Source of the DNA: a virus
Taxonomy: Duplodnaviria; Heunggongvirae; Uroviricota; Caudoviricetes
Strand: one strand, 5' to 3'
IMG/VR virus record: IMGVR_UViG_2563366947_000002
Length of the DNA: 64,000 bases
Of the stretch, positions 1-64,000 are shown in pieces. The first letter of the stretch is position 1. Each line of letters starts with the position of its first letter. The notes under the pieces were generated by a model. That model was not told where the DNA came from. It was given only the letters and a program-made list of their open reading frames with translations, and did not search any database. The position numbers and the translations under genes were made by a program.

Positions 1-577
1 CGGTGACAGCTATATTTTCCCCATTAACATTGATGTTGTTGGCTGATTTGACGTTAACACTCCCTCCTGCATTCACGATTACATCAGCCGGACCAATGAT
101 ATATATCTGCCCGGACTCATTCATGCCAATCCTTGCGCCTGCTGCCGTATTGGCAATTTCATAGCCGCCACCAGCAGTTCGTACTTCAAGAATATTGTTG
201 CGGTGAATAACGAAGTCTTTCGTTGCTGAGATTTGGGGGCGGGGAGGTGCTCCATCTACTTCCGGCGGCGTCCAGCCGTTGCCTTTGCCAGATGCTTCTG
301 GTGCAACGTTTGGAATTCCTCCCGGTGCATCCTGAGCGGCACCAACTATCATTGGGCGTCTGGTGTCTATTCGACCGTTAACATCTAAATAAGGAAACTC
401 TACCCAGACCAGGTCACCTTTGACTGTGGGTACAAAAGCGTTTCCGATGGGTAACAGGTATTCCGCCCAGGGTAGATCGTCATCAGGAACGCCATTCCAG
501 TCAGGTAAAACACGGACTTGAGCACGCATAAGCCCTGCCGGGTGCACAGTTCCAACAATTTGCGCTCTACGCTTCAT
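1..577 (-). CDS. baseplate hub/spike-like protein, N-terminal part (gene continues past left edge)
   Basis: Minus-strand frame open to window edge; ATG at 577 overlaps stop of upstream gene; N-terminus MKRRAQIVGTVHPAG with GDLVWVEF-type motif reminiscent of gpV/gp5 spike OB-folds. Confidence 0.35.
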   Translation of the reverse strand, partial: MKRRAQIVGTVHPAGLMRAQVRVLPDWNGVPDDDLPWAEYLLPIGNAFVPTVKGDLVWVEFPYLDVNGRIDTRRPMIVGAAQDAPGGIPNVAPEASGKGNGWTPPEVDGAPPRPQISATKDFVIHRNNILEVRTAGGGYEIANTAAGARIGMNESGQIYIIGPADVIVNAGGSVNVKSANNINVNGENIAVT

Positions 578-1554
578 TTGTTCGGCACTCCCAATATCAT
601 TCGTGTTGTGTAGCCTACGCGGTCTTCAAAGTGCGCAACATTTTTTACTATCAGCTTACGGGGCATTGATTCATCAATGCGGTTTTCCTGGTCATAGCGG
701 TATACGATAATCTCTATCACCATCCCCGGTTTTATATCAGGATTGCCTGCGACTTCTATATCCATTTTGGGGACGAGAGACAGCTGCATATTGCGAAGAG
801 TTTCCATATCAGAGTCGGATATATAACGCACTGGGAGTGAGCTATCGCCATATTCGACGTAGCCATCGGTCATGGAATACCCAACAAAACGATATTGATT
901 CTTTGCTGTTGTCGCATGTTCCTGTTGGAGTAGGCGCATTTTGGACAAAGTGTATTCTGCTTTAGGGTTATTCCCCTCGTAGGTAAATGATGGCGTTTGC
1001 TTCATCAGATCAGCCAGGGTGTAAAAGTTAAATTCCCCCCGGCATACCCAACATAATGCACCTTTGTCTCGCGCTATCTCCGAAAGCATTTTTGACGGTT
1101 TGTCACCGGCATTCAGATGATATGTAACTGCGCGTTTTAGCACGCTGCTGGTAATTTTAAGCTTGCCGGAATATGCCTTGAATATAGCGTCTGGTGTTTT
1201 GTTGGTATGTAAATTTGTGCGCGGGGAGGGGATCTTAAACCTGCGCACGTCTTCACTGACAGCAATAACGGTAACAACATCACCAGCCAGCATTGCAGAC
1301 GTAACAAAGAAATCTGTTTTAAAAGTGCCTGCATTACCGTTTGGATCGCCCATTTCAGCCACCAGCGATGCACCGTATTTGGCTTTCCAGTCATCAATTA
1401 CGGTGCCGGTAGCGTCATGAATTTCCAGTTTTAGCAAAGGGGCTTTGAGGCTGGTTTTTTCTACATATACTGCGGTAAAAATCCAGTCTCGTGGCACTTT
1501 GTTATCGTTAATGAGCACTGACTGTAGAAAATATTGTTGTAACTCCTGGGCCAC
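574..1554 (-). CDS. hypothetical phage tail/baseplate protein
   Basis: 326-aa ORF in a tightly packed minus-strand operon with overlapping stop/start codons. Confidence 0.4.
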   Translation of the reverse strand: MAQELQQYFLQSVLINDNKVPRDWIFTAVYVEKTSLKAPLLKLEIHDATGTVIDDWKAKYGASLVAEMGDPNGNAGTFKTDFFVTSAMLAGDVVTVIAVSEDVRRFKIPSPRTNLHTNKTPDAIFKAYSGKLKITSSVLKRAVTYHLNAGDKPSKMLSEIARDKGALCWVCRGEFNFYTLADLMKQTPSFTYEGNNPKAEYTLSKMRLLQQEHATTAKNQYRFVGYSMTDGYVEYGDSSLPVRYISDSDMETLRNMQLSLVPKMDIEVAGNPDIKPGMVIEIIVYRYDQENRIDESMPRKLIVKNVAHFEDRVGYTTRMILGVPNK

Positions 1555-1557
1555 TTA

Positions 1558-2325
1558 TCACCCCATAGATATCGAGGTTTCGGTAATAATACGTTTTGCG
1601 TCCAACTCCCATGCTGTGATCACGTCTGCAATCACACTTATCGGCGCTTGTGTGGCATAAATACGCTCTTCTCCAATTGGTGCTGAAACATCCGTAAAGC
1701 CGACTTCTTTGGCATCCTGTATCGAGCAAATCAGCGGGACCGGGACACGAACAAGGTGAGTGGTTGCTTCAAATTGTGTACCTGTCATCAGGCGAAGCCG
1801 TGCGCCCAGCGAATTACACATCAGACTCATGGTCGCTTTATCAGTTGCCATTAACGTAACGTCATACGTCAGAATGGCCTGGGTGTATTCCAGTTCTGCT
1901 AAAGGCATTCCGGTATCCGGTTCGCAAAAACTGGCTACTTTTTTGCGGTCAATCTGCTGATCATCGTTGATATAATTGATATCCATAGTGCGTGAGATAT
2001 TGACCAGGGGGAGAGCATCCCGGTTAATGTTCTGGTTTTCAGGTTTTCTCCCTTGCCCGGCATTTGCGCGACGAACTGCTTTAAGAAACTCGATCGCATT
2101 GTCGAAACGGGCCACATAGACACGCTCTGCTGGTGGACGATTCAGGAATGACGCAAAGCGTTTTTCTTCCGGCGCGGGGGCCACAAGTAAGATATCAGAA
2201 AAAATGTTGCTGATTAGCGTCGCAAACGCGTTATCCACGTTTTCAAAGCCCGTGGTCTGGAATTTTCCTGTGCGTGAGGTTTGCCATTCACCTGTTCGCG
2301 CCAGGAGGGTTTTATTTGAAGTCAT
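1558..2325 (-). CDS. hypothetical phage tail/baseplate protein
   Basis: 255-aa ORF, same operon, 4-bp spacing/overlap with neighbours. Confidence 0.4.
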   Translation of the reverse strand: MTSNKTLLARTGEWQTSRTGKFQTTGFENVDNAFATLISNIFSDILLVAPAPEEKRFASFLNRPPAERVYVARFDNAIEFLKAVRRANAGQGRKPENQNINRDALPLVNISRTMDINYINDDQQIDRKKVASFCEPDTGMPLAELEYTQAILTYDVTLMATDKATMSLMCNSLGARLRLMTGTQFEATTHLVRVPVPLICSIQDAKEVGFTDVSAPIGEERIYATQAPISVIADVITAWELDAKRIITETSISMG

Positions 2326-3125
2326 TCGATCACTCCGTTTTGAGTCGTATCAAAATTCCTGGCAGGTATGCAGTAGTAAAGCGAACCAACATGCTGTGTG
2401 CCGTAGCTAAAAATACGGTGCACGTACCACCAGCGGCGCGCTACGCCGTTTACCATCTCTTCATTCCATTCAAGAATTGAGCCGACGGGGACGTTATTTG
2501 CTGCAATACGCAGAATCAGAACATCATCGGTTAAGCCATCCTGCTCACCGTCTGCGTCAATCGCATGGAAAGAGTCACGCCCGTCAGGGTTATCCAGCAC
2601 ATAAACGATTTCAGGTTCCTGGTAAGTCAGTTCGCGTTGGTTGTTATCCAGTTCAGTGAATGACTCTTCTCCTGTTTCGTCGCTGACTACCCCATATGTG
2701 CCAACATCTGGTCGATATAAGAGAGCCTGAAACGCGTCTGGGCTGGATTCAATAATCAGCATCCAGTCTGCGCGGATTTGGTCGTTAAAGGCTTTATGCC
2801 CGTTATAGCGTGCTTTTAGCTGTGGAGTTGATTCTCTGCCAGCCAGGGAAGGTGGAAGTATGGCTATATCTGATTCGCCAGCATCCGGAGTAAGGCCACC
2901 GTTGCTATCAGCAAAATTATCATGGCTATCAGCTTTGGCGGCGGGTTGCTCTTCCAGAATGCTGAATGAATCCGAACCGGTATTGCCATGTTCCGGCGCG
3001 CCTCCTGCATTCACTTCAATCGGCGCTGGCGTTTCTCTCTGCGTGCTGTCATGTTCTGACTCCTTACTTGCCAGGTTTGCATCGTCAGCAAACCATTCGT
3101 CAAAACGGCCCATAAGCATCCTCAA
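2322..3125 (-). CDS. hypothetical phage structural protein with acidic N-terminal region
   Basis: 267-aa ORF, first gene of minus-strand operon, overlaps next gene by 4 bp. Confidence 0.4.
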   Translation of the reverse strand: MRMLMGRFDEWFADDANLASKESEHDSTQRETPAPIEVNAGGAPEHGNTGSDSFSILEEQPAAKADSHDNFADSNGGLTPDAGESDIAILPPSLAGRESTPQLKARYNGHKAFNDQIRADWMLIIESSPDAFQALLYRPDVGTYGVVSDETGEESFTELDNNQRELTYQEPEIVYVLDNPDGRDSFHAIDADGEQDGLTDDVLILRIAANNVPVGSILEWNEEMVNGVARRWWYVHRIFSYGTQHVGSLYYCIPARNFDTTQNGVIE

Positions 3126-3275
3126 AGGTCGATCTGTCAGGTATCGAAAGGAAGATTTTCGGGAGATTGTGATTTTGGATGAAGGAGGGGAAATTCATAA
3201 AATGCACTTGCGCACAGTGCGACGGTGCGCTATAGTTATGGCATTCGGTAATCATCACGGAGGATCAAATGACTA

Positions 3276-3578
3276 ATGACCAAAAAAATTAACATAAAGG
3301 ATTTCAGGGATGCGTGGCTTGATGATTTTTTTGAATTTTCAACACCACATAGAAAGATACCTCCTGATATTCATATGACATTGTCACGGAAGTTGGACAT
3401 TATCAATGCCGCAACTACCTGTAAGGATTTAAGATCACCACCAGGCAATCGGTATGAGGAACTGTCAGGGAAGCTAAATGGCTATTCATCAGTAAGGGTG
3501 AATAAGCAATATAGGTTAATTTTTAAGTGGGTTAACGGAAAGGCCGAGGACTTGTATCTCGACCCTCACAAATACTAA
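3276..3578 (+). CDS. higB: HigB-type toxin (RelE/ParE superfamily)
   Basis: 100 aa; C-terminal YRLIFKWVNGKAEDLYLDPHKY matches HigB killer-protein pattern; followed by HigA-type HTH gene. Confidence 0.7.
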   Translation: MTKKINIKDFRDAWLDDFFEFSTPHRKIPPDIHMTLSRKLDIINAATTCKDLRSPPGNRYEELSGKLNGYSSVRVNKQYRLIFKWVNGKAEDLYLDPHKY

Positions 3579-3648
3579 AACAGATACCCGGTTACGGACC
3601 GGGTTCTGACCAGAGTCCACTTAATACGCACGCTAGTAAGGGCAAAAA

Positions 3649-3987
3649 ATGAAACAGGCAACCAGAAAACCGACGACCGTAGGTGATATCCTGCTGTACG
3701 AATACCTGGAGCCATTAGAGCTGAAGATCAACGAGTTAGCAGAAATACTTCATGTTCATCGTAACACCGTAAGTGCTCTTGTTAATAATAATCGTAAGCT
3801 AACGATGGATATGGCATATCGCCTGGCAAAAGCATTCGATACTTCTGTAGATTTTTGGATTAATCTTCAGACCGCAGTAGATCTGTGGGAAGTCGAAAAT
3901 GATATGCGCGTTCAGGAAGAGTTAAGTCGTATCAATACTGCTGAAAAATTTATTTCTCAGCGTAACCTGAATAAAAAAGCAGCCTGA
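3649..3987 (+). CDS. higA: HigA-type antitoxin (XRE-family HTH)
   Basis: 112 aa; VGDILLYEYLEPLELKINELAEILHVHRNTVSALVNNNRKLTMDMAYRLAKAF matches antidote-protein HTH pattern; downstream of higB. Confidence 0.7.
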   Translation: MKQATRKPTTVGDILLYEYLEPLELKINELAEILHVHRNTVSALVNNNRKLTMDMAYRLAKAFDTSVDFWINLQTAVDLWEVENDMRVQEELSRINTAEKFISQRNLNKKAA

Positions 3988-4006
3988 TATAGTAAAACAC
4001 ATACAA

Positions 4007-4038
4007 AAAGCCCACTTAGCAAGTGGGCTTTCCTTTGT
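4007..4038 (+). terminator. rho-independent terminator after higA
   Basis: AAAGCCCACTT-agc-AAGTGGGCTTT hairpin followed by T-rich tract. Confidence 0.6.
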
Positions 4039-4043
4039 AATTA

Positions 4044-4403
4044 ATGAACATTAAACCTATCCGTACAGAACAAGATTATGAGGCCGCACTGCGTGCGGTC
4101 GAACCGATGTTCGATAACGAACCGGAAATGAATACTCCGGAAGGTGATTTCTTTGAGGTTATGAGTCTTCTCATTGAGGAGTACGAGAAGAAACATTACC
4201 CAATTGAGCCACCATCACCTATTGAGGCCATTAAATTCCGTATGGAACAGCAAGGGCTGACCGTGAAGGATCTGGAACCGGCAATTGGTAAGTCAAACCG
4301 TGTTTACGAAGTGCTTAATGGGACACGAAATTTGACGTTACCTATGATTCGTCGTTTACATGCCCAGTTTGGTATTCCACTGGAAAGTCTGGTTGGTGTT
4401 TAA
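4044..4403 (+). CDS. second HigA-family antitoxin-like HTH protein
   Basis: 119 aa; N-terminal IRTEQDYEAAL and C-terminal NGTRNLTLPMIRRLHAQFGIP HTH resemble E. coli K-12 type HigA antitoxins; no obvious cognate toxin directly upstream. Confidence 0.5.
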   Translation: MNIKPIRTEQDYEAALRAVEPMFDNEPEMNTPEGDFFEVMSLLIEEYEKKHYPIEPPSPIEAIKFRMEQQGLTVKDLEPAIGKSNRVYEVLNGTRNLTLPMIRRLHAQFGIPLESLVGV

Positions 4404-4453
4404 GTTTGGCGGTCTGGAGGACCGCTTTTTATCTAAAATAAAAATTAGAAGGT

Positions 4454-5203
4454 TTGATAGCTTGTATGGGCAAAAATTCATCAACAGAAAACACATCTAC
4501 AATTGACTCAATCAAGGGCACAATGGATGAAGCCATAAAAGATAAATTATTTAATAAATTATTTGCATATGTGGTGGTTTCATTTTTTGTCGTTAATTGG
4601 CAAGAAATACTAATTTTGTTTAAATCTAAATATGATATATACACAACACTGTCTATAGTATGGGTAGGGGATAAATATCAAATCCCTTATTTTGGAACCT
4701 TCATTGTATCTCCGTTTTTAGCTCACTTTGTTATGCCGTTTATATATGGCACTATTGCGTCCATAGTAATGCCTTATATTACTATGCGTATATCAAAACT
4801 AACTGGTAGAAATTATGCGCAAATAAGATACATTGACCATGAATTTGACTCAGAAGAGAAAGCAAGAGTAAAGGCGTTACTGAGAAACCTAAAGAAAAAA
4901 GAGGAAGAGCTTTTAAAATTAGAGGAACAAATAGAAGGTCAACAAAAAATACTGAATACAATCGAAGAAAAGAAGAGAGAGATTGAGAGTGCCAGAGTGG
5001 CTCTGTATCACGGTATAAAAGTAATTGTTGATATATATAAAGCAAAAGATAAAAGGATTTCCACCAAAGAAGATTTTGCCGATTTATTAAAAGCAATTGA
5101 AGGAAGTGATTTTTATAAAGACACTGGGTTGTGGGGTATTAATAATTTAATAGATGACGTGGAGACAATATATGAGTCTCAATCGACATCAAAGGACAAG
5201 TAA
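4454..5203 (+). CDS. AT-rich membrane/coiled-coil protein of unknown function
   Basis: 249-aa ORF, markedly AT-rich versus surroundings, hydrophobic N-terminal half, charged coiled-coil C-terminal half; likely start at a downstream in-frame Met (MGKNSS...). Confidence 0.45.
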   Translation: MIACMGKNSSTENTSTIDSIKGTMDEAIKDKLFNKLFAYVVVSFFVVNWQEILILFKSKYDIYTTLSIVWVGDKYQIPYFGTFIVSPFLAHFVMPFIYGTIASIVMPYITMRISKLTGRNYAQIRYIDHEFDSEEKARVKALLRNLKKKEEELLKLEEQIEGQQKILNTIEEKKREIESARVALYHGIKVIVDIYKAKDKRISTKEDFADLLKAIEGSDFYKDTGLWGINNLIDDVETIYESQSTSKDK

Positions 5204-5206
5204 TAT

Positions 5207-5233
5207 AAAAGGCGGGATAACCGCCTTTGTTGT
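5207..5233. terminator. bidirectional terminator between convergent genes
   Basis: GGCGG-gataa-CCGCC hairpin flanked by A-run and T-run. Confidence 0.6.
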
Positions 5234-5236
5234 AAA

Positions 5237-6433
5237 TTAAGAACCTTTCTTCACATACTCCATAAACATTTTTTCAGCTTGCTCAGGTGACGTTCCTGCC
5301 ATGACAAGCGCATCAATGAACGCCTGCTTCTTCAGTGCGAACTGATCGGCAAGGCGTTGCTGAAGCTCCTTGTTTTTCTGTTTCTCACGTTGCAAGGCCG
5401 CTTCTTTTGCTGCCGCCCGTTTTTTCTGTGCGTCTGACAACTTTCTGGCTTTGGTCAATTGGTCACGTAGCTTGTCAATTTTGCCGTTGTCCTTTGCCAG
5501 TTTTGTGCTTAAAGCGGCCTGGCGCTTCTGATAGAGCCTCCATTCGCGCTTGGCAGCGTCAACGTTTGTTTTACTGTTGCGATTGCGATTAAACTCCCTC
5601 TCGTCTTCTTTTGAGAAGTGTTTGGTTGTACGGCGGCGATCGTCACCAAATGCAATTTGCGTTGCGGCCTTTTGTAACGCACGAGCAATACTCATTTGCC
5701 AACTAGCGGACTGTAACCGCGTCATTGAGTGGATCACGTGTTTACAGGCGACGCCTTGTAGCTTAGGGTTACGAACTTTTGGATAGGCGTATTCTTTTGG
5801 CGGGGCCAGGGCAAAGTTACCCGCAGTAGCGATGTAACGATACCAGTATTGATGACGACCACAGTCACAATCGAAAGACACCCGCCCGGCGCACAGTGAT
5901 TTAGTGATTTTCAGAGCTGATTTATCGTCTTCTGCGATGTCATCGACCATCTGATCCCATTCTTCAAAGCGTATCCGGACGATATGGTGCTGGTGGACGG
6001 ATATATCCGATGCTTCTACGCGGATATTAATCACGTTGTGGCGAAGAGATACGGGTGTAGCTCTTTTGATACCAGATCCGTCATCCACGGCGTTATTTGC
6101 ACGCTTAATATCGATTGCTTGGCTGGATGCCACCAGCTGGGCGTATGTGATGCCAGCCGTCTTGCTGTCATATTTTTCGCGTGTTTTACTCCGTAGCTTT
6201 TCGAAACCTTTCAGGTCGTCTCGCGTGAAGAACGTGCCGCCTTTTTTCTTCCCTAACTTGAGAATATCTTCGGCGGATTTGTTCCTCAGTCTACCTGGCG
6301 TCAGCGTCCGGTGAGCTTGTCGGCGCTTACGGGTTTGTTCTTTCCTGATAAGGTCGAATAAACGCGTGAAGTCCTTAGAGGACAGGCCGTCAGTGATATA
6401 GCGCCCGTCCTGGTTTTTCAGGAAATCAGGCAT
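5237..6433 (-). CDS. hypothetical protein with SWIM-like zinc finger and coiled-coil C-terminus
   Basis: 398 aa; CDCGRHQYWYRY...ACKHV resembles CxC...CxH SWIM motif; overlaps upstream 109-aa gene by 8 bp. Confidence 0.45.
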   Translation of the reverse strand: MPDFLKNQDGRYITDGLSSKDFTRLFDLIRKEQTRKRRQAHRTLTPGRLRNKSAEDILKLGKKKGGTFFTRDDLKGFEKLRSKTREKYDSKTAGITYAQLVASSQAIDIKRANNAVDDGSGIKRATPVSLRHNVINIRVEASDISVHQHHIVRIRFEEWDQMVDDIAEDDKSALKITKSLCAGRVSFDCDCGRHQYWYRYIATAGNFALAPPKEYAYPKVRNPKLQGVACKHVIHSMTRLQSASWQMSIARALQKAATQIAFGDDRRRTTKHFSKEDEREFNRNRNSKTNVDAAKREWRLYQKRQAALSTKLAKDNGKIDKLRDQLTKARKLSDAQKKRAAAKEAALQREKQKNKELQQRLADQFALKKQAFIDALVMAGTSPEQAEKMFMEYVKKGS

Positions 6434-6755
6434 TTTCTATCTCCGGTTCCGCGCTCGCGTAATCACGGATCTTGTTCCTCAGCCATGCCACATCAGGAAG
6501 AGTTAACGTGGTCCCGGCGGGCATTTCTTCCATTTCTGACTCATGGCCCACCAGCACCCGGAATACCCAGCGCAAATCTGCATTGCCATACGCCCTGTAG
6601 GCTGCAAGGTCTGAACGATATACTTCATCAATCTTTATCGTGTACTGGAAATTATCAGAGTGATACTCCGATACCCGCTTAATCATTTCCTGGTGAAACA
6701 GCGCACGAAAAATATCGTCTTCAATGTACCTATCGTCGAGTCTGCTATAGCCCAT
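6426..6755 (-). CDS. hypothetical protein
   Basis: 109-aa ORF overlapping start of downstream gene. Confidence 0.4.
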   Translation of the reverse strand: MGYSRLDDRYIEDDIFRALFHQEMIKRVSEYHSDNFQYTIKIDEVYRSDLAAYRAYGNADLRWVFRVLVGHESEMEEMPAGTTLTLPDVAWLRNKIRDYASAEPEIENA

Positions 6756-6948
6756 AACAAAGCCTCTCAGTCATAACCTGGGGGAAACTGTATGCAGGGT
6801 GTGAAATGCGAGAAACAGACAGGCCACCAGTTCAGGGGGATGTGGTTCATAAATTCCCTCACTGGTGACAAGTGACTTTCATTAATCTTTATGCGGGGGC
6901 CAGCTTCATTTGCTGGCATTAGATTAAAAATTAAACGGAGTGAATGAC

Positions 6949-7083
6949 ATGGATGTTATCTTCGAATTATTAATGCTAATTGATCTGTTTATGAACGCTT
7001 CATTGACCACTCAAATACTCGCGTCAATATTTTTGTTACTCTTCTACCTGGTATTGAGGGAGTTAACAAAGCTACTAATGTGA
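6949..7083 (+). CDS. small hydrophobic peptide (44 aa), unannotated in ORF track
   Basis: ATG with GGAG 8 nt upstream; MDVIFELLMLIDLFMNASLTTQILASIFLLLFYLVLRELTKLLM; stop abuts stop of convergent gene. Confidence 0.3.
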   Translation: MDVIFELLMLIDLFMNASLTTQILASIFLLLFYLVLRELTKLLM

Positions 7084-7737
7084 TCAAAGTATCACGGTAT
7101 CTTCATCAACTTCTTTCCCAGTCAGTGACTTTGGCTGGGAGGTGCCTGCTTTAACTTTTTCATGCCCAATAATGGACAGGAACGAAGCGAGTATGCCTGT
7201 TTTTTGCTCTTTCTCGACTGTACCGGTCATCTGCTCTACGTAATCCGCACTGGCAACATTGTGGTATACGGTCGCGTAGCAACACAGGATCATCAAAATA
7301 TGCTCCGGCCTGATATCCTGCCAGTTCACCCGGTAGACTTCTTCTCCGTTACCGTTGTATTCGGTGTCAACGATGGAGTCAGGGATTTCGAAAGCACCTT
7401 TGTTATTTTGCGGCAGGGATAATAGCTTCTGGAGTTTTAACTCTCTGTATCTTTCCATCCCGACGATGATTGCTGCTCTGCCATCGGCATGACGGGTCTT
7501 GAGAGTCACCTGGCTTGCTCCGGTGCCAGCGGAGATCGTTGGCGTAATTTCGTCTACCAGTACCTTAAATTTGCTTTTCCGCAGGGCTGCTATAGCTGGA
7601 GGAATTTTTTGCTTTTGCTCCAATGCTGACGCGGGAAGGGGTTTTACTTCGTTAATAATGAGAGCACCGTCTTTCAGTATTGCAGTGAGCATTTGAGGCT
7701 TGCTGGTGGTCAGGCTGAATATTGCGATCTTTTCCAT
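7084..7737 (-). CDS. hypothetical protein
   Basis: ORF track 7084..7779; start moved to ATG at 7737 (MEKIAIFSL...) which has a GGAGG Shine-Dalgarno; upstream Met lies inside a terminator hairpin. Confidence 0.45.
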   Translation of the reverse strand: MEKIAIFSLTTSKPQMLTAILKDGALIINEVKPLPASALEQKQKIPPAIAALRKSKFKVLVDEITPTISAGTGASQVTLKTRHADGRAAIIVGMERYRELKLQKLLSLPQNNKGAFEIPDSIVDTEYNGNGEEVYRVNWQDIRPEHILMILCCYATVYHNVASADYVEQMTGTVEKEQKTGILASFLSIIGHEKVKAGTSQPKSLTGKEVDEDTVIL

Positions 7738-7763
7738 TGTCCTTCCTCCACGGATGACGGATA

Positions 7764-7789
7764 CAAAAAAAGGCCGCACATGGCGGCCT
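7764..7789 (-). terminator. minus-strand intrinsic terminator/attenuator upstream of 7737 gene
   Basis: AGGCCGC-acatg-GCGGCCT hairpin followed on minus strand by T7 run. Confidence 0.5.
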
Positions 7790-8020
7790 GCTTTGGCGTT
7801 ATGACTCCCTACCGCGCTTCGGCTGAAAGTTAATCGTCAAAAGAACCTTCAACGGGAGCCGTTAGCGCGATGGATTATGTGTAGTTTGTGATTTCCAAAA
7901 TAGTGTCAACCACTTTTTGTGGATTTTATTTTTTGACCGAAATTTGGCCTAAATCATGTTGATGTAGTTAATTATTTTTATAACATAAAACTTCATTTTG
8001 TTTACATGAAGGATGGTGTA

Positions 8021-8629
8021 GTGAAGTTAAGGGTTTTAGGGGCCGCGCTCGCGGCTATGTTGGGATGCGTATCTGTTAATACTGCCAATGCAACTGCGTT
8101 ACCTGCACAATTCAGGGCAGGGCAGCAGGTTATGAATAACGCTGGTGGGGATCATTCACAAGCGGCAATTATGGACTTTTGCAAGAGGGAGGGCATTCCA
8201 TTACGGCCTGTTGGAACTCAGTTTATTGGTAAAACTGACTTTTGCGTTTTTGCATATACAGCATATCTGACGGACAAAGCTATAACAAAAACAGGTTATT
8301 CAACCAAAGATACTCTTTCCAGATTAAGTCAGGGATGGCAGCAATTCGAAGTGTATCGCCAGCAAGGATTAGGTGAGTTATTGCAACCACTTTTTATGCT
8401 TGCGTTGGTGCCAGAGGGGCAGCAATTTTTGGTTAAAAAGGGAATGCTTCGCCAAAGTGATATTGCCGGGTTCGATAGCATGATGGCTTATGAGCGCAAA
8501 CTAACCGAGCAGCGAAATAAAAAACCATCTGCTTCATGTGTGCAAAGTAAAACAGCAGAATACAGTGCAGTAGCCGGGCCTTTAGCCAAACAAATGGCAG
8601 AGCAATGGTGTAAAAAATACGGGCAATAA
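8021..8629 (+). CDS. secreted protein of unknown function
   Basis: GTG start with AGGA SD gives MKLRVLGAALAAMLGCVSVNTANA signal peptide; ORF track starts at 8006. Confidence 0.5.
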   Translation: MKLRVLGAALAAMLGCVSVNTANATALPAQFRAGQQVMNNAGGDHSQAAIMDFCKREGIPLRPVGTQFIGKTDFCVFAYTAYLTDKAITKTGYSTKDTLSRLSQGWQQFEVYRQQGLGELLQPLFMLALVPEGQQFLVKKGMLRQSDIAGFDSMMAYERKLTEQRNKKPSASCVQSKTAEYSAVAGPLAKQMAEQWCKKYGQ

Positions 8630-8649
8630 GTTACGCCGCGGAGGCAGAA

Positions 8650-9042
8650 TTGAAAAGATTGGCTATTGCTTTACTGGCGTCTTTCCCTTTGATCGCGAGC
8701 GCCGGAAATTTACAAGTTAAGTGCGGTCGGTTTGATATAAAAATCTATCCAGATGCCATATTTCTGAATGGGAATAAGGTTGATAACGCACACCGAAAAA
8801 CTGAATCTGACGTAATGAGCTATGTGTTCCAGGAGTATGCGGAGATGGGGGGAACTTACACGCTGTACTCGCTGGATGTTCCTTCTCGCGGTGATATGAC
8901 ATTATCCCATCAATGGCAGAACGCCGATGGCGAAGCTCTGCGCGAGGTTAAAACAGAAAAATGTGGCACTTTCCATTCTTTTAAAGGGAAAGCGCCAAAT
9001 GTTAAATCTGTGCTTGAAAAACAGCGCGCAGGTGATTTTTAA
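8650..9042 (+). CDS. secreted protein of unknown function
   Basis: 130 aa with N-terminal signal peptide MKRLAIALLASFPLIASA. Confidence 0.5.
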   Translation: MKRLAIALLASFPLIASAGNLQVKCGRFDIKIYPDAIFLNGNKVDNAHRKTESDVMSYVFQEYAEMGGTYTLYSLDVPSRGDMTLSHQWQNADGEALREVKTEKCGTFHSFKGKAPNVKSVLEKQRAGDF

Positions 9043-9064
9043 ACTGCGTTAGAACTTTGAACAT

Positions 9065-9108
9065 GGCGACAACACATCTTGGTGGCTGCGTTGTCGCTGT
9101 ATGCTTTT
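9065..9108 (+). terminator. possible terminator hairpin
   Basis: 8-bp GCGACAAC/GTTGTCGC stem with 16-nt loop followed by short T-run; weak. Confidence 0.3.
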
Positions 9109-9130
9109 ATAATATAAAGCATTAAAGTTT

Positions 9131-9748
9131 TCATTTTTGTCGGATCTTTTCCAGCATATTTAATTCATTATCACTTTCTGCTGCTGAGACGGTTGGCCTC
9201 ACATTTCCGAAATATTTCCTGTGAGACTCATGACTTATGTATTCACCGACAGTTTCATTCTTGAATATACGAATTTGACATATGCGAGATCCAACAATAA
9301 GTTCTACAGGGCTATTCCCATGATTAAATAACTCTAAAGATATACAGCCTCTGTACCCTGGTTGTATCATGGTATTTAATGAAAGACCAAGCCTTGTATA
9401 GCTGCTTCTGGACAATACATCAGCGTAGCAATCTGGTGGCAAACAAACATATTCTAATGTTGTTGCCAGTACCACTTGATTCGGGTAAACAATGAATCTA
9501 TCCCCAAGATCTCTCCTTGTTTCCTGGAAAAATGTTCTGATTGGTTGATGAGTATCATTGTTTTTAGAGGGAATTAACTCTATTGACGGCTTCCTTGTCA
9601 TAATAGACACTAAAAAATCGTAACCAAGTCTAAGGTCTATGGTGAAGTTCCCAATTTGGTTTTTATTTAGAAGAGGTTCAATGAACAACGACTCAGGTTC
9701 TTCTGATTCATAATATTGCAGCAATTCAGCTTTGCTTAGGAGATTCAT
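9131..9748 (-). CDS. dCTP deaminase (Dcd) family / dUTPase-fold protein
   Basis: GYRGCISLELFNHGNSPVELIVGSRICQIRIF and IDLRLGYDF align with E. coli Dcd motifs; start ATG at 9748 overlaps upstream stop (ATGA). Confidence 0.7.
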   Translation of the reverse strand: MNLLSKAELLQYYESEEPESLFIEPLLNKNQIGNFTIDLRLGYDFLVSIMTRKPSIELIPSKNNDTHQPIRTFFQETRRDLGDRFIVYPNQVVLATTLEYVCLPPDCYADVLSRSSYTRLGLSLNTMIQPGYRGCISLELFNHGNSPVELIVGSRICQIRIFKNETVGEYISHESHRKYFGNVRPTVSAAESDNELNMLEKIRQK

Positions 9749-10818
9749 TGTGCACTCCATTTTTCAAGAATCATTACGTTTCGAATCGATTTTTCAACCA
9801 AATCATTTATAGTTTTTTCTATGGCTTCTTTTGACAACCCAGACCATATACCCGTAGGTTTTTCCCATTCAGAGCATAAGTACTGCCAGCTGCTGTTAAT
9901 AAAAGCATGCATTTCATTGTGGTCGCGAATAACAAAAGGACGCACATTATCAAAAGCTGATTTCACATCAAGCAAAGGTGTCGGCAATGTCAAACAAGGA
10001 GAAATAATCTGCCCACCCTTATGTAAGGCTGATATCACAGCATTGAACATGCCAACAACTGGATTTTCCACTTTGTTCAAAAAGTCGCTTACAATTTTAA
10101 CTCTATCTTCTGTGGATGGGTGAGTATAGCTTGCAGGATGAGAGCCAGCTAATTTGTATAAGAAATCTACCCCACTTTTTCCAATAAATTGGGCACTAAA
10201 TAGATCTGCAAAATATTCTCTGCAATGATTTATCCAAATAACATCAGGTAGATTACTCCATTCTGGTCCAGGAAGTGTGCCTTTGTCCTTGGAACGATAG
10301 TTAAGACAGGCAAGCTCAGAAATACCTTTGCTAATATCAACGAAATGTCCCAATTCGTGATATAAAGGTATAGAGCATAATGGTCGTCTTCTGTACATTT
10401 CAGGTAATGAAATCTGGATTAATTCGACCTCGAATTTGACATTTAAAACTTCATCAAATAAAGAATACAAATTCTTGTTTACAGACTTAAAATAAAACCC
10501 ATGCATATCTGGAGATAGGGCAGTGGTTATAAGTGTTTTTTCACTTATCCATTTTTTACAGGCATCATTTAAGCAATAAACAATCTCGTAGGGAATTTTC
10601 TTTGTAGTACTGCCAGTGAAAAAATTAACTGCATCGGTGATAAAAAAAGTACAATCCGCAATTATTTTATCAGCAACATTCACATGGTTTTCATAGAGCT
10701 TATCTACCGCTTCTTGTAGAACAGCAAGATATTCATGCATGTCTTTAGAAAAATAGGGAGATTCTGATATCTCCCTTAGCTTATTTCGAACTAATGTAAG
10801 TTGTGTAAATGCAAGCAT
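9745..10818 (-). CDS. HExxH metallopeptidase-like protein (ImmA/IrrE-type motif)
   Basis: 357 aa; SIPLYHELGHFVD followed about 40 aa later by REYFADLFSAQFIG, the HExxH...E pattern of ImmA/IrrE peptidases; TAATG overlap with upstream gene. Confidence 0.5.
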   Translation of the reverse strand: MLAFTQLTLVRNKLREISESPYFSKDMHEYLAVLQEAVDKLYENHVNVADKIIADCTFFITDAVNFFTGSTTKKIPYEIVYCLNDACKKWISEKTLITTALSPDMHGFYFKSVNKNLYSLFDEVLNVKFEVELIQISLPEMYRRRPLCSIPLYHELGHFVDISKGISELACLNYRSKDKGTLPGPEWSNLPDVIWINHCREYFADLFSAQFIGKSGVDFLYKLAGSHPASYTHPSTEDRVKIVSDFLNKVENPVVGMFNAVISALHKGGQIISPCLTLPTPLLDVKSAFDNVRPFVIRDHNEMHAFINSSWQYLCSEWEKPTGIWSGLSKEAIEKTINDLVEKSIRNVMILEKWSAQ

Positions 10819-11123
10819 TAAATGTACTCTAATACATTCCGGGCCATTACGGGTTCTAACATATCTTCGCTAGTTACTTTGGTTAGCACCTGGGCGAGCG
10901 CCTTAGTGTGGCGTATCTCTACCGCGAGCGAGATGGACTCTCTGTGAGAAGGAATCTGTAATTGATCACCTTTATCTACACTTAAGTTTGAGGCTTCTCT
11001 GATCACCTCATAAACCCGTAACTTTAACTGCTGTGACACTTCTTGTTGAGATGCTATAAGCTGAAGTACAGTCTTGATTAACTTCAAAGAATCAGAAGCT
11101 TGCTGAGGAACCGCATAGAGCAT
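10818..11123 (-). CDS. small protein of unknown function, first gene of three-gene cassette
   Basis: 101 aa; strong AGGAGGGG SD; translationally coupled to downstream gene. Confidence 0.45.
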   Translation of the reverse strand: MLYAVPQQASDSLKLIKTVLQLIASQQEVSQQLKLRVYEVIREASNLSVDKGDQLQIPSHRESISLAVEIRHTKALAQVLTKVTSEDMLEPVMARNVLEYI

Positions 11124-11259
11124 AACCCCTCCTTTTCCCTTATCTATAACCGCTTTCTTTTTTCTGTGGATGTTAAAAGTAGAAGCGGTTTTTACCTTTT
11201 ATAATATATATAGTGTCTAAAACTAATTTTGGCACTATATATGGCATGATATCTATGTT

Positions 11260-11305
11260 TTAAAGACACAAAAGCTCTGTTAAAACAGAGCTTTTGTGTC
11301 TTTAA
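11260..11305. repeat. perfect 20-bp inverted repeat with 6-nt spacer
   Basis: TTAAAGACACAAAAGCTCTG-ttaaaa-CAGAGCTTTTGTGTCTTTAA read directly from sequence. Confidence 0.9.
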
Positions 11306-11449
11306 CTTGATCATTTTCTCGCTGAAGTGTATGTCAGGCTTAGCTCATAATCAAGTTGCTTCCAAGCTAAAAATGAGCTATTTCACTGAAACACCAAGAG
11401 CGGGATGTTTCATTTATTTGCGTTGGGCCTGACGGGGTGCAGATGAGTT

Positions 11450-11737
11450 TTAGCTCATCACACTATAACGACGGGGAACGGAATTCTCCATCAGGTCACG
11501 AATTACTCCCGCTTCATGTAGTTCCTCTGTCTCCCAGTATCTGTTTGTCACCAGATCGAGGCTGGCTATGACCTTGTGCCGGTCATTCGGCATAGCCAAT
11601 TTTTCTGCTATAACCATCAGTGAAAACTCTTCATCCAGTAGAATTTGATACCAGACTTTTGACAGTTCCAACTCTCTAATGAGGGTGAAGCGCCGCTCAA
11701 GTGTGGCGGCAGAATAAGTGAAATCTATTTTTTTCAT
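11450..11737 (-). CDS. hypothetical protein
   Basis: 95-aa ORF downstream of antirepressor-like gene. Confidence 0.4.
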   Translation of the reverse strand: MKKIDFTYSAATLERRFTLIRELELSKVWYQILLDEEFSLMVIAEKLAMPNDRHKVIASLDLVTNRYWETEELHEAGVIRDLMENSVPRRYSVMS

Positions 11738-11796
11738 CGTGCGGATAATCCGATTATTTGGCAGTTAAATCCCCGGAGTCGCCGGGGATGCAGCAT

Positions 11797-12738
11797 TTAA
11801 CTAACAATCCAGTCCATAGCAATAACATCCTCTGGAGCTAAATCAATAGCATGGATTTTCCCGTCCCGGATGGTGCGCCAGTGCTTTCGTGATCCACCTT
11901 CGGGCCATACCCATACACCTTCAGGCCAGGAAGAACGACGACACACTGTTGCGTATCCAGTCCTGATCTTCTCTCTGGCGGTATGTAGTGACAGATTATC
12001 CTTTGGGCTTTCAGGCACAGGATGGTGGATTGCCTGAAACATCCCCATCTTTGGATGATACCAGCGTTTATTGCGTGGTTCTGCCTCCGACATCACCTGC
12101 TTAAAGGCTTTCCGGAAGGGGGCTAGGGCCACAATGGAGCGTCGCGCAAGCAAACCATCTGGAGTTAAAAACTCATGCGTATCGGTGGGAATCCGGTAAG
12201 CGTTGACCAGGTTTCGGCATTTGGCTTCAGTCAGGCCGCATTTCGCCGCCAGCTGGCGGTAGCCAATGTAGCCTTCCGGCATATTGCCTTTCTTTATTTG
12301 CTCGACGGTTTCAGCGACTTTGGACACTTGTGCCGATACTTCGGCTACCTGGGCATTAACAGCGTTGATCCGGCGTTCATGCTCAAGATGCATTTGCGCC
12401 ATTTCAGCCAGGATTTCGGCTTTTGATTTTAACGGTCCCCTGGCATTCTCCAGTTCGCGCCAGCGGTCCACCAGCCGGGCGGTGAATTCCGGAGAGAGCT
12501 GTGCGACGACAATGATACTATCGCGCTTGCCTTGTTCGCCTTCGAAGACATAGGCTTTTGTGTATTTATTAGGGCTAAGTGATTGATTATTCTCAACTGT
12601 AGCCAATGGCGTATGTTGGATAACACCTTTAGCAACAAGTCTTTCGATGCTGCGTTTAACATCAGAGTGACGACTTCCCACCAGTTTCGCGATCTCAATA
12701 CTGGTCATTGTCGCTTTGCGAGAGATGGGCAGATTCAT
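11797..12738 (-). CDS. antirepressor-like protein with C-terminal small RR..W..G..W / DW-ending domain
   Basis: 313 aa; ATGA overlap with upstream icd-like ORF; paralogue of 49085..49792 plus 48888..49088. Confidence 0.45.
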   Translation of the reverse strand: MNLPISRKATMTSIEIAKLVGSRHSDVKRSIERLVAKGVIQHTPLATVENNQSLSPNKYTKAYVFEGEQGKRDSIIVVAQLSPEFTARLVDRWRELENARGPLKSKAEILAEMAQMHLEHERRINAVNAQVAEVSAQVSKVAETVEQIKKGNMPEGYIGYRQLAAKCGLTEAKCRNLVNAYRIPTDTHEFLTPDGLLARRSIVALAPFRKAFKQVMSEAEPRNKRWYHPKMGMFQAIHHPVPESPKDNLSLHTAREKIRTGYATVCRRSSWPEGVWVWPEGGSRKHWRTIRDGKIHAIDLAPEDVIAMDWIVS

Positions 12739-12953
12739 CAGTGCACCTCCACGCAGTTCATCGGCAGATTCCAGTAATTGAGGATCTCCATCGCATCAAG
12801 AGTGAAGCGTGCGGCAAAAATGCAGGGTTCTTCAGGAAGGTATGAACGAGCTTCTGCTTCGGTAGCAGCCATTACGCAGATATACAGGTGTTTTTGGCAG
12901 GAATAGAAACGCCAGATAAATTCAGAATGAGTTGGGGTAGGGATAGTAGCCAT
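12738..12953 (-). CDS. Icd-like small protein (positional)
   Basis: 71 aa with EFIWRF motif shared with paralogue at 49792..50015; AAGGAGG SD. Confidence 0.4.
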   Translation of the reverse strand: MATIPTPTHSEFIWRFYSCQKHLYICVMAATEAEARSYLPEEPCIFAARFTLDAMEILNYWNLPMNCVEVH

Positions 12954-13133
12954 ATTGGCAGCCTCCTTTTGCTAATTTAAGGAGCTACCGCGTGAGGTTC
13001 CAATCTCAATGGCGGTAGCACTGACTGGGTTGGAACTACCGGCGCAAAAGGGAACCGGCCTGCCTTTCGGCAGCCCAGCCAGCACTACCATTGATCTCTG
13101 AGCTAAACGCTACGTATGGCTGTGCGATGGCAT

Positions 13134-13175
13134 GACACAAAAAAAGACGCTTTCGGCGTCTGTGTCGCCTTTTGC
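13134..13175. terminator. bidirectional intrinsic terminator in icd/ant leader
   Basis: GACGC-tttcg-GCGTC hairpin with A7 upstream and overlapping GGCG...CGCC hairpin with TTTT downstream. Confidence 0.55.
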
Positions 13176-13265
13176 ATTATCCGGGGTTCCAATCCCGGCA
13201 CCCGTTTTTCTAAGGTGCCGTAGAAATATACCCCACGATAATGCCAGGGCGCAACAGTCAGTATT

Positions 13266-13433
13266 TTATGCTTTGGCGGATTTTTTCCGGGCTTGCTTGC
13301 AGGCGTAGGCCATTGCTTTAGCTTTCACTTCATCCAGCTTCCCGGTGATCACTTCTTTTCCGAGAGTGACAAACCAGTCATAGCAACCGCCAGTAATGTT
13401 CTTGATTTGAAAGTTGAGGTAGCGAACAGTCAT
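13266..13433 (-). CDS. small protein (55 aa), unannotated in ORF track
   Basis: ATG with GGGGG SD; MTVRYLNFQIKNITGGCYDWFVTLGKEV...; ends upstream of terminator at 13134. Confidence 0.3.
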   Translation of the reverse strand: MTVRYLNFQIKNITGGCYDWFVTLGKEVITGKLDEVKAKAMAYACKQARKKSAKA

Positions 13434-13753
13434 TTTGACACCCCCAGCGCGAGTAAAGAATGCAGATTATCGCGTGAGTGGTGGACGACGAGTGATGGGA
13501 AAAGACTGTAGTTGTTCATAGTGTAGTGACTCCTTGCTTTCGGAGCCGCCATCGACTGTTCCACGGTCTGGTGGCGGCGCAATAAAGGCTGGAACACCGT
13601 GAGTCAACGGGGGCTTTTCAGCCACCTATATTGCACCGCCATAGGTATGGCGGCGGCAATAATACGAAAAACTAAACAGTTTGTCTCAAAAAGTTGACCG
13701 GTGTGCCAATCGGTAGTGAATGTACATCGGGGAAATTCACAATTCAACTTAAA

Positions 13754-13771
13754 ATGTTAGAAAACTAATTT
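13754..13771 (+). promoter_or_regulatory. putative repressor operator (17-bp motif copy)
   Basis: ATGTTAGAAAACTAATTT; one of 11 or more related copies. Confidence 0.5.
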
Positions 13772-14343
13772 ATCATTTCAATCTCCATCTGATACAACGC
13801 CATTTCATCGGCATTGTGCCGTATGAAATCTGCTTTTCCGCCTATTTTTCCATCAGCATGAACAGGGACCAGCCAGGGATATTGTTCTCGGACCTCGGCT
13901 GGCGCTGCGTACTGGTGGTGCCATTTACACAAAGGGAGGACATATTTATGCGCGTTCTCTGCCGTTCTCCCGAAGATATGGTGCAGGGATACTACTGGGC
14001 TATGTTGCCCGTGAATATGGCAGGCAATGCAGGGGAGAGTACCGATAGCGGTCTGTATCCGGCGTTCATCGGCTGTGAGTGATCTGCCCTTCAGGCCGCG
14101 TGACGTGCGTGTTTTTTTGGACGGAGCGGATACAGCTTTCTCTTTTCTCCGCTGGTCATATTGCTTTGCTTTTTCAATTTTTTTTTGCCGATATTCAGGC
14201 GATGCGGCTTTTTCTCTCGCTCGCTGCTGCTGGCGTTGAGCTTGTTGAAGGCGCTTTGCCCTTTGTTCCTCTCGCCAGGCTGGGTCAGCCAATTTTTGCA
14301 TGGCTTTTTGTCTCTGTTTCTCCCAATAACTCTGTTTCTGCAT
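13765..14343 (-). CDS. Ref-like HNH endonuclease with basic low-complexity N-terminus
   Basis: 192 aa; K/R/Q-rich N-terminal 90 aa then CIACHIHGQHSPVVSLHHIFGRTAENAHKYVLPLCKWHHQ HNH motif. Confidence 0.5.
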   Translation of the reverse strand: MQKQSYWEKQRQKAMQKLADPAWREEQRAKRLQQAQRQQQRAREKAASPEYRQKKIEKAKQYDQRRKEKAVSAPSKKTRTSRGLKGRSLTADERRIQTAIGTLPCIACHIHGQHSPVVSLHHIFGRTAENAHKYVLPLCKWHHQYAAPAEVREQYPWLVPVHADGKIGGKADFIRHNADEMALYQMEIEMIN

Positions 14344-14391
14344 GATGGCTGCCTCTTACTTATCAGCGATTTTTTTATGATTGATCAATAT

Positions 14392-14425
14392 CGTTAGATA
14401 ATCAAAATTGATTTTCTAACACAAA
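14392..14425. promoter_or_regulatory. putative operator pair (inverted) in divergent promoter region
   Basis: CGTTAGATAATCAAAATTGATTTTCTAACACAAA; two motif copies head-to-head. Confidence 0.5.
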
Positions 14426-14615
14426 ACATTAATATCTTCGCTGATAACTGTTTGGAGGACATGATGCTTATAGCTTTAAGTGCGATCCACCAGCCATCTG
14501 TGAACGAGATCGGTCTGTTCTATGTGCTGTTTTTCGGGGCGTTGGCGCTACTTGAACTTGGTATTGAGCTTTTTGCCGTGCTGATGTTTTGCGTCACGAT
14601 GCTGGGGAAATTTTG

Positions 14616-15239
14616 ATGGTGAAACGTGTTTTGAAAATTTACATCGCGGGGCCGATGACTGGTTATCCAGATTACAACCGTGCGGCGTTTGATGCGAAAG
14701 CGAGCGAGCTGATGGCTGAAGGGCATATCGTTCTGAATCCAGCTGTGTTACCTGGTGGCCTTTGTCAGAGTGAATACATGGATATTTGCCTGGCAATGAT
14801 GCGTTCTGCTGATGCGATCTATCTGCTTAAGGGATGGGATGTGTCCGCAGGAGCACGTGCAGAACACGCTCTGGCTGAAAAACTGGGGTTGACGGTAATT
14901 TATGAAGCACCATCTGACACAGATTGCAGAATGGCAGCGCATCTTTACCGTGAACTGGTCGATGCGTTACGTGATGTTGCTATTGAATGTCACGGCACGG
15001 ATCAGCTTCGCGCCCGCTTAAGCAATACCCTTTCCAGTTACCTGTCTTTAGCTGAAGGATACAACCTCCGGCAGCGGAGAATGGTCAAATTAATCACGCG
15101 TTTATCTCAATCCCTGGCAAATGCCGAACCAACTAATCCGCTACCTAATGACGCAATGAATTATCTGAAGTCATGCGGCGTTGTTTCTGAAGATGCAGTT
15201 CGTTTTGTGGAGTTTATGTCTCAGAGGATGTCGGCGTGA
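14616..15239 (+). CDS. nucleoside 2-deoxyribosyltransferase-like (DUF4406-like) protein
   Basis: KIYIAGPMTGYPDYN Rossmann-like N-terminus; ORF track starts at TTG 14589, ATG at 14616 has SD. Confidence 0.45.
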   Translation: MVKRVLKIYIAGPMTGYPDYNRAAFDAKASELMAEGHIVLNPAVLPGGLCQSEYMDICLAMMRSADAIYLLKGWDVSAGARAEHALAEKLGLTVIYEAPSDTDCRMAAHLYRELVDALRDVAIECHGTDQLRARLSNTLSSYLSLAEGYNLRQRRMVKLITRLSQSLANAEPTNPLPNDAMNYLKSCGVVSEDAVRFVEFMSQRMSA

Positions 15240-15553
15240 GCTGGCGGGGGTGGGGAAGGGCAGGAATCATGATACTCCGCCAGTGCGCCGGAACTATGAC
15301 GGTCGAGAGTATTGGGAAGCTGATCGGTCGTACCGGTGATGCCGTCAGGACTAAAGCGCGAGAGCTTGGGATCAGCATGATTCTGAAAGGTGACTTTCAC
15401 CAGTCAGCCAAATACCGGCAGAGCGATATAGAGCTGGCGCGGCAGCTTCATCAGTGTGGCGTTCCCCGCCGTGAGATCGCAGAAAAACTCGAAATGCCCC
15501 TGGGCATGATTAATCAGTACGTTTATTTCGAAAGGAGAGTGTATGAAGTCTGA
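15236..15553 (+). CDS. putative HTH DNA-binding protein
   Basis: 105-aa ORF; start uncertain. Confidence 0.35.
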
Positions 15554-15902
15554 AGGTTTAACGCCCGCACAACTGGCAGAGCGTAACGCTGAATTACCCA
15601 GGATTACCCAGGAAAAAGCCTTCCACATACTCGAACGATTAGAAACGCTCGCTACGGAGGAGGATATATCCCCGGAGAAACTGGTTGAGTTCAGCCGTGT
15701 GATATTGCGTCGCAAGAACGATATGGAGCGGCTGACATCTGGCGCTCCATCCTTATCAGTCAGTCCAGCGCTTTATTGCAGCTTCTGCAACAAATCCCAG
15801 CACACCGTTAAAAAGTTAATTGCTGGGGACGCCGTTTTCATCTGCGACGAGTGTGTGGATGCGTGCAACAACGTTATCCGGGAAGAGGACTTAAGAAAAT
15901 GA
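15543..15902 (+). CDS. ClpX N-terminal zinc-binding-domain (ZBD) homologue, standalone
   Basis: C-terminal [40 protein letters not shown] closely matches E. coli ClpX residues about 12-50 (C4 zinc ribbon); no AAA+ domain follows. Confidence 0.7.
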
Positions 15903-15978
15903 ATGACGAATTTGACCGCTTTGAATTTTAACGGGGCGCACCGTCGCCCCGCATGGGAGGGGGATACGATGAAAAAAG

Positions 15979-16269
15979 ATGAGGCAGAATCCAATGAATA
16001 TCGACACGACAATAACGATCGATACGCTCCTAAATTCCGGTCTGGCACTTCTCGGTTGGTTTTACATCATGTTCAGTGCGGGGAAGTGGGCGGCCTCTGT
16101 TTTTCTAAAGCAGTGGGGAAAGCGCCGCAAACAGGAAAAACGCCAGAAAGCGTTGGAGGCGTTCTATGACGCATTTGAACTTAGCCGCATTGAACCAGGC
16201 ACAACAGCCAGGATAGCGACAAAAGGCGACCTGATGATAGTGATGTTCAGACAGGAGAAAACCAAATGA
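15979..16269 (+). CDS. small membrane protein
   Basis: 96-aa ORF with hydrophobic N-terminal helix. Confidence 0.35.
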   Translation: MRQNPMNIDTTITIDTLLNSGLALLGWFYIMFSAGKWAASVFLKQWGKRRKQEKRQKALEAFYDAFELSRIEPGTTARIATKGDLMIVMFRQEKTK

Positions 16270-16490
16270 CAGAACAGACGATGACAAATCGCGAACTTGT
16301 TGATGCCGCGATTGAACTTGCTGGCGATTTTTATTCCATGATGGGGTACACGCATCGCCCAGGCTTCAAATATTGGGAGTCTCCGCACCCGCAAGAGCAA
16401 CGGGTATTTCAAATGGCCTGTCGCGCTTTTGAAGTTATTCGCGGTTCTGATGTGATGGACGCGGTTGCTGATTTGGAGGATGAAGAGTGA
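16266..16490 (+). CDS. hypothetical protein
   Basis: 74-aa ORF, 4-bp overlaps with neighbours. Confidence 0.35.
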   Translation: MTEQTMTNRELVDAAIELAGDFYSMMGYTHRPGFKYWESPHPQEQRVFQMACRAFEVIRGSDVMDAVADLEDEE

Positions 16491-16798
16491 ACACAATTAA
16501 AGAAATGCCGGTAGAACGTGATGAATATGGCTGCTGGACACATCCGGAGTATGAAAAGTTTTGCGCAGGTCGTGAATATATATCCACTGAGGAATTTGAC
16601 GCCTGGATGAAGGAAAATAATCTTCAGTGGACTATTCGCAGTATGGATGAAGATGATTTTGATCTGGACGCAGCTGGTCCCGATATTGCCGTCTGGGAAC
16701 CGGAGCGACCAGAGGGTGAAGGCTGGTTTGTTGGCTCTATTCATGACACTGAAGATGGTCCAGTTTGTATCTGGCTGCGGGAGAAGGTTGCCGCATGA
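16487..16798 (+). CDS. hypothetical protein
   Basis: 103-aa ORF, stop overlaps start of phosphatase gene (ATGA). Confidence 0.4.
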
Positions 16799-17487
16799 TC
16801 CAGGCTCTGCATGAAGTGAATTTATATAGCCGTATTGATGGTTCAGGCTACAGAAACATATGGGTTGTTGGTGATTTGCACGGTTGCTACACCCTACTTA
16901 TGAATGAACTCCATCGTGTGGATTTTGACCCGGCGCAGGATTTACTGATATCGGTCGGCGACCTTATCGATCGCGGTACTGAAAATGTCGAATGTCTGGA
17001 ACTATTGCAGATGCCCTGGTTCAGGGCAGTGATGGGGAACCATGAGCGGCTGATGATTGATGCGTTAAGTCCAGATGGCAACGTGAATAACTGGCTAATG
17101 AATGGCGGACAATGGTTCTTCATGCTGGACACTGATCAGGAAATATTAGCCTGGGCGCTGGTGGAGCTGGTAAAGCGTCTGCCCTATATCATTGAGTTGA
17201 ACACCGGGCATGAAACTATCGTTATAGCCCATGCCGACTATCCAGGTGGAGAGTACCAGTTCGGTAAGGATGTGTCGCTTTTTGATGTTGTCTGGTCGCG
17301 CAGTCGCGTCGGTGATTCGATAGATGGCATTGGTGGAGAAATCACAGGCGCAGATCGCTTTATCTTTGGGCACACACCGGTACGAAGACCAAAAGCATAC
17401 TGGAATCAGCACTACATAGACACGGGCGCGGTTTTTTGCGGAAATCTGACGCTAATGCAGGTGAAGGGAGGGCAGCTTAAAGTCTGA
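16795..17487 (+). CDS. Ser/Thr protein phosphatase, lambda PPase family
   Basis: [49 protein letters not shown] motifs align along full length of lambda phosphatase. Confidence 0.85.
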
Positions 17488-17511
17488 TCAAATCATTTAC
17501 GCACTCAAAAT

Positions 17512-17545
17512 ATGTTAGAACATTGATTTTAGTTTTCTAACATAT
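17512..17545. promoter_or_regulatory. putative operator pair (inverted)
   Basis: ATGTTAGAACATTGATTTTAGTTTTCTAACATAT upstream of 17585 gene. Confidence 0.5.
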
Positions 17546-17584
17546 TATTTTACCGCTCGGAACAAAACAGAGTCGGTATACATT

Positions 17585-18580
17585 ATGAGTGCAATAATCA
17601 CACCTCATTTCGTAAACGGAGCTGGTGTGGCTGTCTTTCCGGTAGACAAGCCCACCAGTAACTACATTGGCGCAGGTCGCCGTTTCATTATCTCCCCACT
17701 TCCGCGCGAACAGGCTGAAAACACGCCAGATGGCGTAGTGGATCTGAATTATTCGCTGGTTGCCAACCAGTCTCTGAAACCGTTTTTTCAAAGCGAGCGC
17801 GTATTTAACGCGTTGGGCGGTGAAGATTCGCTTGTTCATTGGGTAAGTTCCAATATCCACGATTGCCAGGCGCACGATAAGCGCGATTGCAGCCACCAGC
17901 TAACCACTCATTTCTATAACGGCTCTGCCGTTCGCCTGTGCTGGAAGCATGATGCGGAATACATGATGAAGGGGTACAGCAAGCTGGACGACCAGTTATC
18001 CCTGAATCGTGCCAACTGGGTTATGAACTGGGCTGCGAGCGAGTTAAAACTACCGCCAGAACGCGATCTGAGCATGGTTGAACTCACTTTTTGGGCCATT
18101 CGCCGGAATCTGAAAGATGAGCTGCCAGATGAAGCCGGTCGCATTGCATTTTGTCAGCCAAAAAATGAAATCCCTACCGGTACGCTGAAAGAATCAGATA
18201 TCACCTGGGAGCACAGTACCCGCGAGCTGGTGGACATAACCGCAGAGCAGATCGTCAACCTGTCTGTAGATGAGGATTCCGGCCTGCTTTATATGCGCCG
18301 ACCAAAAGCGGTCCTCGGTAAAAGCCCGGCTTATCTCCGGTTTGTGGTTTCTCGTCCGTGTATCGGATGCGGTGGCAAAGTTAACCACCCGTTCATGTAC
18401 CGCGCCCGCTCGTTAAACGAACACGACCGCTGGGCTGTTCCTCTTTGCGATGACTGCGCCAGAAGCGCAGAAAACGATGTCCGGGCATGGGAAAAAGCAC
18501 ATGGCATACGCCTTTACGTAGCCGCTAACCAGCTTTTTGACTTCGCCATCGAGCGCGGAGTGATCACTTTCAATAACTGA
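17585..18580 (+). CDS. hypothetical protein with C-terminal Cys-rich region
   Basis: 331-aa ORF; CIGCGG...CDDC possible zinc site. Confidence 0.4.
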   Translation: MSAIITPHFVNGAGVAVFPVDKPTSNYIGAGRRFIISPLPREQAENTPDGVVDLNYSLVANQSLKPFFQSERVFNALGGEDSLVHWVSSNIHDCQAHDKRDCSHQLTTHFYNGSAVRLCWKHDAEYMMKGYSKLDDQLSLNRANWVMNWAASELKLPPERDLSMVELTFWAIRRNLKDELPDEAGRIAFCQPKNEIPTGTLKESDITWEHSTRELVDITAEQIVNLSVDEDSGLLYMRRPKAVLGKSPAYLRFVVSRPCIGCGGKVNHPFMYRARSLNEHDRWAVPLCDDCARSAENDVRAWEKAHGIRLYVAANQLFDFAIERGVITFNN

Positions 18581-18584
18581 TGAG

Positions 18585-19286
18585 GTGGATCAAAAAATGA
18601 AAGAACGCGGGATGATTTTTAACGATGAGATGGTCAGGGCCATCCTCGAAGGAAGGAAGACGCAGACTCGCCGACCTGTAAAAAATGTCAGGGCCGATAA
18701 CTGCCTGGTTATCCGTAAACCGACAAAGAAACGCAATGGTGTCTATACCCACGTTATGGATGCACCTGAACATGGTTTATGCCCGTTCGGTAACGTTGGT
18801 GATCGCATATGGGTCCGTGAGGCGTGGGCGATATTAGGCAATGAGGATGGTTGCAGTGTGGACTGGAACGACAACCTTTGTCGTGGCGATGAGAAGAACG
18901 CAGCAAGGATTTATCGGGCCAGTTGTGAGCAAAAGCCGGGTGATTACGGCTTGTGGTCGATACCCGATGATGCCGACTGGAAACCTCACACTGTGAATGA
19001 AAAATTTGATGGCGGGTGGTGTCCATCAATTCACATGCCGCGCTGGGCATCGCGCATTCTTCTGGAAATTACCAACGTGCGCGTTGAGCGGTTGAACGAT
19101 ATCAGCGAATGCGATGCAAGGGCTGAGGGCGCACCAACAGAATCGACCCTCATTGGCGATAAGCATTACCCATGTTTCCGTAGCCTATGGAAATCAATTT
19201 ATGGCGAAGATAGTTGGAACGCTAATCCTTGGGTGTGGGTAATCGAGTTTAAGCGTATTCAGGGGGCAACCAGTGAGCAAGATTGA
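18585..19286 (+). CDS. hypothetical protein
   Basis: 233-aa ORF. Confidence 0.4.
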   Translation: MDQKMKERGMIFNDEMVRAILEGRKTQTRRPVKNVRADNCLVIRKPTKKRNGVYTHVMDAPEHGLCPFGNVGDRIWVREAWAILGNEDGCSVDWNDNLCRGDEKNAARIYRASCEQKPGDYGLWSIPDDADWKPHTVNEKFDGGWCPSIHMPRWASRILLEITNVRVERLNDISECDARAEGAPTESTLIGDKHYPCFRSLWKSIYGEDSWNANPWVWVIEFKRIQGATSEQD

Positions 19287-19920
19287 TTATCAAAAGCTTC
19301 GTGAAATCGCTGAAAAAACAAAAATTGCTGGTGAAGCACCTGTAATGCCTTTCGATCAGCGAATTAATGCGCTTAACGATTTTATGAAGCACTTTTCGCC
19401 AGATATCGCGCTGGCATTGTTGGATGAACGGGAAAGAAACCTGCAATACATCAAAAGCCGCGATCAGGAGAACGAGGATATTGCGCTAACGGTAGGGAAG
19501 CTGCGTGTTGAGCTGGAAGCAGCAGAGAACAACCTTATTGATAGTGAATGCCATGTTGCTGAACTGGAAGAAGCTCTACGCGATAAGCAGGCGTTACTTG
19601 AAGCATCAGAAAAGCGCATAGCAGAACTGGAAGCACGGGAAATAAAACCAGCCAAAGGTGAAGTTCTTGTCGTTGTTTCTGGTTTTACTGGTTGCGGAAA
19701 AAGCGCCATCGCCGGGGAAATAGAAATCGCGATGAAGGCTATTGGTGTACCGGTTAAGTGGACTAATGGCGATGCAGAAAAGCGCATGACTGGCGCTGAC
19801 TGGCTGACAGCGATTGAGATGTACAAACCAACAGTGCGCATCGTGGAAGTTAATGTGCCACGCGTCGCTGGCATTTGCATCAAAGGAGACGCAGGAGAGC
19901 AAAACGATGAAAAACCGTAA
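19273..19920 (+). CDS. coiled-coil protein (Ea22-like, tentative)
   Basis: 215-aa ORF with central coiled-coil segment. Confidence 0.35.
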   Translation: MSKIDYQKLREIAEKTKIAGEAPVMPFDQRINALNDFMKHFSPDIALALLDERERNLQYIKSRDQENEDIALTVGKLRVELEAAENNLIDSECHVAELEEALRDKQALLEASEKRIAELEAREIKPAKGEVLVVVSGFTGCGKSAIAGEIEIAMKAIGVPVKWTNGDAEKRMTGADWLTAIEMYKPTVRIVEVNVPRVAGICIKGDAGEQNDEKP

Positions 19921-20099
19921 AGCTAAGATGCTTATCTCCCGTGTATACAGACTTTGCTATCCCAGCCAGTGGTTGAGAGTTAGCAATCGTCGTGTGGTGT
20001 TGTTTTCATTTTCTGGAATTGCCAGAGAGGGAGTCCGAGATAAGGGCAGCGCGGCGCAAAACCGCTGGAAAAACCACCTGCGCACTAAAGGAGACTGAT

Positions 20100-20315
20100 A
20101 TGGCTATTGCCGCAAGTTACACCATGCATCTCTACTGTGATTGTCGCCAGTGTACAAATGGTAAATATCAAACGCCAGACTTCGGTGAGTATATCGGTAC
20201 GTCATGGGCTGGCTGTGCAAAAGAGGCGCGCAAGGATGGCTGGCGAATAAGCGCCGACAAAACGCGTGCTTTTGCGCCAGGTCATAAAATTTTGAGGATC
20301 AACAAAGGAGAGTGA
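20100..20315 (+). CDS. small Cys-rich protein
   Basis: ATG with AGGAG SD; MAIAASYTMHLYCDCRQCTNGKY...; ORF track 19992..20315. Confidence 0.35.
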   Translation: MAIAASYTMHLYCDCRQCTNGKYQTPDFGEYIGTSWAGCAKEARKDGWRISADKTRAFAPGHKILRINKGE

Positions 20316-20316
20316 T

Positions 20317-20772
20317 GTGCCGACATTATTCAGAAAAGAATATCCGCGAAGAAGCAGGGCTATAGAACTCTTGTTTCTCATTCTGTTTATCGTGCTGCTG
20401 ATACCGATATCCTCAATATTAGTGACTGTTCTAGTGGGGAAAGCATTTGAACCGTTAGTTGACCTGTATATCGATATAGTGTGTAAACCATTCGGGGCAC
20501 TACACAATAAAATTAACCCATACAAGGAAACTGATATGGCAACTTTGACAAAAGAAGAGAGTTTTACCAAAAAACAAATCGCCGAGGCAAAAATCCTCGA
20601 CAATAACGGAACCTACTTTATCAACGGCTCCATCCTTCCTGTTTATATCAATGAAAATGGCGACACTTACCTTATTGAAGAGTACGAAAAAGGCAAGCCG
20701 AGCGAACACCTCATTAAAGACTTATTCGCCGACGGCGTTCTTGTTGCTGTTAATCCGATTGGCTACAACTGA
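20317..20772 (+). CDS. hypothetical membrane protein
   Basis: 151-aa ORF with hydrophobic N-terminal segment; GTG start. Confidence 0.35.
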   Translation: MPTLFRKEYPRRSRAIELLFLILFIVLLIPISSILVTVLVGKAFEPLVDLYIDIVCKPFGALHNKINPYKETDMATLTKEESFTKKQIAEAKILDNNGTYFINGSILPVYINENGDTYLIEEYEKGKPSEHLIKDLFADGVLVAVNPIGYN

Positions 20773-20782
20773 GGCATAAATT

Positions 20783-21427
20783 ATGACCGTTTTAACCGAC
20801 AAAGAACTGATTAAAGAAATCAAAGAGCGCATAGGCAGTCTGGACGTTCGAGACAATATTGAGCGCCGTGCTTATGAAATTGCGCTGGCATCGCTGGAAG
20901 CAGAGCCTGTTGGTGAGTTTTATGAATACAAACCGGATGACTGGTATCAGCGTTCGGTCGGGGATAAAGCACCAAAGTGGGTGCCGTTATATGCTACTCC
21001 GCCAGTTCGGGAATTGCAGGCTGATGTCGCGCAAGCAATTGAAAATCTCAAGCAGAAGTTAGTGGAATGCAATCGCTATAACTACTGCGCAGATGCCGTT
21101 AAAGGTGTTGAGGATGCCAGCCGCGTCTTGGCACTCCAAAATCAAAATATGTCAGCGCCGATAACGCCGGAGGCCATTGAAAACGCAATTGAATACATCC
21201 GCAGTATCGCTTTTCACATCGATGAAGACGATTACCACGGCAAACATATTGCGTATTTCATGCGACAAGCATTGGCCTGGCTGGAAGGGCATTCATGCAG
21301 CAACGACAGACTGGGTAAAGCCGATAATCAACCAGTACGCGGCAACCAGGCTGCCGAATCCAATCGCGGTAATGAGTGGACCGGCAATCCTGATATTGAT
21401 ACGCCATCATCATGCTCGATCGCATAG
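20783..21427 (+). CDS. hypothetical protein
   Basis: 214-aa ORF. Confidence 0.4.
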   Translation: MTVLTDKELIKEIKERIGSLDVRDNIERRAYEIALASLEAEPVGEFYEYKPDDWYQRSVGDKAPKWVPLYATPPVRELQADVAQAIENLKQKLVECNRYNYCADAVKGVEDASRVLALQNQNMSAPITPEAIENAIEYIRSIAFHIDEDDYHGKHIAYFMRQALAWLEGHSCSNDRLGKADNQPVRGNQAAESNRGNEWTGNPDIDTPSSCSIA

Positions 21428-21864
21428 ATACGCTGGAAAATTGCGATGATGACCGTATTGAGGCTGTTAAGGCCGTTTTGCGTAGACTGGCTGGCAACTA
21501 TCCGGATATTCCGGATAGTTCGGTGCCAGCGCCAGGAAAGGGCGTCACCGGTGAACGTATCCGCATTAAGCCGCATGTTTATCGCGAACTGGTTAACCGT
21601 CTCCACGATACAGCGATCAAGTGTGCTGGCACCCAGCAATTACGAGAAAGAATTAGCCGTGTTTTGGGCGACGTTATTACGCCATATCATCATAAACAAG
21701 CCGAGAAAAGCGGTCTGGAAAGGTGTCATCTTGAGGCAGCATTAAACATTAAGCCGGGGCATACGCTTGGCATTATTGATGCACTATTGGTTCATAAGAT
21801 GGCCAGGGCTTTATTGCCGCTGGTGGCTGAAAAGCATGAGGCGGACCATGCCAACGAAAGCTGA
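21412..21864 (+). CDS. hypothetical protein sharing C-terminal module with 14616..15239 product
   Basis: HVYRELVNRLHDTAIKCAGTQQLRERIS parallels HLYRELVDALRDVAIECHGTDQLRARLS. Confidence 0.4.
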   Translation: MLDRIDTLENCDDDRIEAVKAVLRRLAGNYPDIPDSSVPAPGKGVTGERIRIKPHVYRELVNRLHDTAIKCAGTQQLRERISRVLGDVITPYHHKQAEKSGLERCHLEAALNIKPGHTLGIIDALLVHKMARALLPLVAEKHEADHANES

Positions 21865-22132
21865 ATTACAGGTGCGCGTAGATGAGCTTGAAAAAGAGAA
21901 CGCGAGCCTCAAAAAAATGCTGTCGCGGGCGGAAAGGGAATTATCAGGCAAATTATTGCCAGAAGAACTGCCACCAGCAGATATACCTGATCGAGTGTCC
22001 TGGTGGATGAAGTATTTCCGTGCACCGTGGGAGGCGTTTTGGTGCTACGACCATCGCAGATGGTGTGATGAACTTGATAGCAGTTTTCCCTACTTTGCGG
22101 AAGGGAACACCTGCCCTCAATGCAGGGGATAG
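21849..22132 (+). CDS. hypothetical protein
   Basis: ATG with GAGG SD; ORF track 21767..22132. Confidence 0.35.
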
Positions 22133-22467
22133 CATTTGACGAAATCGATCACCCTATCCTGAACTTCAGAAAGAAGGTCTTTTTCACGCGCCAGGACGTC
22201 AGGATATTGACGTTCTGGCCTTACTAGATGCCGGAGCTTCCCATTAAGCAGAATGGCCTCAGAAAACACTTTTACGCTGTGCTTTATCCCCTCTGTTTCA
22301 CTTTTCAGCGTCAAAATAAAGCGCAATTGCTTATTAGCCTGATTCAGATTCAATACACGAATTTGCAGTTCGTCTATGCTGTTTCGCAATGGGATTGATG
22401 CCACCACACTGGTGCAGTCTCTGATTGTCTGAATTGAACGGCTAACATTGAGAACGTTATTGTGCAT
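22117..22467 (-). CDS. hypothetical protein
   Basis: 116-aa ORF on opposite strand between + blocks. Confidence 0.3.
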   Translation of the reverse strand: MHNNVLNVSRSIQTIRDCTSVVASIPLRNSIDELQIRVLNLNQANKQLRFILTLKSETEGIKHSVKVFSEAILLNGKLRHLVRPERQYPDVLAREKDLLSEVQDRVIDFVKCYPLH

Positions 22468-22619
22468 GTGCCTGATCCACTAACTCCTGGAGGTTTCTTG
22501 TGTCAGATCGAAATATAGCAGCTAAAAGCCAGGAAGAGCGAGACAAGGTGAACGTAGACCTTGCCGCCAGCGGCGTTGCTTACAAACCCCGCTTTCACAA
22601 ACTATGCCTTTTCAATGTA

Positions 22620-22639
22620 TACTGTATGAATAAACAGTA
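22620..22639 (+). promoter_or_regulatory. LexA (SOS) box
   Basis: TACTGTATGAATAAACAGTA = CTGT-N8-ACAG, 19 bp upstream of humD-like start. Confidence 0.7.
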
Positions 22640-22657
22640 TCATTGAGGTAAAACGCT

Positions 22658-23047
22658 ATGGGCTTCCCTTCTCCTGCGGCGGATTATGTTGAAAGCCGAA
22701 TTTCTCTTGATCAGCAACTAATTAGACATCCATCAGCAACCTACTTCATGCGGGCAGCTGATAGCCATCACCGTGAGGGAATATTGCAGGGTGCTTTGCT
22801 GGTGGTTGATTCCTCACTTACTCCGGTTGATGGCTCACTGCTTATATGCGCTATGGAGGGGGAATATCGCGTAAAAAGATACCGGAAGTATCCGCGCCAG
22901 CACCTGGAGGATTTAAGCACCGGGAAGAAAGAGGCGTTACCAGTAGATGACGATGGTTACACGGGTAGTAATGCTGTTTTTGGTGTGATCACTCATGTCA
23001 TCAATGATGCCCGGAGTGGGGAGTTTGATGATTGTCCGGTCATTTAA
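22658..23047 (+). CDS. humD: UmuD'-like protein (HumD homologue)
   Basis: 129 aa S24-peptidase-like C-terminal domain without cleavable N-terminus; precedes phd-doc as I recall in P1. Confidence 0.65.
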   Translation: MGFPSPAADYVESRISLDQQLIRHPSATYFMRAADSHHREGILQGALLVVDSSLTPVDGSLLICAMEGEYRVKRYRKYPRQHLEDLSTGKKEALPVDDDGYTGSNAVFGVITHVINDARSGEFDDCPVI

Positions 23048-23119
23048 GCTGCAAAGTGCTGGTGCTTTATGCCTGTGAAGTTTATAATTGTGTACACATA
23101 ACGAGTACACGAGGTGTTT

Positions 23120-23341
23120 ATGCAATCCATTAACTTCCGTACCGCGCGCGGCAACCTTTCTGAAGTGCTCAACAATGTTGAAGCCGGGGAAGAGGTTGAA
23201 ATCACCCGCAGAGGCCGTGAGCCAGCAGTAATTGTTAGCAAGGCTACTTTTGAAGCCTACAAAAAAGCGGCGCTGGATGCCGAATTTGCATCCCTGTTTG
23301 ACACCCTGGACTCCACCAACAAGGAACTGGTTAACCGATAA
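23120..23341 (+). CDS. phd: Phd antitoxin
   Basis: [49 protein letters not shown]... matches P1 Phd as I recall it; ATGA overlap with doc. Confidence 0.9.
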
Positions 23342-23721
23342 TGAGGCATATATCACCGGAAGAACTTATTGCGCTTCATGATGCGAATATAAGCCGCTAC
23401 GGTGGCCTGCCGGGAATGTCAGATCCGGGTAGGGCAGAGGCCATTATCGGGAGAGTTCAGGCCAGAGTTGCCTACGAAGAGATCAGCGACCTTTTCGAAG
23501 TCTCCGCCACCTACTTGGTGGCTACAGCGAGAGGGCATATATTCAATGATGCCAATAAGCGTACCGCGCTAAACAGTGCGCTGCTATTTCTACGCCGTAA
23601 CGGGGTTCAGGTATTTGATTCACCTGAACTGGCAGACCTTACTGTAGGCGCTGCGACTGGCGAGATATCTGTATCTTCTGTCGCCGACACGTTACGTAGA
23701 TTGTATGGTTCTGCGGAGTAG
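23341..23721 (+). CDS. doc: Doc toxin (Fic-family kinase)
   Basis: 126 aa matching P1 Doc as I recall it, including [11 protein letters not shown] Fic-like motif. Confidence 0.9.
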
Positions 23722-23923
23722 ATTAATGGCACGTAAATACAACAAGTTGTCCCGTGAAGCGTTAAAGATGCTTCTTGATGGCGTGAGTCGCCGCGAGGTA
23801 AAGCAATACCTGGTTGGTAAGCAAATTGGTGCCAGGACCGCTATTGCTGTGTTATGCCGTCAGGAAATGGTTGTGCTTAAACAGAGAATGCTTGGTAGCA
23901 GACAAAGTGCTTCCAGTATTTGA
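23705..23923 (+). CDS. hypothetical small protein
   Basis: 72-aa ORF overlapping doc 3' end; followed by terminator. Confidence 0.3.
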
Positions 23924-23926
23924 AAA

Positions 23927-23960
23927 GAAGCCCGCCATACCAAGCGGGCTTTTTGTTATT
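23927..23960 (+). terminator. rho-independent terminator of humD-phd-doc operon
   Basis: AAGCCCGC-loop-GCGGGCTT hairpin followed by TTTTGTTATT. Confidence 0.65.
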
Positions 23961-24732
23961 CCACCTCTTCTGCCGCTGTATCATTGGACTGTTCTTCTTT
24001 GGCCCGTTCTGCAATCGCCGCACGGCATTTCGCCCTGGCTGTAGCGATTGCTTCTGCTCGCACATCGTCTGGAATCGTTGACGTGATATACATATCCAGT
24101 TCTTCGGCACGGAATACTGTTTGGTCCAGATATTCGCGTAGCATCCAGGTAAATTCGAAATCACACGCGATAATCTCTGCGCCACATTCTGCACCATTTG
24201 GGAAATGAATAAATGCCTGTTTAGCCAAACCGATAACACGACATGCGGTTGCCAAAACAGCGACAACCAGGTTTACATTTTCACACGCTACGGGCTGATT
24301 AACGCCGGAGATTACTCCATTTAACTGTCGGTTATATGGAAGGTAGTTTGAGATGCGTTCTACGCGCCATGTGCCAGTCAGGCTGCCATTCTTAAAGATA
24401 ATTGGTGTAACGGATAGCCCAAGCTCGCGTATAAGTCGTTGCGCTATAGCAGGATCATTAAACATGTCTAATGCTACACATTCGAAAGACTGTGCAAGGG
24501 TAAACAGTTCTTCCAGAGAGTAGTCTTTGCCCCTGGCGGTGATGTAACGATGAACGCCGCTTTCTGCATCGCTCCATATAGCTACGCCATGCTCTTCATT
24601 CAGTTCTTCATTAAAGCCGAGATATGTCATGATAGTGCGTTCAATCGTGTCAAACGGCAGTGACATGTCGGCGTTAACAGCCACCAGCAGGCCATTACGC
24701 AAGCGGTATTGAATTGCTTTAGTATTTTCCAC
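23956..24732 (-). CDS. hypothetical protein
   Basis: 258-aa ORF. Confidence 0.4.
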   Translation of the reverse strand: MENTKAIQYRLRNGLLVAVNADMSLPFDTIERTIMTYLGFNEELNEEHGVAIWSDAESGVHRYITARGKDYSLEELFTLAQSFECVALDMFNDPAIAQRLIRELGLSVTPIIFKNGSLTGTWRVERISNYLPYNRQLNGVISGVNQPVACENVNLVVAVLATACRVIGLAKQAFIHFPNGAECGAEIIACDFEFTWMLREYLDQTVFRAEELDMYITSTIPDDVRAEAIATARAKCRAAIAERAKEEQSNDTAAEEVE

Positions 24733-24738
24733 GTTAAA

Positions 24739-25179
24739 TCACTCCACCACAAACCAGTCACATGCCAGTAAGTCGCCTACAGAAGGAACCCACGGAACAA
24801 CTACACCTTGTGCATTTTTTAAGGCGAAATAAGCACCATACGGAACGAGGTCGCCGGGGAAATATCCCTTAATGGCTTCCATTCGTGCCGGGTACTGTCC
24901 TTCAGGAACCAGCCAGCAGAATTGGTTTTCGCCGTTCCACCCGCGTCGAGCAACTTTCTTGCCATCCTTCAGCCACATCAGCGCGTCAGAAAAGTCGGCT
25001 GCTTCAAGGTCGATTTCTTCTTGCTGGGTGGTGATGCCACCAGCAGAAATAGTTACGCTCCCGGTAAGATTAATCATCACGCCGTTGTCATCCGTAATGA
25101 TGACCGTGGTTCCATTTTTTTTGTGAGCTTTGTATTTTGGAAGGAACTTAAAAAGCTCTTTCGTTGCCATGTTATTCAT
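24739..25179 (-). CDS. protein with DUF2829-like C-terminal domain (tentative)
   Basis: 146 aa; FSDALMWLKDGKKVARRGWNGENQFCWLV ... DWFVVE pattern as I recall for DUF2829. Confidence 0.4.
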   Translation of the reverse strand: MNNMATKELFKFLPKYKAHKKNGTTVIITDDNGVMINLTGSVTISAGGITTQQEEIDLEAADFSDALMWLKDGKKVARRGWNGENQFCWLVPEGQYPARMEAIKGYFPGDLVPYGAYFALKNAQGVVVPWVPSVGDLLACDWFVVE

Positions 25180-25193
25180 AGTCTTTTCTCTGC

Positions 25194-25688
25194 TTATAAC
25201 TTTTCGTACTGAAGCGGTGAACGCTTAATTTCAAAGTGGCCTTCCGATGTGCTACCAAAGCCACCATCACCACGTTCCGTTTCGTTGAGTTCCTCAACCT
25301 CGACTAGTGAGACTTGTTCAACACGCTCAAAAATTCCTTGCATGACAGCCATTCCAGGCTTGAGACAAACGCCTTCCCCGCCGGGATCAGTAATCAGTTT
25401 TGCCATGATTTCGCCGCGATAATCGGAGTCGATAATTCCTACGCAGTTAGCCAGGCGAGTATGTTTTTTGCAGCCCAATCCGGATCGCGGATAGAGTTTC
25501 AGACACCAGCCGGGCGGGATCTCCATAGCCAATCCGGTGTACACCCACCAGCTTGAGGAAATTGCACCATTGCTATCGACACATGGTTTTATTTCAACAG
25601 CCTCAAAATCCATCGCCGCCGATCCGGAGGTGGCATAAGCTGGAAGTTTTGCTGCCGGATGTAGGCGTTTCACTTTTACGTAAATCAT
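25194..25688 (-). CDS. dut: dUTP diphosphatase
   Basis: YATSGSAAMDF, GIIDSDYRGEI, RGDGGFGSTS motifs align with E. coli Dut. Confidence 0.85.
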   Translation of the reverse strand: MIYVKVKRLHPAAKLPAYATSGSAAMDFEAVEIKPCVDSNGAISSSWWVYTGLAMEIPPGWCLKLYPRSGLGCKKHTRLANCVGIIDSDYRGEIMAKLITDPGGEGVCLKPGMAVMQGIFERVEQVSLVEVEELNETERGDGGFGSTSEGHFEIKRSPLQYEKL

Positions 25689-26161
25689 TGTTTTTTAGCT
25701 CTCTGCGTGAAGGTGTAAACCCGACGTTTGATATGTGGAACGGTTGGAACAGGAAGACAGGAACTTTCAATAACTCCTTGCTCCTCCAGCGATCGCACCG
25801 CCCGCAAGAACTGCGACGTGTCGCCGCCAAACTGGCGGGCATAGGTGCTGCCGTTATGAAGTATTTGAGCTATTACCCGAGCTTTTGTCTGGCTGTCACG
25901 ATATGCGAATAGCCGCACGGCCTCTTCTGGCGCAATCGATAACTGATAGCCTTTACCGGCACGGTGTCGAATGAATCCATGCGCCAGTAGGTTTTTGAGT
26001 TCGTTACGAGTGCGAACAGATCCGTAATCCAGGAAGTGTGGATTGATAACGACTGGCTTAAACCATTCCGTAGGTGCTTTAGCTAATAGAGCTAACAGCT
26101 TCCCGGACAATCCTGGATAGGAAGACGGGTAACAATTCAGAGATGGGTAATAAGTTTTCAC
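25685..26161 (-). CDS. hypothetical protein
   Basis: 158-aa ORF, 4-bp overlap with dut. Confidence 0.4.
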   Translation of the reverse strand: MKTYYPSLNCYPSSYPGLSGKLLALLAKAPTEWFKPVVINPHFLDYGSVRTRNELKNLLAHGFIRHRAGKGYQLSIAPEEAVRLFAYRDSQTKARVIAQILHNGSTYARQFGGDTSQFLRAVRSLEEQGVIESSCLPVPTVPHIKRRVYTFTQRAKKQ

Positions 26162-26514
26162 CGACGCCCCCTTGCCGGATATCGACCTGCATTAGTATCC
26201 GGTGCAATAAAGCCGGTAGTGGGGCGAGTGAAAGCGAGATTAATCTTCTCGACCATAGTGCGATAATTTTCCTGATAGTGGGCCAGGAGTTTTTCGGCGG
26301 CAATGATGGTTACTTTCCGGACGTAGCTTTCTGCTTCCTCCAGATTTCGCCAGTTTTTTTCGAGGGTAAACACAGGGACGGCCTCAAGCCCGGTCATGAT
26401 GCCGAATACAACGACAGCATGACTGTTCTTAACACCAGCGGCGAAGGTTACGGTGTAACCATCCACCGTGAAGCGTCTTGATTCCGTGATTTGACTCTGC
26501 AAAGCACCCTCCAA
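26158..26514 (-). CDS. hypothetical protein
   Basis: 118-aa ORF, first gene downstream of operator at 26558. Confidence 0.4.
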   Translation of the reverse strand: MEGALQSQITESRRFTVDGYTVTFAAGVKNSHAVVVFGIMTGLEAVPVFTLEKNWRNLEEAESYVRKVTIIAAEKLLAHYQENYRTMVEKINLAFTRPTTGFIAPDTNAGRYPARGRR

Positions 26515-26557
26515 AATAGGCGAGGGTACTTTACAGCAAAGATATCAATCTAAAAAG

Positions 26558-26577
26558 ATGTGTTAGAAATTTAATTT
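26558..26577 (+). promoter_or_regulatory. putative repressor operator
   Basis: ATGTGTTAGAAATTTAATTT overlapping cre stop codon. Confidence 0.5.
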
Positions 26578-27604
26578 ATGAATCCATCAAGCGGCTATTA
26601 GCCCCCACAGACACACCGCCACGGCGCAGATACCGCATAAGTGTTTCCGGTTTCTTCCAGGTTCCTTCCTGCATAATCTCCACCATAGACACCTGCTTTT
26701 CAGCCATATCGATAGCGGCCCCGACACGAGCACTATGCCCGGTCCACGTCCGGTATCTCCCTTTGTTTGGCGTGGCATCCCTTTTATTCAGCAACACCCA
26801 GGCGTCGCTGAATATTTTCTCCATTGCAGGTGCAGTAAGGGGCGTTGTCGTAATCCTGGCCTTATTGCTACGGTGTATCGGCGGGAACAGCACCGCGTCA
26901 GGATGTTCACGAAGCCCGGAAACATCCAGCCAGTCATTCAGCACAGCAGTAGTGCGACGGGAAAGCACCTTATCAAGCCCGGCGGCGGTCGTTATTGTCT
27001 TCGTGTGTGAAATATGTAGCGTGACAGTGTCACCTGTTTGGTCCAGATCTCCTACACGAATACGCGAGATTTCCGACATACGCATCAGCGTATTGTATGC
27101 AACAAAGAGAAAAGCCCGGTTGCGCAGGTCCACCAGCCGTTCTGACCTGGACAACAGGACGTCGAGCAGTTTCAGGTCGTCCCATCGCAGCGGTATAGCC
27201 TGGCCTGTTCGTTCGCCTTTTTCCGTTGCCGCTTCGCGCCGGATACGCCGCATAGCCAGAGAAACACTTTTATCATCCGAAAGTGGCGGAAGGCCACAAT
27301 GAGAAAGCAGCATGTTAAGCATGGCGTAGTGCTTATCAATGGTGGTCGAAGCCAGATCGGCATCATGCAACTGAAGAAAATACTCGCGGGCCATTTCTGG
27401 TGAGATCGGAAACCAGGCAAGCTGGCGAGCGTGACACCAGCGCGCCCAGGAATGAAACACCAACCGGAGGTCGCGCAGAGTATTCGGCGCATAAGCACCC
27501 TGATCATTCATGAACCGCATAAAGTTTTCTGCGGCTTCCTGGTACTCTTTGCCAATGTTGCGCAGAAAACCACCGGAACTGCCAGAGATAATTAATTCAC
27601 TCAT
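26576..27604 (-). CDS. cre: Cre-family tyrosine site-specific recombinase
   Basis: 342 aa; blocks SWARWC, VSLAMRRIRRE, YNTLMRMSEISRIRVGDL, GHSARVGAA, LMRYLRR align with P1 Cre including catalytic R, H, R, W, Y positions; roughly 40-45 percent identity by eye. Confidence 0.9.
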   Translation of the reverse strand: MSELIISGSSGGFLRNIGKEYQEAAENFMRFMNDQGAYAPNTLRDLRLVFHSWARWCHARQLAWFPISPEMAREYFLQLHDADLASTTIDKHYAMLNMLLSHCGLPPLSDDKSVSLAMRRIRREAATEKGERTGQAIPLRWDDLKLLDVLLSRSERLVDLRNRAFLFVAYNTLMRMSEISRIRVGDLDQTGDTVTLHISHTKTITTAAGLDKVLSRRTTAVLNDWLDVSGLREHPDAVLFPPIHRSNKARITTTPLTAPAMEKIFSDAWVLLNKRDATPNKGRYRTWTGHSARVGAAIDMAEKQVSMVEIMQEGTWKKPETLMRYLRRGGVSVGANSRLMDS

Positions 27605-27755
27605 GAAACCATTTCACCTCTATATACAGATGACGCTACGCGAAAAATATAAAAATGACAGGGTAGCTATAAGTTAATTTTCAAAATACAAGCCTTTGAT
27701 TGGAGGCACGTATTTTCAGTGATGTCAATACTGTTCATCTACACATGATTATAGC

Positions 27756-27789
27756 CTAACTTTAAATAATGCCAATTATTTAAAGTTAT
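27756..27789. other. lox-like recombination site (13-8-13)
   Basis: CTAACTTTAAATA-ATGCCAAT-TATTTAAAGTTAT; outer ATAACTT/AAGTTAT as loxP, inner arm bases and spacer differ; 150 bp upstream of cre. Confidence 0.75.
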
Positions 27790-27884
27790 AAAATGCCGAT
27801 TTTTTTTAATCCATCATAGATTGATGATGACCAGTAACACGTTGCCTTCATGGTCTTTAATTAGCGAAGTGTGGTTTCTACGGT

Positions 27885-27903
27885 TGGTTTTCTAAAATTG
27901 ATG
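27885..27903 (-). promoter_or_regulatory. weak operator-like motif
   Basis: TTGGTTTTCTAAAATTGATG, partial match to operator consensus. Confidence 0.3.
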
Positions 27904-27969
27904 ACAAAAAATCACAGTTCGATCCTTTACTCACTCTGTTATTCGACATAAATTTGTCATAGTAATTTT

Positions 27970-27986
27970 ATGTTAGAAAACTAAAT
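27970..27986 (+). promoter_or_regulatory. putative repressor operator
   Basis: ATGTTAGAAAACTAAAT, 12 bp upstream of 27999 start. Confidence 0.5.
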
Positions 27987-27998
27987 CGAGTAGGAATA

Positions 27999-29036
27999 AT
28001 GAGTAAGAAGTCGATCGAGAAAGAGTACAAACGGTTCCTGCAAACCGCTGAACGGTGGAAAGAGCTGGTGGTCGCAAACTCTGTTTTCCATGATACCAGT
28101 TATGCTGGCGAGGAATTCCGCCATGTTGCATTAACGCATGACCAAAACATATTAGAAGAAGCTGAAAAATGTCTTGCTGAATGGAAAGCCTTCGTTGACA
28201 TGTGCCGCGATGCCGACGGCAAAGCGTCGAACATTGTTGAGTCTGTATATTCTCCGATCCCATTCATCATTGAGGACACCAATCAAAGCACGCATGTCGT
28301 TGTGCAAAGCGCTACAACAACACGTACATTTACACGTGAACAATTGCTAAAAAAATACGACAAAATCATAAAGAAAAGCCTGAAAAATAGGGTTTTTTCT
28401 CAAATCGTAGGTGCTCTTGAAGAAGAACAGCGCTTCTTTGAAGCTGAGCCTGAAGGCGAGATCTACCGGGCGCGTAAAGAGGCATATACAGATGTTGTGC
28501 TGACAACAAACATCGAAGGCAGCAATGCCCTTTCTCGCTTTAGAGTTGGCGCACATGGCGCATTGGTTTTCGCAAGACAACCGAAGACAACGATCCCCGT
28601 TGTCAATAATGTTGGTGAACGCCGGAGCATTACAATTTATTCTGGCGTCGAATCGGTACCTTGCAGCCTTCTCGGCGATTTTAACTTATATCGTGTTCGT
28701 GACCTGGAAAAACACCAGCCAAGCTACGTTGCGAAGTCGTACATCTTAAGGAACATCGATATTCGCAATGAAAGCCTTAAGCAGAAATCCGCTAAGATGC
28801 TGGAGGATGCCGATCCGGCTATTCGCCATATCATTGAGCGTAAGATACGTACATCACGTGAAGCAATGGCAAGGCTGGATAAAATGGATCTGGAATTGTT
28901 AGACGTAATGATGGCCTCTGGAGACGACCTGACCGGCATTAAACTGAATGAAGCTCGTAAAAAATACGGCAAAGCAATCGAAGAACGTTACGGATACACA
29001 TTCCCCCAAACGCAGTACGCCGCGAAGCTCTGGTAA
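27999..29036 (+). CDS. putative immunity repressor (positional analogue of P1 c1; not recognised by sequence)
   Basis: 345-aa ORF between lox and convergent pacB-like gene, preceded by operator copies, the position c1 occupies in P1. Confidence 0.35.
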   Translation: MSKKSIEKEYKRFLQTAERWKELVVANSVFHDTSYAGEEFRHVALTHDQNILEEAEKCLAEWKAFVDMCRDADGKASNIVESVYSPIPFIIEDTNQSTHVVVQSATTTRTFTREQLLKKYDKIIKKSLKNRVFSQIVGALEEEQRFFEAEPEGEIYRARKEAYTDVVLTTNIEGSNALSRFRVGAHGALVFARQPKTTIPVVNNVGERRSITIYSGVESVPCSLLGDFNLYRVRDLEKHQPSYVAKSYILRNIDIRNESLKQKSAKMLEDADPAIRHIIERKIRTSREAMARLDKMDLELLDVMMASGDDLTGIKLNEARKKYGKAIEERYGYTFPQTQYAAKLW

Positions 29037-29063
29037 TCACAACCGGCCCCGCATCGCGGGGCT

Positions 29064-30572
29064 TTATATATCCAGATCCGGCATTTCGATATCCGCCAGA
29101 ACCTGATCTCGGAAAGTTGCCATTTCGGCACCAATATCTTCATTAGCAGGCACATAGTCCACCAGCATAGTGAAGCAGTAGGTATCCCATCGGTCAGGCG
29201 ATTTGATGTTTAGCTTTTGCCGCATGTGCTCTTTGCGCATCATCGCCATTTTCCCTTCTTCATTCAGTAAAAAGGGGATTTTTGACGCTTGCTCTGCCGT
29301 TTTAGGGTCACTGTCTATCCGCATACGCCCTGACTTTATGGCATCACGCGCCATAATATTTGCGTAGGCACGCTGATTAACAAATCGCTCCCTGTCTTTG
29401 TTCGCAAACATGGGTTTTCCCCACCGAATACGTACCGGGTTCGCACCACGACGCACCAACTGCGCACACGTATCAGAACCAAAACCATCAGCATCAACCG
29501 CGATTGTTATATTCGGGTATTTTTCCGGCGTACATTCGTTATATATGAAGTCAGCAAAGGCCAATGGGTCCATAGTGCCAGGCATCTCCATTACCTTAAA
29601 GTTAACAACGCGCCGCTTATCCCTGTGACCTGATACCTTGCAGATGTTGAGGACCGACTTATCTCGCCCATTACCAACGTCAGCCGTTGCCACCCATCCC
29701 CAGTTTTTCTCCAACAACACCTTGCGGCGAGCAGCGCGATCGCATTCATCACGACCAAGCAAATAGCCGTTAATTTCTCGTGGGAACTGACCAAGCACCT
29801 TGACCATGTACTCAATAGAATCGCGCCCGCCATATTCCAGAAGCTTCTGCTTGATGAATTGTGGTGTGACGAACGGTGATTCTTCCGAGTTAAGAACAAT
29901 TGCTGTCCAGATCCCTTTCGGGTTGTCTGGGGTTTTTGCTTGAGAATGGTGCGAATCGTAGAAATAACCACTTGGCCTTGTTGGCTGGGATAGCATCAAC
30001 ATCCGGTTATCTTCTTCAGTAAGAGCACCGGTCATTACGCCGATCGCCTTATCAGATATACCAGATGCTTCATCCAGAATTAGAAGCAAATGTGCCGCGT
30101 GTTCCCCCGCCAGCGCTTCTTCGTTGCCGAGTCGATAACCTTTGCAGAGAACTTCCCAAATCCCCTTACGGGAGCGCTCATAAAACATGGTGTCAGAGAG
30201 GACAAAATAGGTCTGCAACCACCCATGACGCTTAACTGCATTCGCCCAATACTGTTTAACGTATTTGAATACGCCTGTTTTTACCTGGCCTATCTTGTTA
30301 GCAACAATGATGACACGGGCATCGGGGAACAGGATCATGAAAATCAACAGCAACATCGCGGTAAGGGACGACTTCCCCGTTCCGTGTCCGGACGTGACGG
30401 TCGTCCTACTCCCCGTTTCCTGCACGGACTGAATGATCTGCTGCTGCTGGTGGGAGGGGAACATCCCAAAAATATCGACAACAGCTTGGGTAAAGTTGTA
30501 GCGGTATTTGATTACCATATCGCGCCAGCGTGGATCGCTGGTGACGCATTTAATCTTGCGCCCTCCAGCCAT
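29064..30572 (-). CDS. pacB: terminase large subunit-like ATPase (PacB-like)
   Basis: 502 aa; Walker A TSGHGTGKSS and Walker B LLLILDEASG; downstream of small-subunit-like gene with start/stop overlap. Confidence 0.55.
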   Translation of the reverse strand: MAGGRKIKCVTSDPRWRDMVIKYRYNFTQAVVDIFGMFPSHQQQQIIQSVQETGSRTTVTSGHGTGKSSLTAMLLLIFMILFPDARVIIVANKIGQVKTGVFKYVKQYWANAVKRHGWLQTYFVLSDTMFYERSRKGIWEVLCKGYRLGNEEALAGEHAAHLLLILDEASGISDKAIGVMTGALTEEDNRMLMLSQPTRPSGYFYDSHHSQAKTPDNPKGIWTAIVLNSEESPFVTPQFIKQKLLEYGGRDSIEYMVKVLGQFPREINGYLLGRDECDRAARRKVLLEKNWGWVATADVGNGRDKSVLNICKVSGHRDKRRVVNFKVMEMPGTMDPLAFADFIYNECTPEKYPNITIAVDADGFGSDTCAQLVRRGANPVRIRWGKPMFANKDRERFVNQRAYANIMARDAIKSGRMRIDSDPKTAEQASKIPFLLNEEGKMAMMRKEHMRQKLNIKSPDRWDTYCFTMLVDYVPANEDIGAEMATFRDQVLADIEMPDLDI

Positions 30573-31936
30573 TAATCATCCTCCGGCGGTTCTATCGCGA
30601 TATCATCATCTCCGGCGTCATACCCTGCATCAGATGCATCATAATCACCGTAAATTTCAGCAGTTGCCGAAGGGTCAATATCCAGCTCTTCGTCGTTGGC
30701 CTCGAATTCTCCTGCTTTACGCTCGCCATTGCGGTCGTAATCTCCGCACCCCAATTCTTCAACAATGGTTGCCACATCCGCCCGGCGCTCTGCCAGCCAT
30801 TGCGGATGGTTAGCCTGAAGCGTTGCAAACTCCCTTGCCTCTTTGTCCAGCTGTTCATCATCAACATCATTGACGTCAGAAACAGGTGGTTCGAGAAGAG
30901 TGATAGCTTTCGCCGCGCGCGCCGCGAGGATAGCCGGGACGCTGACACCCTGGCGCTCGATGTATTCAGCAACACCGATATCATCCAGTTCCTCGCGCTC
31001 ACGCATACGTATAGCGGCGGCGATAACTCTGGCTGCGCGTGCGTCAGCGCCAATGCGATATTCAATCTCTTTGCCACGCTGTTCGGCCTGTAGGCGTGCT
31101 AATTCGAGTTTTTCTCTGGCCTCAGCCTCTTTGAATGCTTGCTGGCGAGCGCTCTGACGAAGCTTTTCATCCCCCTGTCGCAGCTTTTGTTCGGACTGAT
31201 ATATAGCTGCCAACCTACTGATAAAATCATTCATGTAGTAGGCCGCGTCACTGATTAGACCGAGAAGGCGCTGCCCAGGGTGCATTCCTTCTGGCTCTTT
31301 ATCGCCCAAGGCGTCTATTTCCGCCTGTAGACGTTCGGCCTCCTGATCAACAATGCTTTGATACTGAAGTGCGCGCTCTTGCGCCATTTGAATTGCTAAC
31401 CGCAGGTGTTCTTCTGCGCCGTTCTTCATCATATCGCGAGCCACATTCGTAGTTGGCAATGTGGCACGCTGCACAGCACCGTCAGGGATCATTGCAGAAG
31501 ATCCCTCAATTTTTGGGGCGCTTTTATCTTCTTCGGGGATCATTTTCGCCATTTTTTCGCGCAATGATCTCCTGACGGATTCTTTTATCTCATTGTTATT
31601 ATTTGAATTATTTTCATGATCCGAAGTTTTCTTTCTCGGCATACTTCGGAAAGAACCTGCGCCCTGCGAATTGTCAATTTCTGTAAATTTTGTTTTTTCT
31701 GCACCCTCTTCCAGCTTTTTTGTTGCTCTTCCCGCCCGTTTTTTTTCAGGTGATTTGGTGCTTTTTTTTGTTGTCTTTACCTGCGACCGCACCTCATTTT
31801 TTTTCATATTGAGATGCTTTCTGGCTGTATTGAAGCTAAGGCCATGCTCCTCACAGTATTCCTTTACAGTGATCCCTTTTTCTTCACGCAACGCCATAAA
31901 GCGGGCGCGGTGCTCCTCCCAATTAACCAGACTCAT
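30572..31936 (-). CDS. pacA: terminase small subunit-like protein (PacA-like)
   Basis: 454 aa; N-terminal HTH-like region, central basic low-complexity, acidic C-terminus; immediately upstream of pacB-like gene. Confidence 0.45.
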   Translation of the reverse strand: MSLVNWEEHRARFMALREEKGITVKEYCEEHGLSFNTARKHLNMKKNEVRSQVKTTKKSTKSPEKKRAGRATKKLEEGAEKTKFTEIDNSQGAGSFRSMPRKKTSDHENNSNNNNEIKESVRRSLREKMAKMIPEEDKSAPKIEGSSAMIPDGAVQRATLPTTNVARDMMKNGAEEHLRLAIQMAQERALQYQSIVDQEAERLQAEIDALGDKEPEGMHPGQRLLGLISDAAYYMNDFISRLAAIYQSEQKLRQGDEKLRQSARQQAFKEAEAREKLELARLQAEQRGKEIEYRIGADARAARVIAAAIRMREREELDDIGVAEYIERQGVSVPAILAARAAKAITLLEPPVSDVNDVDDEQLDKEAREFATLQANHPQWLAERRADVATIVEELGCGDYDRNGERKAGEFEANDEELDIDPSATAEIYGDYDASDAGYDAGDDDIAIEPPEDD

Positions 31937-32325
31937 AAAGCAACACCACGCTTTTTAACGGCGGCATTCCACAGCTTATTCGCCATGTCCACCAGCTCTC
32001 GTTGCTCTTTTCGCGCCTGTTCGACTGATTTCCTGCTACAGTTTTTAACCAGTAAACTGCCGTATTCCGGGGTTCGCCCACGCACCTTGAACTGATATCC
32101 GTTCAGGCCATGCAACCAGTATTTTCGTGGATACACACGATCATCAAGCTCACAGATTGCCCTGCTTGAACGAACAAAATGACGAATGATGTTAGTTACA
32201 CTTACTCGTGAAACATGGAGATGAGGGTATTTTTCTTTGGCGAGAGTGGTAATTTCAGTGACTGTCAGATAGCAGTCAGCCCTGATCATGATATCCGCAA
32301 TTTCTGCGCTGCTGATTTGTTCCAT
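31933..32325 (-). CDS. hypothetical protein (positional analogue of late-promoter activator Lpa)
   Basis: 130-aa ORF directly upstream of pacA-like gene with operator upstream. Confidence 0.3.
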   Translation of the reverse strand: MEQISSAEIADIMIRADCYLTVTEITTLAKEKYPHLHVSRVSVTNIIRHFVRSSRAICELDDRVYPRKYWLHGLNGYQFKVRGRTPEYGSLLVKNCSRKSVEQARKEQRELVDMANKLWNAAVKKRGVAL

Positions 32326-32400
32326 TAATCCCCCGGGCAGGAAATGACCGAGGGGATGATAATGAGAATGTTAAAACTGTATAGACTGGCAAAAAGATGA

Positions 32401-32420
32401 TTGTATTAGAAAATTAATAC
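32401..32420 (+). promoter_or_regulatory. putative repressor operator (variant)
   Basis: TTGTATTAGAAAATTAATAC upstream of 32325 start. Confidence 0.4.
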
Positions 32421-32433
32421 CAAATATCTAATA

Positions 32434-32826
32434 CTACCAGCGAGACAAACGAACAACATGTTTCACTTTTGCGATCCACTGTCCGCGATAACTATTGATT
32501 ACGGCCTGTGCCAGCTTCAAATTGGCTTCAAAATCAGCCTTACTACCATCAGACTCCACCAGCATTCCGCCATCTATTTCTGGTAAACATAGATAATCCT
32601 GCTCAACCTGCAGCGGCATTGATGGCTCTCTGAATGGCGTTACTTGCTCTGCTTTCCAACGAAATCTAACCCTCATCCCCCTGGTGGTCATTACTAGATA
32701 GCCTGTTATAGTGCTTTTATGGCCCACATCAGTACGCGTGGCATTGCATGACACGATCTTACAGTTAGCGATAGACCACTCAATATTGGTGGCCTGTTGA
32801 GTGCTTAATTTGGTAGTCCCGTACAT
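32434..32826 (-). CDS. hypothetical protein
   Basis: 130-aa ORF. Confidence 0.4.
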   Translation of the reverse strand: MYGTTKLSTQQATNIEWSIANCKIVSCNATRTDVGHKSTITGYLVMTTRGMRVRFRWKAEQVTPFREPSMPLQVEQDYLCLPEIDGGMLVESDGSKADFEANLKLAQAVINSYRGQWIAKVKHVVRLSRW

Positions 32827-33401
32827 CAGAAAGCCTCCCAGTCAGTCGCGATAATATCCACACCAGTTGCAAACCAGTCTGTCTGCGCCTGTAAATCACC
32901 ATTCATCATTACCAGGCGAGGCATCACCATCACATCGCACCCTTCCACAATATCGAATGCCTCTTCCGGCAAGAATTCGAAGAGCTTTTCTTTGCTGCCA
33001 ATGCTGCCACGGAACATCGATATATAGCTCCCTTTAGGCCATGATGTCCGCCGGGCATCAAGCCCTTTCATCATCCAGTAAAAAGCCGAGGAAAAAGGGA
33101 TATTCTTTTTGCCAATGATTACATTATTCGCTTCTGTGTACTTCAGGAACTTAACTAACCTTACCATTGACTCGGATAACGCAACGTATGGCTCATGATT
33201 GATTGCTGACACGCTTACACCGTGCAATCCAACGCTTACCACTGTCATATCGCCGCTCTGTGCGGTTTCGATATTGACGCCTTTGCGAACTAATGAGGCG
33301 TAAAGTTCCTCTCGCTTTTGGGTCCAGCGTTCACGCTTCCCTATGAAGTCACTCAAAATGAGATCTTCTTCTGCATATGCGTTATCGTTCGCCATTAACA
33401 T
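32826..33401 (-). CDS. hypothetical protein with DUF2829-like segment (tentative)
   Basis: 191 aa; AFYWMMKGLDARRTSWPKGSYISMF ... ATDWEAF. Confidence 0.35.
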   Translation of the reverse strand: MLMANDNAYAEEDLILSDFIGKRERWTQKREELYASLVRKGVNIETAQSGDMTVVSVGLHGVSVSAINHEPYVALSESMVRLVKFLKYTEANNVIIGKKNIPFSSAFYWMMKGLDARRTSWPKGSYISMFRGSIGSKEKLFEFLPEEAFDIVEGCDVMVMPRLVMMNGDLQAQTDWFATGVDIIATDWEAF

Positions 33402-33855
33402 AACGTCTCCTTTTTTACACGCGCGACTATCCCCCGGAAGTGCCGGTAGTGATGTCGTAACTTCGTATTAATTAAGGGGTACAGCCTGAGCGGCTATATG
33501 ATGAATTGAAAGGAGTTGTGGCGGTGGTGCCTCCACCTGCCAGGTTAGCCACTCCTGGCGACGTCACTTATCAGAACGTAGTGAATGAAAATGGCTTCGT
33601 CACGAGCGCATAGCCGCAATTACCACAACGGAAACGGCGCTCACGCTAATTAAACGCCTTTTCCTGTTGTGCGCCGTGCTCTTCCGGCTGTCACACCGAA
33701 TCGCCAGGATGGTGAATCCTCGGTCCGACGATATGAACGGGGCTTGCACATTCCGGCTACCTGGTTTGTTGCCTGAGCTAGGGGAAAAGGTAACCCCTTT
33801 AACGTCACCAGACCGCTAACGACGCATGTGCCAGACGCCGTGTTACAACCAAATA

Positions 33856-33931
33856 TGGTGGCCCCTACCGGACTTGAACCGGTGACCGTGCGATTATGAG
33901 TCGCCAGCTCTAACCACTGAGCTAAGGGGCC
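33856..33931 (-). tRNA. tRNA with CAU anticodon (Ile2/lysidine-type or Met)
   Basis: 76 nt with encoded CCA; 5' GGCCCCTTAGCTCAGTGGTTAGAGC and anticodon loop CTCATAA closely resemble E. coli ileX. Confidence 0.85.
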
Positions 33932-33940
33932 AATTAGTTT

Positions 33941-34051
33941 TTATTTTCGACGCCTGAGATTCTTCGCTACTTGTTCTACTCCGTATACGATCACAAGCAG
34001 AAATAGCAAAGACCATCCAGGGTTCTTATCAATATACGTCCAAAAATCCAT
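33941..34051 (-). CDS. small hydrophobic peptide (36 aa), third gene of TerB-like operon
   Basis: ATGA overlap with upstream gene; MDFWTYIDKNPGWSLLFLLVIVYG...; not in ORF track. Confidence 0.35.
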   Translation of the reverse strand: MDFWTYIDKNPGWSLLFLLVIVYGVEQVAKNLRRRK

Positions 34052-34215
34052 CATGAGTTCCTGAACGCAGCTTTAATAATCGGCAATAGCAATACCACAG
34101 CTACTGAAACCAGTGCCCCATCAGCCAACACCGACATCACTTTGCTGGTGAAATCCACCAGCACGGACAAAACGAGAAAACCAATGGCGCACGCAATACG
34201 CGCCTTGCCAATCAT
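34051..34215 (-). CDS. small membrane peptide (54 aa), second gene of TerB-like operon
   Basis: TAATG overlap with TerB-like gene; MIGKARIACAIGFLVLSVLVDF...; not in ORF track. Confidence 0.4.
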   Translation of the reverse strand: MIGKARIACAIGFLVLSVLVDFTSKVMSVLADGALVSVAVVLLLPIIKAAFRNS

Positions 34216-34649
34216 TACAGATAATCTTCCACACGAAGGCCCAAACGACGGCCTACTTCTTCCAGTACTTTGTGTTCTGCTGGCTCGATTTCACCGTCCG
34301 CTTCTGCAATCGTCAGCATGTTAACGAATACTTCTTCCGCTTCTTTTGGATCATTTTTGATATCTTCAATTTCGCGAAGGATATTCATGCGACCAACACG
34401 GAAACCAGCTTCCAGTTGCTCAGTAAAACGGGTGATTGTTGCGGTAATTTCGTTGCCAAAATGACTTAAGCGAGGATTAGAGCGGACAAGCTGATCAAGT
34501 TTCGCTGTTTCTTCCTTTTCGATTTCACCATCTGCGGCAGACACCAACAAACAGCCACCGATAATGGCCTCCATCAGATCGCGATTCTCAACCCTTTTCA
34601 GCTCTACTTTTGCTGAAGCGACTTTCTTACCGAAAAATTTACCGAACAT
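34215..34649 (-). CDS. TerB-like tellurite-resistance-domain protein (TciA-like)
   Basis: 144 aa; LMEAIIGGCLLVSAADGEIEKEE and TIAEADGEIEPAE repeats typical of TerB; adjacent to tRNA cluster as tciA is in P1. Confidence 0.65.
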   Translation of the reverse strand: MFGKFFGKKVASAKVELKRVENRDLMEAIIGGCLLVSAADGEIEKEETAKLDQLVRSNPRLSHFGNEITATITRFTEQLEAGFRVGRMNILREIEDIKNDPKEAEEVFVNMLTIAEADGEIEPAEHKVLEEVGRRLGLRVEDYL

Positions 34650-34916
34650 TGGTTATCCCTCAATAAACATGACGTATTTATTAGGTTGCGGTGCCTGGTG
34701 CCTCCAGGTGACGTTAACCAGTTAACAATTAACGCCGGGATTTTTGACTTAACCACTAAGGAGGATTGTTTTAACTGTTCCGCGTGCGCTTAGCCGCATT
34801 CACCGCAATGGTAAGAGCACTTGGCTGGCTGGGCGGCGATGACGCCTGTACGCATTTGGTGATCCGGTTCTGCTTCCGGCATTCGCTTAATTAGCCAAAT
34901 ACTCTTAACGTTGCGC

Positions 34917-35003
34917 TGGCGGAGAGTAATGGAATCGAACCATCATCGCTTGCGCAATGGGACGGTTTTCAAGACCGCTTGAGCACCATGCGCCCTACTC
35001 TCC
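34917..35003 (-). tRNA. class II tRNA, anticodon UGA (Ser-type)
   Basis: 87 nt; 7-bp acceptor GGAGAGT/ACTCTCC, anticodon loop CTTGAAA, long variable arm with GCAA loop, T-loop TTCGATT, encoded CCA; D-arm weak. Confidence 0.6.
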
Positions 35004-35386
35004 GGCCGTTGTGGTGGCCGGTACTGAATCTCCGGCATACGGTGCAGCCAATTAGGACTACGGACGATCACCGCTCGCGAAAGGGAAGATTTGCGGCCGC
35101 ATTTCCCTAACATCCAAGAAAGCTATCGCATCAGCCTGCGAATCCACCACAACGTTGAGAACACTGGTTGTCACGCTGCAACGCAACATTTATTCGTAGA
35201 TTGGGATATGACCCCGTTACGCCAGTGTTCTCAACGTTGTAGTGCCGGTTACGGTTCCGGCCAGGCCTCTTCCTCAACGGGGTGTTCTCCGTACGGACTA
35301 CCGTTTATTGGTCGTTCCTGCGGTTTATGTTGTGAAGCCAGATGCTTATCTTCTGGTTGCTTCAAAGAGCTGCACTTCATCACAAC

Positions 35387-35460
35387 GGTAAGGGTACTTC
35401 GTAGGGATTCGAACCCTCTGCCAAGCTCGGCGATCTCCGACGTCGCAAAATACCCTTACC
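35387..35460 (-). ncRNA. aberrant tRNA-like element
   Basis: 74 nt with 10-bp terminal stem GGTAAGGGTA/TACCCTTACC and canonical T-arm AGGG-TTCGAAT-CCCT but no D/anticodon arrangement I could fold. Confidence 0.25.
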
Positions 35461-35468
35461 TGTTGTGC

Positions 35469-35544
35469 TGGTGCCGATTAACGGACTCGAACCGCTGACA
35501 TCCTGCTTACAAGGCAGGCGCTCTACCAACTGAGCTAAACCGGC
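35469..35544 (-). tRNA. tRNA-Thr (anticodon UGU)
   Basis: 76 nt; GCCGGTTTAGCTCAGTTGGTAGAGC..., anticodon loop CTTGTAA, T-loop TTCGAGT, encoded CCA. Confidence 0.85.
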
Positions 35545-35546
35545 AT

Positions 35547-35622
35547 TGGCGATGATGGATGGATTTGAACCATCGACCCGTTGATTAACAGTCAACCGCT
35601 CTAACCGCTGAGCTACACCATC
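35547..35622 (-). tRNA. tRNA-Asn (anticodon GUU)
   Basis: 76 nt; anticodon stem GTTGA/TCAAC, loop CTGTTAA, T-arm GATGG-TTCAAAT-CCATC, encoded CCA. Confidence 0.85.
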
Positions 35623-36838
35623 ACTTGCCGGGTACGTCTCCGGCGAGGGCTTCCACCTCCGTATGCTTTTCGGCGCACCGCGCCCTGGCTGCAATTCGGT
35701 AACAGGGGATGCACAACCCTGGCTTCCAGCGTGATTAGCGCCTTCAGCATGACGGGATATACCCGTTACAAGAAATTCCCCCAGGATGCCATTAAGCAAT
35801 GGCTGTTACGCGGGAGGGACGTAACAGGTAAGGGCGCTGACCAGAAAGACCTGACCCTTCTCATTCATCTGGTTAATCACACCAGCGCCCTTGCCTGTTA
35901 TGCCTCCCCGTTCCCTAATACACAGACGGGGACACTCTGCGGTCGATTTTTTGACGGGGGACGACTCATACCCCGTGGCGTCTGGCTTCTTAGGCCGCTA
36001 CCATCATCAGATCATCGTTTGCATTTACTTTAATGGTCGGTTTCTAAACCGCCGCAAAGTCGCTAACCATGACGAAAACCCTAAAAAAGCCCACCCGAAG
36101 ATGGGCAAATACGCTACATCTCACACAAGAAAGAAGCCGACTGCCTGAGTTGGATTCACTTTCAAATGCCCGCTGAAAGGGATCACAAGTCGGCTTCTTT
36201 CTTGATGCGGCACTCTCTCCGCCCGTCACCGCTCTGTCTCGGTTGTCGCGTTTGCCACGCCAGCCATAACGAGGTTTAAAGTCTTTTCACGTTCCCATCA
36301 CTCGACTGCCGTCTGTGGCTGTTCGTTGCAGCGGGGGTGCCTCCCCCTGGGGATATCCCCGGCCTTACCCCATTCTTTCAAGACACAATGCAAGGCCACA
36401 TCCGCATAGGTGCATTACTGCAACATTAAGGAGACTCAGGGCAAAAGGTAACCGCCACAAAAATCCCTATGCCTCCTTAATGTTGAAGATGTGCATTGAT
36501 GATTAGATGCAGCATGTACCGTTACTCTCTGCCGGACCATCATCAATGAACACCTTAAAAAGACCTTCCGTGGCTCAACATGTATTGTCGTTTACTCCGC
36601 AAAGTGCTCTCTCTGAAACCACTTTCCGCACTAAACCTGCTGAACTTTTGCCTGCACAGTGCCAAAGCGTGCTCTTGCGTTACTATACTTTTCTAACGCT
36701 TTAATTTGTTAAATGCTGGTGGGCGAACAATAACCAATAAGTGACTATCAAGCCCAGCAAGCGAAACGTGGGTACCGCCCACCAGCAAGGAAAATTCTAT
36801 GTTAAGTTACCTTCACAATCAACACATTCGAATTGTGA

Positions 36839-36857
36839 TTTTAGATTTCTAACACAT
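36839..36857 (-). promoter_or_regulatory. putative repressor operator
   Basis: TTTTAGATTTCTAACACAT (reverse orientation of consensus). Confidence 0.45.
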
Positions 36858-38065
36858 TATTTCCCGTAAAGATCTTCTACACCCCCATTCTTCTTATCCC
36901 ATTCGTTCGCCCATACCCGGCAAGCGTCAATGATTTCCTGACGACGATCTCCTTGCATGAACGGAATGCTTTCATGGAAACAGCTTGGAATGCAGGCCAC
37001 ACTGAATACAGTATCAAACTCCGTCTGCTTGATTGCCTCCAGCGTCTCCGGACGCATTTTTAATTCATCGATTGGCGCATCCTTTGAGTCCATAATCCGG
37101 CGATATAAGCGCGGAAAATCCGTCTCCAGGTACGCCATAATTTTATCTGCGAGACATTCGTCTATGTCGGTATTCCAGTCCTTTTCGAAGCCCGGCAGGC
37201 GATAGTAAAGCGGCGTTCCCCATACCGATGGGATCACATCCATCGTTAACAGGCGATTGGTTCTGATTTGTTGATGGTAATTAGCCGTCAGCAGTGCTTC
37301 GCCACGCTGCCCAGTTTCCGCAACCAGGCCGTGCGGATACTCATGGATGTAGGCAATGGCATCCCTTCCGTCATACATAAGTGGAAATGTCTCTGGTCTT
37401 TGTCCCATGCCACAAGCACGGTTCAGATCGTGACCAAGCTGTGAGCACTCTCGCTTTAATGTTTCGATAATGCTCTGCGCTGTAGCCAACTTTTTACGCA
37501 GTGTGACGCCTTCGCCTTGATAATCAATGCATTGCTGATTGAGCTTGGTTAAACGCTCTTTTAGTTCCCGGCGCTCTCTTTTCAGCGTGCGGTTATCCTT
37601 CTCCGCAACATCCAGCCGCTTTGTCAGGGTGGGCGGATAGTCTTTTTTGTAACGGTTCAAATCGGCTTCAGCAGATTTACGCAGTGTATTTGCCTGTTCA
37701 AGACGCGCTTCCAGATTGCCGATCTCATTACGCATATTCGTGGCAAATTGATTAACTGCATCACCCAGGCTTTCAACTGTCGCTGATACGCCTGTGACTT
37801 GTGAAAAACGGATCAAGCCATCATTAACGGCTTGTTGGTATTCCTCAAACTGATCCACCAGCTTATTGTAATCAACTGCCCCATCATCAAGCAGCTTGTT
37901 GATTTCCGCCACCAGGTTATCTGTAGTGGCAATGACACTCTCGTGCAGTCGCTTTGACAGGTCATCACCAGGATTCCGTTTCTGTATAAGAGCGATTTGT
38001 GTGCGCAGCGTTTCAATTGCTGTCGAGATAATTTCCAGATTAGAAGTATCAGTGTGTTGACTCAT
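36857..38065 (-). CDS. hypothetical protein
   Basis: ORF track 36857..38080 (GTG); ATG at 38065 also possible; operator copy lies just upstream. Confidence 0.45.
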   Translation of the reverse strand: MSQHTDTSNLEIISTAIETLRTQIALIQKRNPGDDLSKRLHESVIATTDNLVAEINKLLDDGAVDYNKLVDQFEEYQQAVNDGLIRFSQVTGVSATVESLGDAVNQFATNMRNEIGNLEARLEQANTLRKSAEADLNRYKKDYPPTLTKRLDVAEKDNRTLKRERRELKERLTKLNQQCIDYQGEGVTLRKKLATAQSIIETLKRECSQLGHDLNRACGMGQRPETFPLMYDGRDAIAYIHEYPHGLVAETGQRGEALLTANYHQQIRTNRLLTMDVIPSVWGTPLYYRLPGFEKDWNTDIDECLADKIMAYLETDFPRLYRRIMDSKDAPIDELKMRPETLEAIKQTEFDTVFSVACIPSCFHESIPFMQGDRRQEIIDACRVWANEWDKKNGGVEDLYGK

Positions 38066-38086
38066 TGCTGTTCCCGTCACTTTGTT

Positions 38087-38106
38087 AAATTAGTTTTCTA
38101 ACATAT
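38087..38106 (-). promoter_or_regulatory. putative repressor operator
   Basis: AAATTAGTTTTCTAACATAT. Confidence 0.5.
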
Positions 38107-38178
38107 TTTATTAGTTTGATGACGGTATCGGAAGATGCAATAAACAAAAAACCCGCTAATTGGCGGGTTTTTATGCAA

Positions 38179-38493
38179 TTACTGTGTTGCAGCCTGATAA
38201 ATAAGATACGCGATAAATACAGGTACGATGGCCCATTGCAGCAATGAAAGTAGCCTCATTACTGTTATTGGGGTAACTCCATCCACGTATTGTTTCTCTG
38301 ACATTTTCCCTAACCAACTAACCGACAACAGTGCCGAGTTTTCACCCAATTCCAGCTCTCTGAGAGCTTCACGGATTAACGGCGCTGTCACAGCCTGAAC
38401 CGGTGTGCTCAACGTGATACTCCGCGTCCTCCCCGCATCGTCAGCGAACGCCAGACTCACATAATATTTTTTGCTCAATGTACAAACTCCCAA
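38179..38493 (-). CDS. small membrane-anchored protein
   Basis: 104-aa ORF with C-terminal hydrophobic helix. Confidence 0.35.
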   Translation of the reverse strand: MGVCTLSKKYYVSLAFADDAGRTRSITLSTPVQAVTAPLIREALRELELGENSALLSVSWLGKMSEKQYVDGVTPITVMRLLSLLQWAIVPVFIAYLIYQAATQ

Positions 38494-38675
38494 TCATCAG
38501 CGCTTGCACTTTCCGGGGTTATGTGAACCTTATCGCCAGTAACAATATTGCGAGCTTCAAAACTTCCATTGATACGTTTCGAGATCTCAATACATAGAGC
38601 CTGCTGCCATGAGCGACGACGAGCGATAGCATTAGTTCCTGCAGGGATAAGTTCTGCCACGTTATGTAAACGCAA
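38475..38675 (-). CDS. hypothetical protein
   Basis: 66-aa ORF between neighbouring genes. Confidence 0.3.
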   Translation of the reverse strand: MRLHNVAELIPAGTNAIARRRSWQQALCIEISKRINGSFEARNIVTGDKVHITPESASADDWEFVH

Positions 38676-38689
38676 AACGATTTCTCCGT

Positions 38690-39184
38690 TTAATCAAGAC
38701 AAACATACTCCGTGATAGCTTTTATGGCTTCAGCGGCACTGCGCGCCTCAAAGCAGTAGTAACCGGCTTCTGTGAGGCGAGTCATCCAGACGAGTTGTTC
38801 GGGAGTCAGGCGATTTCTCCCATGTTTCATCTCAATGCGCATTCCGTGGTATCCCCCACAAGCAAGGTCTATAGAAAGATCGGGATATCCCTTCTTTTGG
38901 CCCTCTGCCACCATTTTTATTGCCGTCCTTATGCCTCGCAGGCCACCGTTTGGAGTGGCGTGAGTATGCTCATACACATAACGCATATTGCGATACATCC
39001 AGTCCAGGACGCGAACCTGCTCGTAATGCTCATGGTTCCTTTTGATTAGATCTGGGTTTTTCTCCAGTTCTCTAAGAGCTGCGGCATGTGGGGATGTTTC
39101 AGAATATTCACTGCGACGCCTTCTCTTTCGCGCTATTTTTCTAACACACCCATTGATAGTAAATATGCGAAATAATAACAACAA
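38690..39184 (-). CDS. VRR-NUC domain nuclease-like protein
   Basis: EQVRVLDW ... GYPDLSIDLACGGYHGMRIEMKHGRNRLTPEQ pattern of VRR-NUC; TTG start in track; operator motif inside first 20 codons so true start uncertain. Confidence 0.55.
   Translation of the reverse strand: MLLLFRIFTINGCVRKIARKRRRRSEYSETSPHAAALRELEKNPDLIKRNHEHYEQVRVLDWMYRNMRYVYEHTHATPNGGLRGIRTAIKMVAEGQKKGYPDLSIDLACGGYHGMRIEMKHGRNRLTPEQLVWMTRLTEAGYYCFEARSAAEAIKAITEYVCLD
39134..39150 (-). promoter_or_regulatory. putative repressor operator
   Basis: TATTTTTCTAACACACC. Confidence 0.4.
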
Positions 39185-39320
39185 CGTTAGATTTGTAAAA
39201 CAAGAGAGATACTACTCAAGGATGGTCTATATGCAACAGGTCGGATTTGCTTTTAGAGTAAAGAGCGACCTTAATCAACAAGGAGGGTAAATCGCATGGC
39301 ATTTACCCAACCTGTTATTT

Positions 39321-39581
39321 TTAAAGGGTTATTTTATCCTGTTCGGATAATTCTTTGATTGTCTTGTCGATTGCGATCAACCAACCTTCATAGGTTAAAT
39401 CATCAACAAGTTCTACCAACTTATCATCGGTGTGAGGAAAGTATATCCAGCTCCAGTTCGCAGGGTTTTCTGCTTTTCGCAGCGTAAAAACCTTCTTGTA
39501 TCGGTGGAACTCAAGGATATACCCCTTCGATATGGAATATTCCTTTAGGTCTTCGACCGTAAACCTACGATTCTTTCGCAT
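39321..39581 (-). CDS. hypothetical protein
   Basis: 86-aa ORF. Confidence 0.35.
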   Translation of the reverse strand: MRKNRRFTVEDLKEYSISKGYILEFHRYKKVFTLRKAENPANWSWIYFPHTDDKLVELVDDLTYEGWLIAIDKTIKELSEQDKITL

Positions 39582-39583
39582 GG

Positions 39584-40018
39584 CTACCCCATAATTCGAT
39601 ATTTCTCTATAGACTCGTCGTAACTTGTGTACACGTATGGCTCTGTATCATCGGCATAAGGTGCGACTTCCAGAGCATGAACAGGATTGTATACCGCGTC
39701 ATTTTCCAGGCGATCGCTCGAATACAGATGCCCAGCCAAAACCGTAAGCGCCGGGCGACTCATTTTGTAGATCTCTGCCACATCACTATCTACCACTTGT
39801 CCAAATGATATGTCGCCGCGCTCCAGCAATAACGTTTTAAGCGCAGGCCACCACGGCCCATAAAGGTGATAAAGCTGTGGATCTCGTTTCAGCCTTTCCA
39901 CCATGCCATTCAGATATGCATCCAGAAACGCCTCTTCACTCCTGCCATTGAGCGCCTGCGGCAAAATGTCCTCAAGGTAGGATTCCGTCGGTTTTACAGT
40001 GTCAATTAATGTCGTCAT
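39584..40018 (-). CDS. hypothetical protein
   Basis: 144-aa ORF downstream of giant gene. Confidence 0.4.
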   Translation of the reverse strand: MTTLIDTVKPTESYLEDILPQALNGRSEEAFLDAYLNGMVERLKRDPQLYHLYGPWWPALKTLLLERGDISFGQVVDSDVAEIYKMSRPALTVLAGHLYSSDRLENDAVYNPVHALEVAPYADDTEPYVYTSYDESIEKYRIMG

Positions 40019-40054
40019 TCAAATTCGGCCCCGGTTGGGGCCGCTCCTTATCTG

Positions 40055-43000
40055 TTAGGCCGCATCGGCGATTATTTTACGCAGTTCATCTACCGAGTAA
40101 CGCGTAGATACCATCCATGCAGGACGGTCAAAGTTCACATCAGCAACCGGGTTTGCTTCAAAATTCCAGAAACGCCCGCCAATCTTCTTAATCGCGTCTT
40201 TGGCGTTCCGTATTGTCGAGGAACCTGGTTGGTCGGCAATGAGATAAACCGCGCCAACGTCCTCGCTGACGCTCCACCAGCGCCCGCGAACACGCGCCTT
40301 AGCGCGAATCGGCTTATCATTAACCACAATGATATAGTCATCATTCGCCGCTTCATCAGCTCTGGCTTCAGCCACTGCCGCCTGCTCTTCTCTTTTGCTT
40401 TCAGCCTGCTCAAGCCTTTCCGCGATCTCTGATTCAGTGGCCCCGCCGTTTTTCAGCGATACATAGTCCTGCCACGTTGACGATTTGAGCGTATCCGGCA
40501 ACTCATTCACATAGTCGCCGTCTTTCAACTCACGGGCGCGGCGGGTAGCCATTTCTACCAGGCGATTAACAGAAACAGCATCAGCAAAATCGTCCTTACT
40601 AATGTGTTTTTCATCAAATGCATTGATGACAGCCCCCACCTTAATCCACTGTGCTGCCGGTGATTCCAGGGGGTTATCAGCCTGAACAATGGCGAGTTTC
40701 GCTCCATCTACCCCATTATTCGCCAGCTGTTCCAATGCCGCCCATCCATCTGCATCACTGAGTGATTTATATTGCTCAAACAATGCATCGCGCCAGGCCA
40801 CCAGCGCAGAACGTGTTTTTTCGATCTTCGCCTTAATTTTCGCGATCTTGACCTGATTAAACATCCGTTCAATATCATCGATATTGCTAAAGGCTTTCAT
40901 CCTGCCCTGGAATAAACGGTATGCCAGCACGGTCCTCCAGAATGATTCCAGACCTTCTCCGGACGGTTTGCGGAACAAGCTAAGAATATCTTCAGAAGTG
41001 ACTTTATTAAGCGAACGACCTGACAGACCACGCCCAGCCATCCAGTTTTCGAACTCCTGGGCAACATCATCCATCGTTGCCTGTGCGCCCCATGCCTGCA
41101 TTCCCTGGATGTAATCATACCCATACAATGCCTGGAGGAATCCCTCGCCGTCCACGATATTCAGCGGGTTATCACTGGCTTGTATTTTTGCCACTTCACG
41201 CTTCAGCGCCTCGTCGTTGCCATCAGGATATATCCATCGCTCAGGTGCTATATCCGATGCTCGCCCGATTTTTTGGCCTATCACGCCATCATAGGCCGAT
41301 GACAGCGCGATCTGACCATCATCTGTGCGATATGCCCAGTATTTAATAGCTGACCCACCGCCCCATGCATTACCAGGTTTACCAGCAATAACATTCATTA
41401 CCCCATTGCGAATAGCATCATAGAACTGATCGCGAGTAAGTATTGTTGATAGCTGGTGGCACTGAACACCTCGCGCAGCCGTTGCGCGCGATTCAGCTAC
41501 CCCCTCTTCAAAAGTTACCGCTTCAATCACAGAGTCAAACGGCAATGTAACGATTGACCCCGGTGCTCGAGCGTAACGACTTGCTCTATCCAGCCAGGCG
41601 ATACGGCAGAGGTATTGTGCTTTTTCACCGTCAATTTTTTCCACCCGGACAATCGCTGTTGTTTCGCGATCATCAATGACTGCACGGTAATAACTACCTT
41701 TATGCAACAGGATATTCTTGTCAGTGCGCATATATTCCTGTGGGTTCTGAATAACATCGATACTGATATCCAGCACACCAGACTTAATAGCGCGCTCCAC
41801 ATCACCACGAGAGCGTTTCATTATGGTATCCGCGTCTTTTGCCCTGGTGATCGCAAACCGCAGCACCCGCGCACGTTTTCTGTAGCTACTCAACTGCTCA
41901 AGCGCGTATTTTTGCCCATTCCTGTTCGTACCCGCTTTTATCAGGTCGTCAAGATTTCGCTGGTAATACTCTATCTGTTCCATCGCGCTTTTCAGTTCTG
42001 TCTCCATCATGCCGATATCTTTTCCGGCGGCGTTTGCCGCTTTCAGGTAGATATCGAGAGCATTGTTGGCCTCGCGCTGTGCTTTCAGTTTCAGACGTTC
42101 TTCACGCTCTTGCGCCTGGCGAGCCATGATTGCGCGGCGTTCTTCCGGGTTTGCCGCCAGCATAATGGCGCGTTCATCAGCATCATCCGCATCACCATTG
42201 GCGATCTCTGACATGTCGGAGGTCATCACCATCTTGATCCAGTCTTTCTTACGTTTAAGCGTATCCAGACGGAAGTCATCGAATGTGCCTTTGCCACAAT
42301 AGTAGTGAACATTGACCTTTTCTTGCGGTGAACCTACGCGCGCACCGCGCCCATTTCGTTGGTCGATACTGGCTGGTGTCCAGGGTAGTGTCAGGTGGTG
42401 GATATCGGTTGTCCCGATGTGCAGGTTAATACCTACTTCAGCCTTCTTGTTACAGATTATGATGCGCGTGCGACCTTCGTTATAGTCGGCGGCAATACCT
42501 TCCATGCCCTCAAGGCCAGCATCATTTTTAGCGGAGAGATAATCCTCATATTGGGCAAGTTTGCTGTAGTAGGTTTCCCATGCCCCTTCTTTGTATTCAC
42601 CGTTTTTGTTTGGAGTAGGTTCGGTCGGCTTATTCACCTTCTTCAGTTTGATGCCACCAGCCTGGCTAACTGTCGTCGCATTGATAATGCCAATCTCCTG
42701 CTCCGGCATTTGCAGTGCACTGGCGATAATACGGCGCAGCTTCTGGTGCTGGGCTTTTTCATCAATAAAGACGATCTGCTTACCGTTCTTCAGACCTTCA
42801 CGAAGATTTTCGATCAGCGCGGCATACTTCGGCGGGATGGGGTGCGATACCTGCTGCATATCAATGCCGGCAGCCGCAATGGCCTTCAGTATTTCAGCTT
42901 CCAGTTCAATGCTGGCACGTATTTCAACATGCGTCGGATGTTCACTAAAAGCGGTCTTCACTACCTTGCTGGTACGCGTACTGACCAGCCCGCCAGCGCC

Positions 43001-46000
43001 GTCTTCCTCGGCCTCATCAACATCATCTGCCACTTTACCGCCAGCTACTTTTGGCAAGGCATCAGCAATAGCTTTTACCTGGTCTGCAAGCTCAACGGGG
43101 AACTGGAATGTAATCGCACTGGCATACAGATCCGGGTCTATAGCAACCTTATCCATGTCACGGATGATGGAGAAGATGAAATCATCCGGTTTGTCGTTAG
43201 TGATATGCCCGTTTTCATCGACTGTCAGCTCATCATTGCGACTTAACTCCTGAGCACGCTTACGAAGCTCTTCATAAGCAGTCTCCTGCTCCCCTGTCAT
43301 CGGGATCTGCAAGGTGTTCTCGATGATGTCGGGAATTTTAACCGTCGCTCCGACATCTGCAGCAGTCTTCAGAGTGGCCCAACGATGGAAAATACCACGC
43401 AGGCCGTCAAGGTTCTGGAAGCCCACCAGCCCCTGCTTCTCTTCCACTTCCCCGGAAATTTTCTGGACCTGAACTGTGGCTGTTTTGCCAAACACACGAA
43501 CGAAATCATCAGGCGTAATGATGCCCATACGCATCCACTCTTCCTGCGGAATGACAGTAGACAGCATGTTGAAGGCATCAATCGGACTGTTCACCAGCGG
43601 TGTTGCCGTCAGCATGACTACACCACGCCCGTTGTTGCGTTTCATCATGTACGCAGCTTTTACAGCCATGTCGCGGGCCATCTTGGATACTGCCGGGTTA
43701 GGCAAATATGCCAGTTGTCCCGCTTCACGCCCGGCATTAAAGGAGTTGCGGTAGTTATGCCCCTCGTCGGCAATCACGCTATCGAAGTTCATATCCTCAA
43801 AGTACGGGATATTTTGCTTCTTCGTTGTACCGGTATTCGCGGCCTGATCCTTAATCTTGTTCTTCTTCTGCGCATCACGGTGTTTACCGGACGCCAGGTC
43901 AAGACGCCCCATTTCCACAGCATTAAAGACAGCTTGCTGTGAGTTCTCCTCGATGGTTTTTTCTCGTAGCGGGATAGACGCGAATTGTTCTTTTGTCATG
44001 ATGACCGTTCGCCAATTTGACGACGGGATCATGTTCATACGCTGAACGATAACGGCGCTGGAGGACTCTTTCACAACATTTCTGGTAAGAGGCTGCCCGT
44101 TACTGTCGAGGCGTGGTTCGCCATTTTCATCAAGCACCGGCGCGGTCAGAATATTTCCGCTGTCATCACGAACTTCATCCAAACCGATAAACATCATATT
44201 GGCGAAGGCGTCAGCACTGTAGAAACTCTGTGCCTCGTGATACCAGTTCTGATAAACCGCCTTCGGAACAACAATACACGTGCGTTTAGTGCGACCTGTT
44301 TCGAAGTTATACGCCTCAAGCGCAAGCGCGGTCGTGGTTTTACCCAGCCCGGTACCAAATCCCATGATGCCGCGCCCATCTTCTGACAAGCGCCGAACTT
44401 CTTCATTCTGATAAGTAAGAGGAATGCGCTTTCCACTAAGCCCTTCCAGGCCAAGCGGTGCGTCAGAATGCGTGAACGGAATGAAACCATTGAATGCGTC
44501 GTTATACTCGCGGGCTATCTGATCAGCCTGCGGGTGAGTGCGTAACCAGTCGTTAAAACTAACTTCCAGTTGAGCAATTTTATCCAGGTACTCGTTAGCG
44601 TTCTGCCCACGCGGTTTAACACCGTTCAGGTAGTTTTCTAACTGGTTCAGGAAGCCGTCTTTATTGTTGGCCTTCTTGAACTCATTCCCGTTTTTGCCGT
44701 TTACGGTTCGTAGCTGATAGCCGGTAAATACCCCGTCCTTACCTTCGTAATCGTCCGGAGATACCAGAATGCCATCGACGACCTTCAGATCAGGTTCAGT
44801 GTACTTAAACTCGTCATAGCCCTGCTCTGCCAGGAACTCTTTTATCAAGCGGCGATCCAGCCAGCGGGCATTCAGATTAACGGTGACTTTATTTAGTGGC
44901 GTGAAAATACGTTTCTCTTCGATTTTCGCCAACTGACGCTCAAAGTTCGCTTTCTGCTCACCTGTTGACGCATCACGCCAGCCCATCAGCAATGCTGTTT
45001 TGGTTGCAATATCGCCGCTGGTGGCGCGGTCCATCGGCAGCAGGCAGCCATACCCATCAATAGCGATATCATCAAATTTCGCCAGGAATTCAAGGGCCGC
45101 GTCGTCGTCCTCTGGCAGTTCACCAGCAAACGCCTCACGAAAGTCTCCCAGCGTTATAGGATTAAGGGCTACATCACTGAAAAGATGTGCTATCACTTGT
45201 TCAGGACGGGTAAAGTCAATACCGGCAGCACCATCCGTTACATCAAGTCGCCCTGCCAGAAGGTCAGAAGTGGAACCATCCTGTTTCACATTGCCAGTGA
45301 ACGTCATCCAGTTTTTAGCGCCAGCTTCAGCAAGCCCATTCAGCTTAATCGCGTGCGGTGGTCCATACTTCGCAACTTCTGCTGCCGCCAGGCGGGATGC
45401 ATCTGCCAGTTTGTCATCAACGTTCGCCCCCAGGTTACGCAAATCAAGTGCCTTGTTGATCAACTGCCCTATCAGCGCACCGCGCATAACGCGCTCTCTG
45501 TCTTTTTCTCGCTGCTTGTCAGCAAAGCGAATCATTGCTGCCACTTCATCACTGACAACCGATGGATAGTCGGACGCGATCGCCGATATCTGGTCCCATG
45601 ACAAAGCCAGAATCCCGTTTGTTGACTGGAACGCGATCTGCAGATCGCCAAACGTCGAAACACCATATCGACTTACATCAAGCGCGGAGGATTTGGTTGT
45701 CGTGTCCTTAACCCATTTCAGACCATCAAACTCATGCCAGATACCGCCTACAAGGCGTTTATCGCCCACTTTCGCGCCCTGCCATGCCTGAGTAGTTACG
45801 CCGAGCAAATCCCAATTGATGCGACTATCAAAGCGACGAGATAGCGCGGTTTTCATCGACTCATTGGATACACGACCGTCTTTTTTCACTACCAGGGTAT
45901 TGCGGAAGCTGGTGCGTTCCATGTCGCCGTAAACAAATCGCTTCCCTTCGGTTGTAAACCATTTCCCTTTGAGGAAGGTATCCCAAAGGACGTTTGCCGA

Positions 46001-46891
46001 TTTGAGCGTTGCATCATCCGTGTCGGGGATCATCTCCAGGAAGGTTTCCGGGTGTTTACGCAATACCCATACGTCCACCACGGTATCTGTACCGGATTCG
46101 CTGAACGTACCAGAAGGCATACGATGTGCGCCCAAAAATTCCGCTTTACGGCTGACTTTATCGCGCAATTTTTTGTATTTCGTACCATCGGTCATGCCAT
46201 TCGGCACCACCAATACAATTAGTCCACCAGGCTTAACCTTGTCGATCGTGCGCAACACAAAGTAATTGCCAACGTTCTTCTCGTTTGCATATGCCGGATC
46301 AAGCCCGGCAACGCCGGAACGCCCTTCACCAAACGGTACGTTACCAACAGCGTGGTCATACATTGCGTCTTTCGCCGCCAGTGCCTCAAACGCCCCGATA
46401 TTCACATCGTCTTCCGGGTGCAAAAGCTGGTTTATTCGACCAGAAATCGGAGACAGTTCGGCGCTGGTCATTATCATGCCCTGCCGTTTTGTCTCCTGGA
46501 AAATACCTGTGCCCGCTGATGGTTCCAGTACGTGCCCGCCATCAATACCGTAGTCAGCAAACAGATCCCATATACCTTCAGCCATAAACTGTGGCGTGTA
46601 GTATTCGTATTGGCTGCCCTCACCATCTGTCAGGCCACCTTCACCGGTATACCCGGCAAGAATCTGACGTTGTTCGTCAGTTAATTTCGCCCCATCGAAG
46701 CCGGGCGGAAGGGAATTAAGAAGATTTACTGCGGCGTTGTTTGCTGCCCGGCGTGTTTTCTGAATACTGACGCCATCGGCTTTCCTGACGCCAAAGGTCG
46801 CAACAGCACGTAATTTATGCAACCGACTAACAATCTCAATCAGTTCGCCTAAGCTGGAGGCTTCACTGATTGAATGAAGTAGTTTGTCCAA
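40055..46891 (-). CDS. darB: giant N6-adenine methyltransferase / SF2 helicase fusion protein (DarB-like antirestriction protein)
   Basis: About 2,278 aa from TTG at 46891 (GAGGGGG SD); MTase motif I VLEPSAGTGIF and motif IV GNVPFGEG near N-terminus; helicase motifs GLGKTT, VIADEGHNYRN, MLTATPLVNSP, QRNGRGAR; ORF-track N-terminal extension to 47080 runs into the IS. Confidence 0.6.
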   Translation of the reverse strand: MDKLLHSISEASSLGELIEIVSRLHKLRAVATFGVRKADGVSIQKTRRAANNAAVNLLNSLPPGFDGAKLTDEQRQILAGYTGEGGLTDGEGSQYEYYTPQFMAEGIWDLFADYGIDGGHVLEPSAGTGIFQETKRQGMIMTSAELSPISGRINQLLHPEDDVNIGAFEALAAKDAMYDHAVGNVPFGEGRSGVAGLDPAYANEKNVGNYFVLRTIDKVKPGGLIVLVVPNGMTDGTKYKKLRDKVSRKAEFLGAHRMPSGTFSESGTDTVVDVWVLRKHPETFLEMIPDTDDATLKSANVLWDTFLKGKWFTTEGKRFVYGDMERTSFRNTLVVKKDGRVSNESMKTALSRRFDSRINWDLLGVTTQAWQGAKVGDKRLVGGIWHEFDGLKWVKDTTTKSSALDVSRYGVSTFGDLQIAFQSTNGILALSWDQISAIASDYPSVVSDEVAAMIRFADKQREKDRERVMRGALIGQLINKALDLRNLGANVDDKLADASRLAAAEVAKYGPPHAIKLNGLAEAGAKNWMTFTGNVKQDGSTSDLLAGRLDVTDGAAGIDFTRPEQVIAHLFSDVALNPITLGDFREAFAGELPEDDDAALEFLAKFDDIAIDGYGCLLPMDRATSGDIATKTALLMGWRDASTGEQKANFERQLAKIEEKRIFTPLNKVTVNLNARWLDRRLIKEFLAEQGYDEFKYTEPDLKVVDGILVSPDDYEGKDGVFTGYQLRTVNGKNGNEFKKANNKDGFLNQLENYLNGVKPRGQNANEYLDKIAQLEVSFNDWLRTHPQADQIAREYNDAFNGFIPFTHSDAPLGLEGLSGKRIPLTYQNEEVRRLSEDGRGIMGFGTGLGKTTTALALEAYNFETGRTKRTCIVVPKAVYQNWYHEAQSFYSADAFANMMFIGLDEVRDDSGNILTAPVLDENGEPRLDSNGQPLTRNVVKESSSAVIVQRMNMIPSSNWRTVIMTKEQFASIPLREKTIEENSQQAVFNAVEMGRLDLASGKHRDAQKKNKIKDQAANTGTTKKQNIPYFEDMNFDSVIADEGHNYRNSFNAGREAGQLAYLPNPAVSKMARDMAVKAAYMMKRNNGRGVVMLTATPLVNSPIDAFNMLSTVIPQEEWMRMGIITPDDFVRVFGKTATVQVQKISGEVEEKQGLVGFQNLDGLRGIFHRWATLKTAADVGATVKIPDIIENTLQIPMTGEQETAYEELRKRAQELSRNDELTVDENGHITNDKPDDFIFSIIRDMDKVAIDPDLYASAITFQFPVELADQVKAIADALPKVAGGKVADDVDEAEEDGAGGLVSTRTSKVVKTAFSEHPTHVEIRASIELEAEILKAIAAAGIDMQQVSHPIPPKYAALIENLREGLKNGKQIVFIDEKAQHQKLRRIIASALQMPEQEIGIINATTVSQAGGIKLKKVNKPTEPTPNKNGEYKEGAWETYYSKLAQYEDYLSAKNDAGLEGMEGIAADYNEGRTRIIICNKKAEVGINLHIGTTDIHHLTLPWTPASIDQRNGRGARVGSPQEKVNVHYYCGKGTFDDFRLDTLKRKKDWIKMVMTSDMSEIANGDADDADERAIMLAANPEERRAIMARQAQEREERLKLKAQREANNALDIYLKAANAAGKDIGMMETELKSAMEQIEYYQRNLDDLIKAGTNRNGQKYALEQLSSYRKRARVLRFAITRAKDADTIMKRSRGDVERAIKSGVLDISIDVIQNPQEYMRTDKNILLHKGSYYRAVIDDRETTAIVRVEKIDGEKAQYLCRIAWLDRASRYARAPGSIVTLPFDSVIEAVTFEEGVAESRATAARGVQCHQLSTILTRDQFYDAIRNGVMNVIAGKPGNAWGGGSAIKYWAYRTDDGQIALSSAYDGVIGQKIGRASDIAPERWIYPDGNDEALKREVAKIQASDNPLNIVDGEGFLQALYGYDYIQGMQAWGAQATMDDVAQEFENWMAGRGLSGRSLNKVTSEDILSLFRKPSGEGLESFWRTVLAYRLFQGRMKAFSNIDDIERMFNQVKIAKIKAKIEKTRSALVAWRDALFEQYKSLSDADGWAALEQLANNGVDGAKLAIVQADNPLESPAAQWIKVGAVINAFDEKHISKDDFADAVSVNRLVEMATRRARELKDGDYVNELPDTLKSSTWQDYVSLKNGGATESEIAERLEQAESKREEQAAVAEARADEAANDDYIIVVNDKPIRAKARVRGRWWSVSEDVGAVYLIADQPGSSTIRNAKDAIKKIGGRFWNFEANPVADVNFDRPAWMVSTRYSVDELRKIIADAA

Positions 46892-46899
46892 AGGATTAC

Positions 46900-48340
46900 C
46901 CCCTCTAAACCGTAAAAATTCCGCTATGCGGTACGGTTGAGAGGGTATGGAGAATGTTATTTTCAGCGAAAACCGCCGAGAACCCTCGCCCAGTGCTGGC
47001 GGGGAGGAACGGCGGAAAAGCCCAAAGGGCTTTAAAAAAATCATTACGGTGTTAGCATAAAAGCCTGTATCAATGAGCAATGACTATGTTAAGAGCGACA
47101 AAAGTACGTATATACCCCACTCCTGAACAGGCTGAATTTCTCAACGCCCAGTTCGGTGCGGTGCGTTTTGCGTACAACAAAGCTCTTCACATCAAAAAAC
47201 ATGCTTACCAGCGACACGGAGTAAATTTAAGTCCGCGTAACGATCTGAAACCGTTGTTGTCTGTGGCCAAAAAGTCCCGCAGATATGCCTGGCTCAAAGA
47301 GTTTGATTCAATGGCATTGCAACAGGCGGTAATTAATCTTGATGTGGCATTTTCCAACTTTTTTAATCCGAAGCTGAAAGCCCGGCTTCCGACTTTCAAG
47401 AGAAAGAACGGCTGGCAATCCAGCTATCACTGTGTCGGGATTAAGGTTCTGGATAATGCCATCAAAATCCCCAAACTTTCCCCGATTGAGGCACGCCTTC
47501 ATCGTGAACTTCATGGAAAGCTGAAAAGCATCACTATCACTCGTTCTGCGACGGGGAAATATTATGCGTCGCTACTCTGCGATGATGGCATGGAAACGCC
47601 AGCCAGACCTTCCATGATATCCCGCGTGACGGGGATAGATATGGGATTATCGCACTATGCCATCAAGTCCGATGGGGTAAAAGTTGCTAACCCTCGCCAT
47701 CTCATCAATGCCAGCCGTAATCTGCGACGCAAACAAAAAGCGTTATCTCGCAAGCAAAAGGGAAGCGCAAATCGCAAAAAGGCCAGAATCCGTCTGGCAG
47801 CGTTACACGAACGGGTAGCCAGTGCCCGTGCCGATTTCCAGCACAAGTTATCTCGCGCAATTGTTGACGAAAACCAAGCGGTAATTGTGGAGACACTGAA
47901 AAAAGCCAACATGATGAAAAACCACAATCTGGCGAGAGCGATAGGTGATGCCAGCTGGCACAGTTTCATCGCAAAGCTGGAGTACAAGGCGATGGAAAAA
48001 GGCGTTCACCTGGTAAAACTCGACCAATGGTTTGCCAGTTCGAAAACGTGCCATTGTTGTGGTTACAAAATGCCGGAAATGCCACTTCATAAACGCATCT
48101 GGCGATGCCCGGAATGCAGTATTGAACATGATCGCGACATCAATGCGGCACTCAATATCCGGCAAAAAGGAATACTGGAACTACAGGCGGCGGGACTCGT
48201 CGTTTCTGCCCATGGAGGCCAGCGTAAATCCGTCATACAGACGGTTGCGGCCTAAGAAGTGGGAAGCCTCGCCCGACAGGGCGGGGAGCAGTCACGGGGA
48301 CGATACTACCGTCAAAATCACATACTCCCCATAGTTTGCC
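46900..48340 (+). mobile_element. IS200/IS605-family insertion sequence carrying tnpB only; boundaries approximate
   Basis: Intact tnpB flanked by subterminal imperfect hairpins (CGCC...GGCG near 46986-47003 and CGCCC-gaca-GGGCG near 48270-48287); no tnpA. Confidence 0.6.
47080..48255 (+). CDS. tnpB: TnpB (OrfB) RNA-guided endonuclease-type transposase accessory protein
   Basis: 391 aa; MLRATKVRIYPTPEQ N-terminus, RuvC-like GIDMG, zinc finger CHCCGY...CPEC, C-terminal HDRDINAALNI. Confidence 0.85.
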   Translation: MTMLRATKVRIYPTPEQAEFLNAQFGAVRFAYNKALHIKKHAYQRHGVNLSPRNDLKPLLSVAKKSRRYAWLKEFDSMALQQAVINLDVAFSNFFNPKLKARLPTFKRKNGWQSSYHCVGIKVLDNAIKIPKLSPIEARLHRELHGKLKSITITRSATGKYYASLLCDDGMETPARPSMISRVTGIDMGLSHYAIKSDGVKVANPRHLINASRNLRRKQKALSRKQKGSANRKKARIRLAALHERVASARADFQHKLSRAIVDENQAVIVETLKKANMMKNHNLARAIGDASWHSFIAKLEYKAMEKGVHLVKLDQWFASSKTCHCCGYKMPEMPLHKRIWRCPECSIEHDRDINAALNIRQKGILELQAAGLVVSAHGGQRKSVIQTVAA

Positions 48341-48370
48341 TACTTATTAACCCATGACCGGGAGAAAAAT

Positions 48371-48856
48371 ATGGCAAACATTGAACCTCGCTGGCTAATT
48401 GAAGCCCGTAAGCACATTGGCCTGACTGAAATAAAAGGCGCTAAACACAACCCTGAAATCGTTCAGTTCTGGCGCGACATCAAGCGCGGCGGAATTAAAG
48501 ACGATGAAACGCCGTGGTGCGCAGCATTTGTCGGTGCAATGCTGGAACGTGTAGGCATCCGCTCAACAAGATTTGAGTCGGCAAAATCCTATCTGGATTG
48601 GGGCGAGAAATTAGATACACCGGCATACGGATGTATCGTTGTATTTACCCGCGTAGGCGGTGGGCACGTAGGCTTCGTTGTCGGACGCCGCGCCAATGGC
48701 GATCTGCTTGTCCTGGGTGGGAACCAGGGGGATGCGGTTAATATTCGCGCATTCCCAACATCAAGAGTGTCTGGCTATCGCTGGCCTGCTGGCGAACCAC
48801 GCAATACCGCTCTGTTACCAGTCGGAGACGCAGCAACCTCAACTAATGAGGCATGA
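48371..48856 (+). CDS. NlpC/P60- or CHAP-like putative peptidoglycan hydrolase (tentative)
   Basis: 161 aa; TPWCAAFVGAML cysteine and GGGHVGFVVG histidine contexts. Confidence 0.4.
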   Translation: MANIEPRWLIEARKHIGLTEIKGAKHNPEIVQFWRDIKRGGIKDDETPWCAAFVGAMLERVGIRSTRFESAKSYLDWGEKLDTPAYGCIVVFTRVGGGHVGFVVGRRANGDLLVLGGNQGDAVNIRAFPTSRVSGYRWPAGEPRNTALLPVGDAATSTNEA

Positions 48857-48879
48857 AAAAGCCCCGGCCAGGCCGGGGC
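48856..48879 (-). terminator. minus-strand terminator hairpin
   Basis: GCCCCGGCC-a-GGCCGGGGC followed on minus strand by TTTTT. Confidence 0.5.
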
Positions 48880-48887
48880 ATCACGCT

Positions 48888-49088
48888 TCAAGTCACCATC
48901 CAATCATTACCGATTATATCAGCCGTCGATAAATCAACTTCCCGGATCTGGAGTCCATTAATACAAAACCATCCGGTAGTAGAGTAATTATCAGGCCAGG
49001 CCCATACACCAACACTCCATGCTTTACGGCGGCACACTTCAGCCTGTCCTTCCCTGATTTTTTTTACCGCCTGCATGATGTCCATCAC
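48888..49088 (-). CDS. small DUF2829-like protein (split C-terminal module of antirepressor paralogue)
   Basis: 66 aa; AEVCRRKAWSVGVWAWPDNY ... NDWMVT aligns with C-terminus of 11797..12738 product. Confidence 0.4.
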   Translation of the reverse strand: MMDIMQAVKKIREGQAEVCRRKAWSVGVWAWPDNYSTTGWFCINGLQIREVDLSTADIIGNDWMVT

Positions 49089-49792
49089 TCACCTCCCCAA
49101 CCGATCACCTGGAATTGCCCCATTTTGGGGTGATACCAGCGTTTTCCTCGGTGTTCAGCCTCCGACATCATCCGGTTAAAAGCATTCATGAAGGGAGATA
49201 AGGCCACGATGGAACGACGCGACAATACCCCCTCTGGAGTTAAAAACTCATGTGTATCGGTGGGAATCCGGTAAGCGTTGACAAGGTTGCGACATTTGGC
49301 TTCAGTCAGGCCGCATTTCGCCGCCAGCTGGCGGTAGCCAATGTAACCATCTGGCATATTGCCCTTCTTGATTTGCTCGACGGTTTCAGCGACCTGGCTA
49401 ACCTTTGACTCAACAGCATGAAGCCGCTTTTGCTGCTGAACTGCATTTGCAGCCATTGCGGCGATCATCTCTATTTCGGTCAACGGCTGGCGTACTTGTT
49501 CTTCCAGTTCGCGCCAGCGGTCCACCAGCCGGGCGGTGAATTCCGGAGAGAGCTGCGCAACGACAATGATACTGTCACGCTTGCCTTGCTCGCCTTCGAA
49601 GACGTAGTGTGAATTTTTAACTTTAAATCCTAAGTTATTGATATTTTCGGAAACCTCCATTGGAGGAAGTGGAATAACACCTGATTTACTCAAGCGTTCA
49701 ATAGTGCGTTTAACGTTATCCGGGCGACTTCCCACCAGCTCCGCGATCTCAATGCTGGTCATTGATGGCTTTTCAAGAATGCAGATATCCAT
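49085..49792 (-). CDS. antirepressor-like protein (paralogue of 11797..12738)
   Basis: ATGA overlap with icd-like ORF; MTSIEIAELVGSR... and central region near-identical to first copy. Confidence 0.45.
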   Translation of the reverse strand: MDICILEKPSMTSIEIAELVGSRPDNVKRTIERLSKSGVIPLPPMEVSENINNLGFKVKNSHYVFEGEQGKRDSIIVVAQLSPEFTARLVDRWRELEEQVRQPLTEIEMIAAMAANAVQQQKRLHAVESKVSQVAETVEQIKKGNMPDGYIGYRQLAAKCGLTEAKCRNLVNAYRIPTDTHEFLTPEGVLSRRSIVALSPFMNAFNRMMSEAEHRGKRWYHPKMGQFQVIGWGGE

Positions 49793-50015
49793 CAATGTGC
49801 CTCCGCAATGCCGGGATTGGTAATATTGCGATACCAAGGATTAGTGTTTGGTTGTGGGGAAGTAGAGAAACGACCAGTAAGAACACCATACTGATCAGGG
49901 ATCAGAGAACGGGCTTCTTTTTCGGTTGCGGCAATTGCGAAGTGATCGCAATGTTTTTGCAGGGAGTGGAAACGCCAGATAAATTCCGGGCGCGAGCAAG
50001 GATTGGCATTAACCA
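49792..50015 (-). CDS. Icd-like small protein (paralogue)
   Basis: ATG at 50015 with GAGG SD; MVNANPCSRPEFIWRF...; ORF track extends into leader. Confidence 0.4.
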
Positions 50016-50360
50016 TAGTTACGGCCTCATTCGTAGGTTTAACAACCTGCGCCCCCGCTGCTAAACGGGTGGCAGGACGTGACGGGGTTAGCAGACTGGC
50101 ACGAATGAAACCAGCAGGCCGAAGCCTCCCCATCACGCCCCACCATAATTCGGGCGTAACGTGGTGTTACGGACACAAAAATACCGCAATATCGGATATC
50201 TGCGGTTGTCCGCATTCGTATTCAGGCTGCTAAACCCGGTCGCAGAATTTGCTACGACGGCATGAATATAAGCCTGAAAACATGGAAGATCAACTAAAAA
50301 TTTCAGCAATGGATGACTTCAGTCGATGATGCAGATCATACATTCCGATTTAGAAACAGC

Positions 50361-50381
50361 AAATTAATTTTCTAACACAAA
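50361..50381 (-). promoter_or_regulatory. putative repressor operator
   Basis: AAATTAATTTTCTAACACAAA. Confidence 0.5.
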
Positions 50382-50431
50382 TCATCGAGCGAGCATTTTC
50401 CGATCATTGGGATGCTTTGTAGACACACAGG

Positions 50432-51394
50432 TCATCCCCTAAATCCCGCAGGGATTGACCAATCCTCCCGGTCAAATTCAGACCGATAGCCACGCTGTTT
50501 CATCAGGTCAAAGGCTTCACCAATGGTTACACACCCCTGGGAGCCAGAATAATCCATTGAGAAATCCAGGGCACTGGATTGTTTAGGCTTATTCACTGCG
50601 GTAGCGGCACTACGTATCCATGCAAATTTTTTTGCCAGCTTTTCAGCGGTACGATACAGAGCCTGCCGTTTTGCGTGCCCCTCGTCTGAACGACGCTTTG
50701 CAGCTCTCGCTTTTGCCGCCGCCAGGCAGTGGTTGGTATGTTCTTCCCTGATTACTGTTTTTTTATCCAGTCCCCCATTATCCGCTTGAGTACTATCTGC
50801 TGGTGAAGCCTTTGGCTGAACCGCGCATGATCTTTCTCTTCTTTTGGCTATAGAGTGACTCTTATTTTCTATTGGCTGTTCATTTTGAACATGGGGGGAC
50901 TTGTTCAATTTGAACAGGGGGTTCCCAGTTTCAAAAAAATAACGAACCTTTGAAATCAACTGCTTAACCAGTTTTGTGGCGTTGGCAAATTTGATGCCCT
51001 GCTTACCCCCTATCTCCATTGCTACATGAATGAAGTGGAGAAATTGTGTCGTAAACCGATATACGTTACACACCTGGGCATTGTTATTCGCTACCTGATG
51101 TTGCTTAACAAGCATTCCGCACTTCGTCGCTTCAGTAAATGCCCGGCGCACAGTAGAAATACTGCGCCCTGTAATCTCAGACATATCAGCATATGAGCGA
51201 CGGATCATGTATTCATCGGTAGCCCCTGCAAGGTTGGCGAACTCGGCAATAATGGCGCTATGTGAAGGGGAAAGAAGACCGCTATGACGAGCAAAAAAAC
51301 TCAACTGATGACCTTTGATTTTTTTGTGGTATTCAGTGTTGTTTTTATACTCAGAAGTGTTGAAAGTTACTGAAACTGAATTTAAAATATTCAC
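50432..51394 (-). CDS. winged-HTH DNA-binding protein (possible RepL-like replication function, tentative)
   Basis: 320 aa; MSEITGRSISTVRRAFTEATKCGML HTH; basic C-terminal half. Confidence 0.3.
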   Translation of the reverse strand: MNILNSVSVTFNTSEYKNNTEYHKKIKGHQLSFFARHSGLLSPSHSAIIAEFANLAGATDEYMIRRSYADMSEITGRSISTVRRAFTEATKCGMLVKQHQVANNNAQVCNVYRFTTQFLHFIHVAMEIGGKQGIKFANATKLVKQLISKVRYFFETGNPLFKLNKSPHVQNEQPIENKSHSIAKRRERSCAVQPKASPADSTQADNGGLDKKTVIREEHTNHCLAAAKARAAKRRSDEGHAKRQALYRTAEKLAKKFAWIRSAATAVNKPKQSSALDFSMDYSGSQGCVTIGEAFDLMKQRGYRSEFDREDWSIPAGFRG

Positions 51395-51456
51395 CAGATA
51401 GTTCCGTGAAAAAATCTATCTACCGTATAAATCTATGCCAGTGGATTTATACACCA

Positions 51457-51489
51457 AAAAGCCGCTTCTCAGCGGCTTTTGCTTTTTTT
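51457..51489. terminator. bidirectional intrinsic terminator
   Basis: AAAAGCCGCT-tctc-AGCGGCTTTT followed by GCTTTTTTT. Confidence 0.6.
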
Positions 51490-51566
51490 GGCAATCGCTA
51501 CCGGAGCAGTGACCGCGATCCTACTCGATCACATCGGACAGGATCAACAGTGTACATAAATACACT

Positions 51567-51584
51567 ATGTTAGAAATTTAATTT
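51567..51584 (+). promoter_or_regulatory. putative repressor operator
   Basis: ATGTTAGAAATTTAATTT. Confidence 0.5.
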
Positions 51585-51594
51585 CATGCAGCGG

Positions 51595-52593
51595 TTATGC
51601 CCGTCGCGAAACGAAGAGTAATGGGGTAGTATTTTTGCTCTCCTTCGGCGATAACTCCGGCTCTTTCTTGCCTGATATCGGCAAGCCATAAGTCGCATTT
51701 GCCCCCATAGATTCAAGCATCGCAGCCACTATGCGAGCATCATCTTCAGACTGCATACGGCAGAGCGCCCGACGCTGTTCTGCGCTGATAAAAACAGGCA
51801 TTTCCTGGATAGCGTCACGCAAAATCCGGCGGCATTGCTTTGCATTTTCCCCCTGGCTTTCCATCATCGCTGTTTGAGCGCGCAGCTTATCTCGAAGCTG
51901 TATGTTTTCCACTTCAAGGAGCATCAATTCTGATTCCAGGGCTTCACGATGTGCAGATTCGAGCATGGCTTGCTGATTTTTCATTGCTGAAAAGTGGTGA
52001 ACCAGATCCGTAGCAGCGTTATCGGTAAAACCTTGTTCGATAAGTGCTGCATGAATAGCCGCATCGCGCTCTTCTGCTGATTCAAGCATCAGGCTTTTCT
52101 TGTCGAGGCTGATATAGTTAGGCACAGTTACGTAATCAAAGCCGTGGAAAGACTTTACCAGGGATACCGATGAATCTGGACCAGATGTAGCCCACGACCA
52201 ACCACCAGCACCAGAATTAATCATGCCCTGAACAATACGCCCGGTGTCTGTATCCAGTATTTCCTGCGTATGAGTAACAATGCCGTTGTCGTCAATCGAA
52301 ATGTCGATAGTCCTGTTTGACGGCACGTTCTCCAATACAACAGGCTTCCCATCTACCATCACAACAGAGACTTCCGGCAAGTTCAGGCTTTTCGTTTTGT
52401 TATAGTGCATCGCCCGGCGACCATGACCGTAATAACCATACATCTCACCCAGCGCGATACGCTCTTTTGTTTCTGGCGAGTTGAATGTGTCTCGTACCGA
52501 CTGAATGACGTAATTTCGGTTGTTCTGCGGTGTGTGTTTGCGGATTTTCTCTACCAGGGAGAAGCGATCCGTAACAGTATTCAGTGATTGCAT
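51595..52593 (-). CDS. hypothetical head-morphogenesis protein (possible prohead protease by position)
   Basis: 332-aa ORF immediately downstream of portal-sized gene. Confidence 0.25.
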   Translation of the reverse strand: MQSLNTVTDRFSLVEKIRKHTPQNNRNYVIQSVRDTFNSPETKERIALGEMYGYYGHGRRAMHYNKTKSLNLPEVSVVMVDGKPVVLENVPSNRTIDISIDDNGIVTHTQEILDTDTGRIVQGMINSGAGGWSWATSGPDSSVSLVKSFHGFDYVTVPNYISLDKKSLMLESAEERDAAIHAALIEQGFTDNAATDLVHHFSAMKNQQAMLESAHREALESELMLLEVENIQLRDKLRAQTAMMESQGENAKQCRRILRDAIQEMPVFISAEQRRALCRMQSEDDARIVAAMLESMGANATYGLPISGKKEPELSPKESKNTTPLLFVSRRA

Positions 52594-52606
52594 TATTTCC
52601 CTCCGG

Positions 52607-54289
52607 TTAATTGCTCATCACAAATTTTGCAAAGTTTATTAACTGTTCTGGCGTCCAGTTTTCCGGATCGTCACCGGACGACAACGGCGCGGATTCGTAC
52701 ATACCATGCTCGTTGTTTTGCTCTGATTCATTCGCCTTAAACTCTTTGATCATGGTGTTGAGAGTGTCATCGTCGATGTGCAACTGCTCAGTGAACAGAT
52801 AACGCATAAACGCGTCGCTACCAGCCAGTTTCGGGTTGTTCTGGATCTGGTCCATAATTTGGGAGATGACAGCAACAAAGTTGGCGCGTGCATCCAGTTC
52901 CCGGTTTTCCTCTTCCTGGATAGCAGTGTTCATTGAGTTGAATTGCACGTCATAAGGACGGTTTTTTTCGGTGTAAACCTTCCCGTATTTATAAGCGAGG
53001 TGAATATCATGAAGCCGATAAATAGTTCGCTGGGCGGCCTGTCTGATCCAGTTCGCACGTAATGCGGCCTGGATAGCTGTTTGCTGCCAACCTCCTTCCC
53101 CAAGTCCACCACTCATCTGATCAGCCCAGCCAAGCATTGTTGCGTCAATGCCTAGGCTTGCAGCAAGCTGCCGGAGGTGAAACATAACGTCTTCGATACC
53201 ACTGATATCTGCGGGTATGGATTGCGTATCAATGGTGATGCCGTTCTTCCCGTCTCCCATAACAGGTATCAGATGGTTAAGCACAGTCGGAATAGCGTTG
53301 GCATTAATCGACCTTTGCGCCACCAGGTCACTATGACGCTTCAATGCCTGGCTGACGCCACGCGTATAGTTCGCCGCATTAACCGGGTCCAGTGTGTTCG
53401 TCGTAAGAGCAATCAGGCGGTCAATTTTGGCTGCATTATTTCGCGTTGATTTCAGCGCGGCGAGCGAAGCACATAAATTAAGGTAAGGTTCATAGCTGTA
53501 TTCCAGGAATGAAGTACCGTAATTCTGCGTCTCCATTAACGGCTTATCAGCCTGATCACTTAACAGTGAGTACCCTTTTGTGCCGTAGCTAACCGGAATA
53601 ACTTTATGCTGTGGCGTCCAATAGGGATTTTTCATGGAAACCAGATTCCACGGTTCGGTTATTACTCTGCGCAAACTATGCGTATCCAGAATGTAATCAC
53701 CACTGAAACCTACCAGCTGGCTACCACGATAAAACTCCTGGACGAAGTGTGGCAGAGTGTAATAACTGGACTCAATGCCTGTTATCCCCCTGCCCTGTTC
53801 AGCATAAGGTCGGACATAAGACACCCCAAAGATAGCCATAATCATGGCCCATGAAGGAAGTCCGTCATTAATCATCGCCCCCAAATCAGCGGTTAACTCT
53901 TCACATCTACTTACTGCCTCAGCATCGGAACCATCCTTTGGCGAAAGGATGAATGCTTGTCCGGTTTTTTTTGAAGGCGCAAGCGCATGTGCAATGTGAA
54001 TGTTTAAAGCCGTCGAGATAGTCGGGCTTTTAGCCATCGTTTCCAGGATGTTGTACTTTTGCAGGCGCTCGCCGGGCAGTTCAGCGGATAAAGAAATTGA
54101 ATCTGCTGCACTCGTCATGCCATCGCTGTTGCTCCCCAGTATACCTGGACGTAAAGCAGACAGGCCGGAACGAGCAACGACACTATGCCCGCTCGTAAAA
54201 ACGACCGGATCGGCGGGCGTAACATCACCACCGTTGAAGGCTTTCTTCAATGCTGACAGAAAGCCTTTGTTTTTGTCTTTCGTTGCCAT
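52607..54289 (-). CDS. putative portal protein (by size and context)
   Basis: 560-aa ORF in structural operon; not recognised by motif. Confidence 0.3.
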   Translation of the reverse strand: MATKDKNKGFLSALKKAFNGGDVTPADPVVFTSGHSVVARSGLSALRPGILGSNSDGMTSAADSISLSAELPGERLQKYNILETMAKSPTISTALNIHIAHALAPSKKTGQAFILSPKDGSDAEAVSRCEELTADLGAMINDGLPSWAMIMAIFGVSYVRPYAEQGRGITGIESSYYTLPHFVQEFYRGSQLVGFSGDYILDTHSLRRVITEPWNLVSMKNPYWTPQHKVIPVSYGTKGYSLLSDQADKPLMETQNYGTSFLEYSYEPYLNLCASLAALKSTRNNAAKIDRLIALTTNTLDPVNAANYTRGVSQALKRHSDLVAQRSINANAIPTVLNHLIPVMGDGKNGITIDTQSIPADISGIEDVMFHLRQLAASLGIDATMLGWADQMSGGLGEGGWQQTAIQAALRANWIRQAAQRTIYRLHDIHLAYKYGKVYTEKNRPYDVQFNSMNTAIQEEENRELDARANFVAVISQIMDQIQNNPKLAGSDAFMRYLFTEQLHIDDDTLNTMIKEFKANESEQNNEHGMYESAPLSSGDDPENWTPEQLINFAKFVMSN

Positions 54290-54353
54290 GAATCACCGCA
54301 AATTGTTTCCAGTTTTGCGGCAGCATAATCAGTATGTGATTTCAGCGGTTGGC

Positions 54354-55751
54354 TTAGTTTTCCATACTGCAATTATTTAGAACTGTAGAATTTTCAAACA
54401 TAGCAAAGTTCAGACCTTTCCCTTCGCCAAATTCACCCTCAATTTCATCAGATACAGCAGACAAAATACGACGCAGATCAACATCGCCACCGCCGAACAT
54501 ATCGCCCAATGCCTGTTGTTTATGAGTCAGCTCGTCGTTGATTTTTTGCGCCATTTTTTTGAATGCGGCGCCCATACGCTTCGCACTGCGATTATTTGCT
54601 ACGATGAATAGCGCCAATGCCTCAGCTTCCGGTGTACTGTCGCCGAATAACCCCCTTTGGGCGATCACTTCTTCAACGGCCTGACCGTTGTCTTTGGCTT
54701 CACGTACAAGATTAATTGCTTCCTGGAGTGCTGCTATCGCCTGTGTATCCAGGCCATTAACCTGCTCTATACCGTCCACTAAGCCTGTTACTGCGTCATG
54801 GTGAGCGTCGCCAGACAGCGACTGCATTTGCGCAAAATCGCTGGCTGCCGTATTTAATGCGGTCAGGATATTACGCATTTCCGGATCTGGCTCTTCCGAC
54901 ACTAGCCGAACAAGCCTTTCATCCTTGTACGCTTTGGCAAAAATTGCATTCTGGATGCGATCGATAAGCTGTTTCGTGGGACGCCCATCGGCAGTAAGCA
55001 AGCCTGCCGTCGCTGTATCGCCAATTTCGCGCAAAAACGCACGAATAAACGCATCATTGGACCGCGCCAGCAGATTTCCATCATCTGAAGGATTAAATAG
55101 CGCCATGACGCTCTCAGTGAGAAATTGCGCATCCGCATACGCTTTTTCACTTGCTGCCATCTCTTGCAGATCGCTAATGTTTGAATCGCGGGCAAATTGA
55201 GCGCGGTCTACATCTGTGAGTCTTTCTCGCACTAGTACGGGCATAGACATTTGCGAAATTTCGTCAGGATTCAGACCAAACTCTTTCGCATGGTCGATCA
55301 GGTACTGGCGATACTCATCCGCCTGTCCTTGCTCATAGGCACGCCAGATACCCATACTCCTTCCGTTGCCGGATTCAACAACGTTGTCCGGACCAACTAT
55401 CGGCGCTCCGTGGCTGCTCATACCGGAATCCGTTAATTGTGCCGGGCGTAAATTGGAGGCAATACGGTTAACCTGGAGTTTGCTGGATAGCCGGGTACGA
55501 TCTCGTGGTTGGAGTTCTTCCGGGAAGGCCGGGTTAATCGTACCGTCAAGGTTGTTCGAAATGATCAGACTGCTGGCATCAACGACCTTAAAAGCCGTCT
55601 TTACCTCTGCACCTTTGCTGGTGACTACGTAGCTACTTCGCCCCAGGCGTGTTTCTTTCCTCTCTAATGAAGAAACCAGAGCAATGACGCTGTTAATATC
55701 TGTGGCCCCGGAAAGCGCAGAAGTAACTGATTTGTTCAAAATACACTCCAA
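54354..55751 (-). CDS. hypothetical virion-associated protein
   Basis: 465-aa ORF. Confidence 0.35.
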   Translation of the reverse strand: MECILNKSVTSALSGATDINSVIALVSSLERKETRLGRSSYVVTSKGAEVKTAFKVVDASSLIISNNLDGTINPAFPEELQPRDRTRLSSKLQVNRIASNLRPAQLTDSGMSSHGAPIVGPDNVVESGNGRSMGIWRAYEQGQADEYRQYLIDHAKEFGLNPDEISQMSMPVLVRERLTDVDRAQFARDSNISDLQEMAASEKAYADAQFLTESVMALFNPSDDGNLLARSNDAFIRAFLREIGDTATAGLLTADGRPTKQLIDRIQNAIFAKAYKDERLVRLVSEEPDPEMRNILTALNTAASDFAQMQSLSGDAHHDAVTGLVDGIEQVNGLDTQAIAALQEAINLVREAKDNGQAVEEVIAQRGLFGDSTPEAEALALFIVANNRSAKRMGAAFKKMAQKINDELTHKQQALGDMFGGGDVDLRRILSAVSDEIEGEFGEGKGLNFAMFENSTVLNNCSMEN

Positions 55752-55810
55752 CTATAGAGAAAGCTGTGAGTGTAAAAAGTGTGTGATTTATGTGAGAACA
55801 GATAAGTGAA

Positions 55811-55833
55811 AGGGGCATTTCAGCCCCTTTTGA
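55811..55833. terminator. putative terminator hairpin
   Basis: AGGGGC-atttca-GCCCCT followed by TTTT on + strand; sits right after stop of minus gene. Confidence 0.35.
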
Positions 55834-56202
55834 TTACCCGGCATAACCGTTAGCTTTCACCCAGCTTATGGTCTGCTCTTTAGCCTGCTCCAACGTAAGG
55901 AACTCGCCAACATAGTTTGAGATCCCACGCAGCGCATCAATAAATTCCATTTGTGTGGACTTTGTGAAGACACCGCCCAGGAAGTCAGTCACTATCTTAG
56001 GGACTTCATCTACAACAGGATCAGTCTGTTGTTGCGGTTCCGCTGCCGGTTGCGCGGCAGTCCCCAGGCCCAATTTCAGCATCACATCAACAATCTGCTT
56101 ACCAATGGTGACGCGTTGCAATACTGGCGCAGTTTTCTGCGCCTGCATTAGATCTGATAGCTCTTTACCTAATTTCAGGCGGTCTAAAACAGAGATGGTC
56201 AT
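55834..56202 (-). CDS. hypothetical protein
   Basis: 122-aa ORF. Confidence 0.4.
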   Translation of the reverse strand: MTISVLDRLKLGKELSDLMQAQKTAPVLQRVTIGKQIVDVMLKLGLGTAAQPAAEPQQQTDPVVDEVPKIVTDFLGGVFTKSTQMEFIDALRGISNYVGEFLTLEQAKEQTISWVKANGYAG

Positions 56203-58127
56203 TAAGCACCTCCCTGCTGAATTTCAGCCAGAATGTTGATCAGGTAGTCAACTGCTGCACCAACAGTGGCTTCGTTCTCGTCGTATCGACCTGCACTGAT
56301 TAGAGCGTTTGCTGCTTCCTGCACATGATCAAGTTCAGCACTGATGACCGTCAGATCGCGGGATGTAAACTGCTCCGGCACGGATTTCAGATACTCCAGC
56401 GCTTTATCTGCCTCCTGATCAGCTTCACTTGCTGATTCACCAGCTTCTTCTGGCTCCGGCTCCTGTTCTGGTGCTGGTTGTGGTTGTGATTCCGGCTCAA
56501 CCACATGCTCTGTTTTTACTTCGCTTGAATGATTTTGAAGGGCGTTATACACGTCCATAATGAAAAGGTTCTCCCCATCACCAAGTGGATACGCCACATT
56601 TGGAAACGCTTTGCGGAAAAGAATTTTCACTTGCGCCTTGAATGTTTTCAGGTCACTGCCAAACAGGTCTACATAGCCATCAATATGTTTCGACATGCTG
56701 GACACAACCAATTGGCCTGCAAAATCTTTCAGCTCATCTTCATCAGGAAGATAGAGCAACTCGTACTGGCTGACTTCTTCATCTGTCAGTTTACGGTCAT
56801 ACGTAATGATACCGTGACGAGCATATTCGTAATACTGATCAGCCTGGTCAGGACGATCAAGCACGGCTTTATTTCCATCCGGCACAGCACCAACACCAGC
56901 CGGGCGAGATTGAAGTGCATAGTGGTATTTACCTACATCTTGGCTCTCTGGTTGTGATACTGGGTTCGTCTCGGGGTCTGTCTGTGGTGGTTCGGAGTCT
57001 TCCTGCTGGCCTGGTAACACATCAACTTTATATTTATCTGCGTTATGCTCTCGGTAGGCTTTAAGTAATTTGGTTGCAGCATCTGCCAAACTGCCTCCTT
57101 TGACAGCACTGGCATCAATACTGAATTTACCTTCAGGTGCTACTATCGTAACGAAATTGTCACTGCCGGACGTGACATAATTAACTTCAGCGCCATTATC
57201 CAGCACTGTTTTTCCGTCAATGGCAAGATTATGTTTTACATGTCGCAGCTGGTCACTAAACGCTCGTTCCTTCGTTTTTTCACCTTTAGCAGACAACAAT
57301 TTATCGCGTTTTTCTTGTAATTCCTCGTTGATGGCTTTCTGGGCATCAAGTTTTTTTTGCATCTCCGTAAGAGCAGCACGCTTTTCAGTCAGCCCACGTT
57401 GCGCAACGTCCACCTGATCAATCATTATTGACCGTTCTTCTGCCAGTTTATCTGCTTCATTGAGATAACTCTCAATATCTGCCTTCATTTTGTCCTGGCG
57501 CTCTTTTGCTTTCTTAAATTTTTCGCTGTTACGCTCAATCAAATTAGATAGCGCCTGGCATACCTGGCTTAAAGAAACATCTCTCCCACCAATCGGGGCG
57601 ACAACGTGAGTTACGTTACGCTTATTAAGTAAAAACTGAAATGCAACAAGCTCGTCGTTACTCTTTATTTTTGCCCCGTCAGCTGTTGGAGAGTGGAAAA
57701 TTATGCTTGTACTCTGCCCGTCAGTAAGCGGTATCTGCGCGGTCAAAACAGGGATATTAGCTACCCGACGTACACGACCGATAATCGCACCACCAATACA
57801 ATTACGTCCATTTTCATCGGTCCCGGCTTCATCAGTCCCTGCCATAATATTCGTACCATTCAGGCCACGATTCAGCGCACGGACGAAAGCTCGCATTGTT
57901 TGAGCTAACCGAATTCTGGTTGTAGTTATGGACTCAAACATAGCTTCGTCAGACACAACCAGAATTTCATTGCCCATATAGGCAAGCTCAATATCTTCTA
58001 AGGTCGCCGCCTCAAAAATCAGGTCATCTTCGCTTAATTCTTCTGAAGACCAGCGACTTGGCATATAGCCGGGGATCGTATCAGCAAAAGTAGACTGAAT
58101 ATTAATTCGTAAAGGATTGTTAATCAT
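56202..58127 (-). CDS. large hypothetical virion protein (DarA-like by size/position, tentative)
   Basis: ORF track 56202..58166; ATG at 58127 has GGAGG SD; coiled-coil centre, acidic P/E-rich C-terminal region. Confidence 0.3.
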   Translation of the reverse strand: MINNPLRINIQSTFADTIPGYMPSRWSSEELSEDDLIFEAATLEDIELAYMGNEILVVSDEAMFESITTTRIRLAQTMRAFVRALNRGLNGTNIMAGTDEAGTDENGRNCIGGAIIGRVRRVANIPVLTAQIPLTDGQSTSIIFHSPTADGAKIKSNDELVAFQFLLNKRNVTHVVAPIGGRDVSLSQVCQALSNLIERNSEKFKKAKERQDKMKADIESYLNEADKLAEERSIMIDQVDVAQRGLTEKRAALTEMQKKLDAQKAINEELQEKRDKLLSAKGEKTKERAFSDQLRHVKHNLAIDGKTVLDNGAEVNYVTSGSDNFVTIVAPEGKFSIDASAVKGGSLADAATKLLKAYREHNADKYKVDVLPGQQEDSEPPQTDPETNPVSQPESQDVGKYHYALQSRPAGVGAVPDGNKAVLDRPDQADQYYEYARHGIITYDRKLTDEEVSQYELLYLPDEDELKDFAGQLVVSSMSKHIDGYVDLFGSDLKTFKAQVKILFRKAFPNVAYPLGDGENLFIMDVYNALQNHSSEVKTEHVVEPESQPQPAPEQEPEPEEAGESASEADQEADKALEYLKSVPEQFTSRDLTVISAELDHVQEAANALISAGRYDENEATVGAAVDYLINILAEIQQGGA

Positions 58128-58740
58128 GCTCATCCTCCAGGCGCGCAATTTCTTCTTTAAGAGCACGTGTCTTAGCTACTTCCTGAGACAAGGCAGCTTT
58201 AACGTTACCCGTATCTTGCATTACTTTGTCTGACTTGCTCTGGAGTTTAGACAGTTTGTCGTTAGCATTAGCGATATCTCCACGGAGTGCATCACGTGAT
58301 TCTTTCGCTTCAGCTAATTTCTGAGCGTTAGATTTAACTCCCTGCTGCTTCTTATTTCCGTCATCAATATTTTTTGCTGCACGAGCAAGTTTTCGAGCTA
58401 ATGACTTCTGGAAAGAAGTTGCTCCGCGATTAAATAAAGCCGCAAGAGATTGCCCCAAAGCCGACATTGTTTTTACTGGCTTGAACGGTACTGTTTTACC
58501 ATTCAGTTTGATCCCAGATATATCACCGGTATCGTTAACCTGAACTTCCATTGTCTGTTCATCAATACCAATAAGGGTAAACGTGCGCGTCATGATCCCA
58601 TCTTTCTTCCTGCCATTACTTGCAGGGATCACCCTCGCTATCTTGTAACCACCTTTGCTGATTTCTTTGACGAGTTTTGCCAGCCCCTTTTCGTTTAACT
58701 CATCATAATTAAGAAGAACATAATTATTCTTATTTGACAT
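58120..58740 (-). CDS. hypothetical protein
   Basis: ORF track 58120..58755; ATG at 58740 has AAGGAG SD. Confidence 0.4.
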   Translation of the reverse strand: MSNKNNYVLLNYDELNEKGLAKLVKEISKGGYKIARVIPASNGRKKDGIMTRTFTLIGIDEQTMEVQVNDTGDISGIKLNGKTVPFKPVKTMSALGQSLAALFNRGATSFQKSLARKLARAAKNIDDGNKKQQGVKSNAQKLAEAKESRDALRGDIANANDKLSKLQSKSDKVMQDTGNVKAALSQEVAKTRALKEEIARLEDEHD

Positions 58741-59176
58741 CCCAGTCTCCTTCACGCTTTTCGATCGTAAACTGGCGCTCTATGCAGTCATTGATAGGGA
58801 AAATGCGATAAAGCGGATTCAGTCGGCAGTTACCGTTAGTCAATGTGACTTTCAGATCCCACTTCGTTGGCTCAAGATATTTCGTATCGATGAGCAAATA
58901 CTCTTCTCTCTCACCGCGTTTTGAGGCGTCAACTGGTCGCGTTTTCCCTGAAATAACCACAGATGGATTTTTCAGGTCTTGCAACCAATATTCGATTTGA
59001 GCATTGCTGACCCAGCTTCGCTTAACACGTAGCGAAACAGGAAATGCTATAGCGGATTCTTTCACTACAGCGTCACCAATACTCAAAATCTCAACACTCT
59101 TGCGACGAAAAATGAAACGGTCAATGATGGCAACAAATGCCATGATAAAAATGAAATAATTTCCAAAGTTACCCAT
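58730..59176 (-). CDS. membrane-anchored protein (possible antiholin/lysis regulator by position)
   Basis: 148 aa with N-terminal transmembrane helix; TAATG overlap with upstream gene. Confidence 0.3.
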   Translation of the reverse strand: MGNFGNYFIFIMAFVAIIDRFIFRRKSVEILSIGDAVVKESAIAFPVSLRVKRSWVSNAQIEYWLQDLKNPSVVISGKTRPVDASKRGEREEYLLIDTKYLEPTKWDLKVTLTNGNCRLNPLYRIFPINDCIERQFTIEKREGDWDVK

Positions 59177-59502
59177 TATTTCTCTCCACCTTTTCCCCCA
59201 TTCGCTATTACGCTTAAGAGATTCAAGACGTTACTAGCTCTGGACTTCAAGCCCTGTAAAATTTCACTACCGTTGTTACTGGCAATCAGAACAACGCAGA
59301 AAATGATGCCTTCAGGCCATTCTTGGCTAACCGCCACCCCATACCCCGCAAGCCCGGCTGTTACCGCAGTAAACAATTCACTCGCAAGATTGAGCAGGGA
59401 CGCAGAAATGCGCCCGTCTCTAACTCCGAGAAGGAATACGCCGGTTCCACTTAGTAGGGATGTTATGACTACTACAGCCAGATTTTCATAATCTGCAAAC
59501 AT
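59176..59502 (-). CDS. small multi-pass membrane protein (holin-like)
   Basis: 108 aa with 2-3 hydrophobic helices and charged C-terminus. Confidence 0.35.
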   Translation of the reverse strand: MFADYENLAVVVITSLLSGTGVFLLGVRDGRISASLLNLASELFTAVTAGLAGYGVAVSQEWPEGIIFCVVLIASNNGSEILQGLKSRASNVLNLLSVIANGGKGGEK

Positions 59503-59607
59503 ACCCCTCCAGAAATAACATCTAATGCGCCACTAACTTAGTCAGTTTGTTATTTCCTTACAGGACATCTTCTAAAATCTCCCCCCTTAACATACAAGGG
59601 GGGACAT

Positions 59608-60168
59608 ATGCTTATTGGATACATTCGCGTATCAACTAATGACCAAAACACCGCTTTACAACGAAACGCCCTTGAAAGCGCAGGATGTGAGCTAATTTTT
59701 GAGGATAAGGCGAGCGGCAAAAAGGCTGAACGCCCAGGGTTAAAAAAGGTTCTGCGTATTCTTTCCAGAGGTGACACCCTGGTCGTATGGAAGTTAGATC
59801 GTCTTGGGCGCAGCATGCGTCACTTGGTTGTGCTGGTGGAAGAGCTGCGTGACAGAGGCATTAACTTCCGAAGTCTCACTGACTCCATCGACACCAGTAC
59901 ACCAATGGGGCGCTTTTTCTTTCACGTAATGGGGGCGCTGGCAGAAATGGAACGTGAGCTTATCGTTGAACGTACACGCGCTGGACTTGATGCAGCTCGC
60001 GCAGAAGGTCGTATAGGTGGGCGTCGGCCTAAATACAAAGAAGAAACATGGCAGCAAATGCGGCGATTGCTGGAGAAGGGCATCCCCCGTAAGCAGGTTG
60101 CAATCATCTATGATGTGGCTGTTTCCACGCTTTATAAGAAGTTTCCGGCGTCATCATTTCAATCCTAA
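59608..60168 (+). CDS. cin: serine DNA invertase (Cin/Gin/Hin/Pin family)
   Basis: MLIGYIRVSTNDQNTALQRNAL... with catalytic Ser near residue 9 and C-terminal HTH; near full-length match to P1 Cin as I recall it. Confidence 0.9.
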   Translation: MLIGYIRVSTNDQNTALQRNALESAGCELIFEDKASGKKAERPGLKKVLRILSRGDTLVVWKLDRLGRSMRHLVVLVEELRDRGINFRSLTDSIDTSTPMGRFFFHVMGALAEMERELIVERTRAGLDAARAEGRIGGRRPKYKEETWQQMRRLLEKGIPRKQVAIIYDVAVSTLYKKFPASSFQS

Positions 60169-60185
60169 ACCTTGGTTTAAGAGAA
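60160..60185. other. invertase crossover site (cixL-like)
   Basis: CAATCCTAAACC-TT-GGTTTAAGAGAA, 12-2-12 architecture like hix/gix; overlaps cin stop. Confidence 0.7.
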
Positions 60186-60316
60186 CTCGGTACCAGTGGT
60201 GAAAAGATCCCCCTGTTGAGTACGGCTAACACATGGAGTGCGCGCCAGACTTTCAACGGCGGGATCACCGGGGCGCTGACAGGGAACGCCGACACCGCGA
60301 CGAAATTGAAAACAGC
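60170..60316. repeat. left inverted repeat of invertible tail-fibre segment
   Basis: About 147 bp nearly identical to reverse complement of 63794..63940. Confidence 0.85.
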
Positions 60317-61280
60317 TCGAACAATCAACGGGGTGGGATTTGATGGTTCTAAAGATATTACACTGACTCCTGAAAATCTTGGCTTGACGGATATAGTGTC
60401 TCAAGCTGGTAACGCCGTTCAGCGTTCCGGCGATAAAATGACCGGAGAACTGAAAATTGGTACGGTGAATGCGCTTCGGATATTTGATGAAGCATTCGGT
60501 CTTATTTTCCGTCGTTCAGAAGATTTTCTTCATTTCATTCCGACGGCTGAAGGACAAGGCGAAAACGGTGATATCGGCCCATTAAGGCCATTCGCTATAA
60601 ATCTGAGAACAGGTGCTATATCTGTCAGCCACGGGGCCAAAATTGAAGGAGGTCTAGCTATTGGTGCTACTGATAACGCACTGGGTGAAAACTCCATTGT
60701 TCTGGGAGATAACGACACCGGATTTAGGCAAGATGGAGATGGTTTTATTAGCATCTTTTCAAATGGTTCGCGCATAGGACATATTGATGAGTTAGGATTA
60801 CATATTTATAAAGATATTGAATCTAATGGCAGCAATTTTAGATTAAAAGGTAATTACCGCCACCACATTACATTCGCCAACGAAGACGGAAGTATTCGTA
60901 TGTTTTTGTGGAAAGATAAAGATGGTGATGGTGTTCATATTAATAATGGTTCAAGCGGTGGCGGTGATTTCGTTTTTAAAACAGATGGGGGATTTGCGCT
61001 GGGAAGTGGTGCGCAAGTTGCGTCTAATGGCGATATTTATGGTTCAGTGTGGGAAAACAACTGGTTAAGCACATGGCTGCATAATCATGTCGTTCGGGAT
61101 ATTCGTCTTGGCAGCATTGAATATAAAAACGTATGGCGCGACTACGGCTTTGGCGATGCGTCAGGTTATGTTTTAACAGCCGCAATTAACAGCAATGCGG
61201 ATGATATTGTCGACACTGTTGCCAGAAGGCCGATTCAGAAATTGATTGGGGGAATATGGTACAACGTGGGGAGTGTTTAA
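60216..61280 (+). CDS. alternative tail-fibre C-terminal variable part (Sv'), currently not joined to constant part
   Basis: Begins inside inverted repeat with same 33 residues as the expressed copy ([15 protein letters not shown]...); would fuse to S constant region after inversion. Confidence 0.7.
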
Positions 61281-61281
61281 G

Positions 61282-61809
61282 ATGATGCACCTGAAAAATA
61301 TTAAGGCCGGGAATCCGAAAACACCGGAACAATACCAGCTAACTAAAAAAGCGGGCGTGGTATGGCTCTTTTGCGAAGATGGCAAAAACTGGTATGAGGA
61401 ACAAAAGAATTTTCAGCCAGACACCATAAAAATTGCTTACGATGAGAACAACATCATCGTTGCTGTCAGTAAAGACGTTTCAACTATTAATCCTGAAGGG
61501 CTAAGCATAGTTGAAGTTCCTGATATTACGGCAAATCGTCGCGCAGACAATAACGGAAAATGGATGTTTCTGGATGGTAAAGTAGTAAAGAGGGAATATA
61601 CAGAACAGGAACTGCAACAACAGGCCGAATCACAAAAGGCCGCGTTACTTTCCGAAGCAGAAAGCGTTATTCAGCCACTGGAACGCGCCGTCAGGCTGAA
61701 TATGGCGACGGATGATGAACGCGCACGACTGGAGTCATGGGAACGCTACAGCGTTCTGGTCAGCCGTGTGGATACAGCAAATCCCGAATGGCCACAAAAG
61801 CCTGAGTAA
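61282..61809 (+). CDS. tail-fibre assembly chaperone (U'-like)
   Basis: [21 protein letters not shown]... paralogous to opposite-strand U; ORF track starts at 61246. Confidence 0.7.
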
Positions 61810-61814
61810 AAATT

Positions 61815-61834
61815 AAGGCCCAATATCGGGCCTT
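61815..61834. terminator. central hairpin between convergent U and U'
   Basis: AAGGCCC-aatatc-GGGCCTT with flanking A/T runs. Confidence 0.5.
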
Positions 61835-61837
61835 GTC

Positions 61838-62371
61838 TCATTCAGGTTGTTCGGGAAATGTTACTGGCAGGCTGGAGGTGTCTGTAGATTCGACTTTCTG
61901 CGCATAGAGCATCCACTCGGTTAATTTTTGTTTATTCTCGTCGGAAATGATGCCCAGCCGTAGCTGTGAGTCCCATAGCTGGGTTTTATCCCTGACAAGT
62001 TGCAACAGGCTTTGCTTTTCATTTTCCGCTTGTTGCCTCTGCTCTTCCTCGGTATAAGTTCGCTTTATCACTACGCCATCTTTGAACATCCATTTCCCCG
62101 AAATATCAGCCCGGCGATTTGCTGTAATATCAGGTAATTCAACGACGCTTGCGCCTTCCGGATTAATTGCTGAAACATCCTTTTCAATGCAAATAATAAC
62201 GCCGTTATGGTCATAGACCATTTTCAAAGTGTCTGGCTGGAAATTCTTTTGTTCCTCATACCAGTTTTTTCCATCATCTGAATAAAGCCATTTGATGTTA
62301 AATTGCTTTGTTAGCTGGTATTGCTCTTTTGTTTTAGGGTTGCCAGCAGTAATATTTTTTAAGTGCATCAT
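61838..62371 (-). CDS. U: tail-fibre assembly chaperone (U-like)
   Basis: 177 aa; MMHLKNITAGNPKTKEQYQLT...; immediately downstream of expressed tail-fibre gene. Confidence 0.7.
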   Translation of the reverse strand: MMHLKNITAGNPKTKEQYQLTKQFNIKWLYSDDGKNWYEEQKNFQPDTLKMVYDHNGVIICIEKDVSAINPEGASVVELPDITANRRADISGKWMFKDGVVIKRTYTEEEQRQQAENEKQSLLQLVRDKTQLWDSQLRLGIISDENKQKLTEWMLYAQKVESTDTSSLPVTFPEQPE

Positions 62372-62373
62372 AA

Positions 62374-64000
62374 TTAAATACTCCCCGCGTTATACCACGT
62401 TCCATTAATGCAATACTGAATTGGCCTTGCCTGTGTTGTATCAATTAATTCATCACGGTTTCCGTTAACTGAACCAGTAACGACATAACCTGACCTGTCA
62501 GACCAGCCGGGACCATTCCATGTCTGAACAGATGACAGACCGCCAAGGCGAATACCTGTAATAAACCTTGAGTTACATTCTGCCTGCGTATATGCACCAA
62601 CATCTCCCGCAGAGGGTTTGCGTGTTGTGGTGTAAAACTCTGACCAGTTAGCTTCAAAGCCATAACCATCACGCGCTGAACGATAAAAGATACCGCCATT
62701 TCTGTAATTCACGCGGAACTGTACAGCAGGGCAACTCCCCGCATTCATATTAAAGTGGAGGATTAATGTCGATGCGCCACTGATATCTGCATCATAAACG
62801 CCGCTATTCCAGTTCCAGCCAACAGCTTTATCATTTGCGACCCTGCGTCCTGTTTGCCCTAAAGCAAATGCAGGCTGCTGGTTTTTCGTGTTGTAGTCTC
62901 GTCGCCAGCCAGGAGCGTAAGCATCACCATGATTAATATAAGTGAATTGAGCGTTAGTGATTCCGCCACCGCTGGACGTGCTCGGCGTGGTAACGCGTAT
63001 GGTCATTGCGCCGCGGGTTCCCATAACCTCAATCACGGCTCCGGCAAGGCAGATATTTCCACAACCGGTATCCGTAATAACCCTGTTTCTGGCATAGGAC
63101 CATGACCCTTTACACATCCAGTATGGATGTCGGAAAGCTCCGTTATTCTCCAGCCACGAGATAAATGCAACTGTCGACCATTCACCTTGTGAACCATCGA
63201 TATCAGTCTGACCGCTAAATGCACGACAGGCCCCTGTGTTTTGTATGAATTTATCTTTATTCGGAATATCTGCACCGTTCTGGTTTTTCTGCAATGCTCC
63301 TGCGGCTAATTCTACGGTTTGCTCAAGATTTAAATCTTCCGCCGTTAGCTCAATGTTTTTAGAACCATCAAACGAGACACCGTTGATAGTACACGCCGTC
63401 TGCAATTTGGTCGCTGTAGCCGCATTACCAGAGGTATCCTGATTCCCTTTGGCATTAACGCCGGGAACTGAATCTTTTGACGTATAGACCTGTGCCCATT
63501 CAGACCAGTTGGCAGAATCAGTATCACGCCGCGAACGGATATGTACGGGCGCATGGTCACCGCTCGAGCCACTCCAGCCAATGAATAATTCACCTTCGCC
63601 AGCAGCGGTGGCACCTTTAAGGTGAAGCACATTGCCATAGGGGGAAGGATAGCCATTGTTGTATGCCTCATACAGCTGAATCCCGGATGTACCCTGTGCA
63701 TTCGCCTCCAGGGCCGTTACGCGACCGCGCGATACCAGAGTATTGATATTAATGTCAGCCGAACCATCGAACCTGACGCCATTAATGTTTATGGCTGTTT
63801 TCAATTTCGTCGCGGTGTCGGCGTTCCCTGTCAGCGCCCCGGTGATCCCACCGTTGAAAGTCTGGCGTGCACTCCATGTGTTAGCCGTGCTCAACAGGGG
63901 GATCTTTTCACCGCTTGTTCCGAGTTCTCTTAAACCAAGGTATTGGATAACAGCAAGGACGCTTGTTTTGGCCAGAATATCGCGACCGACTGACGTTAAG
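62374..64000 (-). CDS. S: tail fibre protein S, constant part continues past right edge; variable C-terminus in current segment orientation
   Basis: Minus-strand frame open from window edge through crossover site into variable part ending 62374. Confidence 0.75.
   Translation of the reverse strand, partial: LTSVGRDILAKTSVLAVIQYLGLRELGTSGEKIPLLSTANTWSARQTFNGGITGALTGNADTATKLKTAININGVRFDGSADININTLVSRGRVTALEANAQGTSGIQLYEAYNNGYPSPYGNVLHLKGATAAGEGELFIGWSGSSGDHAPVHIRSRRDTDSANWSEWAQVYTSKDSVPGVNAKGNQDTSGNAATATKLQTACTINGVSFDGSKNIELTAEDLNLEQTVELAAGALQKNQNGADIPNKDKFIQNTGACRAFSGQTDIDGSQGEWSTVAFISWLENNGAFRHPYWMCKGSWSYARNRVITDTGCGNICLAGAVIEVMGTRGAMTIRVTTPSTSSGGGITNAQFTYINHGDAYAPGWRRDYNTKNQQPAFALGQTGRRVANDKAVGWNWNSGVYDADISGASTLILHFNMNAGSCPAVQFRVNYRNGGIFYRSARDGYGFEANWSEFYTTTRKPSAGDVGAYTQAECNSRFITGIRLGGLSSVQTWNGPGWSDRSGYVVTGSVNGNRDELIDTTQARPIQYCINGTWYNAGSI
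63794..63940. repeat. right inverted repeat of invertible segment
   Basis: Reverse complement matches 60170..60316. Confidence 0.85.
63925..63950. other. invertase crossover site (cixR-like)
   Basis: TTCTCTTAAACC-AA-GGTATTGGATAA, close to hixL TTCTTGAAAACCAAGGTTTTTGATAA. Confidence 0.7.

What the first reader, a model, noticed from the sequence alone, without database searches (positions are those of the whole stretch)
46900..48340. IS200/IS605-family tnpB-only element inserted within about 100 bp upstream of the darB-like start
An intact TnpB gene with flanking subterminal hairpins sits between the darB-like gene and the divergent 48371 gene. The insertion separates the darB-like start and its Shine-Dalgarno from whatever promoter lay upstream, so the antirestriction gene may be silenced, polar-affected or driven from an IS-borne outward promoter. 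TnpB elements also encode an omega/reRNA overlapping the tnpB 3' end, so a guide RNA may be present near 48200-48320.
Basis: partly seen in the sequence, partly recalled or inferred. Interest (0 to 1): 0.55.

Follow-up and report, generated by a model that had tools for sequence, protein, structure and literature searches.

The report
tnpB-only insertion sequence upstream of darB
A 1.3-kb tnpB-only mobile element of a well-known family sits in the promoter region of a phage-plasmid's anti-restriction gene; it is an ordinary member of its kind, though its guide RNA is aimed at sibling plasmids that lack the element.

Summary
Comparison with phage D6, which has the uninterrupted site, puts the insert at 46967-48295: 1,329 bp, no target duplication, 3' of TTCAG. 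It lies 75 bp from the darB-like TTG start (46891) and 75 bp from the CHAP/TIGR02594 gene ATG (48371).

It has same-strand subterminal hairpins and an intact TnpB (389 aa from 47086, D187/E271/D353, zinc finger) that aligns full-length with ISDra2 TnpB. It has no tnpA. An omega-RNA scaffold at 48185-48295 is supported by strong covariation and by suppressed synonymous variation. Its guide would be 48296-48315, which with TTCAG is exactly the empty site.

The insertion splits the only sigma70-like promoter candidate for darB, leaving the -10 on the left and the -35 on the right. No replacement outward promoter was found. Silencing is unlikely, because darB is intact in every element-bearing contig and under purifying selection.

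The same element plus about 0.2-0.4 kb of linked flank sits as a patch in an otherwise different D6-like backbone. This fits TnpB-driven homing, or plain recombination.

Verdict: a new member of a known kind (ISEc46-related IS200/IS605, tnpB-only), of modest interest.

The parts
40055..46891 (-). darB-like anti-restriction gene (methylase/helicase), intact, 2278 aa, TTG start preceded by GAGGGGG
   Evidence: ORF list. D6 annotation 'defense against restriction, similar to P1 darB' with the same start. Translation has no internal stop.
46959..46964 (-). GAAAAT, the -10 hexamer of the candidate sigma70 darB promoter, left stranded in the left flank
   Evidence: In D6 the scan finds TTGACG-16 nt-GAAAAT, 9/12, on the darB strand. 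The insertion point lies between the two hexamers. The site is absent from the window scan.
46962..46966 (+). TTCAG target / presumed TAM, immediately 5' of the left end (core TCAG)
   Evidence: Junction with the D6 empty site. Five independent insertion sites of the GAGAA-type relatives all have (T/A)TCAG.
46967..48295 (+). The insertion sequence: 1,329 bp, tnpB-only IS200/IS605-family element, no target-site duplication, no terminal inverted repeats
   Evidence: D6 empty-site alignment. Relatives match end to end at 81-95%.
46978..46982 (+). GAGAA, the left-end internal 'guide' pentamer 5' of the hairpin foot, which covaries with the target tetranucleotide
   Evidence: GAGAA goes with TCAG (5 independent sites). 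GTAAA goes with TTAG (22 independent sites).
46973..47015 (+). Left-end subterminal structure: hairpin CCTCGCCC/GGCGGGG (46984-47006) nested in the outer stem CCGCCG/CGGCGG
   Evidence: Pattern search. DNA fold -13.7 kcal/mol, z -2.2.
47086..48255 (+). tnpB, 389 aa (alternative upstream ATG at 47080 gives 391 aa). RuvC D187/E271/D353 and CxxC...CxxC, numbered on the 391-aa form
   Evidence: Pfam and NCBIfam. Full-length alignment to ISDra2 TnpB 8H1J/8EXA, E 3.5e-77. Motif positions. The exact 389-aa product is on record in 139 blocks of assemblies.
48185..48295 (+). Omega-RNA (reRNA) scaffold. Helices: 48185-92/48198-205; 48209-13/48259-63; 48217-20/48249-52; 48224-25/48247-48; 48230-34/48240-44; right-end hairpin 48267-74/48279-86
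   Evidence: RNAalifold on 77 relatives: 19 of 40 pairs have compensatory changes. 97.5% of cells are paired against 35-53% when slid, and 322 double-change cells against 16-82. 4-fold-site diversity falls from 0.58 to 0.33 from codon 367 on.
48296..48315 (+). Presumed guide segment of the omega-RNA (flanking phage DNA GGGGACGATACTACCGTCAA). It contains a 15-bp imperfect palindrome and the complement of the -35 hexamer
   Evidence: Position immediately 3' of the conserved right end ...GAGCAGTCAC. Identical sequence follows TTCAG in D6, in pE2863-2 and in 11 IMG/VR contigs. That it functions as a guide is inferred from the family.
48310..48315 (-). TTGACG, the -35 hexamer of the candidate darB promoter, now 1.35 kb away from its -10
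48371..48856 (+). CHAP / TIGR02594-family peptidoglycan-hydrolase-like gene, co-oriented with tnpB, with no terminator-like site between them
   Evidence: Pfam CHAP. TIGR02594 143 bits. No + strand terminator found.

Best explanation
This is a non-autonomous IS200/IS605-family insertion sequence, related to ISEc46, that carries tnpB but no tnpA.

Shown:
- It occupies 46967-48295, in the divergent intergenic region between darB and the CHAP gene of a D6-like phage-plasmid.
- It is inserted 3' of TCAG, with no duplication.
- It has same-strand subterminal hairpins.
- It has a left-end pentamer that covaries with the target.
- TnpB is full-length and catalytically complete.
- The tnpB 3' end overlaps a structured RNA that ends exactly at the right end.

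Inferred from the family (ISDra2; Karvelis 2021 PMC8612924; Mears 2025 PMC11870625):
- A Y1 transposase supplied in trans inserted it as single-stranded DNA.
- TnpB binds the omega-RNA, whose 3' guide is read from the flank (48296-48315).
- The complex therefore recognises TTCAG + GGGGACGATACTACCGTCAA. This is the uninterrupted site of sibling D6-like plasmids and of the donor after excision.
- Cleavage followed by repair from an element-bearing copy keeps the element in place and spreads it (homing, or gene drive).

Side effect, by consensus match only: the insertion splits the -35 from the -10 of the only sigma70-like darB promoter candidate. darB nevertheless remains intact and under selection, so it is probably still expressed by a route I could not identify.
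For: - Empty site in D6, no duplication. 102 PLSDB plasmids hold the uninterrupted site across the 301-bp D6 query. 11 IMG/VR contigs carry the exact 27-nt junction.
- Hairpins.
- Target and left-end covariation, TCAG/GAGAA against TTAG/GTAAA, over 27 independent sites.
- TnpB domains, alignment to solved ISDra2 TnpB, catalytic residues.
- tnpB dN/dS 0.09 between two alleles.
- Omega-RNA covariation and controls. Synonymous-site suppression begins at about 48184. Single-sequence fold z -3.3.
- No TnpA in the window. Relatives of 1763-1772 bp carry a divergent 145-aa Y1 transposase.
- Promoter split. P1 has an analogous annotated 'predicted sigma 70 promoter PdarB'. Both hexamers are invariant in four diverged D6-likes.
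- Patch signature. L113 and L120 follow the haplotype of the element-free plasmid pE2863-2 up to 46655 and again from 48713. In between they carry the element (0-1 mismatch) plus four linked flank variants of the element-bearing haplotype.
Against: - No RNA or cleavage data. The guide, the TAM and TnpB activity are inferred.
- Rfam has no matching family.
- No promoter-like site for tnpB or the omega-RNA reaches the consensus threshold.
- No TnpA is in the window, so current mobility is unknown.
- The promoter is a 9/12 consensus match, and its spacer varies from 15 to 18 nt among D6-likes.
- D6-like plasmids are mosaic generally, with hypervariable blocks at 49600-49730 and 50030-50240. The patch could therefore arise by ordinary recombination without TnpB.
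- In the single-sequence fold the guide pairs with strands of the first helix. This could limit guide availability.
Confidence: 0.85

Rival explanations
1. The element is an inert relic. Lacking tnpA, it cannot move, and TnpB and the RNA are decaying passengers with no current activity.
For: - No TnpA in the window.
- No consensus promoter for tnpB.
- The family leaves many fragments, for example orphan 38-nt right-end remnants.
Against: - The ORF is full-length and all catalytic and zinc-finger residues are present.
- tnpB dN/dS is 0.09 between the window and L083 alleles.
- All covarying helices can form in the window sequence.
- The identical allele occurs in several backbone variants.
Confidence: 0.1
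2. The main biological effect is regulatory. The insertion knocks out or rewires darB expression, and perhaps expression of the CHAP gene by read-through from tnpB. The lineage was selected for that effect, not for anything TnpB does.
For: - The only sigma70-like candidate is split, and no replacement is found.
- tnpB is co-oriented with the CHAP gene, with no terminator between them.
- The element-bearing allele is widespread in draft assemblies.
Against: - darB is a 6.8-kb gene that remains intact in all ten element-bearing contigs.
- darB dN/dS is 0.078 between two element-bearing lineages. This argues against silencing.
- The promoter is only a consensus match with a variable spacer.
Confidence: 0.2
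3. The TnpB here is a domesticated RNA-guided DNA-binding regulator (TldR-like) acting on the darB promoter region, not a transposon nuclease.
For: The guide would cover the spacer and -35 of the candidate darB promoter (48296-48315).
Against: - The RuvC D/E/D triad and the C-terminal zinc finger are intact.
- The gene lies within complete left and right ends.
- In the element-bearing plasmid the TAM and the target are separated by the element. The plasmid's own copy is therefore not a target.
Confidence: 0.03
4. The element-free state is derived. D6 and the other plasmids lost the element by precise excision, rather than the window lineage gaining it.
For: - Precise excision is the normal chemistry of this family (established knowledge).
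- The element-bearing allele is common in draft assemblies.
Against: - All 102 PLSDB D6-like plasmids matched by the empty-site query, and 11 of 12 IMG/VR contigs, are element-free, including diverged ones at 85-87% identity.
- The element-bearing haplotype has its own linked flank variants.
- The direction of the event does not change what the element is.
Confidence: 0.05

Closest known systems
ISEc46 and related enterobacterial tnpB-only IS200/IS605 elements (IS1341-type), e.g. the copy in P1-like phage RCS47 and copies on IncI1-type plasmids such as ColIb-P9 NC_002122
   Same: - Same length (1,329 bp in RCS47).
- Same ends (CGAAAA...GAGCAGTCAC), hairpins and TTCAG target.
- tnpB only.
- 81% (RCS47) to 90.8% nucleotide identity over the full length.
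   Different: No copy closer than 90.8% exists in complete E. coli genomes or PLSDB. By the usual ISfinder identity rule (my own knowledge) it would count as a distinct element or isoform. It also sits in a different place, the D6-like darB promoter region.
ISDra2 of Deinococcus radiodurans (TnpA + TnpB + reRNA; structures 8H1J, 8EXA, 8BF8)
   Same: - TnpB aligns over residues 5-381, E 3.5e-77, with the catalytic D/E/D and zinc finger conserved.
- The RNA scaffold overlaps the tnpB 3' end and ends at the right end.
   Different: - ISDra2 carries its own tnpA and uses the TTGAT target/TAM (literature).
- Here there is no tnpA and the target is TCAG/TTCAG.
- Almost the whole supported scaffold (about 110 nt) lies inside the coding sequence; only 40 nt follow the stop codon.
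Autonomous relatives with divergent tnpA (IS605-type), e.g. L090, L003, L004, L006, L091-L093
   Same: - Same ends and hairpins.
- Same tnpB, 84-88% amino-acid identity.
   Different: They are 1763-1772 bp and carry a 145-aa Y1 HUH transposase between the left end and tnpB. The window element lacks that roughly 440 bp.
[quoted passage not shown] 2025, PMC11870625)
   Same: - An IS200/IS605 element on a plasmid replicon whose guide matches the element-free allele.
- Natural contigs show the element plus short linked flanks placed into another backbone.
   Different: That work is experimental, on model plasmids. Here the replicon is a low-copy phage-plasmid and the evidence is only a sequence signature.

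Membership tests
IS200/IS605 insertion sequences | Insertion without target-site duplication and without terminal inverted repeats | tested here: met
   D6 empty site ...TTTTCAG|GGGGACG... against the window ...TTTTCAG|CGAAAACC...GCAGTCAC|GGGGACG.... The ends are not inverted repeats of each other.
IS200/IS605 insertion sequences | Subterminal imperfect palindromes (hairpins) at both ends on the same strand | tested here: met
   CCTCGCCC-N-GGCGGGGAG at 46984-47006 and 48267-48288, both on the + strand, with 0 expected by chance. DNA folds. Compensatory changes occur in the right-end hairpin across relatives.
IS200/IS605 insertion sequences | Insertion 3' of a specific tetra- or pentanucleotide that is recognised through an internal left-end guide sequence | tested here: met
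   5 independent sites have (T/A)TCAG with left-end GAGAA. 22 have NTTAG with GTAAA. This is a C:G to T:A compensatory change. That TnpA recognises the target this way is inferred from the IS608 model.
IS200/IS605 insertion sequences | Y1 (HUH) transposase TnpA encoded by the element | tested here: not met
   No TnpA-like sequence in the 64-kb window (best tblastn E 0.36). Only 119 bp separate the left end from tnpB. The element is therefore filed as a non-autonomous, tnpB-only member. Relatives carry tnpA.
TnpB RNA-guided nucleases | HTH/WED-REC plus RuvC domain with the D-E-D triad, and a zinc-finger (TNB) domain | tested here: met
   Pfam PF12323, PF01385, PF07282. NF040570 at 338 bits. Alignment to 8H1J. 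D187, E271, D353 and CHCC...CPEC.
TnpB RNA-guided nucleases | Omega/reRNA encoded at the tnpB 3' end, ending at the right end with a flank-derived guide | tested here: met
   Conserved structure with 19 covarying pairs. 97.5% of cells paired against at most 53% when slid. Synonymous suppression from about 48184. The right-end terminus is invariant while the flanks differ. Transcription itself was not tested.
TnpB RNA-guided nucleases | TAM-dependent, guide-dependent cleavage of double-stranded DNA | not testable with these tools
   Needs a plasmid-interference or in vitro cleavage assay with the TTCAG + GGGGACGATACTACCGTCAA target.
TldR-type nuclease-dead TnpB regulators | Loss of RuvC catalytic residues, C-terminal truncation, and loss of transposon ends | tested here: not met
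   The catalytic triad and zinc finger are intact. Complete left and right ends are present.

The most novel reading that the evidence does not exclude
In nature this TnpB and its guide RNA may act as a gene drive, or as a weapon between sibling phage-plasmids. The guide matches the uninterrupted darB promoter region seen in D6, pE2863-2 and 11 IMG/VR contigs. On co-infection the element-bearing plasmid would cut element-free D6-like genomes. It would then either convert them, which would explain the ~2-kb patch of element plus linked flank variants in a pE2863-2-like backbone, or eliminate them. Each conversion would also rewire darB regulation by splitting its promoter.
Probability: 0.35. 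Interest if true: 0.5.

Novelty: new member of a known kind. Interest (0 to 1): 0.3.

Why it matters
The finding mainly serves annotation. It gives exact ends, target, guide and RNA scaffold for an element that pipelines label only 'TnpB family protein'. It also shows that the neighbouring anti-restriction gene is not obviously inactivated.

The modest wider value is a natural test case for TnpB-mediated homing on a phage-plasmid. There is a defined empty-site target that many sequenced relatives share. There is also a recombinant backbone with co-converted flank markers. Lastly, the insertion point lies between the -35 and -10 of a candidate promoter, so spread of the element and regulation of darB could be measured together.

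Tried and rejected
- Rfam scan of 46000-49500 at E<=1: no family. The RNA had to be supported by a purpose-built alignment.
- Look-up of the 391-aa product from ATG 47080: not on record. The 389-aa product from ATG 47086 is, and relatives lack the first ATG. 47086 is therefore the likelier start.
- P1 late-promoter motif (LPpro AAGTGACTAGTGTTAAATT, read from the P1 record): no match in the window at up to 3 mismatches.
- The 15-bp palindrome in the guide region does not recur in the window, so it is not a repeated operator.
- A long-range helix (48056-60 with 48288-92) and a helix 48080-83/48169-72 were predicted by RNAalifold. They show only wobble changes or many unpaired cells, and synonymous diversity upstream of 48184 is normal. 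Both were left out of the scaffold.
- Independent insertion as the explanation for the 5%-diverged allele at the same site in L083: rejected. That allele is a mosaic of the window allele and of plasmid-borne paralogues.
- Literature: no paper joins TnpB with a TTCAG TAM. The P1 genome paper is not held. The D6-like plasmid population paper does not mention the element.
- No outward promoter or hybrid promoter at the left end. By eye, the hexamers that would serve as a new -35 (GAGGGT, AGGGTT, CGAGGG) match TTGACA at 2 positions at most.

Full report
**1. What is there**

The window region matches Escherichia phage D6, a P1-like plasmid prophage, at about 98-99% on both sides of a 1.3-kb stretch that D6 lacks. 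Aligning the two window junctions with D6 gives an unambiguous break. D6 reads ...GGAGAATGTTATTTTCAG|GGGGACGATACTACC.... The window reads ...TTTTCAG|CGAAAACCGCC... on the left and ...GGGGAGCAGTCAC|GGGGACGATACTACC... on the right.

- The insert is therefore 46967-48295, 1,329 bp, with no target-site duplication.
- The darB-like gene (40055-46891, minus strand, TTG start as annotated in D6) starts 75 bp to the left.
- The CHAP/TIGR02594 gene (48371-48856, plus strand) starts 75 bp to the right.
- darB translates without an internal stop, 2278 aa.

**2. Anatomy of the element**

Two hairpins of the form CCTCGCCC-N-GGCGGGGAG lie on the same strand, at 46984-47006 and 48267-48288. None is expected by chance. 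The left one is nested in an outer stem, with a DNA fold of -13.7 kcal/mol.

The single ORF encodes TnpB.

- Pfam finds the HTH_OrfB_IS605, OrfB_IS605 and Cas12f1-like TNB domains.
- NCBIfam guided_TnpB scores 338 bits.
- It aligns over residues 5-381 with the solved ISDra2 TnpB (8H1J, 8BF8, 8EXA), E 3.5e-77.
- The RuvC residues D187, E271 and D353 and the CHCC...CPEC zinc finger are present.
- The likelier start is ATG 47086 (389 aa). That exact product is on record whereas the 391-aa one is not, and relatives lack the upstream ATG.

No TnpA-like sequence exists anywhere in the window. Relatives of 1763-1772 bp (L003, L004, L006, L090-L093, L097) carry about 440 bp more between the left end and tnpB. 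In L090, the one examined, that stretch holds a divergently oriented 145-aa Y1 HUH transposase. The window element is thus a non-autonomous, tnpB-only member.

**3. Target and left-end recognition**

I compared 27 independent insertion sites among relatives from genomes and viral contigs.

- Elements whose left end has GAGAA just 5' of the hairpin foot sit after (T/A)TCAG (5 sites).
- Elements with GTAAA sit after NTTAG (22 sites, plus two odd cases).

The C-to-T change in the target goes with a G-to-A change in the pentamer. This is what the IS608 model of cleavage-site recognition by an internal guide predicts (established knowledge). The right end is ...GAGCAGTCAC in nearly all relatives, whatever follows it.

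**4. The guide RNA**

I aligned the last 260 nt of 77 non-identical relatives. RNAalifold predicts 40 pairs, 19 of which have compensatory double changes.

Counting on the named structure gives:

| Measure | Observed | Partners slid by 1-3 columns | Column shuffles |
|---|---|---|---|
| Cells paired | 97.5% | 35-53% | - |
| Cells with changes on both sides | 322 | 16-82 | about 90 |

No shuffle of 500 reached the observed covariation score.

The supported helices lie between 48185 and 48286 in window coordinates. The last one is the right-end hairpin.

Independent support comes from synonymous sites. Pairwise diversity at 4-fold sites is 0.585 over codons 1-330 and 0.576 over codons 331-366. 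It drops to 0.325 over codons 367-389 (48184-48252). That places the 5' limit of the constrained RNA near 48185. It also argues against the two longer-range helices, which show no real covariation.

The window sequence alone folds to -59.9 kcal/mol, z -3.3. Rfam has no family for it.

By analogy with ISDra2 (PMC8612924), the guide is the 16-20 nt after the right end, GGGGACGATACTACCGTCAA (48296-48315). Transcription and processing were not tested. No consensus promoter for tnpB or the RNA was found.

**5. What the guide is aimed at**

TTCAG followed by that 20-mer is exactly the uninterrupted site.

- It is present in D6 and in pE2863-2.
- It is present as a perfect 27-mer in 11 IMG/VR contigs, against one filled contig.
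- 102 PLSDB plasmids hold the uninterrupted site across the 301-bp D6 query, 81 of them at 99% identity or more.
- No PLSDB or complete E. coli record holds the filled site.
- The filled allele is nevertheless not rare in draft assemblies. The exact 389-aa TnpB is indexed in 139 blocks, and all ten places read show the same darB | element | CHAP ... repL context and the same junctions.

**6. Signature of spread**

Among those contigs the element is identical (0-1 mismatch in 1,329 bp) while the backbones differ.

- L113 and L120 have 24-26 differences from the window in darB up to 46655. They then have none until 48466 (L113) or 48713 (L120), apart from one mismatch inside the element in L113.
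- L119 differs in another block.

A multiple alignment with the element removed shows the structure of L113 and L120. They follow the haplotype of the element-free plasmid pE2863-2 at 46367, 46382, 46637 and 46655, and again at 48713 and 48855. Between those points they carry the four flank variants linked to the element (46736 G, 46835 C, 46898 A, one A fewer at 46913).

So a patch of about 2 kb, the element plus 0.2-0.4 kb on each side, sits in a foreign backbone. That is the pattern expected from a break at the empty site repaired from an element-bearing template, as in the plasmid gene drive shown experimentally by Mears et al. (PMC11870625). Ordinary recombination in these mosaic plasmids would give the same pattern, so this is suggestive and not proof.

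A second allele at the same site (L083, 95% identical) is a mosaic of the window allele and of plasmid-borne paralogues. This indicates gene conversion among family members, not a second insertion.

**7. Effect on darB**

In D6 the only sigma70-like site on the darB strand within the 151-bp intergenic region is TTGACG-16 nt-GAAAAT. It scores 9 of 12. The 500-bp scan found 3 sites against 0.6 expected, and the other two lie inside darB.

- The insertion point falls in the spacer, 2 nt from the -10. The -10 (46959-46964) stays with darB, and the -35 (48310-48315) is moved 1.35 kb away.
- The window scan finds no promoter-like site between darB and the element, or facing outward from the left end.
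- The P1 record annotates a comparable 'predicted sigma 70 promoter PdarB' 56-86 bp upstream of darB.
- Both hexamers are invariant in four D6-like plasmids as diverged as 86%. The spacer, however, varies from 15 to 18 nt because of the G-run at the insertion point.

Against silencing:

- darB is full-length in all ten element-bearing contigs.
- dN/dS over its first 2.8 kb is 0.078 between the window and L083.

On the other side, tnpB and the CHAP gene are co-oriented with no terminator-like site between them. Read-through into that gene is possible.

**8. Comparison and verdict**

The element belongs to a family present in 788 of 5,426 complete E. coli genomes and in 500 PLSDB plasmids. This includes the ISEc46 copy in P1-like phage RCS47 (81%, same length, same TTCAG target). 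The nearest full-length copy is 90.8% identical.

Every defining feature of IS200/IS605 that could be tested is met, except an element-borne TnpA. This makes it a tnpB-only, non-autonomous member.

It is a new member of a known kind. Interest is modest: the anatomy is textbook. The points worth keeping are the promoter-splitting position, the guide aimed at sibling phage-plasmids, and the co-conversion patch.

Noticed in passing
window 47836-47913 (tnpB codons 251-276, around catalytic E271): A second dip in synonymous variation among 80 relatives. 2-fold sites fall to 0.23 against 0.39 overall, and 4-fold sites to 0.49 against 0.585. It could be an internal promoter, an antisense element or a gene-conversion hotspot. 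No explanation was tested.
   Followed up: no
L110 1501-1538 (NZ_CP042894.1) and many other plasmid records (the seven listed rows are H57-H63): Perfect 38-nt matches to the right end of the element (48258-48295), with nothing annotated. In the one record inspected it is an orphan right-end remnant. It abuts a frameshifted IS3 transposase and lies upstream of a hok/gef gene.
   Followed up: partly
plasmid hits H66-H71, H79, H88-H92, H126-H131: On conjugative plasmids, relatives of this element repeatedly lie next to 'antirestriction protein' and DUF1380 genes, which is probably leading-region context. Here the element lies next to the darB anti-restriction gene. This may be coincidence, or a preference for DNA that is single-stranded on entry.
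   Followed up: no
L106, L107, L108 aligned with D6 (A3, columns about 100-110); equivalent to window 46964-46966 | 48296-48300: The more diverged D6-like plasmids vary exactly at the TAM and guide-proximal bases. pSa1423 has TTCAC instead of TTCAG, pEC361_3 has two extra bases, and FWSEC0003 has one G fewer. Such variants would probably escape this guide. They also change the spacer of the candidate promoter.
   Followed up: partly
window 48299-48313: GACGATACTACCGTC is a 15-bp imperfect palindrome (6 of 7 pairs). It lies in the spacer and -35 of the candidate darB promoter and within the presumed guide. It occurs only once in the window. It may be an operator for an unknown regulator.
   Followed up: partly
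window 49600-49730 and 50030-50240: Dense blocks of substitutions and indels among otherwise near-identical D6-like contigs. They fall in the Rha-type antirepressor and icd-like region. These are hypervariable or recombinationally exchanged immunity-region segments.
   Followed up: no
window 48180-48315: In the single-sequence minimum-energy fold, the presumed guide (GGGGACGAU...CCGUC) pairs with the strands of the first scaffold helix (48189-48208) instead of staying free. This may be chance for this particular flank, or it may reduce guide availability.
   Followed up: no
L002 2508-3837 (phage RCS47, FO818745): The P1-like phage RCS47 carries a 1,329-bp ISEc46 copy of the same family just after repL, also inserted after TTTTCAG. 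P1-like and D6-like phage-plasmids have thus each acquired members of this family.
   Followed up: partly
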